A stretch of DNA of 64,000 bases from a virus. The notes below the pieces were generated by a model. That model ran no database searches. It saw nothing but the letters and a program-made list of their open reading frames with translations, and had not been told where the DNA came from. Shown here piece by piece: positions 1 to 64,000 of the stretch (within the stretch, counting starts at the first letter, position 1; each line of letters opens with the position of its first letter). The stretch lies in the UHGV virus genome UHGV-0091736. The stretch is one strand, 5' to 3'. The position numbers and the translations under genes were made by a program.

Positions 1-3000
1 GGTGCTCTTGTAGGTGCTGCTGAAGCTCAGAACAAGCATGGCGATGACACAACCTTTGCTAATGTATTAGAGGGTGCTATTGAAGAAGGTGCTATGGGTG
101 CTGCATTCGGTGGTGCAGTTGGTGGGGTTCATGGTTTGATTAGCCGTCCAGACTCTGCTGTCTTCAAGAATACTCCAGAGTATGCGAAGACTGATATTGC
201 TGCTGATGATGAACTGATTCGTAGTGCTAAGAATATTGATGAATTGAAAGAAGCTTATTCTAAAGCTGAAACTGCTAACGCTGCTTCCGCTCTTAATCTT
301 CTGGATGAGAATGGATTCCGTATCACAGATGCTGTTGCTGTAGACTCTCCTGCTGCTCAGCGTATTCTTAATACAGACCAAGCTCATGCTGAGAAAGCCG
401 CTTCTGTTCAGAAAGAACATTCCAACATTCCGGGCCTTAATCCTTTAGCTTCTCCTGCTAAGGTTCGTGGTAAAGCTTTCGCTGATAACGAGCACAACCA
501 GAAGCAGGCTGTTGCTATGAAGGATGCAATGGCTGACTACACCAAGGATAATACTAAAACTCTTACAGATGTTCTAGATAACCTAGATCGCGAATTAACA
601 TCTCTCCGAGCTTCTGGTGATTTTACTGGCAGCCCGATTGATATTAAGAATCGTACACAAGCTGACCGTGATTTCATTGATGCTTACAAGACTTTCTACA
701 ATGAAGCAAATCGATTTAAATCCCGTGAAGGTGAAGACTTTAATAACTTTGTAGAGAAAGCTACTGAACTACAGAAGATGGCTGATAATGTTTCTCCAGA
801 GATGAAGAAAGCTATCGGTGGGTTGAAGAAACTGAAAGGTATGCCTGAAGGTTTTAATCCTATCCAAGATGCTTACACTCTGAATAATACAGCCAAATTT
901 ATGAGTAACCAAGATCGTGGTTGGACTTCCCTGACTGATGATGGCTTCCGTGAGGCTTCTTCTCCTAGTCTGGTAATGAATACTCTTGGTGCTGCTAAAT
1001 ATGCTCTGAATCGCTTCTCTTCTCAGCGTGCTCGTTCTCAACGTGTTAAGCAACAAGAATCTAACAGTGAAGCTATCCGCTCTCTGGCTCGTGGTGATTT
1101 GGAAGTTGCTCGTGCTAAATCTACTGCTGATGAAGCTCGCGCTAAGATGGAAGAAGAGCCAGTTGTTGATGACATTAAATTTAAGACGCAAAATGACGTG
1201 GAAACCGAACCGGTTCGGGAGCCTTCTTCTAGTACTGTGACGGAAGAAAATCTTCCTTCTTCTGCTCCTCAAGAAACTCCTCTTACAGCTCGTGATTTAG
1301 TTGCGCAAAGACGTGCTATCCGTCAGGCTGAACAGCGTCGCGCTGAAGAGGAGGCATTGGCTGCTCAAGAAGCTCCGGTAGAACAATCTCCACAGGCTGA
1401 ACCTCTCCCTGCTCGTAACCCTTTAGAGGAGCGTCGTGCAATGGAACAGCAACGTGCTCAAGAAGAGGCCGTACAGGCTCCAGAACCAACCGTAGAGGAA
1501 CCAACAGTCAAAGCTGAGCCATTACCTGCCCGTGCTCCTAAAGCTCCTAAGGAAGCTGTACAGGACGTTAAACCGGCAAGTGGTGTAGAACGTTTAGCTG
1601 CTATGTCTAGTGCTGCTCGTCAGGCTACTAAAGATCGTGCAGAACGCTTTGCTCGTTCTCTGTACTCTAAGGCTGCTAAGGCTAAAGCTACTGCTGAAAA
1701 CTTCTTGGCTTATAAAGGTGACCCTAAGGAATTGATGCGTCGTATTCGTCAGGAAGACAATGCTATCAATACTGAACGTCATGAAGAAATGGCTCGTAAC
1801 CAGCTGGCTTCTCAGCAAGGCATTGCTACTGCTAAGAACAACACTGTACGAACTAATTTTGCTGAATGGGTTAAGGAACGTGGTCTGCCAGAAGACATTG
1901 CTACTAAGGCATTACGTGCTGAAGAGAAAGGTTTAGGTGGGAACGTAACTAACTTGGATAGTCTGAAACGTCGTGCTGAAAGGTTGTATCAGAAGCAGCG
2001 TGAGGATGAGTTTGATAGACTGTATCAACAAGCTCTAGAAGAGAACAAAGCTTTTGATAAGAAAGATGCTCCTAAGCTGGTTGACCAGAAGAAAGAGCTT
2101 CAGTCTGAGATTGATGCTTTGATTGATTCAGAACCTTTACGTCCTGCTCAGAAAGATGCTATGCGTAAGCTGATGAATGACTTTGTAGATGGGAAGTTTA
2201 AATCTTCAGAGAAGGCTGGTAGGGAAGAGGCTTTGGAAGTTGGTCAGATGAAGGATATTTGGGATGGGTTTATTAACACCTACAACAGAGAAGTGAATGC
2301 CTTCAACAAAGCTAACAAGAACTCTCAGTACGAAGCTGCTGCTAAGCATTTACAGGCTCGTGAAGAACGCCTTGCTACTCTGAAAAACAAAGCTCAGGCT
2401 CGTTCAGATGCTAAGGCTGCTGTTGAGAATGAACGTAAAACTCTAGAGGCTATTGCAGCTCAGAAGAGTGAGATTGAGAAGATGATGGAAGGTTTACCTA
2501 AACCTGTTCGTGAGGCTCAGGAATCTCGTACATTGAAACAGTTGGCTGCTCACCACGATAAGAACTCTCCAGTTCCTCCAGAGAAGTTCCGTAGTTATAT
2601 TGAACGTATCCATAACGCCGAGTCAGATTACCTTGATCGTCAGCGTCGTTTAACTGATGCAGAGGAGGATGCTCGTCAGGCTAAGTGGAACAAGATGTAT
2701 GAGCAAGCGGAAGAACTCAATCGTAAGTTTGATGTGGACAAGAGAGTTAAGCGCAGTGAAGAGCTTAAAGCAGCCCAAGAGCGTGAGAATGATCTTATGG
2801 CAGTACAACGTCAACGTGATGACATTCATCGCCGTCTGATGCGTACTATGGAAGATAAGGGAATATCTAGAGAGGATGCTGAAGCATTTGCTGGTTCCTA
2901 TATGGATAACCGTTATGCACTTCTTGAGAAGCCTATGACTCCGACTGAACATCAGAATGCTCGCTCTCGTATCGAAGCTGATGTTGAGAAGTTCGCTAAG

Positions 3001-3774
3001 AAGTATGAATCAATGACTCCTATCGAGAAAGAGATTGTTAAGGTTACTGGAGATACTGAAGGTAAACTTGATAACTTGGATGCGGATACTAGGAAGGCTA
3101 TTGAGGAGGCTCAGAAGGTTGACTCTGATATTAAGAAACTGCAAGAGGAAGAGTTGGAGATGGAGAAGGTTCGTTCTGCTCTGCCTGACGATGAAAGATC
3201 TCAAGCAAGTTCTGATATCTTGGAAAGCATTAAACAGCAGGAAGAAGCCTTTGCTGATAAAGCAGAGAAAGCGTTCTTGAATGGGAAGAGCTTGGATGAG
3301 TTAGTTAGTGTGGCTGAAGTTTTAGACAGAGTTCATGGTGCAGATAAGGCTGGTAACAACCGTCGCTTTGTACGTGCATTGCAGACTGCTGCTGAAAACA
3401 AGAAGAAGTATGGAGATAATCCGGTAGCTTGGTTTAGTGCTGATGATTATTCTGCCATTGCTAAACTTGGTGCTTCTTCCGCAGGTGGTAACAAATCCAG
3501 AGCACTGGAGAAGATCTTTGGTTCTACAGCTGAACAGGCTAAGAGTAAGTTGCTTGGTAGGGATGATGTAGCGAAGATGAGACGTGTGATTGAAGAGAAC
3601 CCTGATATTAAGATTCCTTCTTACAAGACAACGAATCGTACTGAGTACTTGCAGTTCTTGGAGAAGTTTAATGACGAAGGGAAGCCGAAGATTAAACGTG
3701 GCTCATTGTCAGAGAAGCTTGAACGCAGTAAGCGTCAATCGAGACTCCGTGTAAGAGTTCGACCTAAGGAGTGA
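1..3774 (+). CDS. Large coiled-coil-rich virion-associated protein, 5-prime partial (frame is open from window position 1); possible internal/ejection or tape-measure-like protein
   Basis: Over 1226 aa, Ala/Glu/Lys/Arg-rich with long predicted helical stretches, Gly/Ala-rich N-terminal part, basic C-terminus; same strand as the structural operon and followed by a terminator. Confidence 0.35.
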   Translation, partial: GALVGAAEAQNKHGDDTTFANVLEGAIEEGAMGAAFGGAVGGVHGLISRPDSAVFKNTPEYAKTDIAADDELIRSAKNIDELKEAYSKAETANAASALNLLDENGFRITDAVAVDSPAAQRILNTDQAHAEKAASVQKEHSNIPGLNPLASPAKVRGKAFADNEHNQKQAVAMKDAMADYTKDNTKTLTDVLDNLDRELTSLRASGDFTGSPIDIKNRTQADRDFIDAYKTFYNEANRFKSREGEDFNNFVEKATELQKMADNVSPEMKKAIGGLKKLKGMPEGFNPIQDAYTLNNTAKFMSNQDRGWTSLTDDGFREASSPSLVMNTLGAAKYALNRFSSQRARSQRVKQQESNSEAIRSLARGDLEVARAKSTADEARAKMEEEPVVDDIKFKTQNDVETEPVREPSSSTVTEENLPSSAPQETPLTARDLVAQRRAIRQAEQRRAEEEALAAQEAPVEQSPQAEPLPARNPLEERRAMEQQRAQEEAVQAPEPTVEEPTVKAEPLPARAPKAPKEAVQDVKPASGVERLAAMSSAARQATKDRAERFARSLYSKAAKAKATAENFLAYKGDPKELMRRIRQEDNAINTERHEEMARNQLASQQGIATAKNNTVRTNFAEWVKERGLPEDIATKALRAEEKGLGGNVTNLDSLKRRAERLYQKQREDEFDRLYQQALEENKAFDKKDAPKLVDQKKELQSEIDALIDSEPLRPAQKDAMRKLMNDFVDGKFKSSEKAGREEALEVGQMKDIWDGFINTYNREVNAFNKANKNSQYEAAAKHLQAREERLATLKNKAQARSDAKAAVENERKTLEAIAAQKSEIEKMMEGLPKPVREAQESRTLKQLAAHHDKNSPVPPEKFRSYIERIHNAESDYLDRQRRLTDAEEDARQAKWNKMYEQAEELNRKFDVDKRVKRSEELKAAQERENDLMAVQRQRDDIHRRLMRTMEDKGISREDAEAFAGSYMDNRYALLEKPMTPTEHQNARSRIEADVEKFAKKYESMTPIEKEIVKVTGDTEGKLDNLDADTRKAIEEAQKVDSDIKKLQEEELEMEKVRSALPDDERSQASSDILESIKQQEEAFADKAEKAFLNGKSLDELVSVAEVLDRVHGADKAGNNRRFVRALQTAAENKKKYGDNPVAWFSADDYSAIAKLGASSAGGNKSRALEKIFGSTAEQAKSKLLGRDDVAKMRRVIEENPDIKIPSYKTTNRTEYLQFLEKFNDEGKPKIKRGSLSEKLERSKRQSRLRVRVRPKE

Positions 3775-3783
3775 TAAAAGAAA

Positions 3784-3818
3784 AGCCCCCAATCGAAAGA
3801 AAGGGGGCTTTATTGTTT
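3784..3818 (+). terminator. Rho-independent terminator after the large plus-strand gene
   Basis: Stem AGCCCCC / GGGGGCT with 12-nt loop followed by a T-rich run. Confidence 0.55.
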
Positions 3819-3978
3819 CTAAGTTTTAAAAACCATCAAATTCGTCATACATCCCAATTTTCCTCGGCTGCTAAGTAAGACTCTTCTCTGGCTTTTATTT
3901 CTTCAATAATCTCTGTAAGGTGATTTGCCATTTTAAGCAATTCATCTAGAATATCTTGACTATAGATCATATTTCCTC

Positions 3979-4206
3979 CTAGATCAAATCATAATATTGA
4001 ATAATGTCTGAGAGCTTGAACTCTCGAATCTCATCTTTCTCTACATCAATCGCTGTCATAATCCAACAAGGTTTGCCACTGTTATGAAAACGGGAGCTAG
4101 CAACGGAGGTTCGGAGTGGAATAACGGACCGGTCAGCAACCTCGCCTCTCCAATTACGATAGCGAAAGCGAAGCACTTGTTGCGTAGATTTTTGATCATC
4201 ACTCAT
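3979..4206 (-). CDS. Hypothetical protein (about 75 aa)
   Basis: ATG overlaps the stop of the upstream HNH gene (ATGAGTGA), suggesting translational coupling; the longer track ORF 3979..4347 overlaps that gene. Confidence 0.35.
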   Translation of the reverse strand: MSDDQKSTQQVLRFRYRNWRGEVADRSVIPLRTSVASSRFHNSGKPCWIMTAIDVEKDEIREFKLSDIIQYYDLI

Positions 4207-4600
4207 TTCCTTTTTTGAATTGTTTTCTTGCATCATTCTCTTCTCTTGTTTTAATCTTATGACAAGGATCTTTACACAGAACCTGAAAACCTTCTTTCTC
4301 ACACAGGGCACGAGAGATGATTTCATCCCAAGTCGCTTCATGATCAAGAGGAACGATAGGATTTATATGATCTATAGCCATATCCTTTACAGGGTGGTCA
4401 GAACCACACATGGCACACTTAAAGTGCATTGCCAGTCTACCTGTCTTTGGATTAATCTTCTGCTCTGTCTTGGCGTCTGCTAGTGCATCGAACATGGGCT
4501 TCCACTTTCTAGTCAGAGAACGAATCCCTGACTTGATGAAAGAATTATAACGAGCTTCAGTCCACGTTCCACTACAGCGTGTCTTCTCAGACTTCGCCAT
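4199..4600 (-). CDS. HNH endonuclease
   Basis: CAMCG ... AIDHINP ... CHKIKT spacing typical of HNH zinc-finger nucleases. Confidence 0.6.
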   Translation of the reverse strand: MAKSEKTRCSGTWTEARYNSFIKSGIRSLTRKWKPMFDALADAKTEQKINPKTGRLAMHFKCAMCGSDHPVKDMAIDHINPIVPLDHEATWDEIISRALCEKEGFQVLCKDPCHKIKTREENDARKQFKKGNE

Positions 4601-4776
4601 AATCAGCTTCTTCCCAAACTCGTTTGTTTACACGATGGCTTACTTTGCCCTCACGAGGAATACGACCAGTCCGCTGATCAAACAGTTGATGCTTGATCTT
4701 TTGGTCTTTACGGGATTCACGATTGGAGGAGTTTTCATCATATGAACGATAATCAAATTTACCCATTATAATATCC

Positions 4777-5289
4777 TTATTTTATCCAGTCTCTTTCTAT
4801 ATATGAGGTTGTGAGCTTATATCTCTCTGCTTCAGGTGAGAAGATGACTATCACACTTCCTTTAGTGTTACCACTAACACTTTGCTGTGTATCTGCTCTT
4901 GTGAAACTCACACGACCACCTGTTATGAAAACAACCTCATCAGCATGGTTTATACACTTAGTAAACCACTTAACAGAAGTATCAGCTGGTAGTAATAAAA
5001 CTGTACCAACTTTAAGTTTCTTGTTTTTAATTGCCAAGTCAATCCAAGGAGTTATATCTGAATATGGAGGATTACACCAAGTGTAAGTGTTTCTGAACTC
5101 AGAGAAGTCATAAGTTAGAGAATCCATTTCCTCTGTTATATATTTTTCTAGTAGGTGATTCTTATCACTAGACGCTATATCACAAGAGAATTCAAATCTT
5201 TCGTTAAAGAAATCAAACAGCCATTTAGGGGTTTGCCACAAATCTCTAATGTCTTCTGGGGTATTACTAGATCTATAATCTGTTACCAT
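4777..5289 (-). CDS. DNA N6-adenine methyltransferase (phage Dam-like)
   Basis: WQTPKWLFD and CNPPYS motifs. Confidence 0.7.
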   Translation of the reverse strand: MVTDYRSSNTPEDIRDLWQTPKWLFDFFNERFEFSCDIASSDKNHLLEKYITEEMDSLTYDFSEFRNTYTWCNPPYSDITPWIDLAIKNKKLKVGTVLLLPADTSVKWFTKCINHADEVVFITGGRVSFTRADTQQSVSGNTKGSVIVIFSPEAERYKLTTSYIERDWIK

Positions 5290-6119
5290 TCTCTATCCAA
5301 CCATGTCCAATCAAATAAATCTTCCGGAGTCTGACCAACAAAAAGTAGCCGAGCGTTCTCAAGCATCTTCTCTTCATCTTCAGTGTCGAACTTCTTATAG
5401 TATTCCATTCGTACTATATGATACATGGTCCACTTATCTGTAACATCAGCCAGTAATTTAGCTGCTGCCTTCTTCCCTATACCTTGACGTCGAAGCTGAA
5501 GCTTGCCGCCCCACATAACTTCTTTACGTTCTCCACATCCGGGGATATTATCCGTACCGTCTCCAATCAACATTTGATAGAAGAAGTTTTGCCATGAGAC
5601 TAAATCAGATACATAATGAGGGGGAACCTCTTTCTGTCTTTCTCCACAAGCCCAGCGATAGTGCCATCCGGGGGTTATTAATAAATCTTTGTCTCTAGTA
5701 CAGATGATAGTGTTCTTGTCTCTACGCTGCCTCTCAGCTAGAGCGTCATCAGCTTCTCTACCAAAGACGTCAACATGCTCATAGCGCTCTTTGATGTAAT
5801 CTCCGACCGCTTTCCAGTGGAAGGGTTTCTCAGATATCGCTCGATTACCTTTATAATCTTGTTGCTTAGCAATATCGAAACGGAAGTTACCACCTTCGCT
5901 GAAGTAGAATACAACCTTACTACAGCCTGAGCGAGCTATGATTGTATCAATCTTATACTGAAGTCGTTCAATCATGAAATTATAATCAACTGGAACACGT
6001 CCTGTGTCAAGGAAGGGATGCTCCTGGGTAAGAGCACCTACCTCGTATCGAAGAACGTCACTGTCTATTATGGCAATCTCTGGTGGTGCCGGTGTTTCCT
6101 TATTCATCATTACCTCCAT
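5283..6119 (-). CDS. 5-prime to 3-prime exonuclease / flap endonuclease
   Basis: LIGDGTDNIPG ... GIGKKAAAKLL helix-hairpin-helix signature of the FEN family. Confidence 0.75.
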   Translation of the reverse strand: MEVMMNKETPAPPEIAIIDSDVLRYEVGALTQEHPFLDTGRVPVDYNFMIERLQYKIDTIIARSGCSKVVFYFSEGGNFRFDIAKQQDYKGNRAISEKPFHWKAVGDYIKERYEHVDVFGREADDALAERQRRDKNTIICTRDKDLLITPGWHYRWACGERQKEVPPHYVSDLVSWQNFFYQMLIGDGTDNIPGCGERKEVMWGGKLQLRRQGIGKKAAAKLLADVTDKWTMYHIVRMEYYKKFDTEDEEKMLENARLLFVGQTPEDLFDWTWLDREW

Positions 6120-6570
6120 GATGTCTCACCATGTGGCAATTGGCACATAACATCACACACTTATCCAGTTCAGGTTTCATTGTCTCAAACCCTCTCTTAT
6201 TACTAGGGTTAAAATCTTTTTGTGTTGGGTCTAGATGGTGAAATTGGTAAACACATTGCGGGAACACTCCTTTGCAATCAAAACACTCTCCTCCCATGTA
6301 TTCTACAGCCAGTCTTTTTGTGTTTCTCCGTATTCGGTTTTCATTGTTTTGTCTATGCCGTCTGTTATCAGAATACCACTTATTAATCCGTTCCCTATTA
6401 CAAGACCTGCATGTTCCTGTTACCCCGAATTTACAGCTTTTATGTGGGTGAAAATCTTTTAACAGCTTAACCTCTTTACAAACATTACAGATCTTTGTAA
6501 TGACAGCATCCACTAGAGCAACTTCAGGGAGCTTAACTTCTTCCATAAATATCATCCTGAGCTTGAGCAA
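6100..6570 (-). CDS. HNH endonuclease
   Basis: FHHLDP ... CANCH motifs with several CxxC pairs. Confidence 0.65.
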   Translation of the reverse strand: MLKLRMIFMEEVKLPEVALVDAVITKICNVCKEVKLLKDFHPHKSCKFGVTGTCRSCNRERINKWYSDNRRHRQNNENRIRRNTKRLAVEYMGGECFDCKGVFPQCVYQFHHLDPTQKDFNPSNKRGFETMKPELDKCVMLCANCHMVRHHGGNDE

Positions 6571-7134
6571 TAATCCAATCTAGGTCTGATACTGCTGATT
6601 CAATAGTTGAGTCATTATACAGTAGATATGTTTTTCTCTGTTCTCCTTCAATATACGAGCGAGAATCTCCATCAAAAGAGCAACCATCTCTAAGAACTTG
6701 GACAACTTGGACATGGAAATTCTTTTCTAGTTCTCGTATCTCTGCATCAAAACCTCCGTCAGTAAACACGACAATATCATCCTGACCTAGTCCTTCTTGT
6801 TTGATGCTTTTTACAGCAAGGTTCCCCATATGATTGTTGCCAAACATAGGTTTTAAGAAATCTTCACTTGTGGAAATCATCAGATCTCTTACAGACTTCC
6901 CTCCCCATTCTGGTCTAGGTTTTTCTTTCCATTCACGATCTTCATAGCGTGCTAGAAAGTTCTCTAGAGGTATGCCTAGTGCAGCAGCAGCTACCTTATA
7001 CATCGGCTCCTTGAAGGATTTGGTTAAATAACCATGATGGTAAGAGTGTGCATTTACCCAAGCACTAGCTATCGTATCTTTACCACAACCCGGAGGTCCA
7101 TTGAGAATTACTACTAAGGGTTTAGACTCACTAA

Positions 7135-7144
<10 letters not shown>
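6533..7144 (-). CDS. P-loop nucleotide kinase (dNMP kinase-like)
   Basis: Walker A LNGPPGCGKDT near the N-terminus; GKDT is the variant I recall from T4 dNMP kinase. Confidence 0.55.
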
Positions 7145-8630
<1,486 letters not shown>

Positions 8631-8631
<1 letters not shown>

Positions 8632-8891
8632 TATTCTATTCCACGCTCTTTCAGAGCTTCTAACAATCCATTGTGATTAGCAGCACATTCTGTGTACTGG
8701 TCCTGATACCACTCCAACGTAGTGGCTAGTGCTTTTCCTTGAGCACTTTCTAAAAGAGGTAGGTCAACCCTACATTCAGCTTTTAGGTTTGTTGGTAAGG
8801 GCATTGATTGCCTGCTGTTGTCGCTCGTTGAACAAGCTGACATACTCATCACTAGCGCAGACATTATAAAAAACTGGTTTAGTTTTCTCAT
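8631..8891 (-). CDS. Small lipoprotein, o-spanin-like (overlapped with the next gene in another frame)
   Basis: Signal peptide ending in a lipobox-like MSAC when started at MRKLNQ; overlaps the 3-prime part of the TM/coiled-coil gene. Confidence 0.3.
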
Positions 8892-9126
8892 AATGCATCT
8901 CTTTATAAACGGTTTCCGTGTTCTTCTTCCAGTTAGATAAACCGGTAAGAACCCTCTGAGCAACTTCATCAGCTGCTCTATTTCTTTCAATCTCTAACTC
9001 TTGTTGATGTTTCTCTTTGTCCAGATTACTGCTGTCTGTTTGATATTCGTTAAACTTCATACCACCAAAGAATACAAGAGCTGAGAAAACGATAAACCCT
9101 AAGTTATCACTTAATGTGTTTTGCAT
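8776..9126 (-). CDS. N-terminal TM plus coiled-coil protein, i-spanin-like
   Basis: Hydrophobic helix LGFIVFSALVFFGG then helical periplasmic region; GGAG 7 nt upstream of ATG at 9126. Confidence 0.35.
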   Translation of the reverse strand: MQNTLSDNLGFIVFSALVFFGGMKFNEYQTDSSNLDKEKHQQELEIERNRAADEVAQRVLTGLSNWKKNTETVYKEMHYEKTKPVFYNVCASDEYVSLFNERQQQAINALTNKPKS

Positions 9127-9135
9127 GTTGTCTCC

Positions 9136-9165
9136 AACGAAAAAAGCCACCCGGAGGTGGCTAAG
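9136..9165 (-). terminator. Rho-independent terminator downstream of the SSB-like gene
   Basis: Hairpin AGCCACC-CGGAG-GTGGCT flanked by A-run/T-run. Confidence 0.5.
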
Positions 9166-9183
9166 CTATAACAAGGAGAGTTA

Positions 9184-9930
9184 TTAGAATGGGCTATCGT
9201 TGTCGTCTTCGTAAGTAGAAGCAGGCTCTTTATCAATCGTAGGGATTGAAGGAGTAGCTTCTTTCTGCTCTGTTTCAGAAGCACGAGTAATTTCACGACC
9301 AGCCAGAGGCATGTTCTTAGCGTCATTAGCTTGAGTAAGCAGGTTGCGCTGGAACGGGAACATCAGTTGATAGGATGCTACGTTCTCATCGGTTTCAGCA
9401 TACGGTTCGAAGAATACCAGAGGACTACGAGCTTCACCAACTGCTGCACGATATTTGGTTGGGATTGGAGAAATGGTCTTGATGGAGTTTTTAACTTCAC
9501 CAGCTTTGTTAGTATAAGAGTTAACCAGAATGTTAACAGGCTGACCTAACAGAACATCCTTGAACCAAGACAGATCACCTTTCAGTGCTTGAATACTTGG
9601 GTCAATCATCTTGCAAAGATCAAGAATACCAGAGTTCTTAGCTCGTGGGTTTACATCATAGCTCTTGAACTGGCAAGCCGGACGCGGTTCTAATGCCTTA
9701 CCATCGGAATCTTTACCAGTAGCATCAACGCCAATCAGCTCGAAAGCTAAATCCATACGGAAAGCCGGATTCTTAGGAGTTACTGCTTTGGTCTTCGGGT
9801 CAATCCAAGGGTCACGATTGTGAACACCTAAACCTACTACACGAACGATACGTGCTTCGTATTCGCCATCAGGGATTACATCGTAGTTGGATTTACGGGA
9901 AGAGGTTGCGATAGTTGGAATCATGCTCAT
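9184..9930 (-). CDS. Single-stranded DNA-binding protein (T7 gp2.5-like)
   Basis: Acidic C-terminal tail ending in Phe (YEDDNDSPF); flanked by a long promoter-like region and a terminator. Confidence 0.5.
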   Translation of the reverse strand: MSMIPTIATSSRKSNYDVIPDGEYEARIVRVVGLGVHNRDPWIDPKTKAVTPKNPAFRMDLAFELIGVDATGKDSDGKALEPRPACQFKSYDVNPRAKNSGILDLCKMIDPSIQALKGDLSWFKDVLLGQPVNILVNSYTNKAGEVKNSIKTISPIPTKYRAAVGEARSPLVFFEPYAETDENVASYQLMFPFQRNLLTQANDAKNMPLAGREITRASETEQKEATPSIPTIDKEPASTYEDDNDSPF

Positions 9931-9988
9931 TATTAATTTCCTTATTTAATTTGAAAGATTGTTGCTCTCTTTGAGCGGTTATGTATAA

Positions 9989-9997
9989 TATACATTA
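9989..9997 (-). promoter_or_regulatory. TAATGTATA promoter-like element upstream of the SSB-like gene
   Basis: Exact 9-mer on the minus strand about 60 nt upstream of the start at 9930. Confidence 0.4.
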
Positions 9998-10524
9998 CAT
10001 ATATAGTGTAGGAACTACCGGAAGGTAGTAGGTTTTGTCCAAACAAAAGTCTCTTTAGAGTTATTTATTGGGGATTGCCTCTTATAAACCCGAGACTGTC
10101 TAGCAGTTACATAAGCCCTAGCTCTCTGTAGCTGCATACTTATGATTAAATTTCATGGTAGTATATCTCTAAGTGCTATAATGTATATAAGTTATAGCTG
10201 ATAAAGTTATTGCACGGGACTGACGACGATAAGGCGCAGACGACAATCTCTCATAAGTTTGTAAGAAATTGAGAGGCTACCGGAAGGGCAGGAGCCACCT
10301 GCGAGATAAAAATAGAGAATTAAGGAATCCTTGATTTAGGTTGTAGGGACTCCTAGGGACTTTGATTCTCTATTTAAAAGAATAAATAATTATTATATCT
10401 AACACTAAACAAATTGATACAAAAACAAGAAACTTCTTGTAAATACTCATTAATTATTACCTAAATAGTTAACTAGTTTACTTAATATTAATCTCTGATA
10501 GAATCTTTAGATACTACAGGTTCT

Positions 10525-11028
10525 TTAAATAATGAGATCTTGCTCTTTTCTCCTTTCATCAAAAACCTTCCTAATCTCTTGCAGAGAAACAGCTTTATAA
10601 TCAATTTGCTCCATTGATGTACAGAAGTATCTCCAATCATCAATTACATGGTTATGAGTATGAGCATAAATATTAAACTTCCCTCTCATCTCATCAGTGT
10701 GAATAGGAATATGAGTTACCCAAAACTCTTTATATTTATAATCACCTGAGATTCTACGGAAGACTTTCATCATATCAGGAAGAAGTTCTAACCTGTCATG
10801 ATTCCCTAAGACTAAATGCTTCTCTCCTTTTACTTCAGCGATGATATCAAGGGCATATTTTTCAAATACCCAATCACCGGTAAAGAAGACTTTATCACGC
10901 TTAGTTACATGATCAAATGCAGCTAGAATTGCTTTGTCATGCTCTTCAATATTCTTAAACTGTTTACGAAAACTACAGATGTTACGATGGCCTAAGTGAC
11001 CATCTCCTGCAAAATAAACTTCAGCCAT
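10525..11028 (-). CDS. Metallophosphoesterase (calcineurin-like phosphoesterase / phosphatase)
   Basis: GDGHLGH ... GDW ... GNHD ... HTH motifs. Confidence 0.7.
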   Translation of the reverse strand: MAEVYFAGDGHLGHRNICSFRKQFKNIEEHDKAILAAFDHVTKRDKVFFTGDWVFEKYALDIIAEVKGEKHLVLGNHDRLELLPDMMKVFRRISGDYKYKEFWVTHIPIHTDEMRGKFNIYAHTHNHVIDDWRYFCTSMEQIDYKAVSLQEIRKVFDERRKEQDLII

Positions 11029-11037
11029 AAAGACCTC

Positions 11038-11226
11038 TTAAATTATACACCCATTACAAACATAGTCTCCACTAAGAGACTCTTGTAATAAACGATTTTG
11101 TTCCTCTGAATATAAAGAATCTACTAACTCCTTTAACTCTGAAAGAGTAATGAAATCAATAGTATTTCCATTATCTAAAATAGAAGAGTTAAGTAAGTAT
11201 TCATTATCTTTAATCTTATTAATCAT
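11038..11226 (-). CDS. Hypothetical protein
   Basis: ORF only. Confidence 0.3.
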   Translation of the reverse strand: MINKIKDNEYLLNSSILDNGNTIDFITLSELKELVDSLYSEEQNRLLQESLSGDYVCNGCII

Positions 11227-11523
11227 TCTTCATCTCCTCCTACTTCAGCGTATACTTTAACTTTTCCCTTAAGGATTACCTTTGAAGCATTAGCGCTTTC
11301 TTCGGAGTGATGTACAATGGTCATCTCTTTCTTTCCAATCTTATATGTGTGAACCCAAATCATTCTTCTTCCTCATATTCCCAATTTCTTTCATAATAAC
11401 CAGAGCTATAACATAGAGTGCATTTCTCAGCCTCTTCTATGTCATCGGTGTTTAAGATATTCACCCACCCTCCACCCTCATCAAAACCTTCTTCTGCTTC
11501 ATTAATCCATACGCTATATTTCT

Positions 11524-11934
11524 TCATCGAATCACCAACGGCTCTTCAGAGTACATAGGAGCGGATATTTCTACAGGAGGTGCTGCCCTAAGGTCGTTAA
11601 GTCTTACACCCTTCAGCATACCATCTAGGTGGTCCTTTTTGGGGATTCCAACAGGGAAGTCGTCAATCCAGATATCTACAAAGAAACCTAACTGTCGACA
11701 TACCTCATCCTTCTGCACACCATTACAAAAGATGACAGGAATTTGCAGGGTTTCTGCATCGTAGAGGATATCTACATTATCATAACCATTAGGCTCTGAG
11801 AAACGGAAAGTCACGAATCTTACATCATGTCCATACTCTTTCATTAAGCCTATCACATCTCTCCACAGACGTCTATCTGCTGTGTAAGTGTCATCATAAT
11901 CTAAACCAATATTCATATCAAATCCTTTAGACAA
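11524..11934 (-). CDS. HAD-superfamily phosphatase-like protein (possible nucleotidase)
   Basis: DxDxT motif (LDYDDT) near N-terminus and a later DD motif (WIDDFP). Confidence 0.45.
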   Translation of the reverse strand: MSKGFDMNIGLDYDDTYTADRRLWRDVIGLMKEYGHDVRFVTFRFSEPNGYDNVDILYDAETLQIPVIFCNGVQKDEVCRQLGFFVDIWIDDFPVGIPKKDHLDGMLKGVRLNDLRAAPPVEISAPMYSEEPLVIR

Positions 11935-12331
11935 GAAAAGCCGCCCGAAGGCAGCTTCTTATTTAACTGTTCACTTTAGCTTCAAGTGTTTCATTTTCAA
12001 TGCTCAAGTCAATCACTACACCAGTTAACTCAACGACTGCTTGGCGAAGGGCATCTTTACCCATAGAGTGTACTTGAGTTAAGAAGAAAGCTTTCCCTTC
12101 TTCAGTGGATAGGGTCTCTTTTAGTTCAGTTGCAGTCATTCTTTTCCTCTCTCTCTTTCCATAATTCAGCTAATTCTAAATAGTATTGTGCTTCATCAGC
12201 ACGTCCTTGTTCGTTACAGATAGCACTTTGACGATAGCACCAATCCGATGGCATCTCTTCCACTTCAATCTCCTTGTTATGAGCTAATCAATAAGACTAG
12301 TTCATTTGTATTCTAGTCTTTCAGTTCTGAA

Positions 12332-12484
12332 TCAATGGGTGTGCATCCAATTTAATCCAATCTGGCAATCAGAAGCCAGAGGACACTCCATGTTCAAATA
12401 CTCACCAGCTTTCTTGACACAAAGCTCGGTGTGCTCTTTGAGTTTCTTTACATCGTTACGATTAACTGAGAATTGGCCCTCATC
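12332..12484 (-). CDS. Family A DNA polymerase, exon 2 (C-terminal 50 aa including the DE of motif C)
   Basis: Translation DEGQF...NMECPLASDCQIGLNWMHTH resembles the T7 DNA polymerase C-terminus as I recall it. Confidence 0.7.
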   Translation of the reverse strand, partial: DEGQFSVNRNDVKKLKEHTELCVKKAGEYLNMECPLASDCQIGLNWMHTH

Positions 12485-13091
12485 CATTTACGTTATTCCC
12501 AAATTACTTCGGGTATCGGACTATATCATAACAGTATAGCTAATTTACTGTTGTTGGCGCTTCGAGGGTTTCCCTGTTAACCCCCTACTCCCGCAGGATA
12601 GTCTCTACACTTTCCACTTTCGAATCCATCTACAAGCGATTCCAAAGCTCACACCAAACCTTTCTGCAAGAGCAACACCAGTGCATTCATTGTTAAGCCA
12701 GAACTCTTTAGCAGCATCCTGTCTTTCTCTATTTCTGCCAGTGTTTGATTCAATAGCATGTGCACTACCTTCTAAGATTTCTAGATGGTCAGTATTACAA
12801 CAAGCTCTATTCTTGCATTTATGGTTAACTTCATAACCGTCAGGAATTTTTCCAAATTCCTCTTCCATGACGTATCTGTGATACATGACCCATTTGCCAT
12901 TTATCACTTTTCGAAAGTAACCGTCTTTATTTAATTTGTGTGAGATAGGGATGATACATCCTGTGCTAGTTGTTTCTAGCACTAGATCTTTCTTAGCCAT
13001 ATCACCTCCTAATAGCTTAGCTCGGTATTGCCCTCAACTTAATGGTCGGGTTTCACCGAGTTCACCAACTTTTACATGCACAATGAAGTTT
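12485..13091 (-). mobile_element. Self-splicing intron (probably group I) in the DNA polymerase gene, carrying an HNH ORF
   Basis: Exon 1 ends in T (CAT), intron ends in G (ATG); splicing restores HDE motif C in frame. Confidence 0.65.
12605..13000 (-). CDS. Intron-encoded HNH homing endonuclease
   Basis: GYEVNHKCKNRACCNTDHLEI motif; AGGAGG Shine-Dalgarno upstream of ATG. Confidence 0.7.
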   Translation of the reverse strand: MAKKDLVLETTSTGCIIPISHKLNKDGYFRKVINGKWVMYHRYVMEEEFGKIPDGYEVNHKCKNRACCNTDHLEILEGSAHAIESNTGRNRERQDAAKEFWLNNECTGVALAERFGVSFGIACRWIRKWKV

Positions 13092-14783
13092 ATGCATATC
13101 AATTACCTTAGCACAACGAACTCCATCCTTCTCAATCCACTTGTTAAGGAACATCATAGCGTATTTCATAACAACAGCACCAGCACATTGCAGGAGTGTG
13201 TTAAGTGCTTTATGAACCATAACTTTACCAGTGGCATCTCGTCTCATTGTAATCTTGCGACCATCAACACCAATCAAGTACCCTTGAGCAGCTTTCTCTG
13301 TCATGCGATCAATGAGGATTGCAATACATGGGTTCTCTGCCAAGAAACGTGCTCGCATCACTGAACCTTCATCAGCCCCGCCACCTACAATTGAACCAAG
13401 CTTAGCATCACCAGCACCATAGTTGAATGCATAGATAAATGTCTTAGCATTGTCACGAGTAGGGAGACCAGCAAGTTTCTGGTTGTGGGAGTGGATATCC
13501 CCTTCGAGGAGAATATCACGATACATAATAGCAGAAGCTAAACCGCGTTCTGCCAGAGCTTTCTTAGCTGGATTATTCTCTTCGATTGCTTCAGCAAGCA
13601 TATCTCTACATTCTTTGATGAGGTAGTGAGCGAGCATACGAAGTTCAAGTCCAGAACCATCATACCCTAAGAATACTTCTTTACCAGCGGGTATGTAATA
13701 TTTGTAAGCACCTACAGGTTTGTCTTTCTTCCCCGGCTTACCTTTCTCGTAAATTACGTTAGTACCTTTTCGTATATAACAACCATCAGGAACAACGTTA
13801 GTAATAACGAAAGGACGAGAGTGATCACTGTCTGAGTTATAGTCAGACTCAAACAAACTGCGACACTCGTGACCAAACAAACCACGGGAGGGAATATTAA
13901 CCACGATACGATGTTTGAATCGAAAAGTCGGCGTAGCGCAGCTGTTAGCTTCTGCCGAAAGTTTACCATCTTCGCGTTCCTTTGCTATAAGTCCACTGAT
14001 AAGACCTAGCCTGTGAGCCGCTACAACACGTCTCTTAAGCAAACTTCCAACACTCCCTAGCTCACCCCCTAACCCTTCTTCAAGAGTCTCCTCGAGGTTT
14101 GTAGGAGCTGTAGGCCACTTGTTTGATGTAGCTAGTGCTTTCTTAATCTCATCAAACGTTACAGGGTTACGGCGATTAGGGTTTAATCCCAAACCAAACA
14201 CGTAAGCCTTCATGTAATTCTTAGTCTTAAACCTAAAATGCTTTTCTAAGAATTTCTTGATATCAGCGTCAACCATCTCGGCTGTCTGCTTCTGCTTAGC
14301 ACTGCCTCTCATCCAAGCAGTGTACCAAGCCTGATATGTTCCATACTTTCGCATGTCTTTCTTAATTTCGAAAGTATTCCAAGGCTTCTTAGATACGTTA
14401 AACTCTGGAGGAAGAAAGCCCTCATCCATAAGAGCTTCTTTAACTCGTGCATCTTTCGATGGGTCAAAGTCTACATATTCTACACAGGTGAATGCTCCAC
14501 CAATGTCTTCTCTCTTCAGCCCAACCCTATCACAATAAGCTTGAGGCCACTTCTGCAAAGCACCAGACTTCTTAAACGGCTTCATGTAAGTAGAGCCATC
14601 TAATCTCATCTTAGGTAAGAGAGGAATCAACTCTCTATCAATATTAACAATAATCTCTTTAAGGAGGTGAACATACCACCGAGCATTTCTTCGGTTGAAA
14701 CTCACTCCGTGCTTTGCTTGCTTAGAGATTATATCAGCGACAGTCATCTCTGTCAAAAATGGAAGAGCGTCCGGGTTGCTCAC
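13092..14783 (-). CDS. Family A DNA polymerase (T7 gp5-like), exon 1, polymerase domain without the 3-prime to 5-prime exonuclease domain
   Basis: Motif B TRDNAKTFIYAFNYGAG and ALNTLLQCAGA; ORF stops 9 codons after the His of motif C. Confidence 0.8.
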
Positions 14784-14799
14784 TTTATACTCCTTTGAA

Positions 14800-15204
14800 T
14801 TATTGGTAAAGTAAATCTGTAAATGCTTGGTTGTCAGTTATTGCATCTAGGTCATTATGAGATACTCGGATAACATTACCTTCAACTCTCCACGGAGTTG
14901 GCGTAGGTGAAGACCTAACTTCAAGAGGCTGCTCTCTGACTAAATGGGCCATGACCCTCTGATTGGCAACTTCCTCTCTTTCTCGAATAGCTCTTTGGAT
15001 GTAGGCCAGCTTCATGCCCCAAGCTTCTTCAAACTCTTGAGGATGTTTGTCACTGATAACCACATACTGACGCTCAGGGATACCAGATCGAATCTCTGAT
15101 AATAATTCATGGAACAAATCAAGTTCATGTTCAGTGAGATTCATTTCGATATCATCCCACTTGAGAACTAAGAAACGGTTTTGATATCTAGTTGGTAATG
15201 GCAT
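14800..15204 (-). CDS. Hypothetical protein
   Basis: ORF only. Confidence 0.35.
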   Translation of the reverse strand: MPLPTRYQNRFLVLKWDDIEMNLTEHELDLFHELLSEIRSGIPERQYVVISDKHPQEFEEAWGMKLAYIQRAIREREEVANQRVMAHLVREQPLEVRSSPTPTPWRVEGNVIRVSHNDLDAITDNQAFTDLLYQ

Positions 15205-15207
15205 AGC

Positions 15208-15492
15208 TTAACCTTTTGGGAATGGCATTAAAGACTCCATAGCAGATTTAATTTTGCTATTGATTCGAGCATCTCTATAAGAGATAAACTTACCTTTGCT
15301 ATCTCGTAACATCACATGAGTTCTGGCTGTTGTGTTAGGAAGTAATGTAATCCCAGTTGGGATATTGTCAACCCCCACAGGGAGTTTGTGAATAGTCTTA
15401 CTTTCAGTTAATAGGTAAGACCAAGTAATTGGTTTACGATCTGTTCGATTAGGATATGTGTCTCGAATCTGAACCATAGCTAATTTATTCAT
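15208..15492 (-). CDS. Hypothetical protein, paralog of 15494..15745
   Basis: Shared motifs ARTNV(I/M)LR ... GKFISY ... PFPKG. Confidence 0.4.
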   Translation of the reverse strand: MNKLAMVQIRDTYPNRTDRKPITWSYLLTESKTIHKLPVGVDNIPTGITLLPNTTARTHVMLRDSKGKFISYRDARINSKIKSAMESLMPFPKG

Positions 15493-15493
15493 A

Positions 15494-15745
15494 TTAAACT
15501 CCTTTAGGGAATGGGATGAGGTTTTCTACTGCAACACGAAAAGATTTTTCTACATTCTTATTCTTATAAGAAATGAATTTACCATCAGCACCACGAAGGA
15601 TTACGTTAGTACGAGCTGTATTGGAAACTAAAGTGATCATAGAGATGGTGTTATTTTTTGAGTTGTTGTAGTTGTTATCGAAAGTCCACTTATCCAGACG
15701 ATCATCCATTACATCAATAATAGTTACAGTTTTTACGATAGACAT
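15494..15745 (-). CDS. Hypothetical protein, paralog of 15208..15492
   Basis: Shared motifs with the adjacent gene. Confidence 0.4.
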   Translation of the reverse strand: MSIVKTVTIIDVMDDRLDKWTFDNNYNNSKNNTISMITLVSNTARTNVILRGADGKFISYKNKNVEKSFRVAVENLIPFPKGV

Positions 15746-15776
15746 ATTTGTTACCTAAGAAGTTTAGTTTGGTTTA

Positions 15777-15809
15777 TATAAAAGAAAAGGCCACCCATTT
15801 GGGTAGCCT
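15777..15809 (-). terminator. Rho-independent terminator
   Basis: Hairpin GGCCACCC-ATTT-GGGTAGCC with T-run on the minus strand. Confidence 0.45.
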
Positions 15810-15813
15810 TATA

Positions 15814-16131
15814 TCATGATGAGCTTAAAGCTCCTTTGCGTGCTCCAGCTGCTTTTCCAGCTCGATCACCACTTTTGCCGCCGTTTGAACGGTTTGAGCT
15901 GACTGATTCAACACGTAAGTTGCTTGACGCATTAGAGCCTCCAGACTTGATAGCTCGTTTGTGTCCAACGTCTTTACCTCTGACAGCAGCTTTTCCATCG
16001 CGCTTTTCAACGATGCGACGTGCACGGTGGCGCTGAGCATCTCCGCTCTTGCTCCCAATGCCTGTTTCACCACGGGCAATTGCGGTACGTCTTTCTTGTG
16101 CATAATCTCTCTTTCCTACATGGTCTGCCAT
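15814..16131 (-). CDS. Basic Gly/Ser/Arg/Lys-rich protein; an alternative overlapping frame 15825..16103 also encodes a helical 92-aa ORF
   Basis: AAGGAG 7 nt upstream of ATG at 16131; the two frames cannot be separated by eye. Confidence 0.35.
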   Translation of the reverse strand: MADHVGKRDYAQERRTAIARGETGIGSKSGDAQRHRARRIVEKRDGKAAVRGKDVGHKRAIKSGGSNASSNLRVESVSSNRSNGGKSGDRAGKAAGARKGALSSS

Positions 16132-16167
16132 TTAAAACTCCTTAACATATCAGTGTACACTAAGGAG

Positions 16168-16176
16168 TATACATTA
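16168..16176 (-). promoter_or_regulatory. TAATGTATA promoter-like element
   Basis: Exact 9-mer on the minus strand about 37 nt upstream of the start at 16131. Confidence 0.4.
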
Positions 16177-16187
16177 TAAGTTACTGT

Positions 16188-17906
16188 TTAAGCTTTCTTT
16201 TCCATTGCTTTAACAATCGCCTTACAGAAACCAGAACGAACAATATCATCTGATTCACCATCTACAATCTCAGCAAACTCATACAGATCATGTTCATCAA
16301 TAAAGTTAGTAGCCCAAGTAAGACCACTCTCACGACCACGCATATCATGCTGGTTAGTATCACCCATGCAGAACAGCTGAGAGGTTTCTCCCAATCGAGT
16401 CATGATTGAGAAGGCTTCATCTTTAGTTGTGTTCTGGAACTCATCCACGATAACAATGGCATCATTGAAAGAGCGACCACGGAGATATTCCAGAGGTACA
16501 AATTCAATGTTACCATTTCCGATTTGGCATTCATAGAACCCCTTACCATATCGCTGAGTAATAACATCAATGATAGGCATCAGGTATGGTTCAAACTTCT
16601 CACGCATCCCCCCCGGAAGTAACCCAAGAGAGTTACCCATGCCGACCGAAGGGCGACTCAGAATGATCTTCTGAATCTTACCACTCTTCAGTGCATCAAT
16701 AACTGTGGAAGTGATTACAAAGGTCTTACCACAGTTACCTGTCACGAAAATGTTATCATCTCGACGGAGCAACAGAGCACCTGTTGAGGTTGTAAAGCAA
16801 TATTTAAAACCATCCTCCGTCTTCATCTTTGTGATCACAGCTTTCCCAGATTGTGGGTTGTTTGGGGTAATACTGATATGTGTCTGTTTAGAGAAATAAA
16901 CACGATACTCTAGAGATTTACGAGTATATCCACCATACTCCCGACCAACTCTGTCGTAAGTTATGATAGATGATTTGTAACCACACTGCATTCCTACAAA
17001 CTGGATATAGTCTGCATCATCTTTATCGGAAGTAAAGAAAGGTGGTAGTCTATTTCCTTGTAGGGCAAAACCCCCGTCCCAGAATTTAATCTCATCAAAG
17101 ATGATTTTAGCATCACTCTTGTTACACAAAGGCCAGTCTTTATACCTTTTAGTCGCACCTAGAAGAGAGAAAGATATTACATGAAACCCTGTATCATCTG
17201 ACTTTTCTGAGTAATCTAAATGGAGAGTATCCAATAACTCTTTGAGTCGAGAAATCTTCCTCTCTTTCTTTAATCTGAAGACGAATCGCGAGGTGGACTC
17301 TGTTTCCAAGTGGGCATCAGCCTTGATGGCAACATGAAGACGTAATTCAGGTTCAGATAGACCTAAACTTTTCCCTGAAACAAAGTTGGATGTAGTTTTA
17401 ATTAGACCCTCAAACCCTATCTTCTTCTTGTGGTGCCTTGAAAGAAGATCAGATACCTTGATTTTGTTCGCTTTGTCTTTATCTCCCTTACGATAATAAA
17501 CGACATTATGGTCATCACATAACGCCTGAGATATCCCACGGTATGTTTTAAACAAGTTCAACTCTTTACACTCTTGTTTAATATAAGCTACAGGTTTTTC
17601 TAAATGAGACTCTCCTGTGGTTAAGTTTACTGCTGTTATTAAATCACCTTCCACATAGTCAGAAATCTTTTTCCATCCAAACTCTGAGAGAAACTCGGTA
17701 TCCTTATCAACACAGCCCGCAGGAGCGTCTGTGAACACAACTTGTTTAGTCTTAATAGCATTGAGTAGCTCAGACTGAAACTGGTTCTGAGGGACTACAG
17801 GCTTTGCTAAAACCACCTCTTCATACTCTCGCTTACCCTTACGAGTAACAAGTGCTTCCCGACGAAGGTCTTTCCGTGATTCTTTCCTTGATTGACGACG
17901 ACTCAT
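16188..17906 (-). CDS. phoH: PhoH-like ATPase interrupted by an intein
   Basis: N-extein ends DAPAG, C-extein begins CGKTF; joined gives Walker A APAGCGKT, then Walker B IVIVDEFQNTT. Confidence 0.75.
   Translation of the reverse strand: MSRRQSRKESRKDLRREALVTRKGKREYEEVVLAKPVVPQNQFQSELLNAIKTKQVVFTDAPAGCVDKDTEFLSEFGWKKISDYVEGDLITAVNLTTGESHLEKPVAYIKQECKELNLFKTYRGISQALCDDHNVVYYRKGDKDKANKIKVSDLLSRHHKKKIGFEGLIKTTSNFVSGKSLGLSEPELRLHVAIKADAHLETESTSRFVFRLKKERKISRLKELLDTLHLDYSEKSDDTGFHVISFSLLGATKRYKDWPLCNKSDAKIIFDEIKFWDGGFALQGNRLPPFFTSDKDDADYIQFVGMQCGYKSSIITYDRVGREYGGYTRKSLEYRVYFSKQTHISITPNNPQSGKAVITKMKTEDGFKYCFTTSTGALLLRRDDNIFVTGNCGKTFVITSTVIDALKSGKIQKIILSRPSVGMGNSLGLLPGGMREKFEPYLMPIIDVITQRYGKGFYECQIGNGNIEFVPLEYLRGRSFNDAIVIVDEFQNTTKDEAFSIMTRLGETSQLFCMGDTNQHDMRGRESGLTWATNFIDEHDLYEFAEIVDGESDDIVRSGFCKAIVKAMEKKA
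16734..17714 (-). mobile_element. Intein (about 327 aa) inserted in the PhoH P-loop
   Basis: Starts with Cys (CVDKDTEF), ends with Asn (GN) before extein Cys; size leaves room for an endonuclease domain. Confidence 0.55.
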
Positions 17907-18088
17907 TTACGCTCTCCAATTTCTTCGTAATGACACTCAGTGGTTAAACAATCTTTACAGATTGCTGTGTAAACCCTGACGTTAGTAAATCGTTTGTTCT
18001 TCCCTTTGGTTGGAGAGCCTTTGGCAAGCTCTCTGATAACCTTGTTACTTAAATGAAGGTTTGTTCCTTCACATTTAGAGCACTTCAT
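17903..18088 (-). CDS. Small zinc-ribbon protein
   Basis: CSKC ... CKDC pairs. Confidence 0.4.
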   Translation of the reverse strand: MKCSKCEGTNLHLSNKVIRELAKGSPTKGKNKRFTNVRVYTAICKDCLTTECHYEEIGERK

Positions 18089-18404
18089 GGTTCATATCTT
18101 TATGAATCCTGTAAACAGCTGTCGCCATACAAGCAACAGCCTCATTGTGTGGGAGGTGCATCCCTGTAGAACCATCCCAATCTTTGAACTCATTGTCAAA
18201 GACTCCAGTAGGCTCTGGATACAGAGCTTGCAGCTCCACTAGATCATTAGCAACTTGTTGCCATTTATCATCAGACCAGATAGGGTCATCCAACCAGTAA
18301 TACAAATAGGAATGGATGATCAATTGCCTTCTGTGCCGATTAATTACTTCAGCGGGACTTATTTCACTTCCATTTGAAGTCCTAAATGTATTACTGTCAA
18401 TCAT
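18075..18404 (-). CDS. Hypothetical protein
   Basis: ORF only. Confidence 0.35.
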   Translation of the reverse strand: MIDSNTFRTSNGSEISPAEVINRHRRQLIIHSYLYYWLDDPIWSDDKWQQVANDLVELQALYPEPTGVFDNEFKDWDGSTGMHLPHNEAVACMATAVYRIHKDMNHEVL

Positions 18405-18619
18405 TTCACAACCTTAAATTTGAATGTTGTTGGGTGGTAATAGTGCAATCTATTGATAATGTGCTTATTCTCATGATAGGTAATACAAGCATGGCACATG
18501 GAATGAGTTAAACCAGTTACAGAATTAGGTTTAAAGTTGACAATAGGCTTCTCTTTCTTACAGAAGCTACACACTTTATGTGTCATCAGTTCTCCAAAGT
18601 TTTCTTCAGAGCTGCCCAT
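18401..18619 (-). CDS. Small Cys/His-rich (zinc-binding?) protein
   Basis: CSFC ... CHAC pairs. Confidence 0.35.
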   Translation of the reverse strand: MGSSEENFGELMTHKVCSFCKKEKPIVNFKPNSVTGLTHSMCHACITYHENKHIINRLHYYHPTTFKFKVVK

Positions 18620-19242
18620 GAGATTGGGTAGAGCTTAGCCATCTCTTCATCCAGAGATTGGGCAAACACTCGAACTTCATATTGAGCGTGAGAGGAGAGT
18701 CGCTGACGACACAACTCAAACCAGCCATACAAAGAACCGGTCCACACCCACTCAGTGATCATTCCCTGAGGAAGAACAAATCGAGCTTGCTCTGGTGCAA
18801 TAAATTCAATCAACTTGTCATATGCTGCTAGAGAAGCTTCATATGCATCATTAATCAGCATTAATGCTTCAGCTCGCTCTCCGTCAATGAGTTGAATCCC
18901 TGAACCTGCATGGAGGTCCGAAGGTCTCGCAAAAATCTCTTTAGGGATGAAGACTTCAACTGCTCCATCTTTATACCGCCGGGACATTTCGTTCCACGAG
19001 AATCCAACCTGATGCTTGCCCAACTGTCTCGCAATTGCGATAGGTGCTTTGCATCGGAAACTGACTTGCGGGTGTCGGAATGGGGTAACATGCTTCTCTC
19101 TTGCGAGGAAGTTGATGAGACGTTCATCACGTTCATTTAAATCACCTTCACGGGTTACGCCAAAGGAAACTCGAGCTGCGTTTACTACGCTACGATCACT
19201 TCCCATAGCTTCGATTAATGTTGCTTGTAGTTGTTCATTCAT
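18586..19242 (-). CDS. thyX: Flavin-dependent thymidylate synthase (ThyX-like)
   Basis: ThyX-like signature ARQLGKHQVGFSWNEMSRRY. Confidence 0.65.
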   Translation of the reverse strand: MNEQLQATLIEAMGSDRSVVNAARVSFGVTREGDLNERDERLINFLAREKHVTPFRHPQVSFRCKAPIAIARQLGKHQVGFSWNEMSRRYKDGAVEVFIPKEIFARPSDLHAGSGIQLIDGERAEALMLINDAYEASLAAYDKLIEFIAPEQARFVLPQGMITEWVWTGSLYGWFELCRQRLSSHAQYEVRVFAQSLDEEMAKLYPISWAALKKTLEN

Positions 19243-19257
19243 CCGTGAATTTCCTTA

Positions 19258-19467
19258 TTAATATTCTTTTACATAATAAATCACTAAGGTTCCCATCTCT
19301 GACAACGTTGATTTATGTAAGCTTATTTTACTATAAATCTTTGGAGCCATCTTAAGAGATTTCTTAAAACGGCGAGCATCTTTACGAGTAGCAAAGTGCT
19401 CTGTGACAGGTATAGACTGGTCTTGGTGGAGATAATATACCACCGTCCAATATTTTTTCATAATCAA
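19258..19467 (-). CDS. Hypothetical protein
   Basis: ORF only. Confidence 0.3.
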   Translation of the reverse strand: MIMKKYWTVVYYLHQDQSIPVTEHFATRKDARRFKKSLKMAPKIYSKISLHKSTLSEMGTLVIYYVKEY

Positions 19468-19736
19468 ACACCTAGGGCAGTAGTTAAGAATGCTTTCAGG
19501 TTTGCTTCGGTCTGCATACCAGAAATGCTGTAGTGTGCACCACTATTACGGTCAGGCACAATGAAAGCAGGGATACTTCGTACACCATACTTAACAGCTT
19601 GCTCACGACCATCACCTTCAAGGATGTTAATCTCTTCCACTTCTACATCAAACTCCTTAACAACCTTCTCAAAGGTAGGAGCCATTGCTTTACATGGAGC
19701 ACACTGATCACTATAAAACTTAATTACTTTAGACAT
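19464..19736 (-). CDS. Thioredoxin
   Basis: CAPCK active site; probable ATG at 19736 overlapping upstream stop (TAATG); track start at 19742 is TTG. Confidence 0.8.
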   Translation of the reverse strand: MSKVIKFYSDQCAPCKAMAPTFEKVVKEFDVEVEEINILEGDGREQAVKYGVRSIPAFIVPDRNSGAHYSISGMQTEANLKAFLTTALGV

Positions 19737-19906
19737 TAACAATCCTCGTTAACAAATTCTTTAAGGTGGCGTTTTGTGGTAGGGATTACGATGTAATCTT
19801 TATACCCTTGAGCTTTGGCTAAATCCTCAGCTATCTTTTTAGTAGCCCCCAATGCCATCACACACTGACAAACAATCACCGTGTGAGCTTTGTATTCGTC
19901 CTTCAT
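19736..19906 (-). CDS. Small hypothetical protein (56 aa), not in the ORF track
   Basis: ATG-initiated ORF MKDEYKAHTVIVCQC...; stop overlaps thioredoxin ATG. Confidence 0.3.
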   Translation of the reverse strand: MKDEYKAHTVIVCQCVMALGATKKIAEDLAKAQGYKDYIVIPTTKRHLKEFVNEDC

Positions 19907-19915
19907 TTAAGAACC

Positions 19916-20095
19916 TTATGCAGTCAGGAGGTGAAGCAGGAACGGGATAACAACAGCTACGATAACCATGATAGTTGATGCTGTTTGAATCTCACCTTTC
20001 TTATCAGGAGTTTCTTCAATAAGCTTACCAGAAGCCCAATAAATACCACCACCAATAAAGATAGCCCAAATACCCCATACGATTGCTGATAACAT
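19916..20095 (-). CDS. Small two-TM membrane protein (59 aa), holin-like; not in the ORF track
   Basis: Two hydrophobic helices separated by a charged loop (EETPDKKGE). Confidence 0.35.
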   Translation of the reverse strand: MLSAIVWGIWAIFIGGGIYWASGKLIEETPDKKGEIQTASTIMVIVAVVIPFLLHLLTA

Positions 20096-20151
20096 ACATC
20101 GATATCCTTATAAAGATAAAACCCCGTCTATTCCTAGACAGGGTTTGAGTT

Positions 20152-20730
20152 TTAGTAAGACACATCACCACTTGAATGGGACATGTTGCTCTTGACGAAG
20201 TAGCAATACTTGCCAAGACCTTCATTAATTTCTTGAAGCATACTCTGATCGACAGGATAGGATGCTAAATCACCATCAAACTCATCCATCTTCTCAATAA
20301 TACACATCAAGGTCATGCACATATCAGAGAGCATACCATCCATATCTAGGTCAGCATTACCCTCTGAGAACCAAGCATGAGAGAGATAGTTAGCTGCTGT
20401 AGCATCCACTTTAACACAGTGGTAACGCATACGTTCAGCAATACGATCTCCTACTTGTCGTGCGTAATCTTCCAGCTCATCAAACATACCATGAACACCC
20501 TGAAATCCTGCACCAGAGACGTTCCAGTGGTAGTTTTTAGCTTTGATATGCAAGAGTTCCATGTTAGCTTGTAAGCAGCTCAGGATGTGTTCTAGGCTGT
20601 TTCCACTAATCATACCCTGCATTGTTTCAAGGCGAGAGATTGAAAGCTCAGACCGGTCTAACATACTATAGCTGTCACGACCAATCTCAGGTAAATCAAA
20701 AACATTCTTATGCATTTGGATTTTCTCCAT
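20152..20730 (-). CDS. Dps-like ferritin-fold protein
   Basis: KNYHWNVSGAGFQGVHGMFDELEDYARQVGDRIAERM resembles the Dps ferroxidase-region signature. Confidence 0.55.
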   Translation of the reverse strand: MEKIQMHKNVFDLPEIGRDSYSMLDRSELSISRLETMQGMISGNSLEHILSCLQANMELLHIKAKNYHWNVSGAGFQGVHGMFDELEDYARQVGDRIAERMRYHCVKVDATAANYLSHAWFSEGNADLDMDGMLSDMCMTLMCIIEKMDEFDGDLASYPVDQSMLQEINEGLGKYCYFVKSNMSHSSGDVSY

Positions 20731-21037
20731 CAAGTTCAACTGAGTTAGCAACGTTACGTGCAATATTATCCATTACCTGCTGGGTAATTACGATGCAGTT
20801 CTGTGGGTCTACTGACTTAGAACGCCCCATTTCAGGGTCATACACCTTAACACGCTTAGCAGTTGAACCTGTAACCTGAAGAACCTTCAACAGATATCCC
20901 TGATTACCAATAGACCAAGCAACAACATCACGATTCTTGATAAAGCGACCAAGCATATCACGATGATAAAACTGTTGCATCACCTTGGATTTTGTAATCT
21001 CTTCAGTGGGCGGGGCCACTTTACTCAAATCTAACAT
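20708..21037 (-). CDS. Hypothetical protein
   Basis: ORF; AAATGTATA (one mismatch to TAATGTATA) about 40 nt upstream. Confidence 0.35.
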   Translation of the reverse strand: MLDLSKVAPPTEEITKSKVMQQFYHRDMLGRFIKNRDVVAWSIGNQGYLLKVLQVTGSTAKRVKVYDPEMGRSKSVDPQNCIVITQQVMDNIARNVANSVELDGENPNA

Positions 21038-21110
21038 AACTCTCTCCTGTAAAAATACAAATTCTTATTGTACTCTATATACATTTGAGAGTTACCATAT
21101 CTACTACCAA

Positions 21111-21305
21111 TTAGTAGTGAACTTTTCCACTGATATAAACACGACCAGAGGAATACTCTCTGGCCTTATGGATGTTAACGCTCTTAGTTAAGTCTCCATG
21201 GAACATAGACTTTTTAAAATCTCGAGCCTGTTGACGAGTAGATAATGCGGTCATAGTCGTACAACCAGATGACCACTTAATCTTCACTAACCAGAACTGT
21301 CTCAT
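21111..21305 (-). CDS. Hypothetical protein
   Basis: ORF only. Confidence 0.3.
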   Translation of the reverse strand: MRQFWLVKIKWSSGCTTMTALSTRQQARDFKKSMFHGDLTKSVNIHKAREYSSGRVYISGKVHY

Positions 21306-29680: not shown

Positions 29681-31711
29681 TTAACCTCTATTCAATGAAC
29701 ATTTAGGAGAATTACAATAAACTTGATTCATAGAACCAAGCGTACAACTTTCAGCATCGCGCCACGGAATCTGCTTAAAACACTCTGAGCAGTATCCGAG
29801 GGTTGACCACATGGCTTTGGTGAAGTCAGTGCTTCGGTTTCCGTCGAAGCTGACAACAGTTTTGCGGAGAGCTGTTCGTGATTCAGGAAACACACCTGCT
29901 TTCTCAGCAGGTTCCTCCTTTTTTGGCTTAGTTGAGATTGCAAAAATACTGTTGCTACGTTTCTCAACATAAGCATCAACAACATCCTCCAGAGTGATGC
30001 CTGTTTGTTTCGCTGAGGAAGGTAATACAGTCATACGACCAATCATTTCTTCAGTTACACGTAAAGCAAACTCAGGACGACGGGTGTTTGTTGTATCTGT
30101 TGCTTTAATCCAGACATAACCATCTTTGATCGTAGCATTAGATACTTTCTTCTTTACTTCTACAGCGCAGACTTTACAGATATCTTCACCACGAAGACGA
30201 CTAAGTTCATCATCGAACTCATTCTCTGTTTTAACCTCACCACAGATTTCACAAACACCAATAGGAGTCTCCTCCTCTTCTTCCTCTTTAGGTTTAGTCA
30301 AACTTTCCAGACACTCTGGATGCCAGTAGCATTGATATGCGAAGACTGCTTTAGGTGCATCCTTCCAATCAATGTGCTTGTCACAACCACCACAATCACC
30401 ATGAGAGTGTGCTTCCCAGAATTTACGAGTGATAGTAACGCCATTCTTGTTGACGAAACTATCATTCATATCAAAAGGGATATCATCATCAAAATCAGCA
30501 GTAGTTGACTCAGGCTCCTTTTTCTCCAGAGATGGGTCAACAAAACGACCTGCTGTGATCACTAAACGAACCATAGCATTGACTTCGGAGATGCAGGATA
30601 CTGTCCCACGGTAAACAATTTTAGGGTCTTTCAGGGCATCCTGATAGGCCTTAATGTCTACGTTATGAACATCACCTTCGATATACTCTTGAGATTTCTC
30701 ATCGTAGATATAACCAATCATCTTACCACGAGAAGGGACAGCACCAGAAGTTGCATAAGGAACAAACTCATGCGGAGTGATTTCCACAGTCATGTCGCGG
30801 CGAATATCAATGTTTCGATCGCTTGCGATTTTGTTTTGACTTACCACTGCGTTTCTTCGACGAACATCTGCCGCCGTCACCCCCGGCTTCGTGTCGTAAG
30901 GATTGCTTGTACTGCTTTTTGAGGAGCTTTGATAGTTGCTTTGGCTGTAGTTGTTCGAGTAGTAACTGGCCCAACGATTGACTACCGTAAAAACCGGAAG
31001 CTCATGGGCGACCTCTTCAACCAGTGTCATGCTGTTATTTGACATGTCAAAGATGTACTCTGTACCAACCTTACATTCAAAATGCTCATCAATGCGGTTC
31101 TTGTGAGACTTCGAACGCTTCAGAATCCACATCAGCATATCTTCTTCAGAAGCACCAAACCAATCTTTATTACAACGTGCGAGATGGAAAGGACGTTCTT
31201 CGTTACGAATAATATGAAGCCGGTTATCAGAAGCATCATGCCAGATTAAAGTGAAAGCACCATCCAACTTTTGAATAGTCTCTGCTGCACCAATGGTGTT
31301 AATAGAGTGGCAGATGTTCTCGCTGTCTACCTCGAAGTTTTTACTGTCAGGTAACAGGTCTTGGTCAATCAAGGTTCCGTTATGAACCAGAGTGATGTTA
31401 CCGTGTTGGAAAGGATGGGCGTTCTTGGCGTTAACTGCACCTTTCGTTGCATGACGGCTGTGACCAACAATCCATGAAGGTGCTACAGTGTAAGATGTTT
31501 CACCAGTGGTATGCTTCTTATACTCATCTTGTAGGATGAATGCGAAAGAAGGAAGGGCTTCTTTATAAGTGAAGACCTCCTTAGTGCTCTTACGCTGACC
31601 AAAGATACCAGAAGAATGTTGTCCTCGGAATACCCCAGCATAAAAGAGTTGGTTGAATACGTCTAAATCGGTGCTTGACAGATTACCGCCAGCTAATACG
31701 ATGCCACAAAT
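29681..31711 (-). CDS. Class-II (Ntn) glutamine amidotransferase fused to a Cys-rich zinc-binding C-terminal domain; probable non-AUG (ATT) start
   Basis: Frame open 113 codons upstream of the track start, to a TAG; begins I-C-G-I-V-L-A-G-G with AGGTGG 9 nt upstream; RGQHSSGI, LVHNGTL; C-terminal HGDCGGC, CEICGEV. Confidence 0.65.
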   Translation of the reverse strand: MCGIVLAGGNLSSTDLDVFNQLFYAGVFRGQHSSGIFGQRKSTKEVFTYKEALPSFAFILQDEYKKHTTGETSYTVAPSWIVGHSRHATKGAVNAKNAHPFQHGNITLVHNGTLIDQDLLPDSKNFEVDSENICHSINTIGAAETIQKLDGAFTLIWHDASDNRLHIIRNEERPFHLARCNKDWFGASEEDMLMWILKRSKSHKNRIDEHFECKVGTEYIFDMSNNSMTLVEEVAHELPVFTVVNRWASYYSNNYSQSNYQSSSKSSTSNPYDTKPGVTAADVRRRNAVVSQNKIASDRNIDIRRDMTVEITPHEFVPYATSGAVPSRGKMIGYIYDEKSQEYIEGDVHNVDIKAYQDALKDPKIVYRGTVSCISEVNAMVRLVITAGRFVDPSLEKKEPESTTADFDDDIPFDMNDSFVNKNGVTITRKFWEAHSHGDCGGCDKHIDWKDAPKAVFAYQCYWHPECLESLTKPKEEEEEETPIGVCEICGEVKTENEFDDELSRLRGEDICKVCAVEVKKKVSNATIKDGYVWIKATDTTNTRRPEFALRVTEEMIGRMTVLPSSAKQTGITLEDVVDAYVEKRSNSIFAISTKPKKEEPAEKAGVFPESRTALRKTVVSFDGNRSTDFTKAMWSTLGYCSECFKQIPWRDAESCTLGSMNQVYCNSPKCSLNRG

Positions 31712-31790
31712 TTTCTAATCCACCTGAAGGGTAAACCCTTTCATCTAATTAACCTTTAAATTGTGCCCCTTTACCAGAGGCACCCATTGA

Positions 31791-32894
31791 TTACAGCGCT
31801 TGTTCTAACTGGTTTTCCAAATGGTCTGGAATGTACCCTGTGATATTGCTATCACTGTGACCTGACTCACGCAGCAAGTCAAAAATAGCACGGACACGTT
31901 GTTCTGGAGCGTGTCTTACTTGAGACAGGTCAGTTGTACTAAGCATAACCAGAATCTCTTGGTACAAGCTGTTAGCATTCCCTCGAACATATCCAAGGAA
32001 TCCATAGAAGTCTGGAATAAGACGTAAGTCAACAAGAGCTTCTCCGTTTGGGTTGGTTCGTCGTAAACGAATACGACCAGACTGCTCTACTTCATGAGAA
32101 CGGCAATACAAAACATCACGGGCCATACAATATCCTGAATGCAAATCCAACTCATCCAGATTGTAATCCAGAGGGAGATAAGGGAGCATTGGAGTGAATC
32201 GTACAGTATTTAAATGCTCAACAAACTGATCATTGCTCATATCTGCGTTATCTAAAGCCAGCTTCTTCAACATCAAGAAACGGTTAACCAAATTGAGAAG
32301 TTGACCACGTTTCCACTTAGGCTCACTGATACGGAACTCAATCGAACCATATTGGGCAAGTGGCAGAAGGTTCAGAGATGTGTATTTATCCCATGAACGA
32401 ACCAGACGGTTGAAGAATTCTTCACCATCGTAGTTAAATGCGTCAGAGGCATTCATCACCTGTGCTTGTACCACTGCAAACGCAGGGCAGAAGTTGCTAC
32501 GGTAACGATGGTAGCCCGAACACTTGAACAACATCTTTTCATAGAAGGTCCAAGCGAGAATGGTTTTCTTGAGGATATTACTATCAGCATCCCTCATATC
32601 CATATGAACGTGAGTAGAGCAACGCCAAGTCCCCTCGGCGTGCGATTCAGCTACTGCTTCACTCAGGTTGTTGATAGCGTCTAACAACTCCTGTCCATTG
32701 TAAGGCCGTGAACATACCATTTCACAACCATTACGCAGGGAACCATCCTCTGTACAATCCCACATATCTGCTTCGATATGATCGGAACCTTCGAGTTCAA
32801 GTTCAATACCGACACCGCACTGAAGTGCAATTGAACTATGCTCCTCAGTTAAACGACCTTCTCGATATCCAAAAGTTTGCGCTACAGTTGTCAT
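31791..32894 (-). CDS. Amidoligase-like (glutamine synthetase-fold carboxylate-amine ligase) protein
   Basis: VGIELELEG ... EDGSL ... STHVHMD motifs. Confidence 0.45.
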   Translation of the reverse strand: MTTVAQTFGYREGRLTEEHSSIALQCGVGIELELEGSDHIEADMWDCTEDGSLRNGCEMVCSRPYNGQELLDAINNLSEAVAESHAEGTWRCSTHVHMDMRDADSNILKKTILAWTFYEKMLFKCSGYHRYRSNFCPAFAVVQAQVMNASDAFNYDGEEFFNRLVRSWDKYTSLNLLPLAQYGSIEFRISEPKWKRGQLLNLVNRFLMLKKLALDNADMSNDQFVEHLNTVRFTPMLPYLPLDYNLDELDLHSGYCMARDVLYCRSHEVEQSGRIRLRRTNPNGEALVDLRLIPDFYGFLGYVRGNANSLYQEILVMLSTTDLSQVRHAPEQRVRAIFDLLRESGHSDSNITGYIPDHLENQLEQAL

Positions 32895-33508
32895 AACGAA
32901 TCCACCAACGTAATATTATAATTGCTAAGGTTTTCAGAAATGTGATGAAAGTGTTCCAGAAGTCGCATCGGTTGCTGACCGTAAGAGTCACGAGGTGCTT
33001 CCAGATCTACTTGCCCTACCAGTGCACCTTTATAATGCACCTTACCATCAGTAGGGTTGATGTAAATATAACGAGTAACCAATCCCTCGAATTCAGGATT
33101 GAACAGACTGTAAACCATCTCCCCGGAGATAGCACGACCAACACCCGGAGCATTTCGAATCTTGTTACCCATCAAACCCTTTGCTCTCTGACGAACAGGG
33201 TTAATATGAGTCCAACTTACAGTGTTACCGTTATGGAACAGATAACCAACATCAGGTGATTCAAGAATCAAGGTTGGGTCGAACACTGGAATATTCATCG
33301 TAGTGTTTCGAAGGTGCCCTTGCTCATTCTTGTACCACTGCTCTACAACAAAATACAGAGCCTGCTCTGCTTCGTGAGAGAAGTCATCGCTGCGGAAGTT
33401 ACCGCTCTGCTCAACACCAATCACAAAACATGGAAGGTTGATATTACCTGCTCGTTTAGCAATCCATGTACCATTATAGTAATGAGAAAAATCAGCTACT
33501 AAGCTCAC
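32891..33508 (-). CDS. Hypothetical enzyme-sized protein
   Basis: ORF only. Confidence 0.35.
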   Translation of the reverse strand: MSLVADFSHYYNGTWIAKRAGNINLPCFVIGVEQSGNFRSDDFSHEAEQALYFVVEQWYKNEQGHLRNTTMNIPVFDPTLILESPDVGYLFHNGNTVSWTHINPVRQRAKGLMGNKIRNAPGVGRAISGEMVYSLFNPEFEGLVTRYIYINPTDGKVHYKGALVGQVDLEAPRDSYGQQPMRLLEHFHHISENLSNYNITLVDSL

Positions 33509-33517
33509 GATAACCTC

Positions 33518-34324
33518 TTATGCTACCTGAAGGAGTTTGATCTGCTGGTCCGCTTCTTTAACGTTGTTGCCGTTAATGATTTCATGAAGCTTCTCAATCG
33601 GAAGGCGAGAGTGCAATGCCATCAGAGTGGACATATCACACTGCTGAACAACCTTGTCAACCTGATCGTAAACAAACTTACGGTTTTCACGATCGCTAAT
33701 CCAGAAGTTAGACAGCGAACGATATTCGATACCATAGTCTTTATAACGGATTGCAGATGCTTTACCGTAGAGTTCTTTACGGCGAGTATCTTTGTCCATA
33801 ATTACTGCTGGGAGTGATAGGAAGTAGTCACACAGCACACCAAGCATCATCTGAGTTTGCAGAGTGATATCCAAAGCCCCAACGACACCAAGATGTACGT
33901 GACCACCGGCAGTACGAAGTCCCTTATTCTGAGAAGTTGGGGATGGGTTTTTCTGACCAGTGAAAGCGTTGAAGTCAGGAGTGCATCCAAAGATGAACGC
34001 TGATTCATTAAAGGTCTTCATCTCTTCTTCGGTGAAGATGTGAGAGCTGACACCCGGAGCTGTTTCCATATCCAGTTTGTTCAGGACTTTATTGGTGAGA
34101 TCAATACCACGTTGCATGTTATCATTAAACGCTTCAAAACCGCTCTGTGGGTCAATATCAAACTCAGCCAATACGTTGTCCTCTTGAAGACGAACATCCT
34201 TAGCCAGAGCGATCTTATCGTCCTTAGAGCAGCCTAGAAGACCGGCTACAGAGGTGATGATGCCGTTGCTAGTACGAACGAAGAGCTCAGGGTCGCTGCC
34301 TATTAAGAATTTGCGCTTAGTCAT
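33518..34324 (-). CDS. Second amidoligase-like protein (tentative)
   Basis: GSDPELF and GGHVHLG motifs. Confidence 0.35.
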   Translation of the reverse strand: MTKRKFLIGSDPELFVRTSNGIITSVAGLLGCSKDDKIALAKDVRLQEDNVLAEFDIDPQSGFEAFNDNMQRGIDLTNKVLNKLDMETAPGVSSHIFTEEEMKTFNESAFIFGCTPDFNAFTGQKNPSPTSQNKGLRTAGGHVHLGVVGALDITLQTQMMLGVLCDYFLSLPAVIMDKDTRRKELYGKASAIRYKDYGIEYRSLSNFWISDRENRKFVYDQVDKVVQQCDMSTLMALHSRLPIEKLHEIINGNNVKEADQQIKLLQVA

Positions 34325-35288
34325 TGTAATACTCCACTAGTTCAGAAAAGAGAGATGAGATTGTGTTACCAACTTCTTCAAGTGTAAGTCCAGAGCTTGG
34401 ACCAGTACGTTGAATCAGTCGGGCTGTAAAGTTTTGTACTGTAATGTTTTCCAACTTATTGTCTATTGTTTCACGTTTGTGACCATGACAGTTGGACCAG
34501 AGTTTTAACCACCCTGACATTGTTTCATACTCGTCTGGGTCTTGATCTTTATCAAGAGCAAACCCTCGTAAGGCCTCTGGGTTATGGTTACGAACATAAC
34601 CATTCTCATTGTAACCAACACCGAAGGGGTTTTGAACCCATACTTGCTTCGTGTACTCATCAGAGTCTACAACCAAAGGAAGGAATGCTGCTGCTGACAT
34701 ACCATTGTTGATAAGAATGGCTGTGTTCTCTCCACTCCCATTGGGGATTCCTCGTTGAGACCATCCACCGAAGAAGTCACGACCTAACCCAGCTAACACT
34801 AGAGCGATGCCTATGCGTTTACGCTTCAGCCACTCTTCCCTGTCTTCAATTCCTTCTGCTAGGAAATCCATTCCACGATACTGCCCTTCCAGAATACTAC
34901 GAAAGAGCATAAGTCCTGTGAAGATCTGATCTGCTGGATGCTCACGAAGGTTGACAGCAACACTGTTCGCTGAAGTGATAGTAAATACATCACGATAGCA
35001 AGACATGGAGTTCATAATGTCTGCTGTTTCAACCAAGATCTTTTCAATCTCAGATGCAGGGTGATTGTGAAAAGAGTGAGTCCAGTAATTCAACATCTCC
35101 AGTTGCAAGTTGATACCACGGTTGAAGCGTTTATGACGCCCATCTTCCATGATATATTCGCCATTAATGTCAATTAAGAGGTGGCTTTGCATGTAGTTGT
35201 GGACACCGAAGCACCCACAACCTAAGAACTTCTGTTCCCCTAAACCCTGTTGAAGATTTAGAGGCACGATCGTTGTAGAGATTGCCAT
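34317..35288 (-). CDS. Hypothetical protein in enzyme module
   Basis: ORF only. Confidence 0.35.
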   Translation of the reverse strand: MAISTTIVPLNLQQGLGEQKFLGCGCFGVHNYMQSHLLIDINGEYIMEDGRHKRFNRGINLQLEMLNYWTHSFHNHPASEIEKILVETADIMNSMSCYRDVFTITSANSVAVNLREHPADQIFTGLMLFRSILEGQYRGMDFLAEGIEDREEWLKRKRIGIALVLAGLGRDFFGGWSQRGIPNGSGENTAILINNGMSAAAFLPLVVDSDEYTKQVWVQNPFGVGYNENGYVRNHNPEALRGFALDKDQDPDEYETMSGWLKLWSNCHGHKRETIDNKLENITVQNFTARLIQRTGPSSGLTLEEVGNTISSLFSELVEYYND

Positions 35289-35298
35289 AACTAACCTT

Positions 35299-36495
35299 TT
35301 ATTTTCCTAAAAATAATCCGCTCATAATACCATCCCATTCAGAGGATGGAACCACTGAATACTCCGAACTTTGGTCCAGAGTTCCACTACTAAATCGCTG
35401 AATAATGTTATAGATGTTGAACATATCCTTAGTCTCGATACGATTACCGTAGATTAATTTGTCAGCTGTTCTTTCACCTTTAGATGCACGACGGACAAAG
35501 TTAACCAGAAGATTATCACATTTAAGTGTTTCTGACCCACTCTCTACTAAATCGGGGTGCATCACCGGCAAGAACATTGAGTTATTAACTCGTAATTCTG
35601 ATGTTTCGTTATTTTCATAACTTATCCATCTAAAATCTTCATCACGGAAGTGGCCACACCCATCTCTATACGACTGTTGACGCCAAGGCACTTTAAACGC
35701 TTCAGCATACTTGTTAGCCATACCAACTGTAAACAGTGATGACGGGAAGATACAAGCATCCCAATCATTACCAACCAGAGTTGATTTTGTTTCCCCCAAG
35801 AGGTTAGTGTAAGTGCTAACCATTCTGGAGTAAACATAAGCCTGAAGGATTGTCCAGCCTTCAACCAACCATTTATGAAGGAAGGTTTCGACCTGACTCT
35901 CTTCTTCTTCGCAATAGAAGGTTCGATCTAACATTAAATAGAACAGACAACGGTCAGCATGAACGTTCTCAGTTGCTACACCCATAAAACCTTTTTCGTG
36001 CCAGCGTAAACAGGAGGGACGGTCTTTGTCCACAAATGCTTCCATAGCTTCCAGTACAGCACGAGGTGTGGTTTGATATTCAGGGTTTTTGTCGTTCCAG
36101 CGTTCGATGTTATTTTTAAGCTCACCTTCGTAATCAATAGCACCCCAACCCAACCCTTTGGTTACGGGTTTTTCATCACGCCAGCTCAGAAAACCTAACA
36201 TGTCTAAGTGTGTTCCAGAGTTCCAGATATGTTTGATATTGCACATATCCATCTCTCGACTCAACAAGAAGTCTTGCCCATCAGCACTACTAATGTTAGA
36301 TGCTTCGCTCCACACTCGAACGTGCATATTCCACCCATGGGTTGCCTCATAGGTGTTAGGTTCAAAATATTCATCATATTCCTCATCATCTTCATCAACG
36401 CCACCATTATAGTTGCGAAGCTGAAGGAATCCATAGCAAGGAGGATAGACCGTTAAAACTTTACCTTCAGTATCTTCTAATGTTACTGGAAACAT
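35299..36495 (-). CDS. Hypothetical protein in enzyme module
   Basis: ORF only. Confidence 0.35.
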   Translation of the reverse strand: MFPVTLEDTEGKVLTVYPPCYGFLQLRNYNGGVDEDDEEYDEYFEPNTYEATHGWNMHVRVWSEASNISSADGQDFLLSREMDMCNIKHIWNSGTHLDMLGFLSWRDEKPVTKGLGWGAIDYEGELKNNIERWNDKNPEYQTTPRAVLEAMEAFVDKDRPSCLRWHEKGFMGVATENVHADRCLFYLMLDRTFYCEEEESQVETFLHKWLVEGWTILQAYVYSRMVSTYTNLLGETKSTLVGNDWDACIFPSSLFTVGMANKYAEAFKVPWRQQSYRDGCGHFRDEDFRWISYENNETSELRVNNSMFLPVMHPDLVESGSETLKCDNLLVNFVRRASKGERTADKLIYGNRIETKDMFNIYNIIQRFSSGTLDQSSEYSVVPSSEWDGIMSGLFLGK

Positions 36496-36506
36496 TATAC
36501 CAACCT

Positions 36507-36869
36507 CTATTGGTTTTTAATCAACTCAATTGACTTACGGATATAAAGAATATCTCGGAAGTTTCTGTAGTTGTTCATAAATTGGTGCTTCTGAAACTCA
36601 GCTTCAAGCAGAGATTCTTTAGCACTTTCGTAGTTCTGGCGGGCAAGATGTACAACCCGCTCTGGTAACGTGTTTGCGCGACGTATGACATACTTGTGAG
36701 CTTTCATATTACTTTGCTCACGAGCAATCTTACTTTTCGCTACCGTAATACCATTTGCAATCCAAGCAAGTTCTTGCTCAAGTTCTTCGTTGGACATACC
36801 ACCGAGGTTTGATGCAACCTTGTTCAGAGTTTCAATATTAACGTTGCCCTTAATGGGACGTGTATTCAT
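36507..36869 (-). CDS. Hypothetical protein
   Basis: ORF only. Confidence 0.35.
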   Translation of the reverse strand: MNTRPIKGNVNIETLNKVASNLGGMSNEELEQELAWIANGITVAKSKIAREQSNMKAHKYVIRRANTLPERVVHLARQNYESAKESLLEAEFQKHQFMNNYRNFRDILYIRKSIELIKNQ

Positions 36870-36871
36870 AC

Positions 36872-37024
36872 TTACTCCTGTTGTTTACACTCGTCAATAA
36901 CCCACTGATAAGTGGATTGCCCAGAAAAGAAACACTGAATAAATCCAGATGTTCTCTGCGTTACCAGTGCTAGTGCACAAATCACTATAGCTGCTGCTAG
37001 CAGTTTTAAATCTAATTTAGACAT
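36872..37024 (-). CDS. Small secreted/membrane peptide (50 aa), not in the ORF track
   Basis: N-terminal hydrophobic segment LLAAAIVICALALV; stop followed by the next ATG. Confidence 0.3.
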   Translation of the reverse strand: MSKLDLKLLAAAIVICALALVTQRTSGFIQCFFSGQSTYQWVIDECKQQE

Positions 37025-37220
37025 ATTTCCTCTCGTTGAATTTAAAAAAGGACTCTCCGAAAAGAGTCAAGCTTTAAACACAAAAAGATATTACCCAATA
37101 TCTGTGGATAACCTGCTCTTAAAATATCTATCCGACGGATGTTTGAGGAATATCCCTCGCCCTAGCATCGGCCCCATACGGGAAATATATTAAGGTTAGG
37201 TTAGTTGAGTCAGAATAACT

Positions 37221-37250
37221 CACATAGCCCTCCGAAGAAGGCTATAGGCG
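37221..37250 (-). repeat. Conserved hairpin element CACATAGCCCT ... GGCTAT (copy 1)
   Basis: Near-identical element recurs at 42040-42070. Confidence 0.4.
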
Positions 37251-37259
37251 TTACTACAA

Positions 37260-37475
37260 CTAAAAGTCACTTGATTCTACAAAAGCATCACTAAGGATTT
37301 CGTCAATTTCTTTGTTAGTCAAATCTTTCCTGAACCAACAACAAGGTACATCCACCCATTGACCAGAGTTGTTTTCTACAGAGCATCTATTGCCTGTCTT
37401 ACTCTTGCATTTATAGGTTTTACCTTTGTCTAGACGGTAGTGTATCCTGTAAACGACCGACACAAGTGTTATCAT
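37260..37475 (-). CDS. Hypothetical Cys-rich protein
   Basis: ORF only. Confidence 0.35.
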   Translation of the reverse strand: MITLVSVVYRIHYRLDKGKTYKCKSKTGNRCSVENNSGQWVDVPCCWFRKDLTNKEIDEILSDAFVESSDF

Positions 37476-37708
37476 TACTCGCCTTTCTTAGCACGATCTT
37501 TGGCAGTTTTGCCAGTGCGGATGCGATGAGAAACGTTAACCAGAGTGCCACCATCAACTACGGTAACGCTCTTGTTTTTAGCCAGATCAAACACAGTTTT
37601 CTCCGTGCCGCCCAAGCGAATTTGCTTAGGCTCACTGAAGGTTTGGGTTGATTTGGATTGGAACTGGAACGGTTGACGGATTGCATCGATTGCGCTTACT
37701 TTAGACAT
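37475..37708 (-). CDS. Hypothetical protein
   Basis: ORF only. Confidence 0.35.
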   Translation of the reverse strand: MSKVSAIDAIRQPFQFQSKSTQTFSEPKQIRLGGTEKTVFDLAKNKSVTVVDGGTLVNVSHRIRTGKTAKDRAKKGE

Positions 37709-37780
37709 AGGGGAAATTCCTTAAAAAGTCATGGCTGCGTAGAGGGAATTCCCTACGCAAATTGGGCCGCCCACAGGGAG

Positions 37781-37799
37781 GCGTCATAGTACTAAAAGA
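37781..37799 (-). repeat. Conserved intergenic element GCGTCATAGTACTAAAAGA (copy 1)
   Basis: Identical 19-mer recurs at 44103-44121; both downstream of minus-strand genes. Confidence 0.4.
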
Positions 37800-37941
37800 A
37801 GGAGAGAAGAGGGCTTATTTAGCTACCTTTTCTGTCCATTTACAAACCAGATAATCGAACCATCAGGCTGTCGTTGACCTAAGCTTTTCTGGTTAATCAT
37901 ATCGTCATAAGAATATGCTTTACGTCTCATTTGTTTTCCTA

Positions 37942-38154
37942 TTAACAGGCGTAGTTACTTAGGTATACATGCCGATCTCTCAGCACCTCACCAAGAAAAG
38001 ATTTGTAATCTTCTGTTATTCCAGAATAAAACTTCTCTTTAGCTTCTTCTTCAGACACTTTCCACAACTTAGAAAGTTGATTGAACAAGACTTCCTCAGA
38101 GGAGAATAGTAGGTATGCATTCTGGATGAGTATGTCTTTCTCTTCTTGAGTCAT
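37942..38154 (-). CDS. Hypothetical protein
   Basis: ORF only. Confidence 0.35.
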   Translation of the reverse strand: MTQEEKDILIQNAYLLFSSEEVLFNQLSKLWKVSEEEAKEKFYSGITEDYKSFLGEVLRDRHVYLSNYAC

Positions 38155-38161
38155 ATACCAC

Positions 38162-38410
38162 CTACGGAGTTAAGATAATTTCAGCCTTACTAAACTTCTC
38201 ACCAACAACCATATCACCAGAGATGACACGTAGTTCTCCCGTGCCCAAGTTAACAGCTCCAGCAGGTTGGAAACCTCTGCTCTTTGCTGTCAGCATGTAA
38301 GTCTTTTGAAGATGGCACTCTTGGAGAGTGAACACATCTGACATATTTAGGTCTTTAACACGGAGGACTGTTTCCTCTTTGCTCTTAACTTTAACATGAA
38401 TAGTGCTCAT
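38162..38410 (-). CDS. Small protein, member of the tandem paralog family
   Basis: SDVF ... AVNLGTG. Confidence 0.4.
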   Translation of the reverse strand: MSTIHVKVKSKEETVLRVKDLNMSDVFTLQECHLQKTYMLTAKSRGFQPAGAVNLGTGELRVISGDMVVGEKFSKAEIILTP

Positions 38411-38412
38411 AA

Positions 38413-38658
38413 TTACTCCTGAACCACTGACATACGAATTACTTCAACTGGGGTATCACTTTTCATAACACCCAGTACGCCAGTAAGAAGATTAACGGTC
38501 GTAATCCAACCCTCTTCTACAGAGATTTTGTTGGATACATTATTAACACGGATGTGGTACTGAGGAGTTGCTGTTCCTCTCTGAACTACGAAAGGGTTTC
38601 CGGGAATAATTGTAGCCAGTGAAACAGTGTTATCTTTAATCTTTGGGATGATTTTCAT
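38413..38658 (-). CDS. Small protein, member of the tandem paralog family
   Basis: GNPF ... TVNLLTG. Confidence 0.4.
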   Translation of the reverse strand: MKIIPKIKDNTVSLATIIPGNPFVVQRGTATPQYHIRVNNVSNKISVEEGWITTVNLLTGVLGVMKSDTPVEVIRMSVVQE

Positions 38659-38906
38659 TGCGTATTATCCACCAAAAGTTCTGCTGATACAGGAACAACC
38701 TGACAACGACCAAGAGGGGCTGAAACAACCCCATCACCTAGCCGGAGAGTAGGTATCCGGTTATCTGGGATTTTGATGTTAGGACTTAAGGTAACAATTC
38801 CTTTCACATAAAGATCTTCATTGTGTGGGAATTTAAACACAGAACCATTAGCTAGAGAGCTTAGCTCTACTGCTTCTACTTCCTCTTTCTTATATGTGAT
38901 TTTCAT
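38655..38906 (-). CDS. Small protein, member of the tandem paralog family
   Basis: LANGSVF motif. Confidence 0.4.
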   Translation of the reverse strand: MKITYKKEEVEAVELSSLANGSVFKFPHNEDLYVKGIVTLSPNIKIPDNRIPTLRLGDGVVSAPLGRCQVVPVSAELLVDNTQ

Positions 38907-38914
38907 ATTGATTC

Positions 38915-39226
38915 CTATTTAAGTTTGAGGCTAATGTTAAGGTGCATACATGCCCTGTTCTGTACAGCAGCATAACTTCTACCGAGCATGTCAGCCATTC
39001 TCTGAATAGACATGAACCCAGCATTACGGATAAGGAACTGGTCTTCTTCTTTAGACCACTTAACTCGGATTGAAGCTCTTGATATTCCGAATTTAGTACA
39101 AGCTGTGTTAACTGCATTCTCCGTTACATTCATAATCTGAGCAACTTCTTGAACCGAGTACTCTTTGATTAGTCTCCGAAGATTTTCAATCTGCATCGGA
39201 GTCCATATAGTTCTTCGAGCTTTCAT
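38915..39226 (-). CDS. Tandem helix-turn-helix DNA-binding protein
   Basis: Two W-initiated repeats each with HTH-like segments. Confidence 0.4.
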   Translation of the reverse strand: MKARRTIWTPMQIENLRRLIKEYSVQEVAQIMNVTENAVNTACTKFGISRASIRVKWSKEEDQFLIRNAGFMSIQRMADMLGRSYAAVQNRACMHLNISLKLK

Positions 39227-39240
39227 ACATCCTCCAATTA

Positions 39241-39540
39241 AACATTTATATAAGACTTGCTTAGATAAAGATTCAATAAAATAGGGGGAGGGGACGAATC
39301 CTCCCTTATCCTATTAGTCAATATTGCATGTAAGATCTAACAATCGGTTGCCTTTGTAGGAATAAGCGTTATGCTAATCCAGCACTAAACTCCCGCCCCC
39401 TTAGTGGGCTGGGTTATTAAAGGGTAACGCCCTTATGGGCTAGTTACATGAATGTTAGTTTGATAGGAGATCTGAAGTCCTATCTCAAAGGACTCTCGTA
39501 AGAATCCTTCACGATAGTCACGCTTTGAGCGTGGTAGCTC
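39241..39540. other. 300-nt noncoding region with several stable hairpins
   Basis: No ORF; inverted repeats GGGAGG/CCTCCC, AAGGG/CCCTT, AGTCCT/AGGACT. Confidence 0.3.
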
Positions 39541-39541
39541 C

Positions 39542-48617: not shown

Positions 48618-48881
48618 TCATTCTTCATCATTGCCTTTACCTTCAAAGAGTGATACTCTAAGCAATTTAATTTCTTCCAGTGACAGAAGAATCCCACGTT
48701 GCGCCAGATAATGACCAGCTTTAACATCATCCATAATTAGAGCGACGGCAGGAAATTCTACCGCATTAATATTATCGCCACCAACAAACAAGATCAGACA
48801 CTTGTCAGAATTGTCAGTATATGAGAAATCAATATCCCCATAGTTATGAGTAGGGATAGTGTAACTATGTTCTTTAGCCAT
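48618..48881 (-). CDS. Hypothetical protein
   Basis: ORF only. Confidence 0.35.
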   Translation of the reverse strand: MAKEHSYTIPTHNYGDIDFSYTDNSDKCLILFVGGDNINAVEFPAVALIMDDVKAGHYLAQRGILLSLEEIKLLRVSLFEGKGNDEE

Positions 48882-48891
48882 GTATTAATCC

Positions 48892-49764
48892 TTACTTATT
48901 AGCCTTAATGCAGTTGGCTAGATTAACGTGAACAGTATAAACAGCATTATCAGCGTTATTATAAACGGTAGTGGCGATCATCGACTCCTTAACCGGACCA
49001 TAACTCACTAGATTGGTTACAGCTTTAACGTCTTCATAACGTTGTACAGTACCAAATGTCACCATATCCGCATCATTATCAGTGCGCTTAAGCACCAAAT
49101 CATTGTTAGGCTGATTATCTAGTGTTTTAGACTGAAAGAGAACGCCTTCATTTGTTACGTTGCTAAACTTCATTTTTAAGACAATAGTATTGCCGTCACT
49201 ATCCGCACCGTTGCAAATCATCCAACCTTTATTGATGGAACTAGAGAAGACACTAGCCGCATCAGTTGCAGGAGCAGGACTAGCAACAGCCTTATCAGAA
49301 AGAGATGTGACCAGTGCACTAACACCGATCGCTGCAACCAGTGCATAACTTGCCAGATTAACAGACTTCATAATCTTACTTGCAACAGTAGGCTTGATTG
49401 GCTGTTTCTTGTTTTTCTTGTTCCATGCTTCAACCATGACAGACAAGCGGGATAATTCAGCTTTCACATCACGGCATGACTCAGGCCAATCTTTCTGATT
49501 CCAGCTATCTAAATTTGCTTGAATGTAGCAATTAATAGCGTCCTGCATATCGGTAAAACCGTTCTCTTTGAACGTGCTTTCATCTTCACACTGTAAAGCG
49601 TTCGCAGTAGAGTTAATGATCAAGCAAGCCAGCATTACAGAGTTTTTGAATCCTTTACGTGCACTTTCGTTTTCCATCCACGCATCAGGACTACCAACGG
49701 TTAAGCCTAAAGATGAAAGGTTTTCGTTTGCTTTGTTCAAGTGGTTAATTGCTACTTTAGACAT
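48892..49764 (-). CDS. Bitopic membrane protein (cytoplasmic domain, one TM, periplasmic domain)
   Basis: Central hydrophobic helix LASYALVAAIGVSALVTSL. Confidence 0.4.
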   Translation of the reverse strand: MSKVAINHLNKANENLSSLGLTVGSPDAWMENESARKGFKNSVMLACLIINSTANALQCEDESTFKENGFTDMQDAINCYIQANLDSWNQKDWPESCRDVKAELSRLSVMVEAWNKKNKKQPIKPTVASKIMKSVNLASYALVAAIGVSALVTSLSDKAVASPAPATDAASVFSSSINKGWMICNGADSDGNTIVLKMKFSNVTNEGVLFQSKTLDNQPNNDLVLKRTDNDADMVTFGTVQRYEDVKAVTNLVSYGPVKESMIATTVYNNADNAVYTVHVNLANCIKANK

Positions 49765-49979
49765 TTGATATTCCTTATGGTTGATGAAAACTACAAACTA
49801 CAATCGCAACTATATAATAAAGGAAAAGGCTGTCAACCATTTATTTTCTAACTTTCCTATAACTTACTGAAAACTAAAGGAATTTAATTTACTAAACTTT
49901 CCATACTCAGAGAATCAGCTTACTGGATATTGTTACTTTATAACACTAATCCTACGGGTAACAGACCAACAGACCAGGG

Positions 49980-50410
49980 CAAACGGGGAACACACAACCG
50001 CAGGATAGACCACGGGGAAACATAGCCAGATAGTGCGGTAGTAATATACCACTTAAATAATTAGTTAACTATTAATAGCATTACTCAAACATCAAAGACC
50101 ATTCGCTACGCTCATGCACGCTGAAAAAGAAAAGAATAAAAAGAATATAATAACCATCAAACATAATCTTTCCACTTAATTAATACATATATCATTATTG
50201 CACTCATAATAACAACTATTGAAACTATTTACACTCAAACTATGGGGGATGGGATGGTTACTATACGGTATTATTAGACCTGTTATTATCACGCCTTAAC
50301 AGAGTCTAGCCTTTCATCCACTCAGTAAAGGGGAACTAAATAAACGGGTAGGTAATGTAATAGATGACATATACGGGGAAAGAATAACGGGGAGTAGGCA
50401 CGGGGAAGGT
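49980..50410 (+). repeat. Noncoding region with five ACGGGGA repeats around an AT-rich core
   Basis: ACGGGGA at about 49983, 50013, 50373, 50388, 50400. Confidence 0.45.
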
Positions 50411-50719
50411 TAGAACGTGGGAGGAGGTGTAAAGGCATTGCCAATAACCCTTTTTTAAATGAGGACTCCCCCTTTTTAGGAATTCGTCGCAGAGCGCCTA
50501 GCCCCACTCGGTCAAATCAGAATTTTAAACTCTTATATATAAGGTTGAAAGAGAACTTATGTGGAAAATTAAGTTAATCATTAAGCAATTCAAATGTGAT
50601 CATGAGTACTATCGGATACGCAAAGCTTACGGGGATGAAAGAGTTCACTCCCTTTATAAGTCCACTTGGAGATGTAGTGAATGTGGTAAGCTTAAGCACA
50701 GCACATGGATGGATAGGCC

Positions 50720-50891
50720 TTAACGTGACATGGCCTTTATGGGGGTGCCTTAATGTGAAGTCCCTTTTATGTTTTAACTTTTATCAGAGGGATGTATGAC
50801 TGAAGATGAATATGGTAGCTTCTCTGAAGAAGACTACGAAAATGAATACAGGTATACTCACGGGTGTTAATGTGAGGTGGCCTTTACGGGT
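50720..50891 (+). repeat. Three copies of a roughly 24-nt element TTAA(C/T)GTGA ... GGCCTTTA(T/C)GGG
   Basis: Copies at about 50720, 50750, 50868. Confidence 0.4.
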
Positions 50892-50952
50892 TAGATAGCC
50901 ATCAAAGATGACGATATGACTAGCCCTTTATACTTTACTCAGAGGACAAAAG

Positions 50953-51060
50953 TATGGGATGGTTCCTGTTGGTTTTAATTCTTTTTACCACTGTTCCTAT
51001 TGTTGCTGTGTTTGGTTGCATAGCCGCTGACTTATTAGGAATAAAGAAAGGAGATGATTT
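50953..51060 (+). CDS. Small hydrophobic peptide (35 aa), not in the ORF track
   Basis: Single TM-like segment; stop overlaps the next ATG. Confidence 0.3.
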
Positions 51061-51417
51061 ATGAGGTTGGATTTAAGAGGTTGTACTAGGTCAGTTATAT
51101 TGTTCAGAGGTTATGCTATCAAGATTCCTACTTTTAAATCTTGGAAGCTTTTCTTAAAAGGGATTCTTGCTAATCTACAAGAGAGACATTTCTCTGAGAT
51201 GAAAGACCCCAACCTTTGTCCTGTAGTCTTCTCTGATAAGTTAGGTTTCTTAGTAATAATGAAGAGGTGTAAAGAGGTTGAGCACATAGGATTGTGGATG
51301 GCAGAGATTCACACCTTGAAAGGTTCCCTTCCTAAAGAATTTTACCTGTCAGATCTTAAGCCAGAAAATTATGGATACCTAGGCGGGCGGTTGGTTAAAT
51401 TAGATTATGGAGATTGA
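51061..51417 (+). CDS. Small protein with protein-kinase-like catalytic-loop motifs
   Basis: DLKPENYGYLGGRLVKLDYGD resembles the kinase catalytic loop and DFG region. Confidence 0.3.
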   Translation: MRLDLRGCTRSVILFRGYAIKIPTFKSWKLFLKGILANLQERHFSEMKDPNLCPVVFSDKLGFLVIMKRCKEVEHIGLWMAEIHTLKGSLPKEFYLSDLKPENYGYLGGRLVKLDYGD

Positions 51418-51641
51418 TCATGAATTTAATACTAGACTTTTTATCAGAGTTGGTGCCTCGGTTCAGAACAGAAACTTGTGCCTTTGTTAAGATATCCCCT
51501 GAAGAATTAGAATGCATCGGTCGTCTGGTTGACTTGGATGATGATGAAGAATTTGATGCAACGATGGAAGTTAGTAGCCTAGGATGGTTATTCTTCCGAG
51601 CGTTCACCACTATCAAACCACACACTTATAAGGAATATTAA
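51414..51641 (+). CDS. Hypothetical protein
   Basis: ORF with overlapping start. Confidence 0.35.
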   Translation: MIMNLILDFLSELVPRFRTETCAFVKISPEELECIGRLVDLDDDEEFDATMEVSSLGWLFFRAFTTIKPHTYKEY

Positions 51642-51644
51642 TTT

Positions 51645-52046
51645 ATGTTAGACTTAATCCACACTACTCGCCCTAATTCTAAAACTAAAACACAACCATC
51701 TACTCTGGAAGTAGTTGAATATGAATCTACTAAACATGACCACCTCCCTGACTATGCTCGTGCAATGATTGAGATGATTGAAGAAGCTGAATATGAAATG
51801 CTCCATGATTACATTACCTCCAAAGATGAATGGCATCGTGATGTTCGAATAGAAGAGGATGGTACAGAAACAATTACGTGGATTCACAAGAGTGAGCTAG
51901 TAGACGACGCACTGCGAGACTACGAAAAATTTTTGGTCGACGGCTCTATTCTTTTAGAGGAAGGGAAGGGTGCAGAACTTCCGTGGGAAGGCGAGACGAT
52001 TGCTCTTGGTAAGATGTTTAACCTGTCCGTTGGTGATTGTAAGTAA
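51645..52046 (+). CDS. Hypothetical acidic protein
   Basis: ORF followed by a terminator. Confidence 0.35.
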   Translation: MLDLIHTTRPNSKTKTQPSTLEVVEYESTKHDHLPDYARAMIEMIEEAEYEMLHDYITSKDEWHRDVRIEEDGTETITWIHKSELVDDALRDYEKFLVDGSILLEEGKGAELPWEGETIALGKMFNLSVGDCK

Positions 52047-52051
52047 TATTT

Positions 52052-52076
52052 GCCTCCGTTGGGAGGCTTTTTGTGT
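52052..52076 (+). terminator. Rho-independent terminator
   Basis: Stem GCCTCC/GGAGGC, loop GTTG, TTTTT. Confidence 0.6.
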
Positions 52077-52102
52077 TGTTGATAATGTAGAAGGAGTATA
52101 AA

Positions 52103-52576
52103 ATGTTTGGAGAAAACGGAGAACTCACGCCTGCACAGGTAGCTGAGATTACAGGAAGATTACCCGGAGTAACGGAAGAACTTGAAGGCCGTGGTATGAA
52201 CCCAAGCAATGGGAAGTTTCAAAAGGGGAATAAATTCGGACGACCCAAAGGTAGTAGAGGTAAACTGACACAATTAATGTTGGACCGTGTTGCTGCAAGT
52301 CATTTGTCTCCTGATGAAGTGTTAATTCAAATTTACGAAGATCCTAATATTCCACCTGATCTTAGATTCAAGGCTGCATCAAAAGTTGCAGATCTGGTAT
52401 ATCCTAAGGCGGCCTCCGTTGAAGTTAAGATTGAGGAAGAGAATGTAATCAACGAAGAATCATTGAATGCACAAATCAAGGACTTCTTGACTGGAGCACT
52501 TGGTATCGACGTTATGCCTCCAGAAGAAGACAACTCTGAGGACGCTGAAAAGGGGGAGGAAGCGGACGAGAGTTAA
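52103..52576 (+). CDS. Putative terminase small subunit
   Basis: Immediately upstream of the large terminase; basic HTH-like N-terminal region, acidic C-terminus. Confidence 0.45.
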   Translation: MFGENGELTPAQVAEITGRLPGVTEELEGRGMNPSNGKFQKGNKFGRPKGSRGKLTQLMLDRVAASHLSPDEVLIQIYEDPNIPPDLRFKAASKVADLVYPKAASVEVKIEEENVINEESLNAQIKDFLTGALGIDVMPPEEDNSEDAEKGEEADES

Positions 52577-52645
52577 GTAAAGGAAAGAAGGGGAGGTTCT
52601 TTGACGAAGGGACTTTCCCTTTTCTATTTTTAAACTGGAGGAAGT

Positions 52646-53251
52646 ATGTCACTAGATAAACAAATTTATGAAGCTCTAACTGGTAACAATCTTAGTGTAG
52701 ATGAAAAGAAAGCACTATTGAATATGTTGAAAGAGCGTGACCAATGGAGGAAGTATAATAGGATTTTGTCTTTCAAGGCGTATGACTTCCAAAAGAAATT
52801 TTATGCAGCAGGATTGAAGCATAGGTTCAGGTTTCTCTGTGCGGCTAACCGAGTTGGGAAAAGTTACAGTGAAGCGTACGAATTCGCATGCCACGTTACC
52901 GGAAGATATCCAACATGGTGGACCGGTCATAAGTTTAAGAGGCCAATACTTGCGTGGGCTGTAGGGATTACAGGGGACTCAACAAGGAAAGTATTGCAAA
53001 AAGAATTATTTGGTACACCAATTGGAAAGGACACTAATCTGCTAGGTACTGGAGTTATTCCACGAGATGCAATAGTAATAGATACTATAGAAAGGGATGG
53101 TAATAAGCTACAGATAGTACAGATTAAGCACCAGAATGAAAGGGGTGAGTTTGATGGATTAAGTACGTTAGAATTTCGATCAACACAACAGGGTGAACAT
53201 ACACTGATGGGTGCTACTGTTGATTATATATGGCTGGATGAAGAGGATTGT
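52646..53251 (+). CDS. Terminase large subunit, exon 1 (ATPase N-terminal part through Walker B)
   Basis: Walker A AANRVGKS and Walker B YIWLDE; track ORF stops two codons after the proposed splice point. Confidence 0.7.
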
Positions 53252-54037
53252 ATATAACATAGCTAGAAGTGTTGGTCCTCTATAAACTCGGTGAATTGCT
53301 GGAACCTCTGACCCTTAAGTGGAAGACAATCAGCAGCGAAGATAATGTATAACTTACTCATGATACATTATAACGTTCAACGACTATCGAAAGCATAGCC
53401 CGTATGGGTGAAGAAGCAAGTAGAGTAGATACCAAGTGGTATCGAAGTGCCGAGCAAAACTAAGGAGTGATACATTGGGTAGACCTAACAAATCATTAGA
53501 TTCAACCAAAACATGTTCAGTGTGCTCTGTAACAAAAGACATAGAATCTTTTGCAATAAGAACAAGAGCAATATCCACTGGAGAGGTTAGAATCTACCGT
53601 AAGTCTCAATGCAAAGAGTGCATGGCTGAGATGAGAAGGGATTGGGGTAAGAATAATCCAGATAAGATTCGTGAGAATAATAATTCTCCAAATAAGAGAG
53701 CTTGCGATAATGCAAGACGGGCTGGATTAGAAACTGCTTCTATTATCAGAGATGATGAGTATAATAAATTTGTTATGGAAGAAATGTATGAACTTCGAAA
53801 TCTTAGAACAAAGGAAACTGGATTTCAATGGCATGTAGATCACATAATCCCTTTAAAAGGTAATAACGTATGTGGTTTTCATGTCTGGTATAACTTGCAG
53901 GTAGTTCCTGCTGTTTTCAACCTATCTAAGAGTAATAGTTTTGATGATATAGTCTGCTCTGCATGGAAACATGCAGCTGGAGAAATCCGGGATGAGATTA
54001 ACGATCTTGTCTGAACAACACGCCATATGAGTCTATG
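53252..54037 (+). mobile_element. Self-splicing intron (probably group I) in the terminase large subunit gene, carrying an HNH ORF
   Basis: Exon 1 ends in T (TGT), intron ends in G (ATG); splicing joins Walker B to the ITATP motif in frame; shares AACTCGGTGAA block with the polymerase intron. Confidence 0.55.
53436..54014 (+). CDS. Intron-encoded HNH endonuclease (probable TTG start at 53475)
   Basis: [24 protein letters not shown] motif; AAGGAG then TTG; TAATGTATA at 53343-53351 upstream. Confidence 0.65.
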
Positions 54038-54961
54038 GCTATATTCGCACAGTGCGTCACACGTACACTCACAACTAAAGGTCTAGTTACAATTACAGCT
54101 ACACCAGAGAACGGTTTAACTGAACTGGTAGATAAATTTATGAAAGGTGAAGGGGATGAGAACACAGGTTCTCTATATTTCCAGAATGCTTCTTGGTGGG
54201 ATGCTCATGCAGACCTAGGTGGACATATCACTGACCAAGATATAAAAGATATGACTGAAGGTATTCCAGCGTGGCAGTTAGAGATGCGTTCGAAAGGTAT
54301 GCCATTGTTAGGAAGTGGTTTGATATATGATGTATCGGATGACACAATTAAATGTGAACCATTCGAAATTCCTGATACGTGGAAACGTGTCTGTGCAATT
54401 GATATTGGTATTGATCACCCAACTGCTGCTGTTTGGACAGCTTACGATGCAAACACGGATACTGTCTATGTTTACGACTCATATAAAGAAGGTGGCTTTA
54501 CTCCAGTGTATCATGCTCCAGCTATTAATGGTCGTGGTCAGTGGATTCCTGTCATCCTACCGCATGATGCGGACAATATTGAGAAAGGTAGTGGATCATC
54601 TGTTGCTCAATTCTATAAGAATGCAGGAGTTAATGTACAGAGTGAGACCTTCTACAACAAAATTGGAATGGATGGTAAAAAGAACTTCTTTGTAGAACCC
54701 GGAATCACAGATATCCGAGAAAGAATGATGAGTGGACGCTTTAAAATCTTTAACACAGCTGCTAACGCTAAGCTATTCGAAGAGAAAGCTAGATATCACC
54801 GCAAGGTTGGTAAGATTATTAAAGAACATGATGACTTAATGGATGCAATGCGCTATTCAGCGTGCTCTGTTACACATCGTGGTCGCTCTAAGCATGACGT
54901 TAGCTACGGAAGTGCTTCTCTGTATGAGGCAAACGTAAGCAGATGGAATCAGAGTTACTAA
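54038..54961 (+). CDS. Terminase large subunit, exon 2 (coupling motif and nuclease domain)
   Basis: LVTITATPENG motif then Asp-rich nuclease-like region. Confidence 0.7.
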   Translation, partial: AIFAQCVTRTLTTKGLVTITATPENGLTELVDKFMKGEGDENTGSLYFQNASWWDAHADLGGHITDQDIKDMTEGIPAWQLEMRSKGMPLLGSGLIYDVSDDTIKCEPFEIPDTWKRVCAIDIGIDHPTAAVWTAYDANTDTVYVYDSYKEGGFTPVYHAPAINGRGQWIPVILPHDADNIEKGSGSSVAQFYKNAGVNVQSETFYNKIGMDGKKNFFVEPGITDIRERMMSGRFKIFNTAANAKLFEEKARYHRKVGKIIKEHDDLMDAMRYSACSVTHRGRSKHDVSYGSASLYEANVSRWNQSY

Positions 54962-55022
54962 AGTAAGGGGGAGGTTTGTCCTCCCTTCTTTTATTTAAGC
55001 TATCAACCGAGGGAGAGAATCG

Positions 55023-57266
55023 ATGGCTAAGCAAAAATATAGTGAAGAGGTGTTGGACGAGTTACGTGTTGACCTTCAACGTCGTTTTAATTACGCTCAA
55101 GGCTACGTGGACATGGCTGTTAAGGGCTATGCTCGTGAAGCTTGGGAATATTTCTATGGTAACTTACCTGCACCAGTAACTGCTGGCAGCTCTAGTTGGG
55201 TAGATCGTACTGTTTGGGAATCTGTTAACGGTACATTGCAAGATATTATTAACGTATTCTGTTCTGGTGATGAAGCAGTTACTTTCGTAGCTGACAACCA
55301 ACAGGATTCTGATGCTGCTGATGTAGCAACTAAATTAGTCAACCAAATTCTTCTGCGTGACAATCCGGGATACAATATTATCTCTTCTGCTGCACAAGAA
55401 TGTCTGGTTACTCGTAACTCTTTTATCAAATATTATTGGGATGAGCACACTTCTACTCAAACTGAAGAAGCTGAAGGTGTACCACCGGAAGCATTGGCTG
55501 CATATGTTCAGGGATTAGAAGCTGGTGGACTCAAGAATCTGGAAATCTTCACTGAAGATAATGAAGACGGTACAGTAGATGTTAAAGTTACTTATGAACA
55601 AACTGTTAAACGTGTGAAAGTTGAATATGTTCCTTCAGAGCAAATCTTTGTTGATGAACATGCTACCTCTTTTGCAGATGCACAATACTTCTGTCATCGT
55701 GTACGTCGTTCTAAAGAAGATCTGGTTGCTATGGGCTTCCCTAAAGATGAGATTGAAGCATTCAACGACTGGACAGACACGATGGACACCACTCAATCTA
55801 CAGTTGCTTGGTCTCGTACTGACTGGCGTCAGGATATTGATGCTGATATTGGTACAGATACCGAAGATATCGCTTCTATGGTTTGGGTTTATGAGCACTA
55901 CATCCGTACTGGTGTTCTAGATAAGAATAAAGAGTCTAAACTCTATCAGGTTATTCAAGCTGGTGAGCATATCCTTCACACTGAAGAAGTAACTCACATT
56001 CCGTTTGTAACCTTCTGCCCGTATCCGATTCCGGGTTCCTTCTATGGTCAATCGGTCTATGACATTACGAAAGATATTCAAGATTTACGTACCGCGTTAG
56101 TTCGTGGTTATATTGATAACGTCAACAATGCTAACTATGGTCGATACAAAGCTCTTGTTGGTGCATACGATCGTCGCTCTCTGCTTGATAACCGTCCCGG
56201 TGGAGTGGTTGAAATGGAACGTCAGGACGCTATTGACCTGTTCCCATACCATAACCTACCTCAAGGTATTGACGGCCTCCTAGGCATGTCTGAGGAGCTT
56301 AAAGAGACACGTACAGGTGTAACCAAACTAGGCATGGGTATCAACCCTGATGTGTTTAAGAATGATAACGCTTATGCAACCGTAGGCTTGATGATGAATG
56401 CTGCACAGAACCGTCTCCGTATGGTATGTCGTAACATTGCTCACAATGGTATGGTTGAATTGATGCGTGGTATTTACAGTCTTATCAGAGAAAACGGTGA
56501 AGTTCCTATTGAGGTACAAACACCTCGTGGTATGGTTCAGGTTAACCCTAAACAATTACCAGCTCGTCATAATCTTCAAGTTGTTGTAGCTATCTCTCCT
56601 AATGAGAAAGCAGAACGTGCACAGAAACTGATTAGCTTGAAACAGCTGATTGCAGCAGATGCACAGTTAGCACCTCTCTTTGGTTTGGAGCAAGATCGTT
56701 ACATGACTGCACAGATCTTTGAGTTGATGGGTATTAAGGACACTCACAAATACCTTCTGCCTCTGGAACAGTATCAGCCTCCAGAACCTTCTCCGATGGA
56801 AATCCTCCAGCTCGAGATGACTAAAGCACAGGTTGAGAACGTACAGGCTTCTTCTCAGAAGATGATTGCTGATGCATTCGACCAACGTGAACGTACTACA
56901 TTTGAACAGCAGAAAGCTGCGGATGAATTGAGTCTGCGTCAGGAAGAGTTGCAGTTCAAGCAAGAAAATGCAGCAGATGTTATGACTCTGGAAAACCGTA
57001 AAGAAGATAACAGCGCTACTCTGGAACAAGCTAAGCACAAGTTAGCTCTTATGCAACAGCAGGTCCGTCAATATGAATCTGTACTGAAAGAGTTGCAGAT
57101 GGTTATGGAACATCAGGTTGACCAAGAGAAGCTTAATGAACAATCACGCATTCAAAACAAGACTTTGGAACTCCAAAAGAAAGAAGCTAATGTAACTAAG
57201 AAAGAGCAACAAGCTTCTCTCAAAGATTCACGGATTCCAGGCAAACGTCTTGGAAGTAAAAAGTAA
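55023..57266 (+). CDS. Portal protein (putative)
   Basis: 747-aa ORF directly after terminase; coiled-coil-rich C-terminal third. Confidence 0.55.
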   Translation: MAKQKYSEEVLDELRVDLQRRFNYAQGYVDMAVKGYAREAWEYFYGNLPAPVTAGSSSWVDRTVWESVNGTLQDIINVFCSGDEAVTFVADNQQDSDAADVATKLVNQILLRDNPGYNIISSAAQECLVTRNSFIKYYWDEHTSTQTEEAEGVPPEALAAYVQGLEAGGLKNLEIFTEDNEDGTVDVKVTYEQTVKRVKVEYVPSEQIFVDEHATSFADAQYFCHRVRRSKEDLVAMGFPKDEIEAFNDWTDTMDTTQSTVAWSRTDWRQDIDADIGTDTEDIASMVWVYEHYIRTGVLDKNKESKLYQVIQAGEHILHTEEVTHIPFVTFCPYPIPGSFYGQSVYDITKDIQDLRTALVRGYIDNVNNANYGRYKALVGAYDRRSLLDNRPGGVVEMERQDAIDLFPYHNLPQGIDGLLGMSEELKETRTGVTKLGMGINPDVFKNDNAYATVGLMMNAAQNRLRMVCRNIAHNGMVELMRGIYSLIRENGEVPIEVQTPRGMVQVNPKQLPARHNLQVVVAISPNEKAERAQKLISLKQLIAADAQLAPLFGLEQDRYMTAQIFELMGIKDTHKYLLPLEQYQPPEPSPMEILQLEMTKAQVENVQASSQKMIADAFDQRERTTFEQQKAADELSLRQEELQFKQENAADVMTLENRKEDNSATLEQAKHKLALMQQQVRQYESVLKELQMVMEHQVDQEKLNEQSRIQNKTLELQKKEANVTKKEQQASLKDSRIPGKRLGSKK

Positions 57267-57275
57267 GGACGTCGA

Positions 57276-57512
57276 ATGAACATTAGGCATCAATTCAATA
57301 AAGAGCACGCCGCCGCTTTGGCGGCTCTCAATCTTAACGGCAGTCTTGACGCAGCATTAGAGGCATTGAAAGAAAGACTCATGACAGAGATAGTTCAAAC
57401 AGAACCTCATGAGAATAAGAAACGCGAAGATTGTTATCAAAAGTATAAAATGGTGGGTAGCTTAAAAGAGGTCATAAAAGCTGCTATCAATAGTGCAGGA
57501 GATGTTTCATAA
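57276..57512 (+). CDS. Hypothetical small protein
   Basis: ORF between portal and scaffold-like genes. Confidence 0.35.
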   Translation: MNIRHQFNKEHAAALAALNLNGSLDAALEALKERLMTEIVQTEPHENKKREDCYQKYKMVGSLKEVIKAAINSAGDVS

Positions 57513-58597
57513 TGCCACAAGATAATTATATTGACCCGAACGATTTTAAATCTTTCCTCCAACTGGATGACCTGAAAGGTTCTTTCAAAGAAGAACTCGG
57601 TCGATTAGAATCTGAACAAGAACCAGAAGTGGACATTGACGATGAGTTCCCGGAAAAAGACGGTGACGATTTCGACTTTGATACCGACCTTCTCGGTGAA
57701 AGCGATGAGCTTAAGTTCGAAGATGAAGATGGTTGGGAAGATCGTGAAGAGGAAGGCGAAGTCGAAGAAGATGAGGAAGAATTTGATGAATCAGATGAAA
57801 ACTCTGAAGCAGATGAGGACGACTCAAGCGATGCAGGATATGAAGATGATTCTGCTGACGGTGAAGGTGAAGTCTTTGATGTAGACTACGAAACCGTTAT
57901 CACCCTTCCTGATGGACGTGAGATGACTATTGAAGAACTTTCTAATGGCTATCTTACTGGTGCTGATATGACAGAACGAGAATCAACTCTTCAGCGTCAT
58001 ATGGAAGCATTTGAGGAACGTGTAGTAGGTTTGAAGGATGTATTAGAACTAGCGTCTTTAGAAGCAGACCGAGTAATTGAAGATTATAACGGTTTTGATT
58101 GGGACAAGCTTGCAGTAGAAGATCCTCAAGCATATGTTGAAAACAAACGTTTCCTAGAGAAGTACACAGCTCGCCGTCAACAGCTTGAACAGGCTCAGGT
58201 CCGTGTTAAGCAGGAAGCAGCAGCTAAAGAACAGGAAGCTTTCCAAGCCAAGAGCATTGAATGTGTTAATATTCTGAAACGTGAGATTCCAAATTGGGAT
58301 GAAAACTTATATCAAAACTTAATGCAATACGCAATTGACTTAGGTGCTACTGAAGAAGAAGTATTGAAGGAAAACCGTCCGTCTATTTTCCTAGCTCTCC
58401 ATAAAGCATACCAATTTGATAAAGGTAAGCAACAGGTGATGGCTAAGATTAAACGTCCCGGTGCTCCACGCAAGGTTGTGAAGTCTGATGCTGCAAAGTC
58501 TCGCACTTCCAATAAGCCCGACAACGCTAAGGTTGCCAAGGCATTCGCAGAGGGTCGCGTTAGTCACGAAGACGCATTCAAATTCCTCGTAGATTAA
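57512..58597 (+). CDS. Scaffolding protein (putative)
   Basis: Highly acidic low-complexity N-terminal half, helical C-terminal half; precedes the capsid gene. Confidence 0.45.
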   Translation: MPQDNYIDPNDFKSFLQLDDLKGSFKEELGRLESEQEPEVDIDDEFPEKDGDDFDFDTDLLGESDELKFEDEDGWEDREEEGEVEEDEEEFDESDENSEADEDDSSDAGYEDDSADGEGEVFDVDYETVITLPDGREMTIEELSNGYLTGADMTERESTLQRHMEAFEERVVGLKDVLELASLEADRVIEDYNGFDWDKLAVEDPQAYVENKRFLEKYTARRQQLEQAQVRVKQEAAAKEQEAFQAKSIECVNILKREIPNWDENLYQNLMQYAIDLGATEEEVLKENRPSIFLALHKAYQFDKGKQQVMAKIKRPGAPRKVVKSDAAKSRTSNKPDNAKVAKAFAEGRVSHEDAFKFLVD

Positions 58598-58637
58598 TCG
58601 ACAAATTAATTATTAATAGTATAGGAGCTAACATAAC

Positions 58638-59696
58638 ATGGCTAATCCAACTTTATTTGTATCGTATGACCAGAATGGTAAAAAACTTTCTTTTGCTAAC
58701 TGGATTTCTGTTCTGTCCCCTCAGGATACCCCGTTCGTATCCATGACCGGTAAAGAGTCTATCAACCAGACTATCTTTAGCTGGCAGACCGATGCACTGG
58801 CAAGCGTTGACGGTAATAACGCACACGTCGAAGGCTCTCGTGCTGAAGACGGCGAAATGAAACCGACTGTTATCAAGTCTAACGTTACTCAGATTCTGCG
58901 TAAGGTTGTTCGTGTTTCTGATACTGCTAACACCACCGCTAACTACGGTCGTGGTCGTGAACTGATGTATCAGCTGGAGAAGAAAGGTAAAGAGATCAAG
59001 CGTGACCTCGAGAAAATCCTTCTGTCCGGTCAGGCTCGTACCGACGTTCTGGCTGACCAGTACCTGACTAACTCTGCAACTGATCCTGCTGTTGTTGGTC
59101 TGAATGACACCCATGCAGCTCGTAAGACTGGTGCATTCCAGTTCCTGTGTGCTCACGGTGGTCTGGCTGGTGGTGTTGTTGACAAGACCAAGAATGGTCC
59201 TGCTGACCCGGATACTGGTGCAGTAACTGTTAAAGTTGCACAGAATGCTTCTAACCTGACCACTAACATTGGTTTCGACGAAGCTGATATCTTTGATATG
59301 ACTCTGCAACTGTATACCGCTGGTTCTGAAGCAGATATCATCATGATTAACCCGGCTCATGCTAAGATCTTCGCTGGTCTGCAAGAAAATACTCAGGGTT
59401 CACGTAAGCGTATCTTTGAGAACACCAAGCAGTTCATCTACGAAGTTAACAGCATCACTGACCCGCTGGGTCAGAGCTACAAAATCATCGTTAACCGTTG
59501 GATGCCTACCGATGCAGTTTACTTCTTCCGTAGCGCTGACTGGACTCAGATGGTTCTCCGTGCTCCGAAACGTACTGAACTGGCTAAGGACGGTTCTTAC
59601 GAGAAGTGGATGATTGAAATGGAAGTTGGTCTGCGTCACCGCAACCCATATGCTTCCGGCGTTCTGTTCACTGCTGCGGGAAAGGTGGCGGCGTAA
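58638..59696 (+). CDS. Major capsid protein (putative)
   Basis: 352-aa ORF after scaffold, followed by a strong terminator. Confidence 0.55.
   Translation: MANPTLFVSYDQNGKKLSFANWISVLSPQDTPFVSMTGKESINQTIFSWQTDALASVDGNNAHVEGSRAEDGEMKPTVIKSNVTQILRKVVRVSDTANTTANYGRGRELMYQLEKKGKEIKRDLEKILLSGQARTDVLADQYLTNSATDPAVVGLNDTHAARKTGAFQFLCAHGGLAGGVVDKTKNGPADPDTGAVTVKVAQNASNLTTNIGFDEADIFDMTLQLYTAGSEADIIMINPAHAKIFAGLQENTQGSRKRIFENTKQFIYEVNSITDPLGQSYKIIVNRWMPTDAVYFFRSADWTQMVLRAPKRTELAKDGSYEKWMIEMEVGLRHRNPYASGVLFTAAGKVAA
59678..59684 (+). promoter_or_regulatory. Candidate -1 programmed ribosomal frameshift site (G GGA AAG)
   Basis: X XXY YYZ heptamer in the capsid zero frame 10 nt before its stop; the -1 frame is open from 59618 to 60220. 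Confidence 0.55.
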
Positions 59697-60220
59697 CAGT
59701 AGACAGTGTGACTGTTAGCCCTGCGTCTTTAGCAAGTCTAGAGACAGGGGCTACTCGGCAGTTCACTGCAAGCGCGGAGAAAAGTGATGGTTCTACCGAA
59801 ACAACTGGCTTTACTTGGTCAGTGACAGGAGGTGGTTCTATCACTCAGTCGGGTTTGTATACTGCTCCGAGTGCGTCTCAATCCACTGATGTATCCATTA
59901 CTGCAACTTTAGAAGGTGTTTCTGGTACAGCAACCATTTCTGAAATTGTTGCTCCTGCTCCTACTATTGTGAGTCGTGGGCCAATTACAGGTAAAGTAGG
60001 TGGTACTACCACTAACTTCAACACCATGTTTACTGTAACTAATTCTATTGCTGATGATTATACACTTGTTGTAACTCCCGCAGAAGCTGGTACAATAAGC
60101 GCTAATAATTCGTTAAAATTAGATGCTGCTGCAAGTGGCGAAGTTACTGTTCAAGCTAGTTTGACAGCCACTCCGTCTATCAATGCAACATGCACTTTTA
60201 CTGGTGTAACACCTGCTTAA
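59685..60220 (+). CDS. Ig-like C-terminal extension of the capsid protein, made by the -1 frameshift
   Basis: No ATG (track start is GTG at 59708); Thr/Ser/Gly-rich beta-type sequence. Confidence 0.5.
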
Positions 60221-60227
60221 AACTAGA

Positions 60228-60256
60228 CCCTGCCTTCGGGCGGGGTTTTTCGTTTT
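60228..60256 (+). terminator. Rho-independent terminator after the capsid region
   Basis: Stem CCCTGCC/GGCGGGG, loop TTCG, TTTTT. Confidence 0.6.
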
Positions 60257-60278
60257 AAGACCTATACAAGCTAGTGTG

Positions 60279-60287
60279 TAATGTATA
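60279..60287 (+). promoter_or_regulatory. TAATGTATA promoter-like element
   Basis: Exact 9-mer 34 nt upstream of the ATG at 60321. Confidence 0.45.
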
Positions 60288-60320
60288 TTCTTTGTCTACA
60301 TATAACAAGGAGGACAACCT

Positions 60321-61073
60321 ATGGCAATGCCAGACGTTCAAAACCCAATCAATACCTACGGATGGCTTAAGAAGGCTGTGTCCCTCTGGGCTGACCGTGA
60401 TGACTCTGAATTTATCAATCAAATTCCAAACTTTATTAATTTTGCAGAGAAAGAGATTTATCGTAACTTACGTATTCCTCCTCTGGAAAAAGAAGTCTAT
60501 CTAGGGATTAAAGATGGTATAGCTTATATTCCACCAGATTATCTAGAGGCTCAATGGATGATGAGAGCTGTGGATGGTTCAATATTTCAAGTGACTTCTC
60601 CAGAAGAGATAAGCTATCGAAGACAGCATGGGGCTATTAACTCTTCACATTGGAATAACCAACCTGTTAATTTTGCACGGTTTGGAGCACGCTTCTTATT
60701 CTACCCTAGAATCAATGCAGATGTTCCACATTACCCTGATGATGGTAGTCCGATTGTTCCAGCAGAGAACTCCGTAATTTTAAGCTATTATGCAGATCCT
60801 CCGGAGTTTCATGAAGATGGTGATACAAGTGCGATTCTCACTATTGCACCAGAACTTCTTTTGTATTTTACTCTGAGGCATGCATGTTTATTTGTTCAAG
60901 ATGATAATGGGGTTCAAAAGTGGTCTGCTTTAGGTAAGGCTATTCTTGATGAGCTAGTAGAACAAAGTAAGAAACAAGAATACTCTGGTTCTCCAATTGC
61001 TATACCTAATAACATGTCTAGGCTCCAGAGCAGCTTGCCAGATGTTTATGGAATACGTACCTCACGAATATAA
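60321..61073 (+). CDS. Virion structural protein (possible head-tail adaptor or tail tube component)
   Basis: 250-aa ORF between capsid and tailspike genes. Confidence 0.35.
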   Translation: MAMPDVQNPINTYGWLKKAVSLWADRDDSEFINQIPNFINFAEKEIYRNLRIPPLEKEVYLGIKDGIAYIPPDYLEAQWMMRAVDGSIFQVTSPEEISYRRQHGAINSSHWNNQPVNFARFGARFLFYPRINADVPHYPDDGSPIVPAENSVILSYYADPPEFHEDGDTSAILTIAPELLLYFTLRHACLFVQDDNGVQKWSALGKAILDELVEQSKKQEYSGSPIAIPNNMSRLQSSLPDVYGIRTSRI

Positions 61074-61082
61074 GGAGATTTT

Positions 61083-64000
61083 ATGATCAGTTATAACAAC
61101 TCAGCACCTACATCTGTTAACAACGTAGGTCAGTTTGGTGCTACGGAAGGTTCTATTGGTGCTTATAAGTCAGCAGCTGAGTATGCGGCTGATGCTAAAT
61201 ATTGGGCGCTTCTCTCACAGACTAAGTATTCATCTGTAGAAGATATTCTAGCCGAAGTGGAACGTCTTTATGCTCAAGGACAGTTACTTGAGAGTGATAT
61301 TAAACAGCTTAGAGATGACTTTGAAGCACAGGAACAAGTACTCTTAGGTTTGATTCAATCCACAGGGACTGCAATTGACAATACCAATGCAGCTACAGAA
61401 CTATCTAGAGAAGCTACACAAGAAGTACTTGCTCAGTTAGATATCATCTCTAACATGACAGTTCAGACTGCACTACTCCCTCCGGGAAGCTTAGCAACTG
61501 GTTCCTATGATAACTCAACAGGCGTCTTTACTTTTGGTATTCCAGAAGGGCAACCCGGCCGTGATGGTACTGATGGAACAGTTAGCGATATTGGAAATGT
61601 TCCCGTTGGTGTTCCAGTTGTTGATGACTATGGATTCTATGTAGACAAGGACGACGGTGGGTTATACAGAGCTAATATGTCAGATATTGCCAATCTTGTT
61701 CCTTCTATCAGATCTATCTCTATCAATGGCGGCGCTGAGCAAACAGGTTCAGTGGTTTTTGATTCTGTCTCCACATTCAATGGACGTAAGGGTGCTGTAG
61801 TTCCTGCTACTGGAGACTACACAGCTGCTCAAGTGGGAGCTTTTAGTGTAACTAATAACCTATCCGAAATAACCGACACAAGTGCAGCTATTACAAATAT
61901 TGGACTCGCTGAGTATGGGATTGGTAGCCCTACCTTAACCACAGTGGAGGCTCTGGACTGGCAAACATTTAATTTTGTCAATGGAGGTAACTATTCAACA
62001 TTAATGTCGAATATTACAAATGCCCCTGCTGAGATAGCATATCCTGCCAATTTTGGGTTATATATTGAAGTCATTGGCGTACTTACAGGAGGAGGTGAGG
62101 TACGAGTGGTGCCACGGACAAACAATAATAACTACTACTCAGTTTTCTCTGTAAGGTGGACTGGAATAGTTGGTTCCCGAGTATTTACAGTACGAGAAGA
62201 GCTGTCTTCCGCTCGCCCTGTGACTATCTCTCAGGGTGGCACTGGATCTACTTCAGCAGAGAATGCTCGACTAGCTCTAGTTGCTGCAAAGAGTGGAGAT
62301 AACTCTGATATCACCTCTATGACTAACAAGGTTACTTTCACACAACCTCCAGTGGTTCCCGATGCTGTAGATGATAATAATGCAGTTACTTTGAGACAAT
62401 TGCGTAATAGTAGCGATTCTGATGGAGTCATAGCTAACAAACAAGCCATTGCCCGTAAGTTTGGTGTTGAGCAATCAGAGGTTGTTTACTTCTCCGCAGG
62501 AGCTGCACTAAGCGGCTATAAAGTCATCTATGACAAAGAGTCACAGAAGGCTTATTCTTTACCTACTGACCTTGATTCAGATGTTACTGCTATTAGTCTT
62601 AGTACTGCTGGGGTGCTAGTTCATTCTGCTGGTAATGTGGACTTGGGTGGATTAGCAGTTACTCGTGAAGAGTATGTTACTTTACCAGGTTCATTTTCTA
62701 CCGGGGTAACTGTTAATACTAAGAACGAGTTGGTTGTGTTTACTGATGGTAAATATCGTTGGGAAGGTACTTTACCTAAAGTGGTTGCTGCTGGTTCAAC
62801 TCCTGCATCAACGGGGGGTGTTGGTTCTGGTGCTTGGGTCAGTGTTGGTGTTATTTCACTAAGAACAACGATTTCTTCCACTACAGGTTCCACACTAGTT
62901 GGATATAAATATAAGTTGGAAAATTCTGCAAGTATCCGTAATGTTGCTGATGTTCTAAATGAACGGGTCAGTCTTTGGGATTTCCACTGTGACTCATCGG
63001 GTAATATTATTCAGCCGGGACCTTCCATTGACAGTCGCCCGTATTTGCAGAATGCAATTGATTTTGTTAGTTCTGTTGGTGGGGGTACTTTACTCATTCC
63101 TCAGGGTTACACTTGGTATCTGAATAGCATTAGCACAGGCCCCGTCTCTGGGCATAGCGGACTCATCCAGCTTAAGAGCAATGTAAGCATCAAGCTGGAC
63201 GGCACAGTTAAAGTAGGTCCTGCCTTAGCTAACAGTTCCTTCCAAGTCTTCGTGGGATTCACTGATGGTAATCCAGCTAACTCTGGTAACCTAGATAACT
63301 GCCATATATTTGGTGAAGGTAGTATTGACTTCGGGGGTTATGACTTCGCTGACGCAGGTCACTTGCGTAATGGTATCGCGTTTGGTAAGGGGTACAACTG
63401 TTCAGTAGACGGTATTACGTTCGTTAACGGTGACGTTACATGGGGTATAACTCTTGGATGGAACGGTTACGGTTCAGACTCGCACGTCCGCAACTGCCGC
63501 TTCATTAACCTTATCCAGAGTGAAGTTAACCGTGACCATAGTACTGTTTACGTTAACTGCCCATTCAGTGGAGTTAGCAACTGCACATTCCGTGCAAGCT
63601 CTGCGCGTGCCAAGGTAATTGCGTGTACGGTGGAACTGCATCAGCAGAACACCTACTACCGCAACAGTATCATCTCAGGTTATACACGTGGATGTTATGT
63701 AGCCCTGCATGGTGCTGAGTCTGCTGGTGCAGGTGCCTATCTGTATAATGCCGAAGTATCTGGGGTCATCGGAGATATCTCTGGTCAGGCTGTCATATTA
63801 GCGGCAGGCCCAGATGATACAGCTACTACATACATTAATGGTCTTACGGTATCTAACTGTCGATTCACTGCTGGAAACCACCCGGGTATGTGCAGCTTCA
63901 TCGACTTCTTCCAAGACGATAACTCTGACTCAAGTCAGTACCGCATCAATCACGTTACGGTTAAAGGGTGCAGCTTCATTGTCGATAGGGGCCGTTCTCT
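61083..64000 (+). CDS. Tailspike / tail fiber protein with beta-helix (pectate-lyase-like) domain, 3-prime partial
   Basis: ORF runs to window end; AAGGAG before ATG; C-terminal repeats NCHIFGEG, NCRFINL, NCTFRASS, NCRFTAGN, VKGCSF. Confidence 0.55.
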   Translation, partial: MISYNNSAPTSVNNVGQFGATEGSIGAYKSAAEYAADAKYWALLSQTKYSSVEDILAEVERLYAQGQLLESDIKQLRDDFEAQEQVLLGLIQSTGTAIDNTNAATELSREATQEVLAQLDIISNMTVQTALLPPGSLATGSYDNSTGVFTFGIPEGQPGRDGTDGTVSDIGNVPVGVPVVDDYGFYVDKDDGGLYRANMSDIANLVPSIRSISINGGAEQTGSVVFDSVSTFNGRKGAVVPATGDYTAAQVGAFSVTNNLSEITDTSAAITNIGLAEYGIGSPTLTTVEALDWQTFNFVNGGNYSTLMSNITNAPAEIAYPANFGLYIEVIGVLTGGGEVRVVPRTNNNNYYSVFSVRWTGIVGSRVFTVREELSSARPVTISQGGTGSTSAENARLALVAAKSGDNSDITSMTNKVTFTQPPVVPDAVDDNNAVTLRQLRNSSDSDGVIANKQAIARKFGVEQSEVVYFSAGAALSGYKVIYDKESQKAYSLPTDLDSDVTAISLSTAGVLVHSAGNVDLGGLAVTREEYVTLPGSFSTGVTVNTKNELVVFTDGKYRWEGTLPKVVAAGSTPASTGGVGSGAWVSVGVISLRTTISSTTGSTLVGYKYKLENSASIRNVADVLNERVSLWDFHCDSSGNIIQPGPSIDSRPYLQNAIDFVSSVGGGTLLIPQGYTWYLNSISTGPVSGHSGLIQLKSNVSIKLDGTVKVGPALANSSFQVFVGFTDGNPANSGNLDNCHIFGEGSIDFGGYDFADAGHLRNGIAFGKGYNCSVDGITFVNGDVTWGITLGWNGYGSDSHVRNCRFINLIQSEVNRDHSTVYVNCPFSGVSNCTFRASSARAKVIACTVELHQQNTYYRNSIISGYTRGCYVALHGAESAGAGAYLYNAEVSGVIGDISGQAVILAAGPDDTATTYINGLTVSNCRFTAGNHPGMCSFIDFFQDDNSDSSQYRINHVTVKGCSFIVDRGRS

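What the first reader, a model, noticed from the sequence alone, without database searches (positions are those of the whole stretch)
49765..50891. ACGGGGA iterons and a triplicated 24-nt element at the start of the rightward late operon
Five ACGGGGA copies flank an AT-rich core at 49980-50410. Further on, three copies of TTAA(C/T)GTGA ... GGCCTTTA(T/C)GGG overlap a doubtful 67-aa ORF (50596-50799). Together with the previous region this makes a 4-kb divergent control region holding only three membrane-protein genes.
Basis: seen in the sequence. Interest (0 to 1): 0.5.

Follow-up and report, generated by a model that had tools for sequence, protein, structure and literature searches.

The report
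Kuravirus genome-end junction with heptamer arrays
The flagged stretch is where the two physical ends of a phiEco32-like coliphage genome meet (its 192-bp terminal repeat), and the short one-strand repeats around it most likely guide the DNA-packaging enzyme, much like the still unexplained heptamer arrays at the ends of phage T7.

Summary
Both repeat sets are real and non-random, but the region is not the start of the late operon. The window is a circularly permuted Kuravirus (phiEco32-like) genome. Positions 50308-50499 are the single collapsed copy of the 192/193-bp direct terminal repeat (DTR), whose ends were mapped experimentally in phiEco32, SU10, YF01 and Paul.

Three ACGGGGA copies lie inside the DTR and two lie about 300 bp to its left. 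They belong to a wider AYGGGK family: 12 copies on the + strand, none on the - strand, 0.5 expected. The family is conserved in position across at least 21 related genomes on a roughly 14/29-bp lattice. T7, checked here, has the same layout with CCTAAAG.

The majority motif variant tracks two residues (33 and 36) of the putative small terminase gp6. My best reading is therefore a terminase recognition array flanking cut sites CT|AGSC; this step is inferred.

The "24-nt element" is part of a second + strand array (SCCYTTTAY). It marks the boundaries of swapped small-gene cassettes and is not a gp36 promoter. The 67-aa ORF is spurious; the real gene is 50559-50723. An origin of replication remains a live rival. 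The DTR is known, but I found no description of the arrays in the papers I could search.

The parts
49809..49836 (-). Sigma-70 early promoter for the leftward early genes (P128 type): TTGACA-16-TATAGT
   Evidence: scores it 11 of 12. The same sequence is listed as the early promoter upstream of CDS125 in SU10 Table S2.
49954..50018 (+). Cluster A of AYGGGK sites: ACGGGT at 49954, ACGGGGA at 49983 and 50012, spaced 29 and 29 bp. It lies 290-354 bp left of the left cut site.
   Evidence: conserved in 15 genomes. Its motif variant changes together with that of cluster B.
50030..50300 (.). AT-rich core (GC 27-29%) with near-invariant blocks, including two co-varying boxes CCACTTAAWTAAT (50049-50061 and 50172-50184) and the invariant AACTATGGGG (ATGGGG at 50242-50247)
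   Evidence: repeat D12; 20-nt conservation up to 0.93-0.94.
50304..50311 (+). Left terminal cut site GTCT|AGCC, cut between 50307 and 50308
   Evidence: By homology to the mapped ends of phiEco32, YF01 and Paul. The records of IMEP8, Paul, phiEco32 and CHD5UKE1 start exactly at this position. The bases AG[CG]C after the cut are kept in all 15 aligned genomes (12 have CT|AGCC, 3 CT|GGCC).
50308..50499 (+). Direct terminal repeat (192 bp), present once in this circularly permuted window
   Evidence: DTR literature: PMC4281155 and PMC9965538.
50344..50406 (+). Cluster B of AYGGGK sites inside the DTR: ACGGGT at 50344, ACGGGGA at 50373, 50387 and 50400, spaced 29, 14 and 13 bp
50353..50361 (+). 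gp36-promoter-like 9-mer TAATGTAAT inside the DTR, with G at -37 (50331) and A at -34 (50334). Candidate only.
   Evidence: The contacts of gp36 with its promoter are taken from PMC12276001. phiEco32 itself has TAATGAATA at this place.
50448..50480 (+). Most conserved DTR block, CCCTTTTTTAAATGAGGACTCCCCCTTTTTAGG, 20-52 bp before the right cut
   Evidence: conservation 0.97. GAGGACTCCCC is kept in contigs whose gp6 is only 61-87% identical. It was noted as the conserved positions 130-170 in PMC9965538 and as an internal repeat in SU10.
50496..50503 (+). Right terminal cut site GCCT|AGCC, cut between 50499 and 50500
50559..50723 (+). Real first left-end gene: a 54-aa zinc-ribbon-like protein. 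The ACGGGGA at 50629 lies in its KAYGDE codons.
50720..50931 (+). E array of SCCYTTTAY-type elements: E1 50720-50743, E2 50750-50773, E3 50867-50890, E4 50917-50931. The elements overlap the stop codons of the upstream small ORFs and precede the SD and ATG of the next ones.
50796..50870 (+). 24-aa acidic peptide ORF (MTEDEYGSFSEEDYENEYRYTHGC) lying between E2 and E3. It recurs in several relatives.
50954..51417 (+). Cassette absent from phiEco32: a 36-aa membrane peptide (50954-51064) and a 118-aa ORF (51061-51417, phrog_4301), inserted after E3 and carrying its own E4 leader
52083..52091 (+). P6, the first gp36-dependent late promoter (TAATGTAGA) and the true start of the late operon
   Evidence: Published promoter lists.
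52103..52576 (+). gp6, the putative small terminase subunit and the candidate reader of the arrays
   Evidence: A profile of its homologues hits the PDB small terminases 7JOQ (E=0.0022) and 6W7T (E=0.047). An HHpred assignment is reported in PMC9965538. Residues 33 and 36 track the motif variant.

Best explanation
Shown. The region is the concatemer junction of a Kuravirus (phiEco32-like) phage. The right-end non-coding leader runs from 49837 to 50307. One collapsed copy of the 192-bp direct terminal repeat occupies 50308-50499. The left-end accessory region starts at 50500.

Inferred. The + strand AYGGGK heptamers (cluster A, cluster B inside the repeat, and scattered copies), and probably the SCCYTTTAY array to the right, form a lattice of about 14 bp of recognition sites for the packaging machinery. 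The most likely reader is the ring-shaped small terminase gp6. Its binding would mark this junction among the other CTAGSC sites in the genome. It would then position the large terminase to cut at the two CT|AGSC sites 192 bp apart, so that each packaged genome carries the repeat at both ends, as in T7.
For: Identity of the region (shown).
- The window matches the phiEco32 right end joined to its left end with the DTR collapsed.
- The DTR homologue starts exactly where several independently determined genomes start.
- DTR mapping is published for phiEco32, SU10, YF01 and Paul.

Arrays as functional sites.
- There are 12 + strand and 0 - strand copies against 0.5 expected.
- Motif columns are more conserved than spacer columns, 0.90 against 0.77, P=6e-6.
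- Positions are kept in 15 genomes down to about 70% DNA identity, and in 7 contigs whose gp6 is 61-87% identical.
- Clusters A and B change motif variant together: ACGGGG becomes ATGGGT in Bas86 and Bas87, where both clusters were examined; SU7, ECBP2 and NC-B show the same ATGGGT change in cluster B.

Link to termini.
- T7, examined here, has 13 CCTAAAG copies, all on the + strand, left of, inside and right of its 160-bp repeat, with 13-bp spacing.
- In Kuravirus, spacings between adjacent sites cluster at 13-16 and 24-31 bp.
- Both DTR boundaries carry AG[CG]C after the cut in all 15 aligned genomes (CT before it in 14), and in four phages with mapped ends both read CT|AG[CG]C (one left boundary AT|AGCC).

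Link to the small terminase.
- gp6 lies immediately upstream of the large terminase, and its profile hits PDB small terminases (PMC9965538).
- Its residues 33 and 36 track the majority motif. NPSN goes with ACGGGG, N/DPNT with ACGGGT, and EPST or SPTT with ATGGGT.
- PaP3 small terminase is a nonamer 105 Angstrom across. By my own arithmetic, a wrap-around DNA path on such a ring would give about 13-14 bp per subunit.
Against: - No binding or cleavage data exist, and the function of the analogous T7 arrays is itself unknown (my own knowledge).
- The co-variation between gp6 and the motif rests on few independent evolutionary events and could be shared ancestry.
- The structure model of gp6 is of low confidence (pLDDT 70, pTM 0.36), and the fold search was uninformative.
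- Cluster A lies about 300 bp from the nearest cut, with a strongly conserved AT-rich core in between that the packaging model does not need.
- The E array is also tied to gene starts and to cassette boundaries.
- The short cut motif is not unique in the window.
Confidence: 0.5

Rival explanations
1. Origin of replication. The AYGGGK clusters would be iterons for a phage initiator, bracketing an AT-rich unwinding element at 50030-50300. In some lineages a phage-sigma promoter would prime the origin, as at the T7 origins.
For: - Two same-orientation repeat clusters flank a core of 27-29% GC.
- The core holds near-invariant blocks and two co-varying boxes that the packaging model does not explain.
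- In EP335, Bas86, Bas87, Bas89 and the distant contigs L168, L170 and L171, a near-consensus gp36 promoter (TATAATGTATG/C) sits directly after cluster A and faces the AT-rich core. This recalls T7 promoter-plus-AT-rich origins, including the secondary ones near phiOL and phiOR (annotated; their origin role is my own knowledge).
Against: - Half of the sites lie inside the terminal repeat, and further copies extend 400 bp beyond it.
- The core motif is 6-7 bp, not the 17-22 bp typical of iterons.
- The adjacent genes encode membrane proteins, not an initiator.
- There is no DnaA box or IHF site.
- The promoter after cluster A is absent in the window and in phiEco32.
- The motif variant tracks the small terminase.
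- No replication data exist for any Kuravirus in the papers I could read.
Confidence: 0.2
2. Expression and shuffling modules (for the 24-nt E elements only). Each SCCYTTTAY element plus the U-rich leader, SD and ATG would be the conserved 5' module of a small accessory gene. Its repetition would let co-infecting phages swap cassettes by homologous recombination, as promoter-early stem-loops do in T4-type phages. This is not exclusive of the packaging reading.
For: - The same E module precedes different genes in different phages. The window's E4 precedes a 36-aa membrane peptide, while the near-identical module in SGF2, DE5 and PE006 precedes MRFLKEL....
- A membrane-peptide cassette is inserted exactly between the two halves of E1 in SGF2, DE5, PE006 and Bas89.
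- The window's 518-bp extra cassette starts right after E3.
- E elements overlap the stop codon of the upstream ORF, and an SD and ATG follow.
Against: - No sigma-70 promoter and no terminator is found in them.
- The positions critical for gp36 vary between genomes.
- In contig L171 the same DNA motif is kept in three different reading frames inside a called gene, so it is not only a leader.
- Tandem copies at 13-15 bp are too dense to be one per gene.
Confidence: 0.25
3. Phage-sigma (gp36) promoters or operator sites. TTAATGTGA would be a weak variant of tAATGTAtA driving the left-end genes, and the AYGGGK sites would bind a transcription regulator.
For: - E2 and E3 contain AATGTG, against the consensus AATGTA.
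- The left-end genes upstream of P6 have no established promoter.
- A better candidate 9-mer with -37G and -34A lies inside the DTR at 50353-50361 (and sequence reading).
Against: - E1-E3 lack -37G and -34A and carry G at -9.
- In relatives the element reads AACATG, AACGTG or AATATG, which breaks the -12T and -11G contacts shown to be essential (PMC12276001).
- Only six gp36 promoters were found experimentally in phiEco32, none of them here.
- E1 and E2 lie downstream of the first gene.
Confidence: 0.07
4. No sequence-specific function. The repeats would be slippage or gene-conversion products, or G-tract structural DNA (G-quadruplex).
For: The units are short, G-rich, tandem-like and confined to non-coding DNA. 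Cluster B has four G tracts.
Against: - Positions are conserved across genera while the spacers diverge.
- Strand bias is strict, 12 to 0.
- The two clusters, 390 bp apart, change variant together.
- The loops of 9-14 nt and the GGG-only variants (ATGGGT) argue against quadruplexes.
- The T7 analogue has no G tracts.
Confidence: 0.05

Closest known systems
Direct terminal repeat of phiEco32-like phages (Kuravirus: phiEco32, SU10, YF01, Paul)
   Same: The sequence is the same at 85-91% identity, with the same length (192-193 bp), the same boundaries, the same conserved block at positions 130-170 and the same CCCTTTTTTA internal repeat.
   Different: Nothing essential differs. The window shows one collapsed copy in a permuted assembly. 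The published descriptions I could read mention neither the AYGGGK arrays, nor the shared CT|AGSC boundaries, nor the link to the small terminase.
T7 terminal repetition with its flanking heptamer arrays (called SRL and SRR by Dunn and Studier 1983; the names are from my own knowledge, the layout was checked here)
   Same: - A short DTR (160 bp in T7, 192 bp here).
- One-strand heptamer copies left of, inside the left part of, and right of the repeat.
- Spacings of 13 bp and 24-29 bp.
- The same short sequence begins both boundaries: TCTC in T7, AGSC here.
   Different: - The motifs share no sequence similarity (CCTAAAG against AYGGGK and SCCYTTTAY).
- Kuravirus uses host RNA polymerase with a phage sigma factor, not a single-subunit polymerase.
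- Cluster A is separated from the repeat by a 290-bp conserved AT-rich core.
- A small gene lies between the repeat and the right-hand array.
Small-terminase recognition repeats at packaging sites (lambda cosB R sites, SPP1 pacL and pacR boxes; PaP3 small terminase binding cos)
   Same: Repeated short sites lie next to the terminase cut. gp6 is related to the nonameric PaP3 and NV1 small terminases.
   Different: Those phages are cos or headful packagers. No binding has been shown here. The sites spread over about 950 bp on both sides of two cuts.
Iterons of lambda-type and plasmid origins
   Same: Direct repeats lie next to an AT-rich stretch.
   Different: The unit is much shorter. No initiator gene is adjacent and there are no DnaA boxes. 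Copies lie inside the terminal repeat and beyond it.
Promoter-early stem-loop cassettes of T4-type phages (my own knowledge)
   Same: A conserved short module flanks interchangeable small genes in a hyperplastic region.
   Different: The E elements contain no recognisable promoter or stem-loop. They also occur as dense tandem copies and inside an ORF.

Membership tests
Kuravirus direct terminal repeat | Sequence homologous to the experimentally mapped 193-bp repeat of phiEco32 | tested here: met
   Window 50308-50499 aligns with the phiEco32 repeat at 84.9% identity over its first 175 bases, and at 90% over its full length with IMEP8.
Kuravirus direct terminal repeat | Boundaries coincide with mapped genome ends | tested here: met
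   The records of phiEco32, Paul (PhageTerm), IMEP8 and CHD5UKE1 begin at the equivalent of 50308. The right boundary ...GCGSCT|AGSC is the same in phiEco32, YF01 and Paul.
Kuravirus direct terminal repeat | The repeat is physically present at both ends of this phage's virion DNA | not testable with these tools
   This needs the raw reads or virion DNA. Only one copy is present in the window.
T7-type heptamer arrays at a terminal repeat | Copies on one strand only, located left of, inside and right of the repeat | tested here: met
   Kuravirus. T7: 13 CCTAAAG copies at -106 to +332 relative to the repeat start, none on the - strand.
T7-type heptamer arrays at a terminal repeat | Spacing of about 13 bp between adjacent copies | tested here: met
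   Of 66 spacings under 61 bp, 23 fall at 13-16 bp and 32 at 24-31 bp. T7 shows 13 bp.
T7-type heptamer arrays at a terminal repeat | Sequence homology of the motif or of the repeat to T7 | tested here: not met
   The motifs are unrelated. The resemblance is one of architecture, not of common descent.
Small-terminase recognition site | Sequence-specific binding by the small terminase | not testable with these tools
   There is only indirect support: gp6 residues 33 and 36 track the majority motif in 21 genomes.
Small-terminase recognition site | The presumed reader really is a small terminase | tested here: inconclusive
   The profile hits 7JOQ (E=0.0022) and 6W7T (E=0.047) over the oligomerisation helices, and HHpred support is published. 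Against this, Pfam gives only a weak DUF5681 hit and the fold search is not significant.
Replication-origin iterons | An initiator gene adjacent to or overlapping the repeats | tested here: not met
   The flanking genes encode membrane proteins or small peptides.
Replication-origin iterons | An AT-rich unwinding region next to the repeats | tested here: met
   GC is 27-29% at 50050-50250.
Replication-origin iterons | Host factor sites (DnaA box, IHF) | tested here: not met
   No TTWTNCACA and no WATCAANNNNTTR occurs in 49765-50560.
Replication-origin iterons | Replication starts here | not testable with these tools
   This needs marker-frequency data or 2D gels.
gp36 (phiEco32 sigma) promoter, for the 24-nt elements | tAATGTAtA with -14A, -13A, -12T and -11G | tested here: inconclusive
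   E2 and E3 have AATGTG and E1 has AACGTG. In relatives -12 and -11 vary.
gp36 (phiEco32 sigma) promoter, for the 24-nt elements | G at -37 and A at -34 | tested here: not met
   E2 has C and G; E3 has A and C (sequence reading). By contrast, five of the six window 9-mers examined carry GG(T/A/G)A(G/A) at this place (contacts).
Known RNA families (Rfam) | A match to any covariance model | tested here: not met
   There is only a chance-level snoU85 hit, E=0.51.

The most novel reading that the evidence does not exclude
The AYGGGK and SCCYTTTAY sites form a 14-bp lattice that wraps around a nonameric small terminase ring. Residues 33 and 36 of gp6 read positions 2 and 6 of the heptamer. This would be the first recognition code for the packaging site of a phage with short direct terminal repeats. 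By analogy, it would explain the heptamer arrays at the T7 ends, unexplained for some forty years.
Probability: 0.25. Interest if true: 0.6.

Novelty: new member of a known kind. Interest (0 to 1): 0.4.

Why it matters
How terminases of phages with short direct terminal repeats find and duplicate their ends is poorly understood, even in T7. The repeated heptamers next to the T7 ends have never been given a function (my own knowledge).

Kuraviruses offer a second, unrelated example of the same layout. Natural motif variants in this group track two residues of the putative small terminase, which turns the question into a simple binding and swap experiment.

In practice, the result also tells annotators three things:
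- where these genomes begin;
- that the "67-aa ORF" is spurious;
- that this junction should not be disrupted when these therapeutic-candidate phages are engineered.

Tried and rejected
- IMG/VR scan for three spaced ACGGGGA copies. It returned mostly unrelated 12-nt-period coding repeats and only phiEco32 itself was useful. A scan with a conserved 20-mer added few Kuraviruses.
- The two key phiEco32 papers (Savalia 2008, Pavlova 2012) are not held. I relied on later papers that quote them.
- Sigma-70 promoter and terminator scan. Only the known leftward early promoter came up, with nothing in the E elements and no + strand terminator.
- Rfam gave nothing.
- DnaA, IHF and GATC searches gave nothing.
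- The genes annotated "terminase" (48159-48611) and the first early gene (48892-49764) were considered as DNA-binding candidates. Both have transmembrane segments and were rejected.
- E elements as RNA hairpins. The GGCC...GGCC stem of E1 is not kept in MN03 or in E3. A CCCUUU/AGAGGG pairing that would mask the SD exists in E2 but shrinks to 5 bp or changes elsewhere. I did not pursue this.
- The structure prediction of gp6 was of low confidence and Foldseek gave no significant match.
- The short cut motif alone is not specific: six GNCTAGSC matches in the window against eight expected.
- Salmonella phage 7-11 has its own short repeats upstream of gene 1 (GT(A/G)TGGATA). Its ends are not mapped, so it was not used.
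- Literature searches for the motif strings found nothing relevant.
Full report
**1. What the window is.** A search with the region against annotated phage records finds about 100 E. coli and Shigella phages of 75-79 kb, all phiEco32-like (Gordonclarkvirinae: Kuravirus and sister genera). I joined the phiEco32 right end to its left end with the repeat collapsed. Against that junction, window 48892-50811 aligns colinearly at 91% identity. The window is therefore a circularly permuted assembly, and the finding sits on the junction of the two physical genome ends.

**2. The terminal repeat.**
- The phiEco32 record carries identical 193-bp ends, and YF01 and Paul annotate the same repeat.
- The homologue in the window is 50308-50499 (AGCCTTTC...GAGCGCCT) and is present once.
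- Several records begin exactly at the equivalent of 50308.
- The repeat was mapped by restriction analysis and primer walking in phiEco32, by read drop-off in SU10, by whole-genome nanopore reads in YF01 and by PhageTerm in Paul (PMC4281155; PMC9965538).
- In four phages with mapped ends, and in all 15 junctions I aligned, both boundaries read AG(C/G)C after the cut, preceded by CT in all but one case (YF01 left boundary AT; 172-1 right boundary CC). The left boundary is ...CAGTGCT|AGCCTTTC and the right is ...GCGSCT|AGSCCCAC.
- In many genomes the site is a palindrome (GCT|AGC, GGCT|AGCC), which fits the blunt ends reported for SU10.
- In the window the cuts fall at 50307/50308 and 50499/50500.
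- The short motif is not unique in the genome, so specificity must come from its context.

**3. The ACGGGGA repeats.**
- The five copies are as described. Three lie inside the repeat (50373, 50387, 50400) and two lie 290-325 bp to its left (49983, 50012).
- The sixth, at 50629, lies in the conserved KAYGDE codons of a small gene. It is lost where the protein differs (Bas87), so I treat it as a coding coincidence.
- The family is wider, AYGGGK: 12 + strand copies in 961 bp, none on the - strand, 0.53 expected. No other window of that size has more than 3.
- The two clusters have parallel layouts: ACTAA..ACGGGTA, then 29 bp, then ACGGGGA, and so on (repeat D10).
- In an alignment of 15 junctions at 70-90% identity, the sites keep their positions. 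Motif columns are more conserved than the rest (0.90 against 0.77, Mann-Whitney P=6e-6).
- In Bas86 and Bas87 both clusters switch together from ACGGGG to ATGGGT; in SU7, ECBP2 and NC-B cluster B shows the same switch (cluster A of those three was not examined).
- Seven more distant metagenomic contigs (gp6 61-87% identical) keep the GAGGACTCCCC block; five of them have CTAGSC about 36 nt later (L172 and L173 have other sequences at that place) and six keep + strand AYGGGK arrays (L172 has a single copy).
- Adjacent sites are spaced 13-16 bp or 24-31 bp in 55 of 66 short intervals.

**4. Comparison with T7, done here rather than recalled.**
- I fetched both T7 ends and counted CCTAAAG: 13 copies, all on the + strand.
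- Relative to the start of the 160-bp repeat they lie at -106 and -77; at +17, +41 and +60 inside the repeat; and at +175 to +332 to its right, with 13-bp steps. Both boundaries begin TCTC.
- The Kuravirus junction has the same architecture with unrelated motifs.
- That the T7 arrays are called SRL and SRR, and have no established function, is my own knowledge.
- In T7, transcription pausing at the concatemer junction is coupled to packaging (PMC3276506).

**5. Who might read the sites.**
- The neighbouring genes give no candidate. The first early gene (48892-49764) and the gene mis-annotated "terminase" (48159-48611) both have transmembrane segments.
- gp6 (52103-52576) lies immediately upstream of the large terminase.
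- A profile of 53 gp6 homologues hits only small terminases in the PDB with any credibility: 7JOQ at E=0.0022 and PaP3 6W7T at E=0.047. The YF01 authors reached the same assignment with HHpred.
- gp6 is 92-99% identical across these phages. Even so, residues 33 and 36, just before a basic GRPKGSRGK arm, vary, and the majority heptamer varies with them:
  - NPSN goes with ACGGGG (12 genomes).
  - EPST goes with ATGGGT plus ACGGGT (Bas86 and Bas87 over both clusters; SU7, ECBP2 and NC-B in cluster B; in L168 and L174 ACGGGT is the commoner variant, 2 copies against 1 ATGGGT).
  - NPNT and DPNT go with ACGGGT (L169, L170, L171).
  - SPTT goes with ATGGGT (L173).
- This is suggestive, not proof. 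The number of independent changes is small and shared ancestry is not controlled for.
- The structure model is weak and the fold search uninformative.
- PaP3 small terminase is a nonamer 105 Angstrom wide, and wider in solution (PMC7672466). By my arithmetic, DNA wrapped around such a ring would meet one subunit every 13-14 bp, which matches the lattice. This last step is inference.

**6. The AT-rich core.**
- GC is 27-29% at 50050-50250.
- It is not a relaxed spacer. Blocks such as TGCGGTAATAATATACCACTTAAATAAT, CGCTGAAAAAG, ATCCACTTAATTAATACATAYATCATTATTGCACTCATAAT and AACTATGGGG are nearly invariant.
- Two CCACTTAAWTAAT boxes, 123 bp apart, change together between lineages: CCAATC.. in EP335 and Bas89, and CCAGTC.. 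in Bas86 and Bas87.
- I found no sigma-70 promoter on the + strand, no DnaA or IHF site and no Rfam family.
- In several other lineages a near-consensus phage-sigma promoter sits directly after cluster A and faces the core. The window lacks it.
- This is the main reason I keep the origin hypothesis alive at 0.2.

**7. The triplicated 24-nt element.**
- The three copies are real and a fourth partial copy lies at 50917.
- They are part of a + strand array whose core is SCCYTTTAY, usually preceded by TGA-N3-5 and sometimes followed by the AYGGGK motif (GCCTTTACGGGT, GCCTTTATGGGG).
- The array occurs 3-6 times in every relative, between the conserved zinc-ribbon gene and the gene 4 homologue. Spacings are 13-16, 24-31, 39-45 or 53-60 bp.
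- The elements are not gp36 promoters. They lack -37G and -34A and carry G at -9. In relatives the AAYRTG part varies at the two bases that gp36 must contact.
- They mark cassette boundaries:
  - A membrane-peptide gene is inserted exactly between the two halves of E1 in SGF2, DE5, PE006 and Bas89.
  - The window's own 518-bp insertion relative to phiEco32 begins right after E3.
  - The same module precedes different genes in different phages.
- In contig L171 the DNA motif is kept in three different reading frames inside a called gene, so the signal is at the nucleic-acid level.
- E4 (ACT|AGCCCTTTAT) resembles the left cut site (TCT|AGCCTTTCAT).
- In position, strand and period the array corresponds to the T7 right-hand heptamer array. 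I therefore treat it as part of the same junction apparatus, with cassette exchange as a likely side effect. Confidence in this part is low.

**8. Genes and promoters.**
- The 67-aa ORF is not conserved. The real gene is 50559-50723 (SU10 CDS1).
- The only strong sigma-70 promoter is the leftward early one at 49836-49809.
- The first late promoter is P6 at 52083.
- The promoter of the left-end small genes is unknown.
- A candidate phage-sigma promoter lies inside the repeat at 50353-50361 with the right -37 and -34 bases. phiEco32 itself has a T-to-A change in the core there.

**9. Verdict.** The terminal repeat is already known. I found no description of the arrays, the shared cut motif or the terminase co-variation in the literature I could search. 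They make a modest but testable addition to an old open question.

Noticed in passing
window 53230-53976 (ORF 53436-54014); large terminase exons 52646-53248 and 54023-54958: The large terminase gene is split at residues 201/202 by a group I intron (Rfam RF00028: full-length match, 45 bits against a gathering score of 50, E=4.9e-10). The intron carries an HNH / endonuclease VII-like ORF preceded by an exact TAATGTATA at 53343. phiEco32 has an uninterrupted gene.
   Followed up: partly
window 50353-50361 (with 50331 and 50334): A gp36-promoter-like 9-mer, TAATGTAAT, with G at -37 and A at -34 lies inside the terminal repeat and points rightward across the junction. Half of the relatives have TAATGTAT(T/A); phiEco32 has TAATGAATA. 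It recalls transcription across the T7 concatemer junction.
   Followed up: partly
window 50049-50061 and 50172-50184: Two CCACTTAAWTAAT boxes, 123 bp apart in the AT-rich core, change together between lineages (CCAATC.. and CCAGTC..). This suggests a second pair of protein-binding sites.
   Followed up: partly
window 48159-48611 (-), 48618-48881 (-), 51645-52046 (+): Inherited annotations in relatives look wrong. The "terminase" (phrog_13168) is a small protein with an N-terminal transmembrane segment. The "polymerase / DNA polymerase B region" protein is 87 aa. The "ABC transporter" has no Pfam hit and in the window is a truncated 133-aa version.
   Followed up: partly
window 50891-51409: This is a 518-bp insertion relative to phiEco32. 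It carries a 36-aa membrane peptide (50954-51064) and a 118-aa ORF (51061-51417, phrog_4301, unknown function).
   Followed up: no
window 52052-52105: The late promoter P6 (52083-52091) follows a terminator-like hairpin (gcctccgttgggaggc plus a T run). It ends only 11 nt before the ATG of the small terminase gene. With a start 6-8 nt downstream of the 9-mer, the transcript would be almost leaderless.
   Followed up: no
loci L132 (about 1962-1985), L133 (about 1974-1998), L168 (about 3277-3300), L170 (about 2897-2920), L171 (about 3112-3135): In other genera and in distant contigs, a near-consensus gp36 promoter (TATAATGTATG/C) sits directly after cluster A and faces the AT-rich core. It is absent in the window and in phiEco32.
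   Followed up: partly
window 50772-50790: The leader of the 24-aa ORF contains TTTTAACTTTTATCAGAGGG. phiEco32 has TTAACTTTA at this place, identical to the T7 gene 10 epsilon translational enhancer (my own knowledge).
   Followed up: no
window 49765-50560: There is no GATC in 796 bp, where 3.5 are expected from the window's own frequency.
   Followed up: no
locus L131 (Salmonella phage 7-11) 907-990: The 1.7-kb non-coding stretch upstream of the gp6 homologue holds its own cluster of short direct repeats (GT(A/G)TGGATA, spaced 17-29 bp). This may be a functional counterpart with a different motif.
   Followed up: no

Follow-up and report, generated by a model that had tools for sequence, protein, structure and literature searches.

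What interrupts the large terminase gene of this phage? The 64,000 nt of the virus genome UHGV-0091736 analysed here (the window) come from a Kuravirus-like E. coli phage in which terL reads as two ORFs with a third ORF between them (Table 1). A first-pass annotation, made from the sequence without database searches, took the locus for a group I intron with an HNH-family ORF that splits terL, and this view is borne out by the ribozyme core, by compensatory base changes and by exact restoration of the reading frame. It is very probable that the segment 53249-54022 is a mobile, td-like group I intron lodged in this coliphage's large terminase gene. As such it is a familiar kind of selfish element, newly seen in Kuravirus-like phages.

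The break in terL

The terL gene is 99% identical to that of intronless isolates such as MN03, with the exception of one divergent patch. Global alignment against the uninterrupted MN03 gene defines the insertion as positions 53249-54022, 774 nt in length. Its excision restores the reading frame exactly and gives a 514-aa TerL, …YIWLDEED|PYESMAIFAQ…, that is colinear with the MN03 protein and identical to it at 512 of 514 residues. The ligated exons would read GAGGAU|CCAUAU in RNA (…GAAGAGGAU|CCAUAUGAG… in DNA), and the intronless MN03 site reads …TTAGACGAAGAAGAT|CCATACGAGTC…, likewise …TGGTTAGACGAAGAAGAT|CCATACGAGTCTATGGC…. Exon 1 thus ends in …DEED, the final ‘C’ and ‘I’ of the 5' ORF being read-through into the intron, and exon 2 begins with PYESMAIFAQ at 54023 rather than at the ATG at 54035.

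These boundaries differ from the 53252-54037 first proposed, which start 3 nt late and end 15 nt late when set against the MN03 alignment. Exon 1 had been given as ending …YIWLDEEDC, where the real end is …DEED at T53248; a junction placed there would lose PYESM and gain a Cys, and only the corrected boundaries give the 514-aa, MN03-colinear protein. The junction had been flagged as uncertain, and its exact position is the sole part of that interpretation that proved wrong. The rule invoked for it, a U before the intron and a G at its end, holds equally for the corrected boundaries, with U at -1 (T53248) and G as the last intron base (G54022).

The motifs of TerL were assigned by sequence pattern together with a Pfam Terminase_6N match that spans the junction. 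Walker A (AANRVGKS) occupies residues 66-73, Walker B (DYIWLDEE) residues 193-200, and ITATPE, encoded in exon 2, residues 225-230. On the spliced protein the Terminase_6N match runs without a break from residue 66 to 255, its score rising from 39.9 to 56.6 bits, and Terminase_6C covers residues 326-482; the nuclease domain matches the P22 terminase 4dkw (E = 4e-31). Judged by these patterns, the intron splits terL two codons past the Walker B Asp-Glu pair (D198-E199) and 25 residues before the TAT/ATPE motif, which lies in exon 2. The placement between Walker B and the coupling motif made at first reading is therefore retained.

Table 1. Features of the interrupted terL locus, in window coordinates
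Feature	Position	Strand	Description or basis
terL 5' ORF	52646-53257	+	203 aa, Pfam Terminase_6N
terL exon 1, codons 1-201	52646..53248	+	MN03 alignment, Pfam Terminase_6N, motif positions
Divergent exon patch directly 5' of intron	52823..53245	+	about 79% identity to intronless Kuraviruses vs ~99% in the rest of terL
Group I intron, td-like architecture	53249..54022	+	774 nt
P1	53243..53280	+	exon GAGGAU (53243-53248) with internal guide GUCCUC (53275-53280)
P1a hairpin in P1 loop	53255-60 with 53269-74	+	MFE fold
5' ribozyme core	53287..53461	+	pair counts, fold
P3	5' strand 53287-93, 3' strand 53448-54	+	
P4	53296-302 with 53330-36	+	
P5	53307-09 with 53324-26	+	
P6	53337-38 with 53374-75	+	
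P6a	53342-50 with 53363-71	+	
TAATGTATA	53343..53351	+	exact match to phiEco32 gp36 sigma promoter consensus
P7	5' strand 53382-87, 3' strand 53949-54	+	
P7.1	53399-401 with 53406-08	+	
P7.2	53428-33 with 53438-43	+	
P8	5' strand 53455-61, 3' strand 53937-43	+	
Shine-Dalgarno AAGGAG	53462..53467	+	start of P8 loop, 7 nt before TTG
HNH-family (His-Me finger) endonuclease ORF	53475..54014	+	179 aa, in-frame TTG start at 53475
3' ribozyme core	53937..54022	+	ends at terminal G54022
P9	53959-65 with 53970-76	+	GAAA loop
P9.1	53977-80 with 53987-90	+	
P9.2	53991-97 with 54005-11	+	
terL exon 2, codons 202-514 + stop	54023..54961	+	rest of ATPase domain and RNase H-like nuclease domain
terL 3' ORF	54035-54961	+	308 aa, Terminase_6C

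A group I ribozyme around the third ORF

The core is complete, comprising P3-P9 with the P3/P7 pseudoknot as well as P7.1/P7.2 and P9.1/P9.2. The 5' splice site is marked by the wobble pair U53248·G53275 in P1, a helix that RNAalifold recovered independently and in which all six pairs are kept in seven sequences; a C to U change of the guide in the sister introns L010 and L014 leaves a G·U pair. Exon 2 is preceded by a G in L003, L004, L008, L010, L014 and L017 also. P10 is weak, with one or two pairs around a mismatch. P2 is absent, the gap between guide and P3 being only 5-6 nt (UAUAA) in the window and in all sister introns, and the intron is therefore termed td-like with no formal assignment to class IA2.

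Given this anatomy, splicing would follow the course usual for the class. P1 would arise in the late terS-terL transcript through pairing of the guide GUCCUC with GAGGAU, the six bases at the end of exon 1, the U·G wobble lying where cleavage occurs. Once P3-P9 had folded, a free guanosine bound in P7 would attack after U53248. The terminal G54022 would then take the place of the guanosine and the exons would join, yielding the 514-aa TerL in the layout found in intronless relatives.

The helices were scored on an alignment of four independent lineages, with the P8 loop cut out and the structure derived from the window sequence. These four diverged lineages, all at the same terL site and from gut metagenomes, have compensated changes (both sides altered) in 19 of 65 base pairs, and 97.1% of cells are paired once P3 and the P3/P7 pseudoknot are added. 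No shuffle among 500 reached the observed percentage paired, the number of both-side-changed pairs or cells, or the covariation score; further pair types were reached in 4 of 500. Slid controls gave 35-46% pairing and at most four both-side-changed pairs. P9.1 and P9.2 covary, every one of the seven P9.2 pairs having changed on both sides. P3 has one compensated pair, and P4 and P7 are uninformative because they are invariant. P7.1 and P7.2 were left out of the counts because MAFFT misaligned them between lineages; P7.2 contains a compensated change, C53432T with G53439A.

Applied unaided to seven ORF-trimmed copies, RNAalifold found P1 with its U·G pair, P4, P5, P6a, P7, P8, P9, P9.1 and P9.2. 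The program cannot draw pseudoknots, and in place of P3 it paired GGUG and GUUCA to the 3' end. This alternative consists mostly of invariant pairs, and its sole varying pair does not match in one sequence; preference is given to the canonical P3 with its compensated pair. Folding of the ORF-trimmed intron RNA gave z = -3.2.

Rfam model RF00028 matches the intron at 45.0 bits (E = 5e-10 for the local search, 3e-8 for the whole window) against a gathering score of 50, the match carrying a 470-nt ORF insert in P8. Introns at the same terL site exceed the gathering score (L010, 63.7 bits; L014, 51.5 bits), as do the sister intron of Proteus phage 3H10_20 and that of contig L013 (73.4-73.6 bits). 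A default gathering scan of the window returned no matches; it also missed a 60-bit tRNA found by E-value mode and by ARAGORN, and its blank result is therefore not counted as negative evidence. The 3' 80 nt of the intron (P7'-P9-P9.1-P9.2) are 84-88% identical to the T-even td introns, and BLAST finds no td similarity in the 5' half. A looser core pattern, AATTGCTGG...CAATCAGCAGC, matches at least 120 viral contigs that are unrelated and do not contain this terL intron, and is therefore a generic phage group I motif that is not diagnostic. Two other kinds of insertion were discarded: an intein by the in-frame stops and the RNA structure, and a group II intron because no such structure is present.

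The endonuclease ORF and its candidate promoter

The third ORF sits in the P8 loop and extends into the 3' ribozyme core, so that its last ~23 codons (from about 53943) double as the P8 3' strand, J8/7, P7', P9, P9.1 and P9.2. An equivalent Shine-Dalgarno and start follow P8 in L010, L014 and L017. The N-terminal part contains CxxC...CxxC and is followed by the catalytic motif HVDHIIPL(x7)G(x5)NLQ(x6)N..K.N, at the sequence level an H-N-N variant in which D122, H123, N140 and N149 do not vary among 17 homologs. In every lineage the ORF is unbroken and evolves under purifying selection. In profile searches PHROG 1035 ‘endonuclease VII’ matches it with E = 4e-20, and PF01844 is matched by 4 of its 17 homologs. 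A Pfam search with the window ORF gave no HNH match, the sole related match being His_Me_b4a2 (E = 0.05); the ORF profile met the ZRANB3 HNH domain at E = 0.27; Foldseek returned nothing, and no sequence match to any solved HNH structure was detectable.

The first-pass annotation also placed a sequence element and a Shine-Dalgarno ahead of this ORF, and both are present: TAATGTATA at 53343-53351 and AAGGAG at 53462-53467, before the TTG at 53475. The promoter consensus for the gp36 sigma factor of phiEco32 has been published (PMC8948821), and the intron copy matches it exactly; this copy lies in P6a, on the 5' strand, and precedes the start codon of the endonuclease by 124 nt. The endonuclease ORF probably has its own phage-sigma promoter of the gp36 type inside P6a, a role assigned from the motif and its setting. 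The window holds five copies of TAATGTATA where 0.85 are expected, and the other four are all in promoter-like positions, intergenic and upstream of a Shine-Dalgarno and ATG. Within a 774-nt intron an exact 9-mer of this kind is expected roughly 0.005 times (scaled from the shuffles), and the motif is directed toward the ORF at a workable distance. An RNA started there would be missing the ribozyme's 5' half and would function as the message for the endonuclease.

It is nevertheless a real possibility that the intron copy of TAATGTATA is no promoter but merely one strand of P6a, in which case the late transcript before splicing, or else the intron after its excision, would be the template for endonuclease translation. 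The motif forms half of a perfect 9-bp stem (ATAATGTAT with ATACATTAT), this stem is A/T-rich, and in the sister introns P6a has a different sequence (for example TAATGGATA in L010) with compensating changes. The motif itself is not conserved in L010, L014 or L017, and may thus have arisen recently or by coincidence. The low chance expectation, the orientation and the placing of the four remaining copies are the points that tell against this alternative and for a promoter.

Distribution, probable mobility and relatives

None of 125 matching phage isolates has the intron, which occurs in at least 13 metagenomic contigs. Exact searches of IMG/VR and JGI contigs for the intron core (a 55-mer), the spliced junction and a patch-specific 27-mer found none of them, so that this intron lineage is represented only in the ENA and Logan assemblies searched.

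The divergent exon patch lies immediately upstream of the intron. Over ~430 nt it is 78.6% identical to MN03, with 97 mismatches from -426 to -4, compared with 10 in all 939 nt of exon 2. It is found in none of 138 phage records, among which its best identity is 80%, whereas the 3' flank of the intron is 99.3-99.6% identical and reaches at least 99% in 15 records. The patch extends to within 4 nt of the intron and is common to all intron-bearing contigs; in contig L005 it is shorter, starting near -340, so that two tract end points occur among these contigs. L010 was rejected as the donor, being only 79.5% identical in the patch.

We read the patch as a one-sided co-conversion tract left by homing. 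In a mixed infection the endonuclease would cut or nick an intronless terL at the conserved Walker B coding sequence, and repair off the intron-bearing genome would give the recipient the intron together with several hundred bases of the exon that precedes it. That gut coliphages are still undergoing such homing is suggested by three features in combination: the presence/absence polymorphism, the co-conversion footprint and the purifying selection seen in the endonuclease.

Such a patch could in principle stem from ordinary recombination without homing. More generally, the ribozyme might splice while the element is not mobile in the manner proposed, its ORF being an inactive relic or doing something else, such as aiding splicing or acting as an HNH protein in packaging. 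Phage mosaicism is common, no Pfam HNH family matches the window ORF directly and its catalytic motif is the H-N-N variant; in addition, HNH proteins are partners of some phage terminases, as stated where PMC9965538 cites Kala et al. 2014. We nonetheless regard an immobile element as unlikely. The ORF is intact and selected in every lineage with its catalytic D-H, N and N unchanged in the 17 homologs, and the patch, which ends no more than 4 nt from the intron, is present in all intron-bearing contigs and in 0 of 138 phage records. Moreover, in Proteus phages this endonuclease family accompanies a ribozyme of another layout at a site 9 nt away, as expected of an active site-specific homing gene.

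A free-standing HNH gene inside terL without splicing, the fallback of the first-pass annotation, would leave two TerL fragments that assemble or a terL pseudogene, and although gene callers and GenBank annotators give such loci as two terminase CDSs and an HNH gene, exon 2 has an in-frame ATG at 54035 and the spliced-junction search of IMG/VR and JGI metagenomes found no spliced RNA, this is highly improbable given that the insert's non-coding segments make up a full group I core in which four lineages show compensatory changes, that sister introns exceed the Rfam threshold, that the insert boundaries restore the frame exactly, that the break falls within the ATPase core two codons past the catalytic Glu, that the ATG at 54035 has no clear Shine-Dalgarno upstream and its use would drop residues PYES, and that the arrangement is maintained in at least four diverged lineages with the exons intact in each.

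As a mobile group I intron, the element has several known counterparts. With the td intron of T4 and the T-even phages and its endonuclease I-TevI it shares a phage group I architecture with P7.1/P7.2 and P9.1/P9.2 and an endonuclease gene in a peripheral loop. Phage late promoters within that intron drive the expression of I-TevI, and homing of td co-converts the flanking exons. Such co-conversion has been reviewed (PMC3984707). The window intron differs from td in its host gene (terL rather than td), in its endonuclease (HNH-type in P8 rather than GIY-YIG in P6a), in having no P2 and no BLAST-detectable td similarity in the 5' half of the core, and in its candidate promoter, which is of the Kuravirus gp36 sigma type.

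The DNA polymerase introns of Bacillus phages SPO1 and SP82 are likewise group I introns in an essential conserved gene with an HNH-family homing endonuclease. Their enzymes, I-HmuI and I-HmuII, are HNH nicking endonucleases whose ORFs also lie in the P8 loop, and homing is started by a nick and accompanied by conversion of flanking markers. Host phage, gene and endonuclease subfamily differ from those of the window. The N4-like coliphages PhAPEC5 and PhAPEC7 offer another enterobacterial podophage group I intron with an HNH ORF, annotated ‘HNH endonuclease inducing intron mobility’, whose 3' ribozyme end is 81% identical to that of the window; it is in the DNA polymerase gene, not terL, and its HNH ORF is not among the tblastn matches listed for the window ORF. 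Terminases figure among the typical intron targets given in PMC3984707, and group I introns, some with HNH ORFs, occur in the terL genes of Bastillevirinae such as SIOphi, for which splicing has been demonstrated experimentally (PMC11878797). Those phages are myophages of Gram-positive bacteria, and neither their terL sequences nor their insertion sites are related to those of the window.

A further comparison is provided by Proteus phages 3H10_20 and vB_PMG_YP1 (Privateervirus) and by metagenomic contig L013, where terL is split and the endonuclease, 55% identical, belongs to the family of the window ORF. The ribozyme family (GUGAAUUGCUGG...CAAUCAGCAGC core) and the gene and motif interrupted are also shared. 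Their insertion lies 9 nt (three codons) upstream, LD|EED as against LDEED| in the window. Their core is complete before the ORF, which follows P9 instead of occupying P8 and has no counterpart of the ribozyme-encoded tail at the C-terminus of the window ORF.

These relations raise the possibility, which we put forward tentatively, that the Walker B site of terL in Kuravirus-like and Privateervirus-like gut phages is a hot spot at which the reshuffling of ribozyme and endonuclease modules continues. Behind this suggestion stand the two placings of the HNH family, inside P8 in one intron and behind P9 in its sister 9 nt away, the apparent recruitment of a gp36 sigma promoter into P6a of the window copy, and the overwriting by each invasion of 340-430 nt of ATPase-coding exon on one side only. 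If it were true, the nine bases of TAATGTATA would have two roles, in DNA as the promoter of a separate endonuclease mRNA and in RNA as a helix of the ribozyme, and the one-sided overwriting would point to nick-initiated, polar repair. Should homing be ongoing, the phages would be convenient for studying both one-sided gene conversion driven by an HNH enzyme and the way in which a phage sigma factor controls a homing gene.

The known picture of how such elements work is left unchanged by these results. A literature search found no mention of introns in Kuravirus, phiEco32 or SU10-like phages, and the window, with three, provides the first evidence found for group I introns in Kuravirus-like phages. 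There are consequences for annotation. A split terL is deposited as two ‘terminase’ CDSs and an HNH gene, as in Proteus phage 3H10_20, and GenBank gives no intron for that phage or for vB_PMG_YP1; recognition of the intron in the window gives the correct 514-aa TerL. A comparative study of Kuravirus dropped four genomes for ‘assembly errors’, the criterion being an incomplete terL ORF (PMC9965538). As terL is a standard phage marker, an imported patch of ~430 nt with 79% identity, against 99% elsewhere, would also distort nucleotide trees.

Boundaries of the terL insertion

The terminase large subunit gene (terL) of this Kuravirus-like coliphage is split between two ORFs with a third between them (Table), and it is very probably interrupted by a genuine group I intron (53249–54022) that carries an HNH-family homing endonuclease gene, with splicing and cleavage as its predicted activities. 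Global alignment with terL of MN03, a phage isolate with an intronless gene, gives a single clean insertion of 774 nt. When all in-frame junctions were tried, only 53248/54023 gave the intronless protein back. The gene spliced in silico encodes 514 aa (...YIWLDEED/PYESMAIFAQ..., the slash marking the junction), 512/514 identical to MN03, and exon 2 begins four codons ahead of its own first ATG. The first-pass annotation had placed the boundaries at 53252–54037 and ended exon 1 with ...YIWLDEEDC; the alignment and the junction scan correct both, the final C being read-through into the intron. Its proposal of a U before the intron and a G at the end is borne out at the corrected boundaries: U53248 directly precedes the intron and G54022 is its final base. 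The Pfam Terminase_6N score rises from 39.9 to 56.6 bits after in silico splicing, the match (residues 66–255) running uninterrupted across the junction. By sequence pattern, Walker A is at residues 66–73 and Walker B at 193–200, the intron follows codon 201 and exon 2 encodes ITATPE (225–230), so at pattern level the intron does come after Walker B and ahead of the coupling motif, as first suggested.

Coordinates of features in the window and of the sister intron
Feature	Position	Strand	Basis or remark
Terminase ORF, 5' piece	52646–53257		
Terminase ORF, 3' piece	54035–54961		
Primase/helicase gene locus split by a group I intron	24238–26648	-	RF00028 48.6 bits at 24542–25162
DNA polymerase gene locus split by a group I intron	12340–14783	-	Weak RF00028 match, 27.5 bits at 12497–12677
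tRNA-Arg, anticodon TCT	40340–40416	-	ARAGORN and Rfam E-value mode, 60.1 bits
Further exact copies of TAATGTATA	9989(-), 10179(+), 16168(-), 60279(+)		Intergenic, upstream of Shine-Dalgarno and ATG; two form a divergent pair
Sister terL intron	L013 (metagenomic contig) 2232–2954; L021 (Proteus phage 3H10_20, MT740244) ~589–1311		RF00028 73 bits

A perfect inverted repeat (54022–54039, GCCATA TGAGTC TATGG C) begins at the 3' splice site, which follows its first G, and spans the first bases of exon 2. It is also found in intronless MN03 (CCATACGAGTCTATGG) and could be due to chance in coding sequence or be part of the endonuclease target. Strong terminator-like hairpins with T-runs flank terL, at 52586–52623 (+) just upstream of the start and at 54967–54987 (+) just after the stop.

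Ribozyme core and endonuclease gene

In E-value mode, the Rfam group I intron model RF00028 matches 53230–53976 with 45 bits, below its gathering score of 50 (E = 5e-10 locally, 3e-8 over the window), and with a 470-nt insertion within P8. A default gathering scan of the whole window listed nothing, but is given no weight as a negative because the same run missed a tRNA of 60.1 bits. The ORF-trimmed RNA folds better than 100/100 shuffles (z = -3.2), and the fold contains P1, P4, P5, P6a, P7.1, P7.2, P8, P9, P9.1 and P9.2. Homologs of the intron ORF at 55–65% identity all lie within terL of other SU10-like metagenomic phages. On contigs L010, L014 and L017 the insertion site is identical (GAAGAGGAT before the intron, G at its end and CC(T/A)T after it), the ORF is likewise in P8 and RF00028 scores are 63.7, 51.5 and 45.5 bits, respectively.

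Seven intron copies were aligned with the ORF trimmed, the P8 loop being cut by hand to 8 nt. Unguided, RNAalifold recovered P1 with its U·G pair, P4, P5, P6a, P7, P8, P9, P9.1 and P9.2. When P3 and the P3/P7 pseudoknot are added to give the canonical structure, as derived from the window sequence, 97.1% of cells hold standard pairs, and both sides change in 19 of 65 pairs. The count draws on only four independent lineages; P4 and P7, being invariant, add no information to it, and P7.1/P7.2 were omitted because of MAFFT misalignment. In 500 shuffles the observed values were never reached, whether for percentage paired, for the number of doubly changed pairs or cells, or for covariation score; with the partners shifted by 1–3 columns, pairing fell to 35–46% and at most four compensated pairs remained. 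Close variants hold compensated changes in P7.2 (C53432T with G53439A) and P9.2 (A53997G with T54005C). Because P7.1/P7.2 and P9.1/P9.2 are present, a GNRA loop caps P9 and the 3' 80 nt are 84–88% identical to T-even td introns, the intron is td-like, but formal assignment to IA2 is withheld because P2 is missing and BLAST shows no similarity to td in the 5' half.

The ORF probably starts at TTG 53475, 7 nt past AAGGAG (53462–53467) and right after the P8 5' strand; a Shine-Dalgarno sequence and start occupy the equivalent place in sister introns. The 179-aa product has two N-terminal CxxC pairs followed by HVDHIIPL...NLQ...N..K.N, and D122, H123, N140 and N149 are invariant across 17 homologs. 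It matches PHROG 1035 (E = 4e-20) and four of its homologs match PF01844, although the ORF itself reaches none of the Pfam HNH models; the earlier reading of an HNH ORF thus stands, with moderate support, on motif and family relationships and not on a direct Pfam match. Residues 157–179 coincide with the P8 3' strand, J8/7, P7', P9 and beyond and are found only in P8-located copies, with no counterpart in homologs outside P8-type terL introns; thus the ORF reads on into the core until a stop. Codon differences from contig L003 are 19 synonymous to 4 nonsynonymous (chance expectation ~20% synonymous), so selection acts on the protein.

The 9-nt TAATGTATA is the published phiEco32 gp36 sigma consensus, transcription starting 6–8 bp downstream (PMC8948821). 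The window contains five exact copies against 0.85 expected. The copy at 53343–53351 lies in the P6a 5' strand and is oriented toward the ORF; this element and the Shine-Dalgarno sequence are both present as the first-pass annotation had described. A one-mismatch copy (TAATGTAGA) occurs at 52083(+), just before a 157-aa ORF (52103) preceding terL, and it and the four further exact copies (Table) are probably gp36-type middle/late promoters of this phage. RNA starting at the intron copy would lack P1–P6 and be unable to fold as a ribozyme. I-TevI is expressed from late promoters within the td intron, like the start proposed here. The sister introns (L010, L014, L017) do not have the motif, and endonuclease expression from this candidate promoter is thus no more than plausible.

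Occurrence, flanking patch and relatives

Megablast of 52600–55000 against 50,697 phage records matched 125, mostly Escherichia phages, with MN03 on top, classed as Kuravirus (Gordonclarkvirinae), which are phiEco32/SU10-like prolate podophages. Among the matches listed, 30/30 rows are in two pieces jointly covering 68% of the query, and none of the matching records reaches 80% coverage; terL is therefore uninterrupted at this place in every isolate, and the intron is absent from isolates in the phage collection searched. At least 13 metagenomic contigs have the exon-1 ORF together with the read-through tail, making the intron polymorphic for presence and absence. One of them, L002, a 76.6-kb ENA scaffold, matches the window at 100% identity across the compared region.

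Exon 2 differs from MN03 at 10/939 positions and exon 1 is 98.7% identical over its first 150 nt, whereas the patch between -426 and -4, counted from the intron, holds 97 differences (78.6% identity), spaced mostly by multiples of 3 nt. Only 2/514 TerL residues differ. Among 138 matching phage records, the highest identity to the 453 nt on the 5' side of the intron is 80%; for the 453 nt on its 3' side, 15 records reach 99% or more. The patch is common to all contigs with the window-type intron, and on contig L005 MN03-like sequence resumes upstream of ~-340. A one-sided, intron-linked patch of variable length is what would be left by co-conversion in homing from a diverged, unsampled donor; ordinary recombination is a less likely origin. 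In such homing, the ORF would be translated as an endonuclease that, like known homing endonucleases, would cut terL of intronless phages where it encodes Walker B, and repair would copy the intron into the cut gene; guanosine-initiated splicing at U53248 and G54022 would follow established group I intron chemistry. The case is useful for annotation and a tidy natural one of apparent homing with polar co-conversion, by an unsurprising mechanism.

Phage terminases are recognised group I intron targets (PMC3984707), and terL introns have been shown to splice in Bastillevirinae (PMC11878797); the annotation of the N4-like coliphages PhAPEC5 and PhAPEC7 places HNH-bearing introns in their gene for DNA polymerase. 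No paper in the literature searched couples 'intron' with Kuravirus, phiEco32 or SU10. Because of this, and because no isolate carries the intron, yet terminase introns are known, the Kuravirus-like example is new and the kind is not. A Kuravirus comparison (PMC9965538, section 3.4) left out four genomes for 'assembly errors' on the ground of an incomplete terL ORF; since introns are found in the window, some of these terL genes may be interrupted and not mis-assembled.

Among cultured phages, the closest counterpart is in Proteus phage 3H10_20, where terL is likewise split. This sister intron, shared with L013, is inserted between LD and EED, 9 nt (3 codons) upstream of the insertion site in the window terL, and its HNH gene, 55% identical to that of the window terL intron, follows P9 and is not in P8. 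The GenBank entry of 3H10_20 has two 'terminase large subunit' CDSs and an HNH gene, with no intron annotated. The SU10-like metagenomic phage L014 has a second, upstream terL intron (1–700) in the Walker A coding region, with a GIY-YIG ORF (202–702); the exon resumes with AGGTTGGAAAAAGC (GKS), and the contig start gives a partial RF00028 match of 34.8 bits.

Other group I introns in the window

Exon 1 of the interrupted primase/helicase gene (25083–26648) ends ...GSRSLM plus read-through, and exon 2 runs from near 24495. A 111-aa HNH-like ORF (24671–25006, HLDHTRDNN...NLEW) starts just after the P6-region GAGCUAAGCU. Exon 1 of the split DNA polymerase gene (13062–14783) is followed by a 131-aa HNH ORF (12605–13000) and a C-terminal exon ending near 12340 (...CPLASDCQIGLNWMHTH and stop). 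Because the 5' end of this intron (...TGTGCATGTAAAAGTTGGTGAACTCGG...) is closely like that of the primase intron (...TGCGCATGTAAAACCTATTGAACTCAGG...), the two introns may be related.

What the first reader, a model, noticed from the sequence alone, without database searches (positions are those of the whole stretch)
59618..60220. Programmed -1 frameshift at GGGAAAG would fuse an Ig-like domain to the capsid protein
The heptamer G GGA AAG lies in the capsid zero frame 10 nt before its stop, and the -1 frame is open from 59618 to 60220 with no ATG. It encodes about 170 residues of Thr/Ser/Gly-rich beta-type sequence typical of capsid decoration domains. The same heptamer is the slippery site of the lambda G-T shift.
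Basis: partly seen in the sequence, partly recalled or inferred. Interest (0 to 1): 0.65.

Follow-up and report, generated by a model that had tools for sequence, protein, structure and literature searches.

The report
Known capsid frameshift adding Ig domains
This is the already published -1 ribosomal frameshift of phiEco32-like (Kuravirus) phages, in which a small share of capsid protein copies read on into two immunoglobulin-like domains; it is real but not new.

Summary
GGGAAAG (59678-59684) lies in the capsid frame as G_GGA_AAG, 9 nt before the TAA. The -1 frame is open from 59618 to 60220. A shift would turn the 352-aa, 38.7-kDa capsid protein into a 527-aa, 55.9-kDa fusion.

The window is a Kuravirus, and its junction is identical to that of phiEco32. 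All 18 distinct Kuravirus-like junctions examined keep the heptamer in frame. All but SU10 keep a -1 ORF of 174-540 codons. The extension shows purifying selection only in the -1 frame (dN/dS 0.2-0.3). It has no Shine-Dalgarno sequence and no conserved start codon. It models confidently (pLDDT 93) as two tandem Big_2-type Ig-like domains. Salmonella phage 7-11 makes the same fusion from a second, in-frame capsid gene.

The mechanism is already published: Mirzaei 2014 for SU10, citing phiEco32; Privateer 2021, with mass spectrometry of virions; and YF01 2023, whose GenBank record carries a joined CDS.

The only possibly new detail is a conserved stem-loop with covariation at 59704-59768. It lies too far downstream to be a classical stimulator.

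The parts
58638..59696 (+). Major capsid protein gene, zero frame: 352 aa, 38.7 kDa, HK97-fold SU10-type MCP
   Evidence: Pfam SU10_MCP PF17236, E 2e-76. PHROG 1328 'major head protein', 4e-117. 99.7% aa identity to phiEco32 gp11. Strong Shine-Dalgarno, -6.5 kcal/mol.
59678..59684 (+). Slippery heptamer G_GGA_AAG, the site of tandem -1 tRNA slippage (GGA to GGG, AAG to AAA)
   Evidence: In the capsid frame. Invariant in all 18 distinct Kuravirus-like junctions and also present in Privateer and CsaP_009. Named as the slip site in PMC4281155, PMC7881722 and PMC9965538.
59684..60220 (+). -1 frame extension: 178 sense codons plus TAA. It begins by re-reading G59684 and encodes GGGVTVDS... followed by two tandem Ig-like (Big_2-type) domains. 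Databases annotate it as a separate 'Ig domain containing protein' (phiEco32 gp12).
   Evidence: PHROG 13745 'Ig domain containing protein', 6.5e-75. dN/dS 0.2-0.3 in this frame and above 1 in the other two. AlphaFold pLDDT 93, all-beta. Foldseek best hit is the LigA tandem Big_2 domains, E 4e-11. The profile hits LigA and the C-terminal domain of a 448-aa major capsid protein, 6qvk, at 6e-8.
59685..59724 (+). Candidate hairpin A directly 3' of the heptamer. The upper 10 bp (GGC.UAACAGU / ACUGUUAGCC) start 5 nt after the slip site.
   Evidence: dG -15.5 kcal/mol, z -1.96, 11 of 200 shuffles fold as well. 96% of cells pair across 17 sequences, but there is no compensatory change because the arms are invariant. 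The lower stem is lost in Bas93. Weak evidence.
59704..59768 (+). Conserved stem-loop B inside the extension coding sequence. It is mutually exclusive with hairpin A. Its role is unknown, and it lies 19-23 nt 3' of the heptamer.
   Evidence: dG -32.6 kcal/mol, z -4.68, 0 of 200 shuffles. It is the RNAalifold consensus. Three pairs show double changes: cols 55-69 GC 7 / UA 6 / AU 4; cols 56-68 GC 11 / UG 5; cols 37-91 AU 11 / GC 3. 98% of cells pair, against 26-49% when partners are slid.
59708..59710 (+). GTG used as the start of the separately annotated Ig-domain gene in phiEco32-type records; probably not a real initiation codon
   Evidence: Shine-Dalgarno duplex energy is -1.7 kcal/mol, equal to the background mean of -1.6, against -6.1 to -11.4 for neighbouring genes. 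The codon is ATA in NJ01-type and GTA in ECBP2-type relatives.
60225..60248 (+). Intrinsic terminator closing the capsid plus extension transcription unit
   Evidence: 10-bp stem with 6 GC pairs, followed by TTCGTTTT. Annotated as a terminator in SU10. No terminator lies between the capsid stop and the extension.

Best explanation
The region is the capsid gene of a phiEco32-like (Kuravirus) podophage. Most ribosomes terminate at TAA 59694 and make the 352-aa major capsid protein. A minority slip back one nucleotide on G_GGA_AAG (59678-59684). In that event the P-site Gly-tRNA re-pairs from GGA to GGG and the A-site Lys-tRNA from AAG to AAA. These ribosomes then read the -1 frame to 60220.

The product is a 527-aa protein that is the complete capsid protein up to Lys348, a short Gly-rich linker, and two tandem Big_2-type Ig-like domains. 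Because it keeps the full HK97-fold body, this long form should co-assemble into the prolate head as a minor subunit and display the Ig domains on the outside. There they most likely give weak adhesion to carbohydrate or cell surfaces.

Shown here: the site, the frame, conservation, selection, the fold, and the absence of an independent start signal. Taken from the literature: two capsid species in virions of close relatives. Inferred: the shift efficiency, the surface location and the adhesive function.
For: - Site and frames.
- Capsid identity.
- The junction is identical over 125 nt to phiEco32.
- The heptamer is invariant, and the -1 ORF runs 174-540 codons in 17 of the 18 distinct Kuravirus-like junctions; SU10 is the truncated exception.
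- The same heptamer abuts the stop codon in Privateer and CsaP_009, with a 168-codon -1 ORF. It is annotated there as 'minor capsid protein; frameshift from major capsid protein; verified via mass spectrometry'.
- Other slip sites (G_GUA_AAG, A_AAA_AAG) occupy the same position in more distant relatives, which also have -1 Ig ORFs.
- Extension dN/dS is 0.2-0.3 in the -1 frame only.
- No Shine-Dalgarno sequence and no conserved start codon.
- One transcription unit.
- Tandem Ig-like fold.
- Phage 7-11 encodes the same capsid-Ig fusion in frame, as a second capsid paralogue.
- Literature: PMC4281155 (GGGAAAG slippage fusing gp9 and gp10 'as in phiEco32'; 38.5 and 55.4 kDa forms by MS), PMC7881722, and PMC9965538. 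The YF01 record has a joined CDS.
Against: - No experiment exists on this exact genome.
- The SU10 cryo-EM head shows no extra density (PMC9509320). That is explained by a 1-nt insertion that truncates the SU10 extension (PMC9965538).
- No convincing classical stimulator was found. Hairpin A is only marginally more stable than shuffles and shows no covariation. The well-supported stem-loop B is 19-23 nt away.
- The adhesive function of the Ig domains is untested in this group. In ES17, glycan binding was assigned to the tail fibre (PMC7885116).
Confidence: 0.9

Rival explanations
1. The Ig-domain ORF is an independent gene, as annotated in phiEco32 (gp12), SU10 (gp10) and most GenBank records. 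It would start at GTG 59708 or further downstream and make a free decoration protein that binds the head non-covalently, like T4 Hoc.
For: Most records annotate it this way. The SU10 cryo-EM paper treats gp10 as a possible loosely bound minor capsid protein. There is a weak PHROG match to 'Hoc-like head decoration', 9.5e-4.
Against: The Shine-Dalgarno energy upstream of the GTG is at background level: -1.7 against -6.1 to -11.4 kcal/mol for real genes. The GTG is ATA or GTA in relatives, whereas the -1 frame stays open back to the heptamer in every intact genome. Annotated starts differ arbitrarily between records. Gene-caller products range from 110 to 259 aa. Phage 7-11 has the domains covalently fused to a capsid paralogue. 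[quoted passage not shown]
Confidence: 0.05
2. The long form arises from transcriptional slippage, in which RNA polymerase adds or drops a base in the G3A3 run, rather than from ribosomal slippage.
For: The outcome, a -1 frame fusion, would be the same. Sequence alone cannot separate the two routes.
Against: From general knowledge, transcriptional slippage in bacteria needs homopolymer runs of about 6 or more A or T, and here the runs are 3 nt. The conserved feature is the X_XXY_YYZ register in the zero frame, including the variants A_AAA_AAG and G_GUA_AAG that end in A_AAG. That register is what tRNA re-pairing requires.
Confidence: 0.03
3. The -1 ORF is a decaying remnant or a chance open frame, and no long form is made in this phage.
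For: SU10 carries a truncated version and still grows (PMC9965538), so the extension is dispensable in the laboratory.
Against: The ORF is intact in the window. dN/dS is 0.2-0.3 in this frame only. The Ig fold is confident. The arrangement is conserved across genera. The chance probability is about 2e-5.
Confidence: 0.02

Closest known systems
phiEco32 gp11/gp12, SU10 gp9/gp10 and YF01 gp8 (Kuravirus major capsid protein with a -1 frameshift extension)
   Same: The same gene, the same heptamer GGGAAAG, the same position 9-12 nt before the stop, and the same Ig-like extension. The window's junction is identical to phiEco32 over 125 nt, and the capsid is 99.7% identical. Described in PMC4281155 and PMC9965538.
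   Different: Nothing of substance. The extension differs at a few residues: 93% nt identity to phiEco32 in the extension against 98.8% in the capsid. SU10 has a truncating insertion that the window lacks. YF01 and some metagenomic relatives carry longer extensions of 367-540 codons.
Proteus phage Privateer major and minor capsid proteins
   Same: An SU10-type capsid, the GGGAAAG slip site, a -1 Ig-like extension of 168 codons, and a terminator after the extension. Two bands and MS detection were reported in virions.
   Different: The capsid is only 57% identical. The heptamer abuts the stop codon directly (GGGAAAG TAA). The extension is a different Ig-like type, with an I-set-like sequence.
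T7 and T3 gene 10A/10B capsid frameshift
   Same: A -1 programmed frameshift near the 3' end of a podophage major capsid gene that gives a minor, longer capsid subunit co-assembled into the head at about 10%. It is cited as the precedent in PMC7881722 and PMC9965538.
   Different: The capsid family is unrelated at sequence level. From memory, the T7 slip site is G_GUU_UUC and the T7 extension is short (about 50 aa).
Lambda G / G-T tail assembly chaperone frameshift
   Same: The identical slippery heptamer G_GGA_AAG, and a fixed low ratio of long to short product (about 3.5%, as cited in PMC9965538).
   Different: It acts on a tail assembly chaperone, not a capsid protein, and its product is not part of the virion. 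There is no Ig domain.
Prolate-head major capsid protein with a C-terminal Big_2 domain (PDB 6qvk/6qyd, which I recall as phi29 gp8), and the long capsid paralogue of Salmonella phage 7-11
   Same: A capsid body covalently joined to C-terminal Big_2-type Ig domains on a prolate podophage head. The profile of the extension hits the C-terminal domain of 6qvk at 6e-8. The 7-11 long paralogue is 585 aa.
   Different: In these the fusion is in frame. In 6qvk every subunit carries the domain. In 7-11 the short-to-long ratio is presumably set by a terminator between two gene copies rather than by frameshifting.
T4 Hoc
   Same: Ig-like domains displayed on the head surface, proposed to mediate weak adhesion to mucus or cell surfaces. 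There is a weak PHROG 'Hoc-like' match.
   Different: Hoc is a separate gene product that binds the capsid non-covalently. No frameshift is involved.

Membership tests
-1 programmed ribosomal frameshift cassette (tandem slippage) | X_XXY_YYZ heptamer in the zero frame of the upstream ORF | tested here: met
   G_GGA_AAG at 59678-59684 is in the capsid frame.
-1 programmed ribosomal frameshift cassette (tandem slippage) | A long ORF in the -1 frame that overlaps the site, is under purifying selection in that frame, and lacks its own initiation signals | tested here: met
   The -1 frame is open 59618-60220. dN/dS is 0.2-0.3 in the -1 frame and above 1 in the other frames. There is no Shine-Dalgarno sequence (-1.7 kcal/mol) and the GTG is not conserved.
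-1 programmed ribosomal frameshift cassette (tandem slippage) | Slip site and frame relationship conserved in relatives | tested here: met
   All 18 distinct Kuravirus-like junctions keep the heptamer in frame. Privateer and CsaP_009 have the same heptamer. Other lineages have A_AAG-type sites at the same place.
-1 programmed ribosomal frameshift cassette (tandem slippage) | A stimulatory RNA structure 5-9 nt downstream, or an upstream SD-like element | tested here: inconclusive
   Hairpin A has the right spacing but z is only -1.96 and there is no covariation. Stem-loop B is stable (z -4.7) and covaries but lies 19-23 nt away. No SD-like motif is visible within about 20 nt upstream of the heptamer (read).
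-1 programmed ribosomal frameshift cassette (tandem slippage) | Two protein products sharing an N-terminus, or a junction peptide | not testable with these tools
   Reported for relatives only. SU10 gave 38.5 and 55.4 kDa forms by MS (PMC4281155). Privateer gave two bands plus MS (PMC7881722). phiEco32 is known to me only through secondary citation.
SU10-type major capsid protein (Pfam PF17236) | Match to the family HMM above the gathering score over the full length | tested here: met
   257.8 bits against a cut-off of 24.1, covering residues 12-344 of 352. The portal and adaptor genes match SU10 families in the same gene order.
Bacterial Ig-like domain group 2 (Big_2, Pfam PF02368) | Match to the Pfam HMM | tested here: not met
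   The window's extension gives no Big_2 hit even at E <= 10. Five of its 25 homologues carry precomputed PF02368.
Bacterial Ig-like domain group 2 (Big_2, Pfam PF02368) | Ig-like beta-sandwich fold related to solved Big_2 domains | tested here: met
   The model has pLDDT 93 and two all-beta domains. Foldseek finds the LigA tandem Big_2 domains at E 4e-11 and Big_2-CBM56 at 1e-5. The sequence profile finds LigA at 6e-8 and 'Bacterial Ig-like domain, group 2' 2mog at a weak 0.14.

The most novel reading that the evidence does not exclude
The conserved, covarying stem-loop B (59704-59768) and the mutually exclusive hairpin A (59685-59724) might form an RNA switch. Such a switch could tune how many capsid subunits receive Ig domains, or could couple termination at UAA 59694 to downstream events. 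B sits at the mRNA entrance exactly when the zero-frame ribosome has the stop codon in its A site. This would be an unusual long-spacer modulator of a bacterial -1 frameshift, and none of the Kuravirus papers I read describes it.
Probability: 0.12. Interest if true: 0.35.

Novelty: already known. Interest (0 to 1): 0.1.

Why it matters
The finding matters mainly for annotation. Most of the roughly 100 Kuravirus records in GenBank still list the extension as a separate 'Ig domain containing protein' or 'hypothetical protein' with arbitrary start codons. As a result, the real 56-kDa minor capsid protein is missing from protein databases and from proteomics search sets.

Biologically, the long form places Ig-like domains on the head of phages that are being developed for therapy against pathogenic E. 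coli, ES17 among them. These domains could affect mucus adherence, pharmacokinetics or immunogenicity, and this has not been tested. None of this changes what is known about frameshifting.

Tried and rejected
- **Pfam scan of the extension.** No family was found even at E <= 10. The Ig assignment had to come from PHROGs, a profile search against the PDB, and the predicted fold.
- **Original phiEco32 paper (Savalia 2008).** It is not held under its PubMed or PMC id, so the primary evidence for phiEco32 is cited second-hand.
- **H-type pseudoknot.** I considered pairing the loop of hairpin A (CAGUG 59704-59708) with CACUG 59762-59766. I rejected it because the pairing is absent in NJ01-type and L038-type sequences (alignment).
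- **Stem-loop with the heptamer in its loop.** Mirzaei 2014 proposed CUGCUGC-GGGAAAG-GYGGCGG. It can form in the window, but the ribosome must melt it before reaching the site, and it is only 4 bp in ECBP2-type sequences. I do not count it as a stimulator.
- **Folding of the 113 nt after the heptamer as a whole.** Not significant, z -1.46. Only the sub-region 59704-59770 is.
- **Downstream folds in distant relatives.** L008, L011 and L014 are not significantly stable, with z from -0.4 to -1.7. Stem-loop B is therefore Kuravirus-specific.
- **IMG/VR and metagenome scans.** They returned few loci (10, 19 and 18). The phage collection had to supply the diversity.
- **ES17 paper as a source for Ig-domain function.** Rejected, because it assigns glycan binding to the tail fibre.

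Full report
**1. What is in the sequence**

The ORF at 58638-59696 encodes a 352-aa protein ending ...FTAAGKVAA*. GGGAAAG occupies 59678-59684 and reads G_GGA_AAG in that frame. It is followed by GTG GCG GCG and then TAA at 59694-59696.

The -1 frame is open from 59618 to the TAA at 60218-60220, which is 201 codons. A -1 shift on the heptamer gives a 527-aa, 55.9-kDa protein, compared with 38.7 kDa for the short form. The junction reads ...GVLFTAAGK|GGGVTVDSVTVSPASL....

- There is one ATG in the -1 frame, at 60026.
- The extension is 179 residues.
- It holds two domains, not one.

**2. Is it more than chance?**

The window has 18 in-frame X_XXY_YYZ heptamers (Y = A/T) in long ORFs. Only this one is followed by a long -1 ORF: 178 codons, against 34 for the next best. 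A 200-codon open stretch at this composition has a probability of about 2e-5.

**3. What the genes are**

The ORF is an SU10-type major capsid protein (Pfam PF17236, 2e-76). It sits between an SU10-type portal, a scaffold gene and an SU10-type adaptor. The region is 96-99% identical to Kuraviruses DE5, ES17, phiEco32 and SU10, and the capsid protein is 99.7% identical to that of phiEco32. The 125 nt from the heptamer onward are identical to phiEco32.

The extension has no Pfam hit. It does match PHROG 13745 'Ig domain containing protein' at 6.5e-75. A profile built from its homologues matches solved Big_2-type domains:
- LigA, at 6e-8;
- the T5 tail-tube protein C-terminal domain;
- the C-terminal domain of a 448-aa major capsid protein, 6qvk/6qyd, which I recall as phi29 gp8.

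AlphaFold gives a confident model (pLDDT 93) of two tandem beta-sandwiches. Its best structural match is the tandem Big_2 pair of Leptospira LigA, E 4e-11.

**4. Comparative test of the frameshift**

I collected relatives from IMG/VR, metagenomes and GenBank phages.

| Lineage | Slip site and position | -1 extension |
|---|---|---|
| Kuravirus-like, 18 distinct junction variants | GGGAAAG in frame, 9-15 nt before the capsid stop | 174-540 codons |
| SU10 | same heptamer | a 1-nt insertion creates a TAG after 11 codons, as already noted in PMC9965538 |
| Privateer, CsaP_009 (57% capsid identity) | GGGAAAG directly abutting TAA | 168 codons |
| Aeromonas-like group (L008-L011) | G_GUA_AAG, 3 nt before the stop | 88-169 codons, Big_2-like |
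| One metagenome contig (L013) | A_AAA_AAG | 40 codons |
| Salmonella phage 7-11 | no frameshift | in-frame Ig repeats on a second gene copy |

Phage 7-11 has a short capsid gene (312 aa), then a terminator, then a second capsid paralogue of 585 aa with in-frame Ig repeats. Different genetic routes to the same covalent capsid-Ig product argue that the fusion is the functional molecule.

**5. Coding and initiation**

Between Kuravirus lineages, the extension has dN/dS of 0.2-0.3 in the -1 frame. The same DNA read in the other two frames gives 1.2-2.5. The capsid body gives 0.02-0.11.

The extension diverges much faster than the capsid. Against NJ01 it is 66.5% nt identical, compared with 95.3% for the capsid. 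This fits an exposed domain.

The GTG at 59708, used as the start codon in phiEco32-type annotation, has a Shine-Dalgarno duplex energy of -1.7 kcal/mol. The background mean is -1.6, and neighbouring genes give -6.1 to -11.4. The codon is ATA or GTA in other lineages. Annotated starts differ between records.

There is no terminator between the capsid stop and the extension. A strong one follows the extension at 60225-60248.

**6. RNA structure**

Two mutually exclusive candidates exist.

- *Hairpin A (59685-59724).* Its upper 10 bp start 5 nt after the heptamer, which is a canonical spacing. It is only marginally more stable than shuffles (dG -15.5, z -1.96). Its arms are invariant, so nothing can be learned from covariation.
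- *Stem-loop B (59704-59768).* It is clearly stable (dG -32.6, z -4.68, 0 of 200 shuffles) and is the RNAalifold consensus. Three pairs show double changes: one pair takes GC, UA and AU, and a synonymous Ser position covaries with a non-synonymous E/P/Q/L position. 98% of cells are paired, against 26-49% when partners are slid.

Stem-loop B lies 19-23 nt from the slip site, outside the classical 5-9 nt window, so its role is open. From general knowledge, lambda's G-T shift on the same heptamer works at a few percent without a strong stimulator. A basal shift here therefore needs no structure.

**7. What is already known**

- Mirzaei et al. 2014 (PMC4281155) identified 'a potential ribosomal slippage (GGGAAAG)' in the SU10 major head gene. 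[quoted passage not shown]
- Corban et al. 2021 (PMC7881722) found the same signal in Privateer, together with two capsid bands and MS detection of the minor capsid protein. They state that both products were observed in phiEco32 and SU10. Their GenBank record carries a joined CDS.
- The YF01 paper (PMC9965538) describes the event for the whole Kuravirus-like group, notes the SU10 truncation, and deposits a joined CDS.
- The SU10 cryo-EM study saw no extra head density, which is consistent with that truncation.

**8. Mechanism and function**

*Shown here:* the site, the register, conservation, selection, the fold, and the lack of an independent start signal.

*Taken from the literature:* two capsid species in virions of close relatives.

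*Inferred:*
- The shift efficiency is probably a few percent to about 10%, by analogy with lambda G-T and T7 gene 10 as cited in PMC9965538.
- The long form probably co-assembles into the head, which in SU10 is built from 715 capsid subunits (PMC9509320).
- The Ig domains are probably displayed on the outside and probably give weak adhesion.

The function is untested in this group. In ES17 the glycan binding was assigned to the tail fibre.

**9. Verdict**

It is already known, so interest is low. What remains of value is that most GenBank records still mis-annotate the extension as a separate gene, and that stem-loop B has not been described.

Noticed in passing
window 59704-59768: A stable stem-loop (dG -32.6, z -4.7) lies inside the extension coding sequence. 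It has compensatory changes across Kuraviruses: one pair takes GC, UA and AU. It is mutually exclusive with the hairpin next to the slip site, and it sits at the ribosome's mRNA entrance when the zero-frame stop codon is in the A site. None of the papers I read describes it.
   Followed up: partly
L002 (SU10, KM044272) 2541-2600; column 36 of alignment A2: The deposited SU10 sequence has a 1-nt insertion that puts a TAG 11 codons after the heptamer. Yet the 2014 proteomics table lists a 55.4-kDa '9+10' head protein, while the 2022 cryo-EM study sees no extra density. Either the stocks differ or the MS assignment was driven by the search database.
   Followed up: partly
L021 / L051 (Salmonella phage 7-11, HM997019) 8481-11257: There are two tandem capsid paralogues. 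One is short (312 aa). The other is 585 aa with in-frame Ig-like repeats. An annotated rho-independent terminator lies between them. The short-to-long ratio therefore appears to be set by transcription attenuation instead of frameshifting.
   Followed up: partly
L012 / L035 (metagenome contig Ga0157372_10016995) 3492-4560: The capsid gene has no -1 ORF. It is followed by a terminator-like hairpin and then the start of a second capsid copy (MATLVSYDLNGKK...) that runs off the contig. This is probably the same duplicated arrangement as in phage 7-11.
   Followed up: no
L008-L011 (IMG/VR contigs of 82-97 kb) about 4405-4450: Relatives with 58-66% capsid identity carry a -1 Ig-domain ORF but a non-canonical site, G_GUA_AAG, 3 nt before TAA. 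In L008-L010 it is followed after 7 nt by the GC-rich hairpin GCG(C/U)CC-CUAC-GGGCGU, with a C-to-U change that keeps the pairing. L013 has A_AAA_AAG with only a 40-codon extension.
   Followed up: partly
L023, L024, L025, L038, L041 (YF01): The length of the Kuravirus extension is modular, at 174, 367, 432, 439 or 540 codons behind an identical slip site. This suggests gain and loss of Ig-like repeats.
   Followed up: no
window 58638-59693 versus 59684-60217: Codon usage contrasts sharply. The capsid body has GC3 0.47 and uses preferred Gly and Thr codons almost exclusively (25 of 26 and 29 of 29). The extension has GC3 0.25 and mixed codons (16 of 19 and 24 of 35). This fits a low-abundance product or a module acquired separately.
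   Followed up: no
ES17 (MN508615 / NC_070984) 7630-9233: The ES17 mucin and heparan-sulfate study assigns binding to the tail fibre and says no Ig-like fold is involved. However, ES17 carries this same capsid-Ig extension, 98.2% identical to the window. Its possible contribution to mucus binding was not examined.
   Followed up: no
window 59671-59691: The heptamer can sit in the loop of a 7-bp hairpin, CUGCUGC-GGGAAAG-GUGGCGG, which was noted for SU10 by Mirzaei 2014. The pairing is kept in NJ01-type sequences despite a 3-nt insertion, but it is only 4 bp in ECBP2-type sequences.
   Followed up: partly
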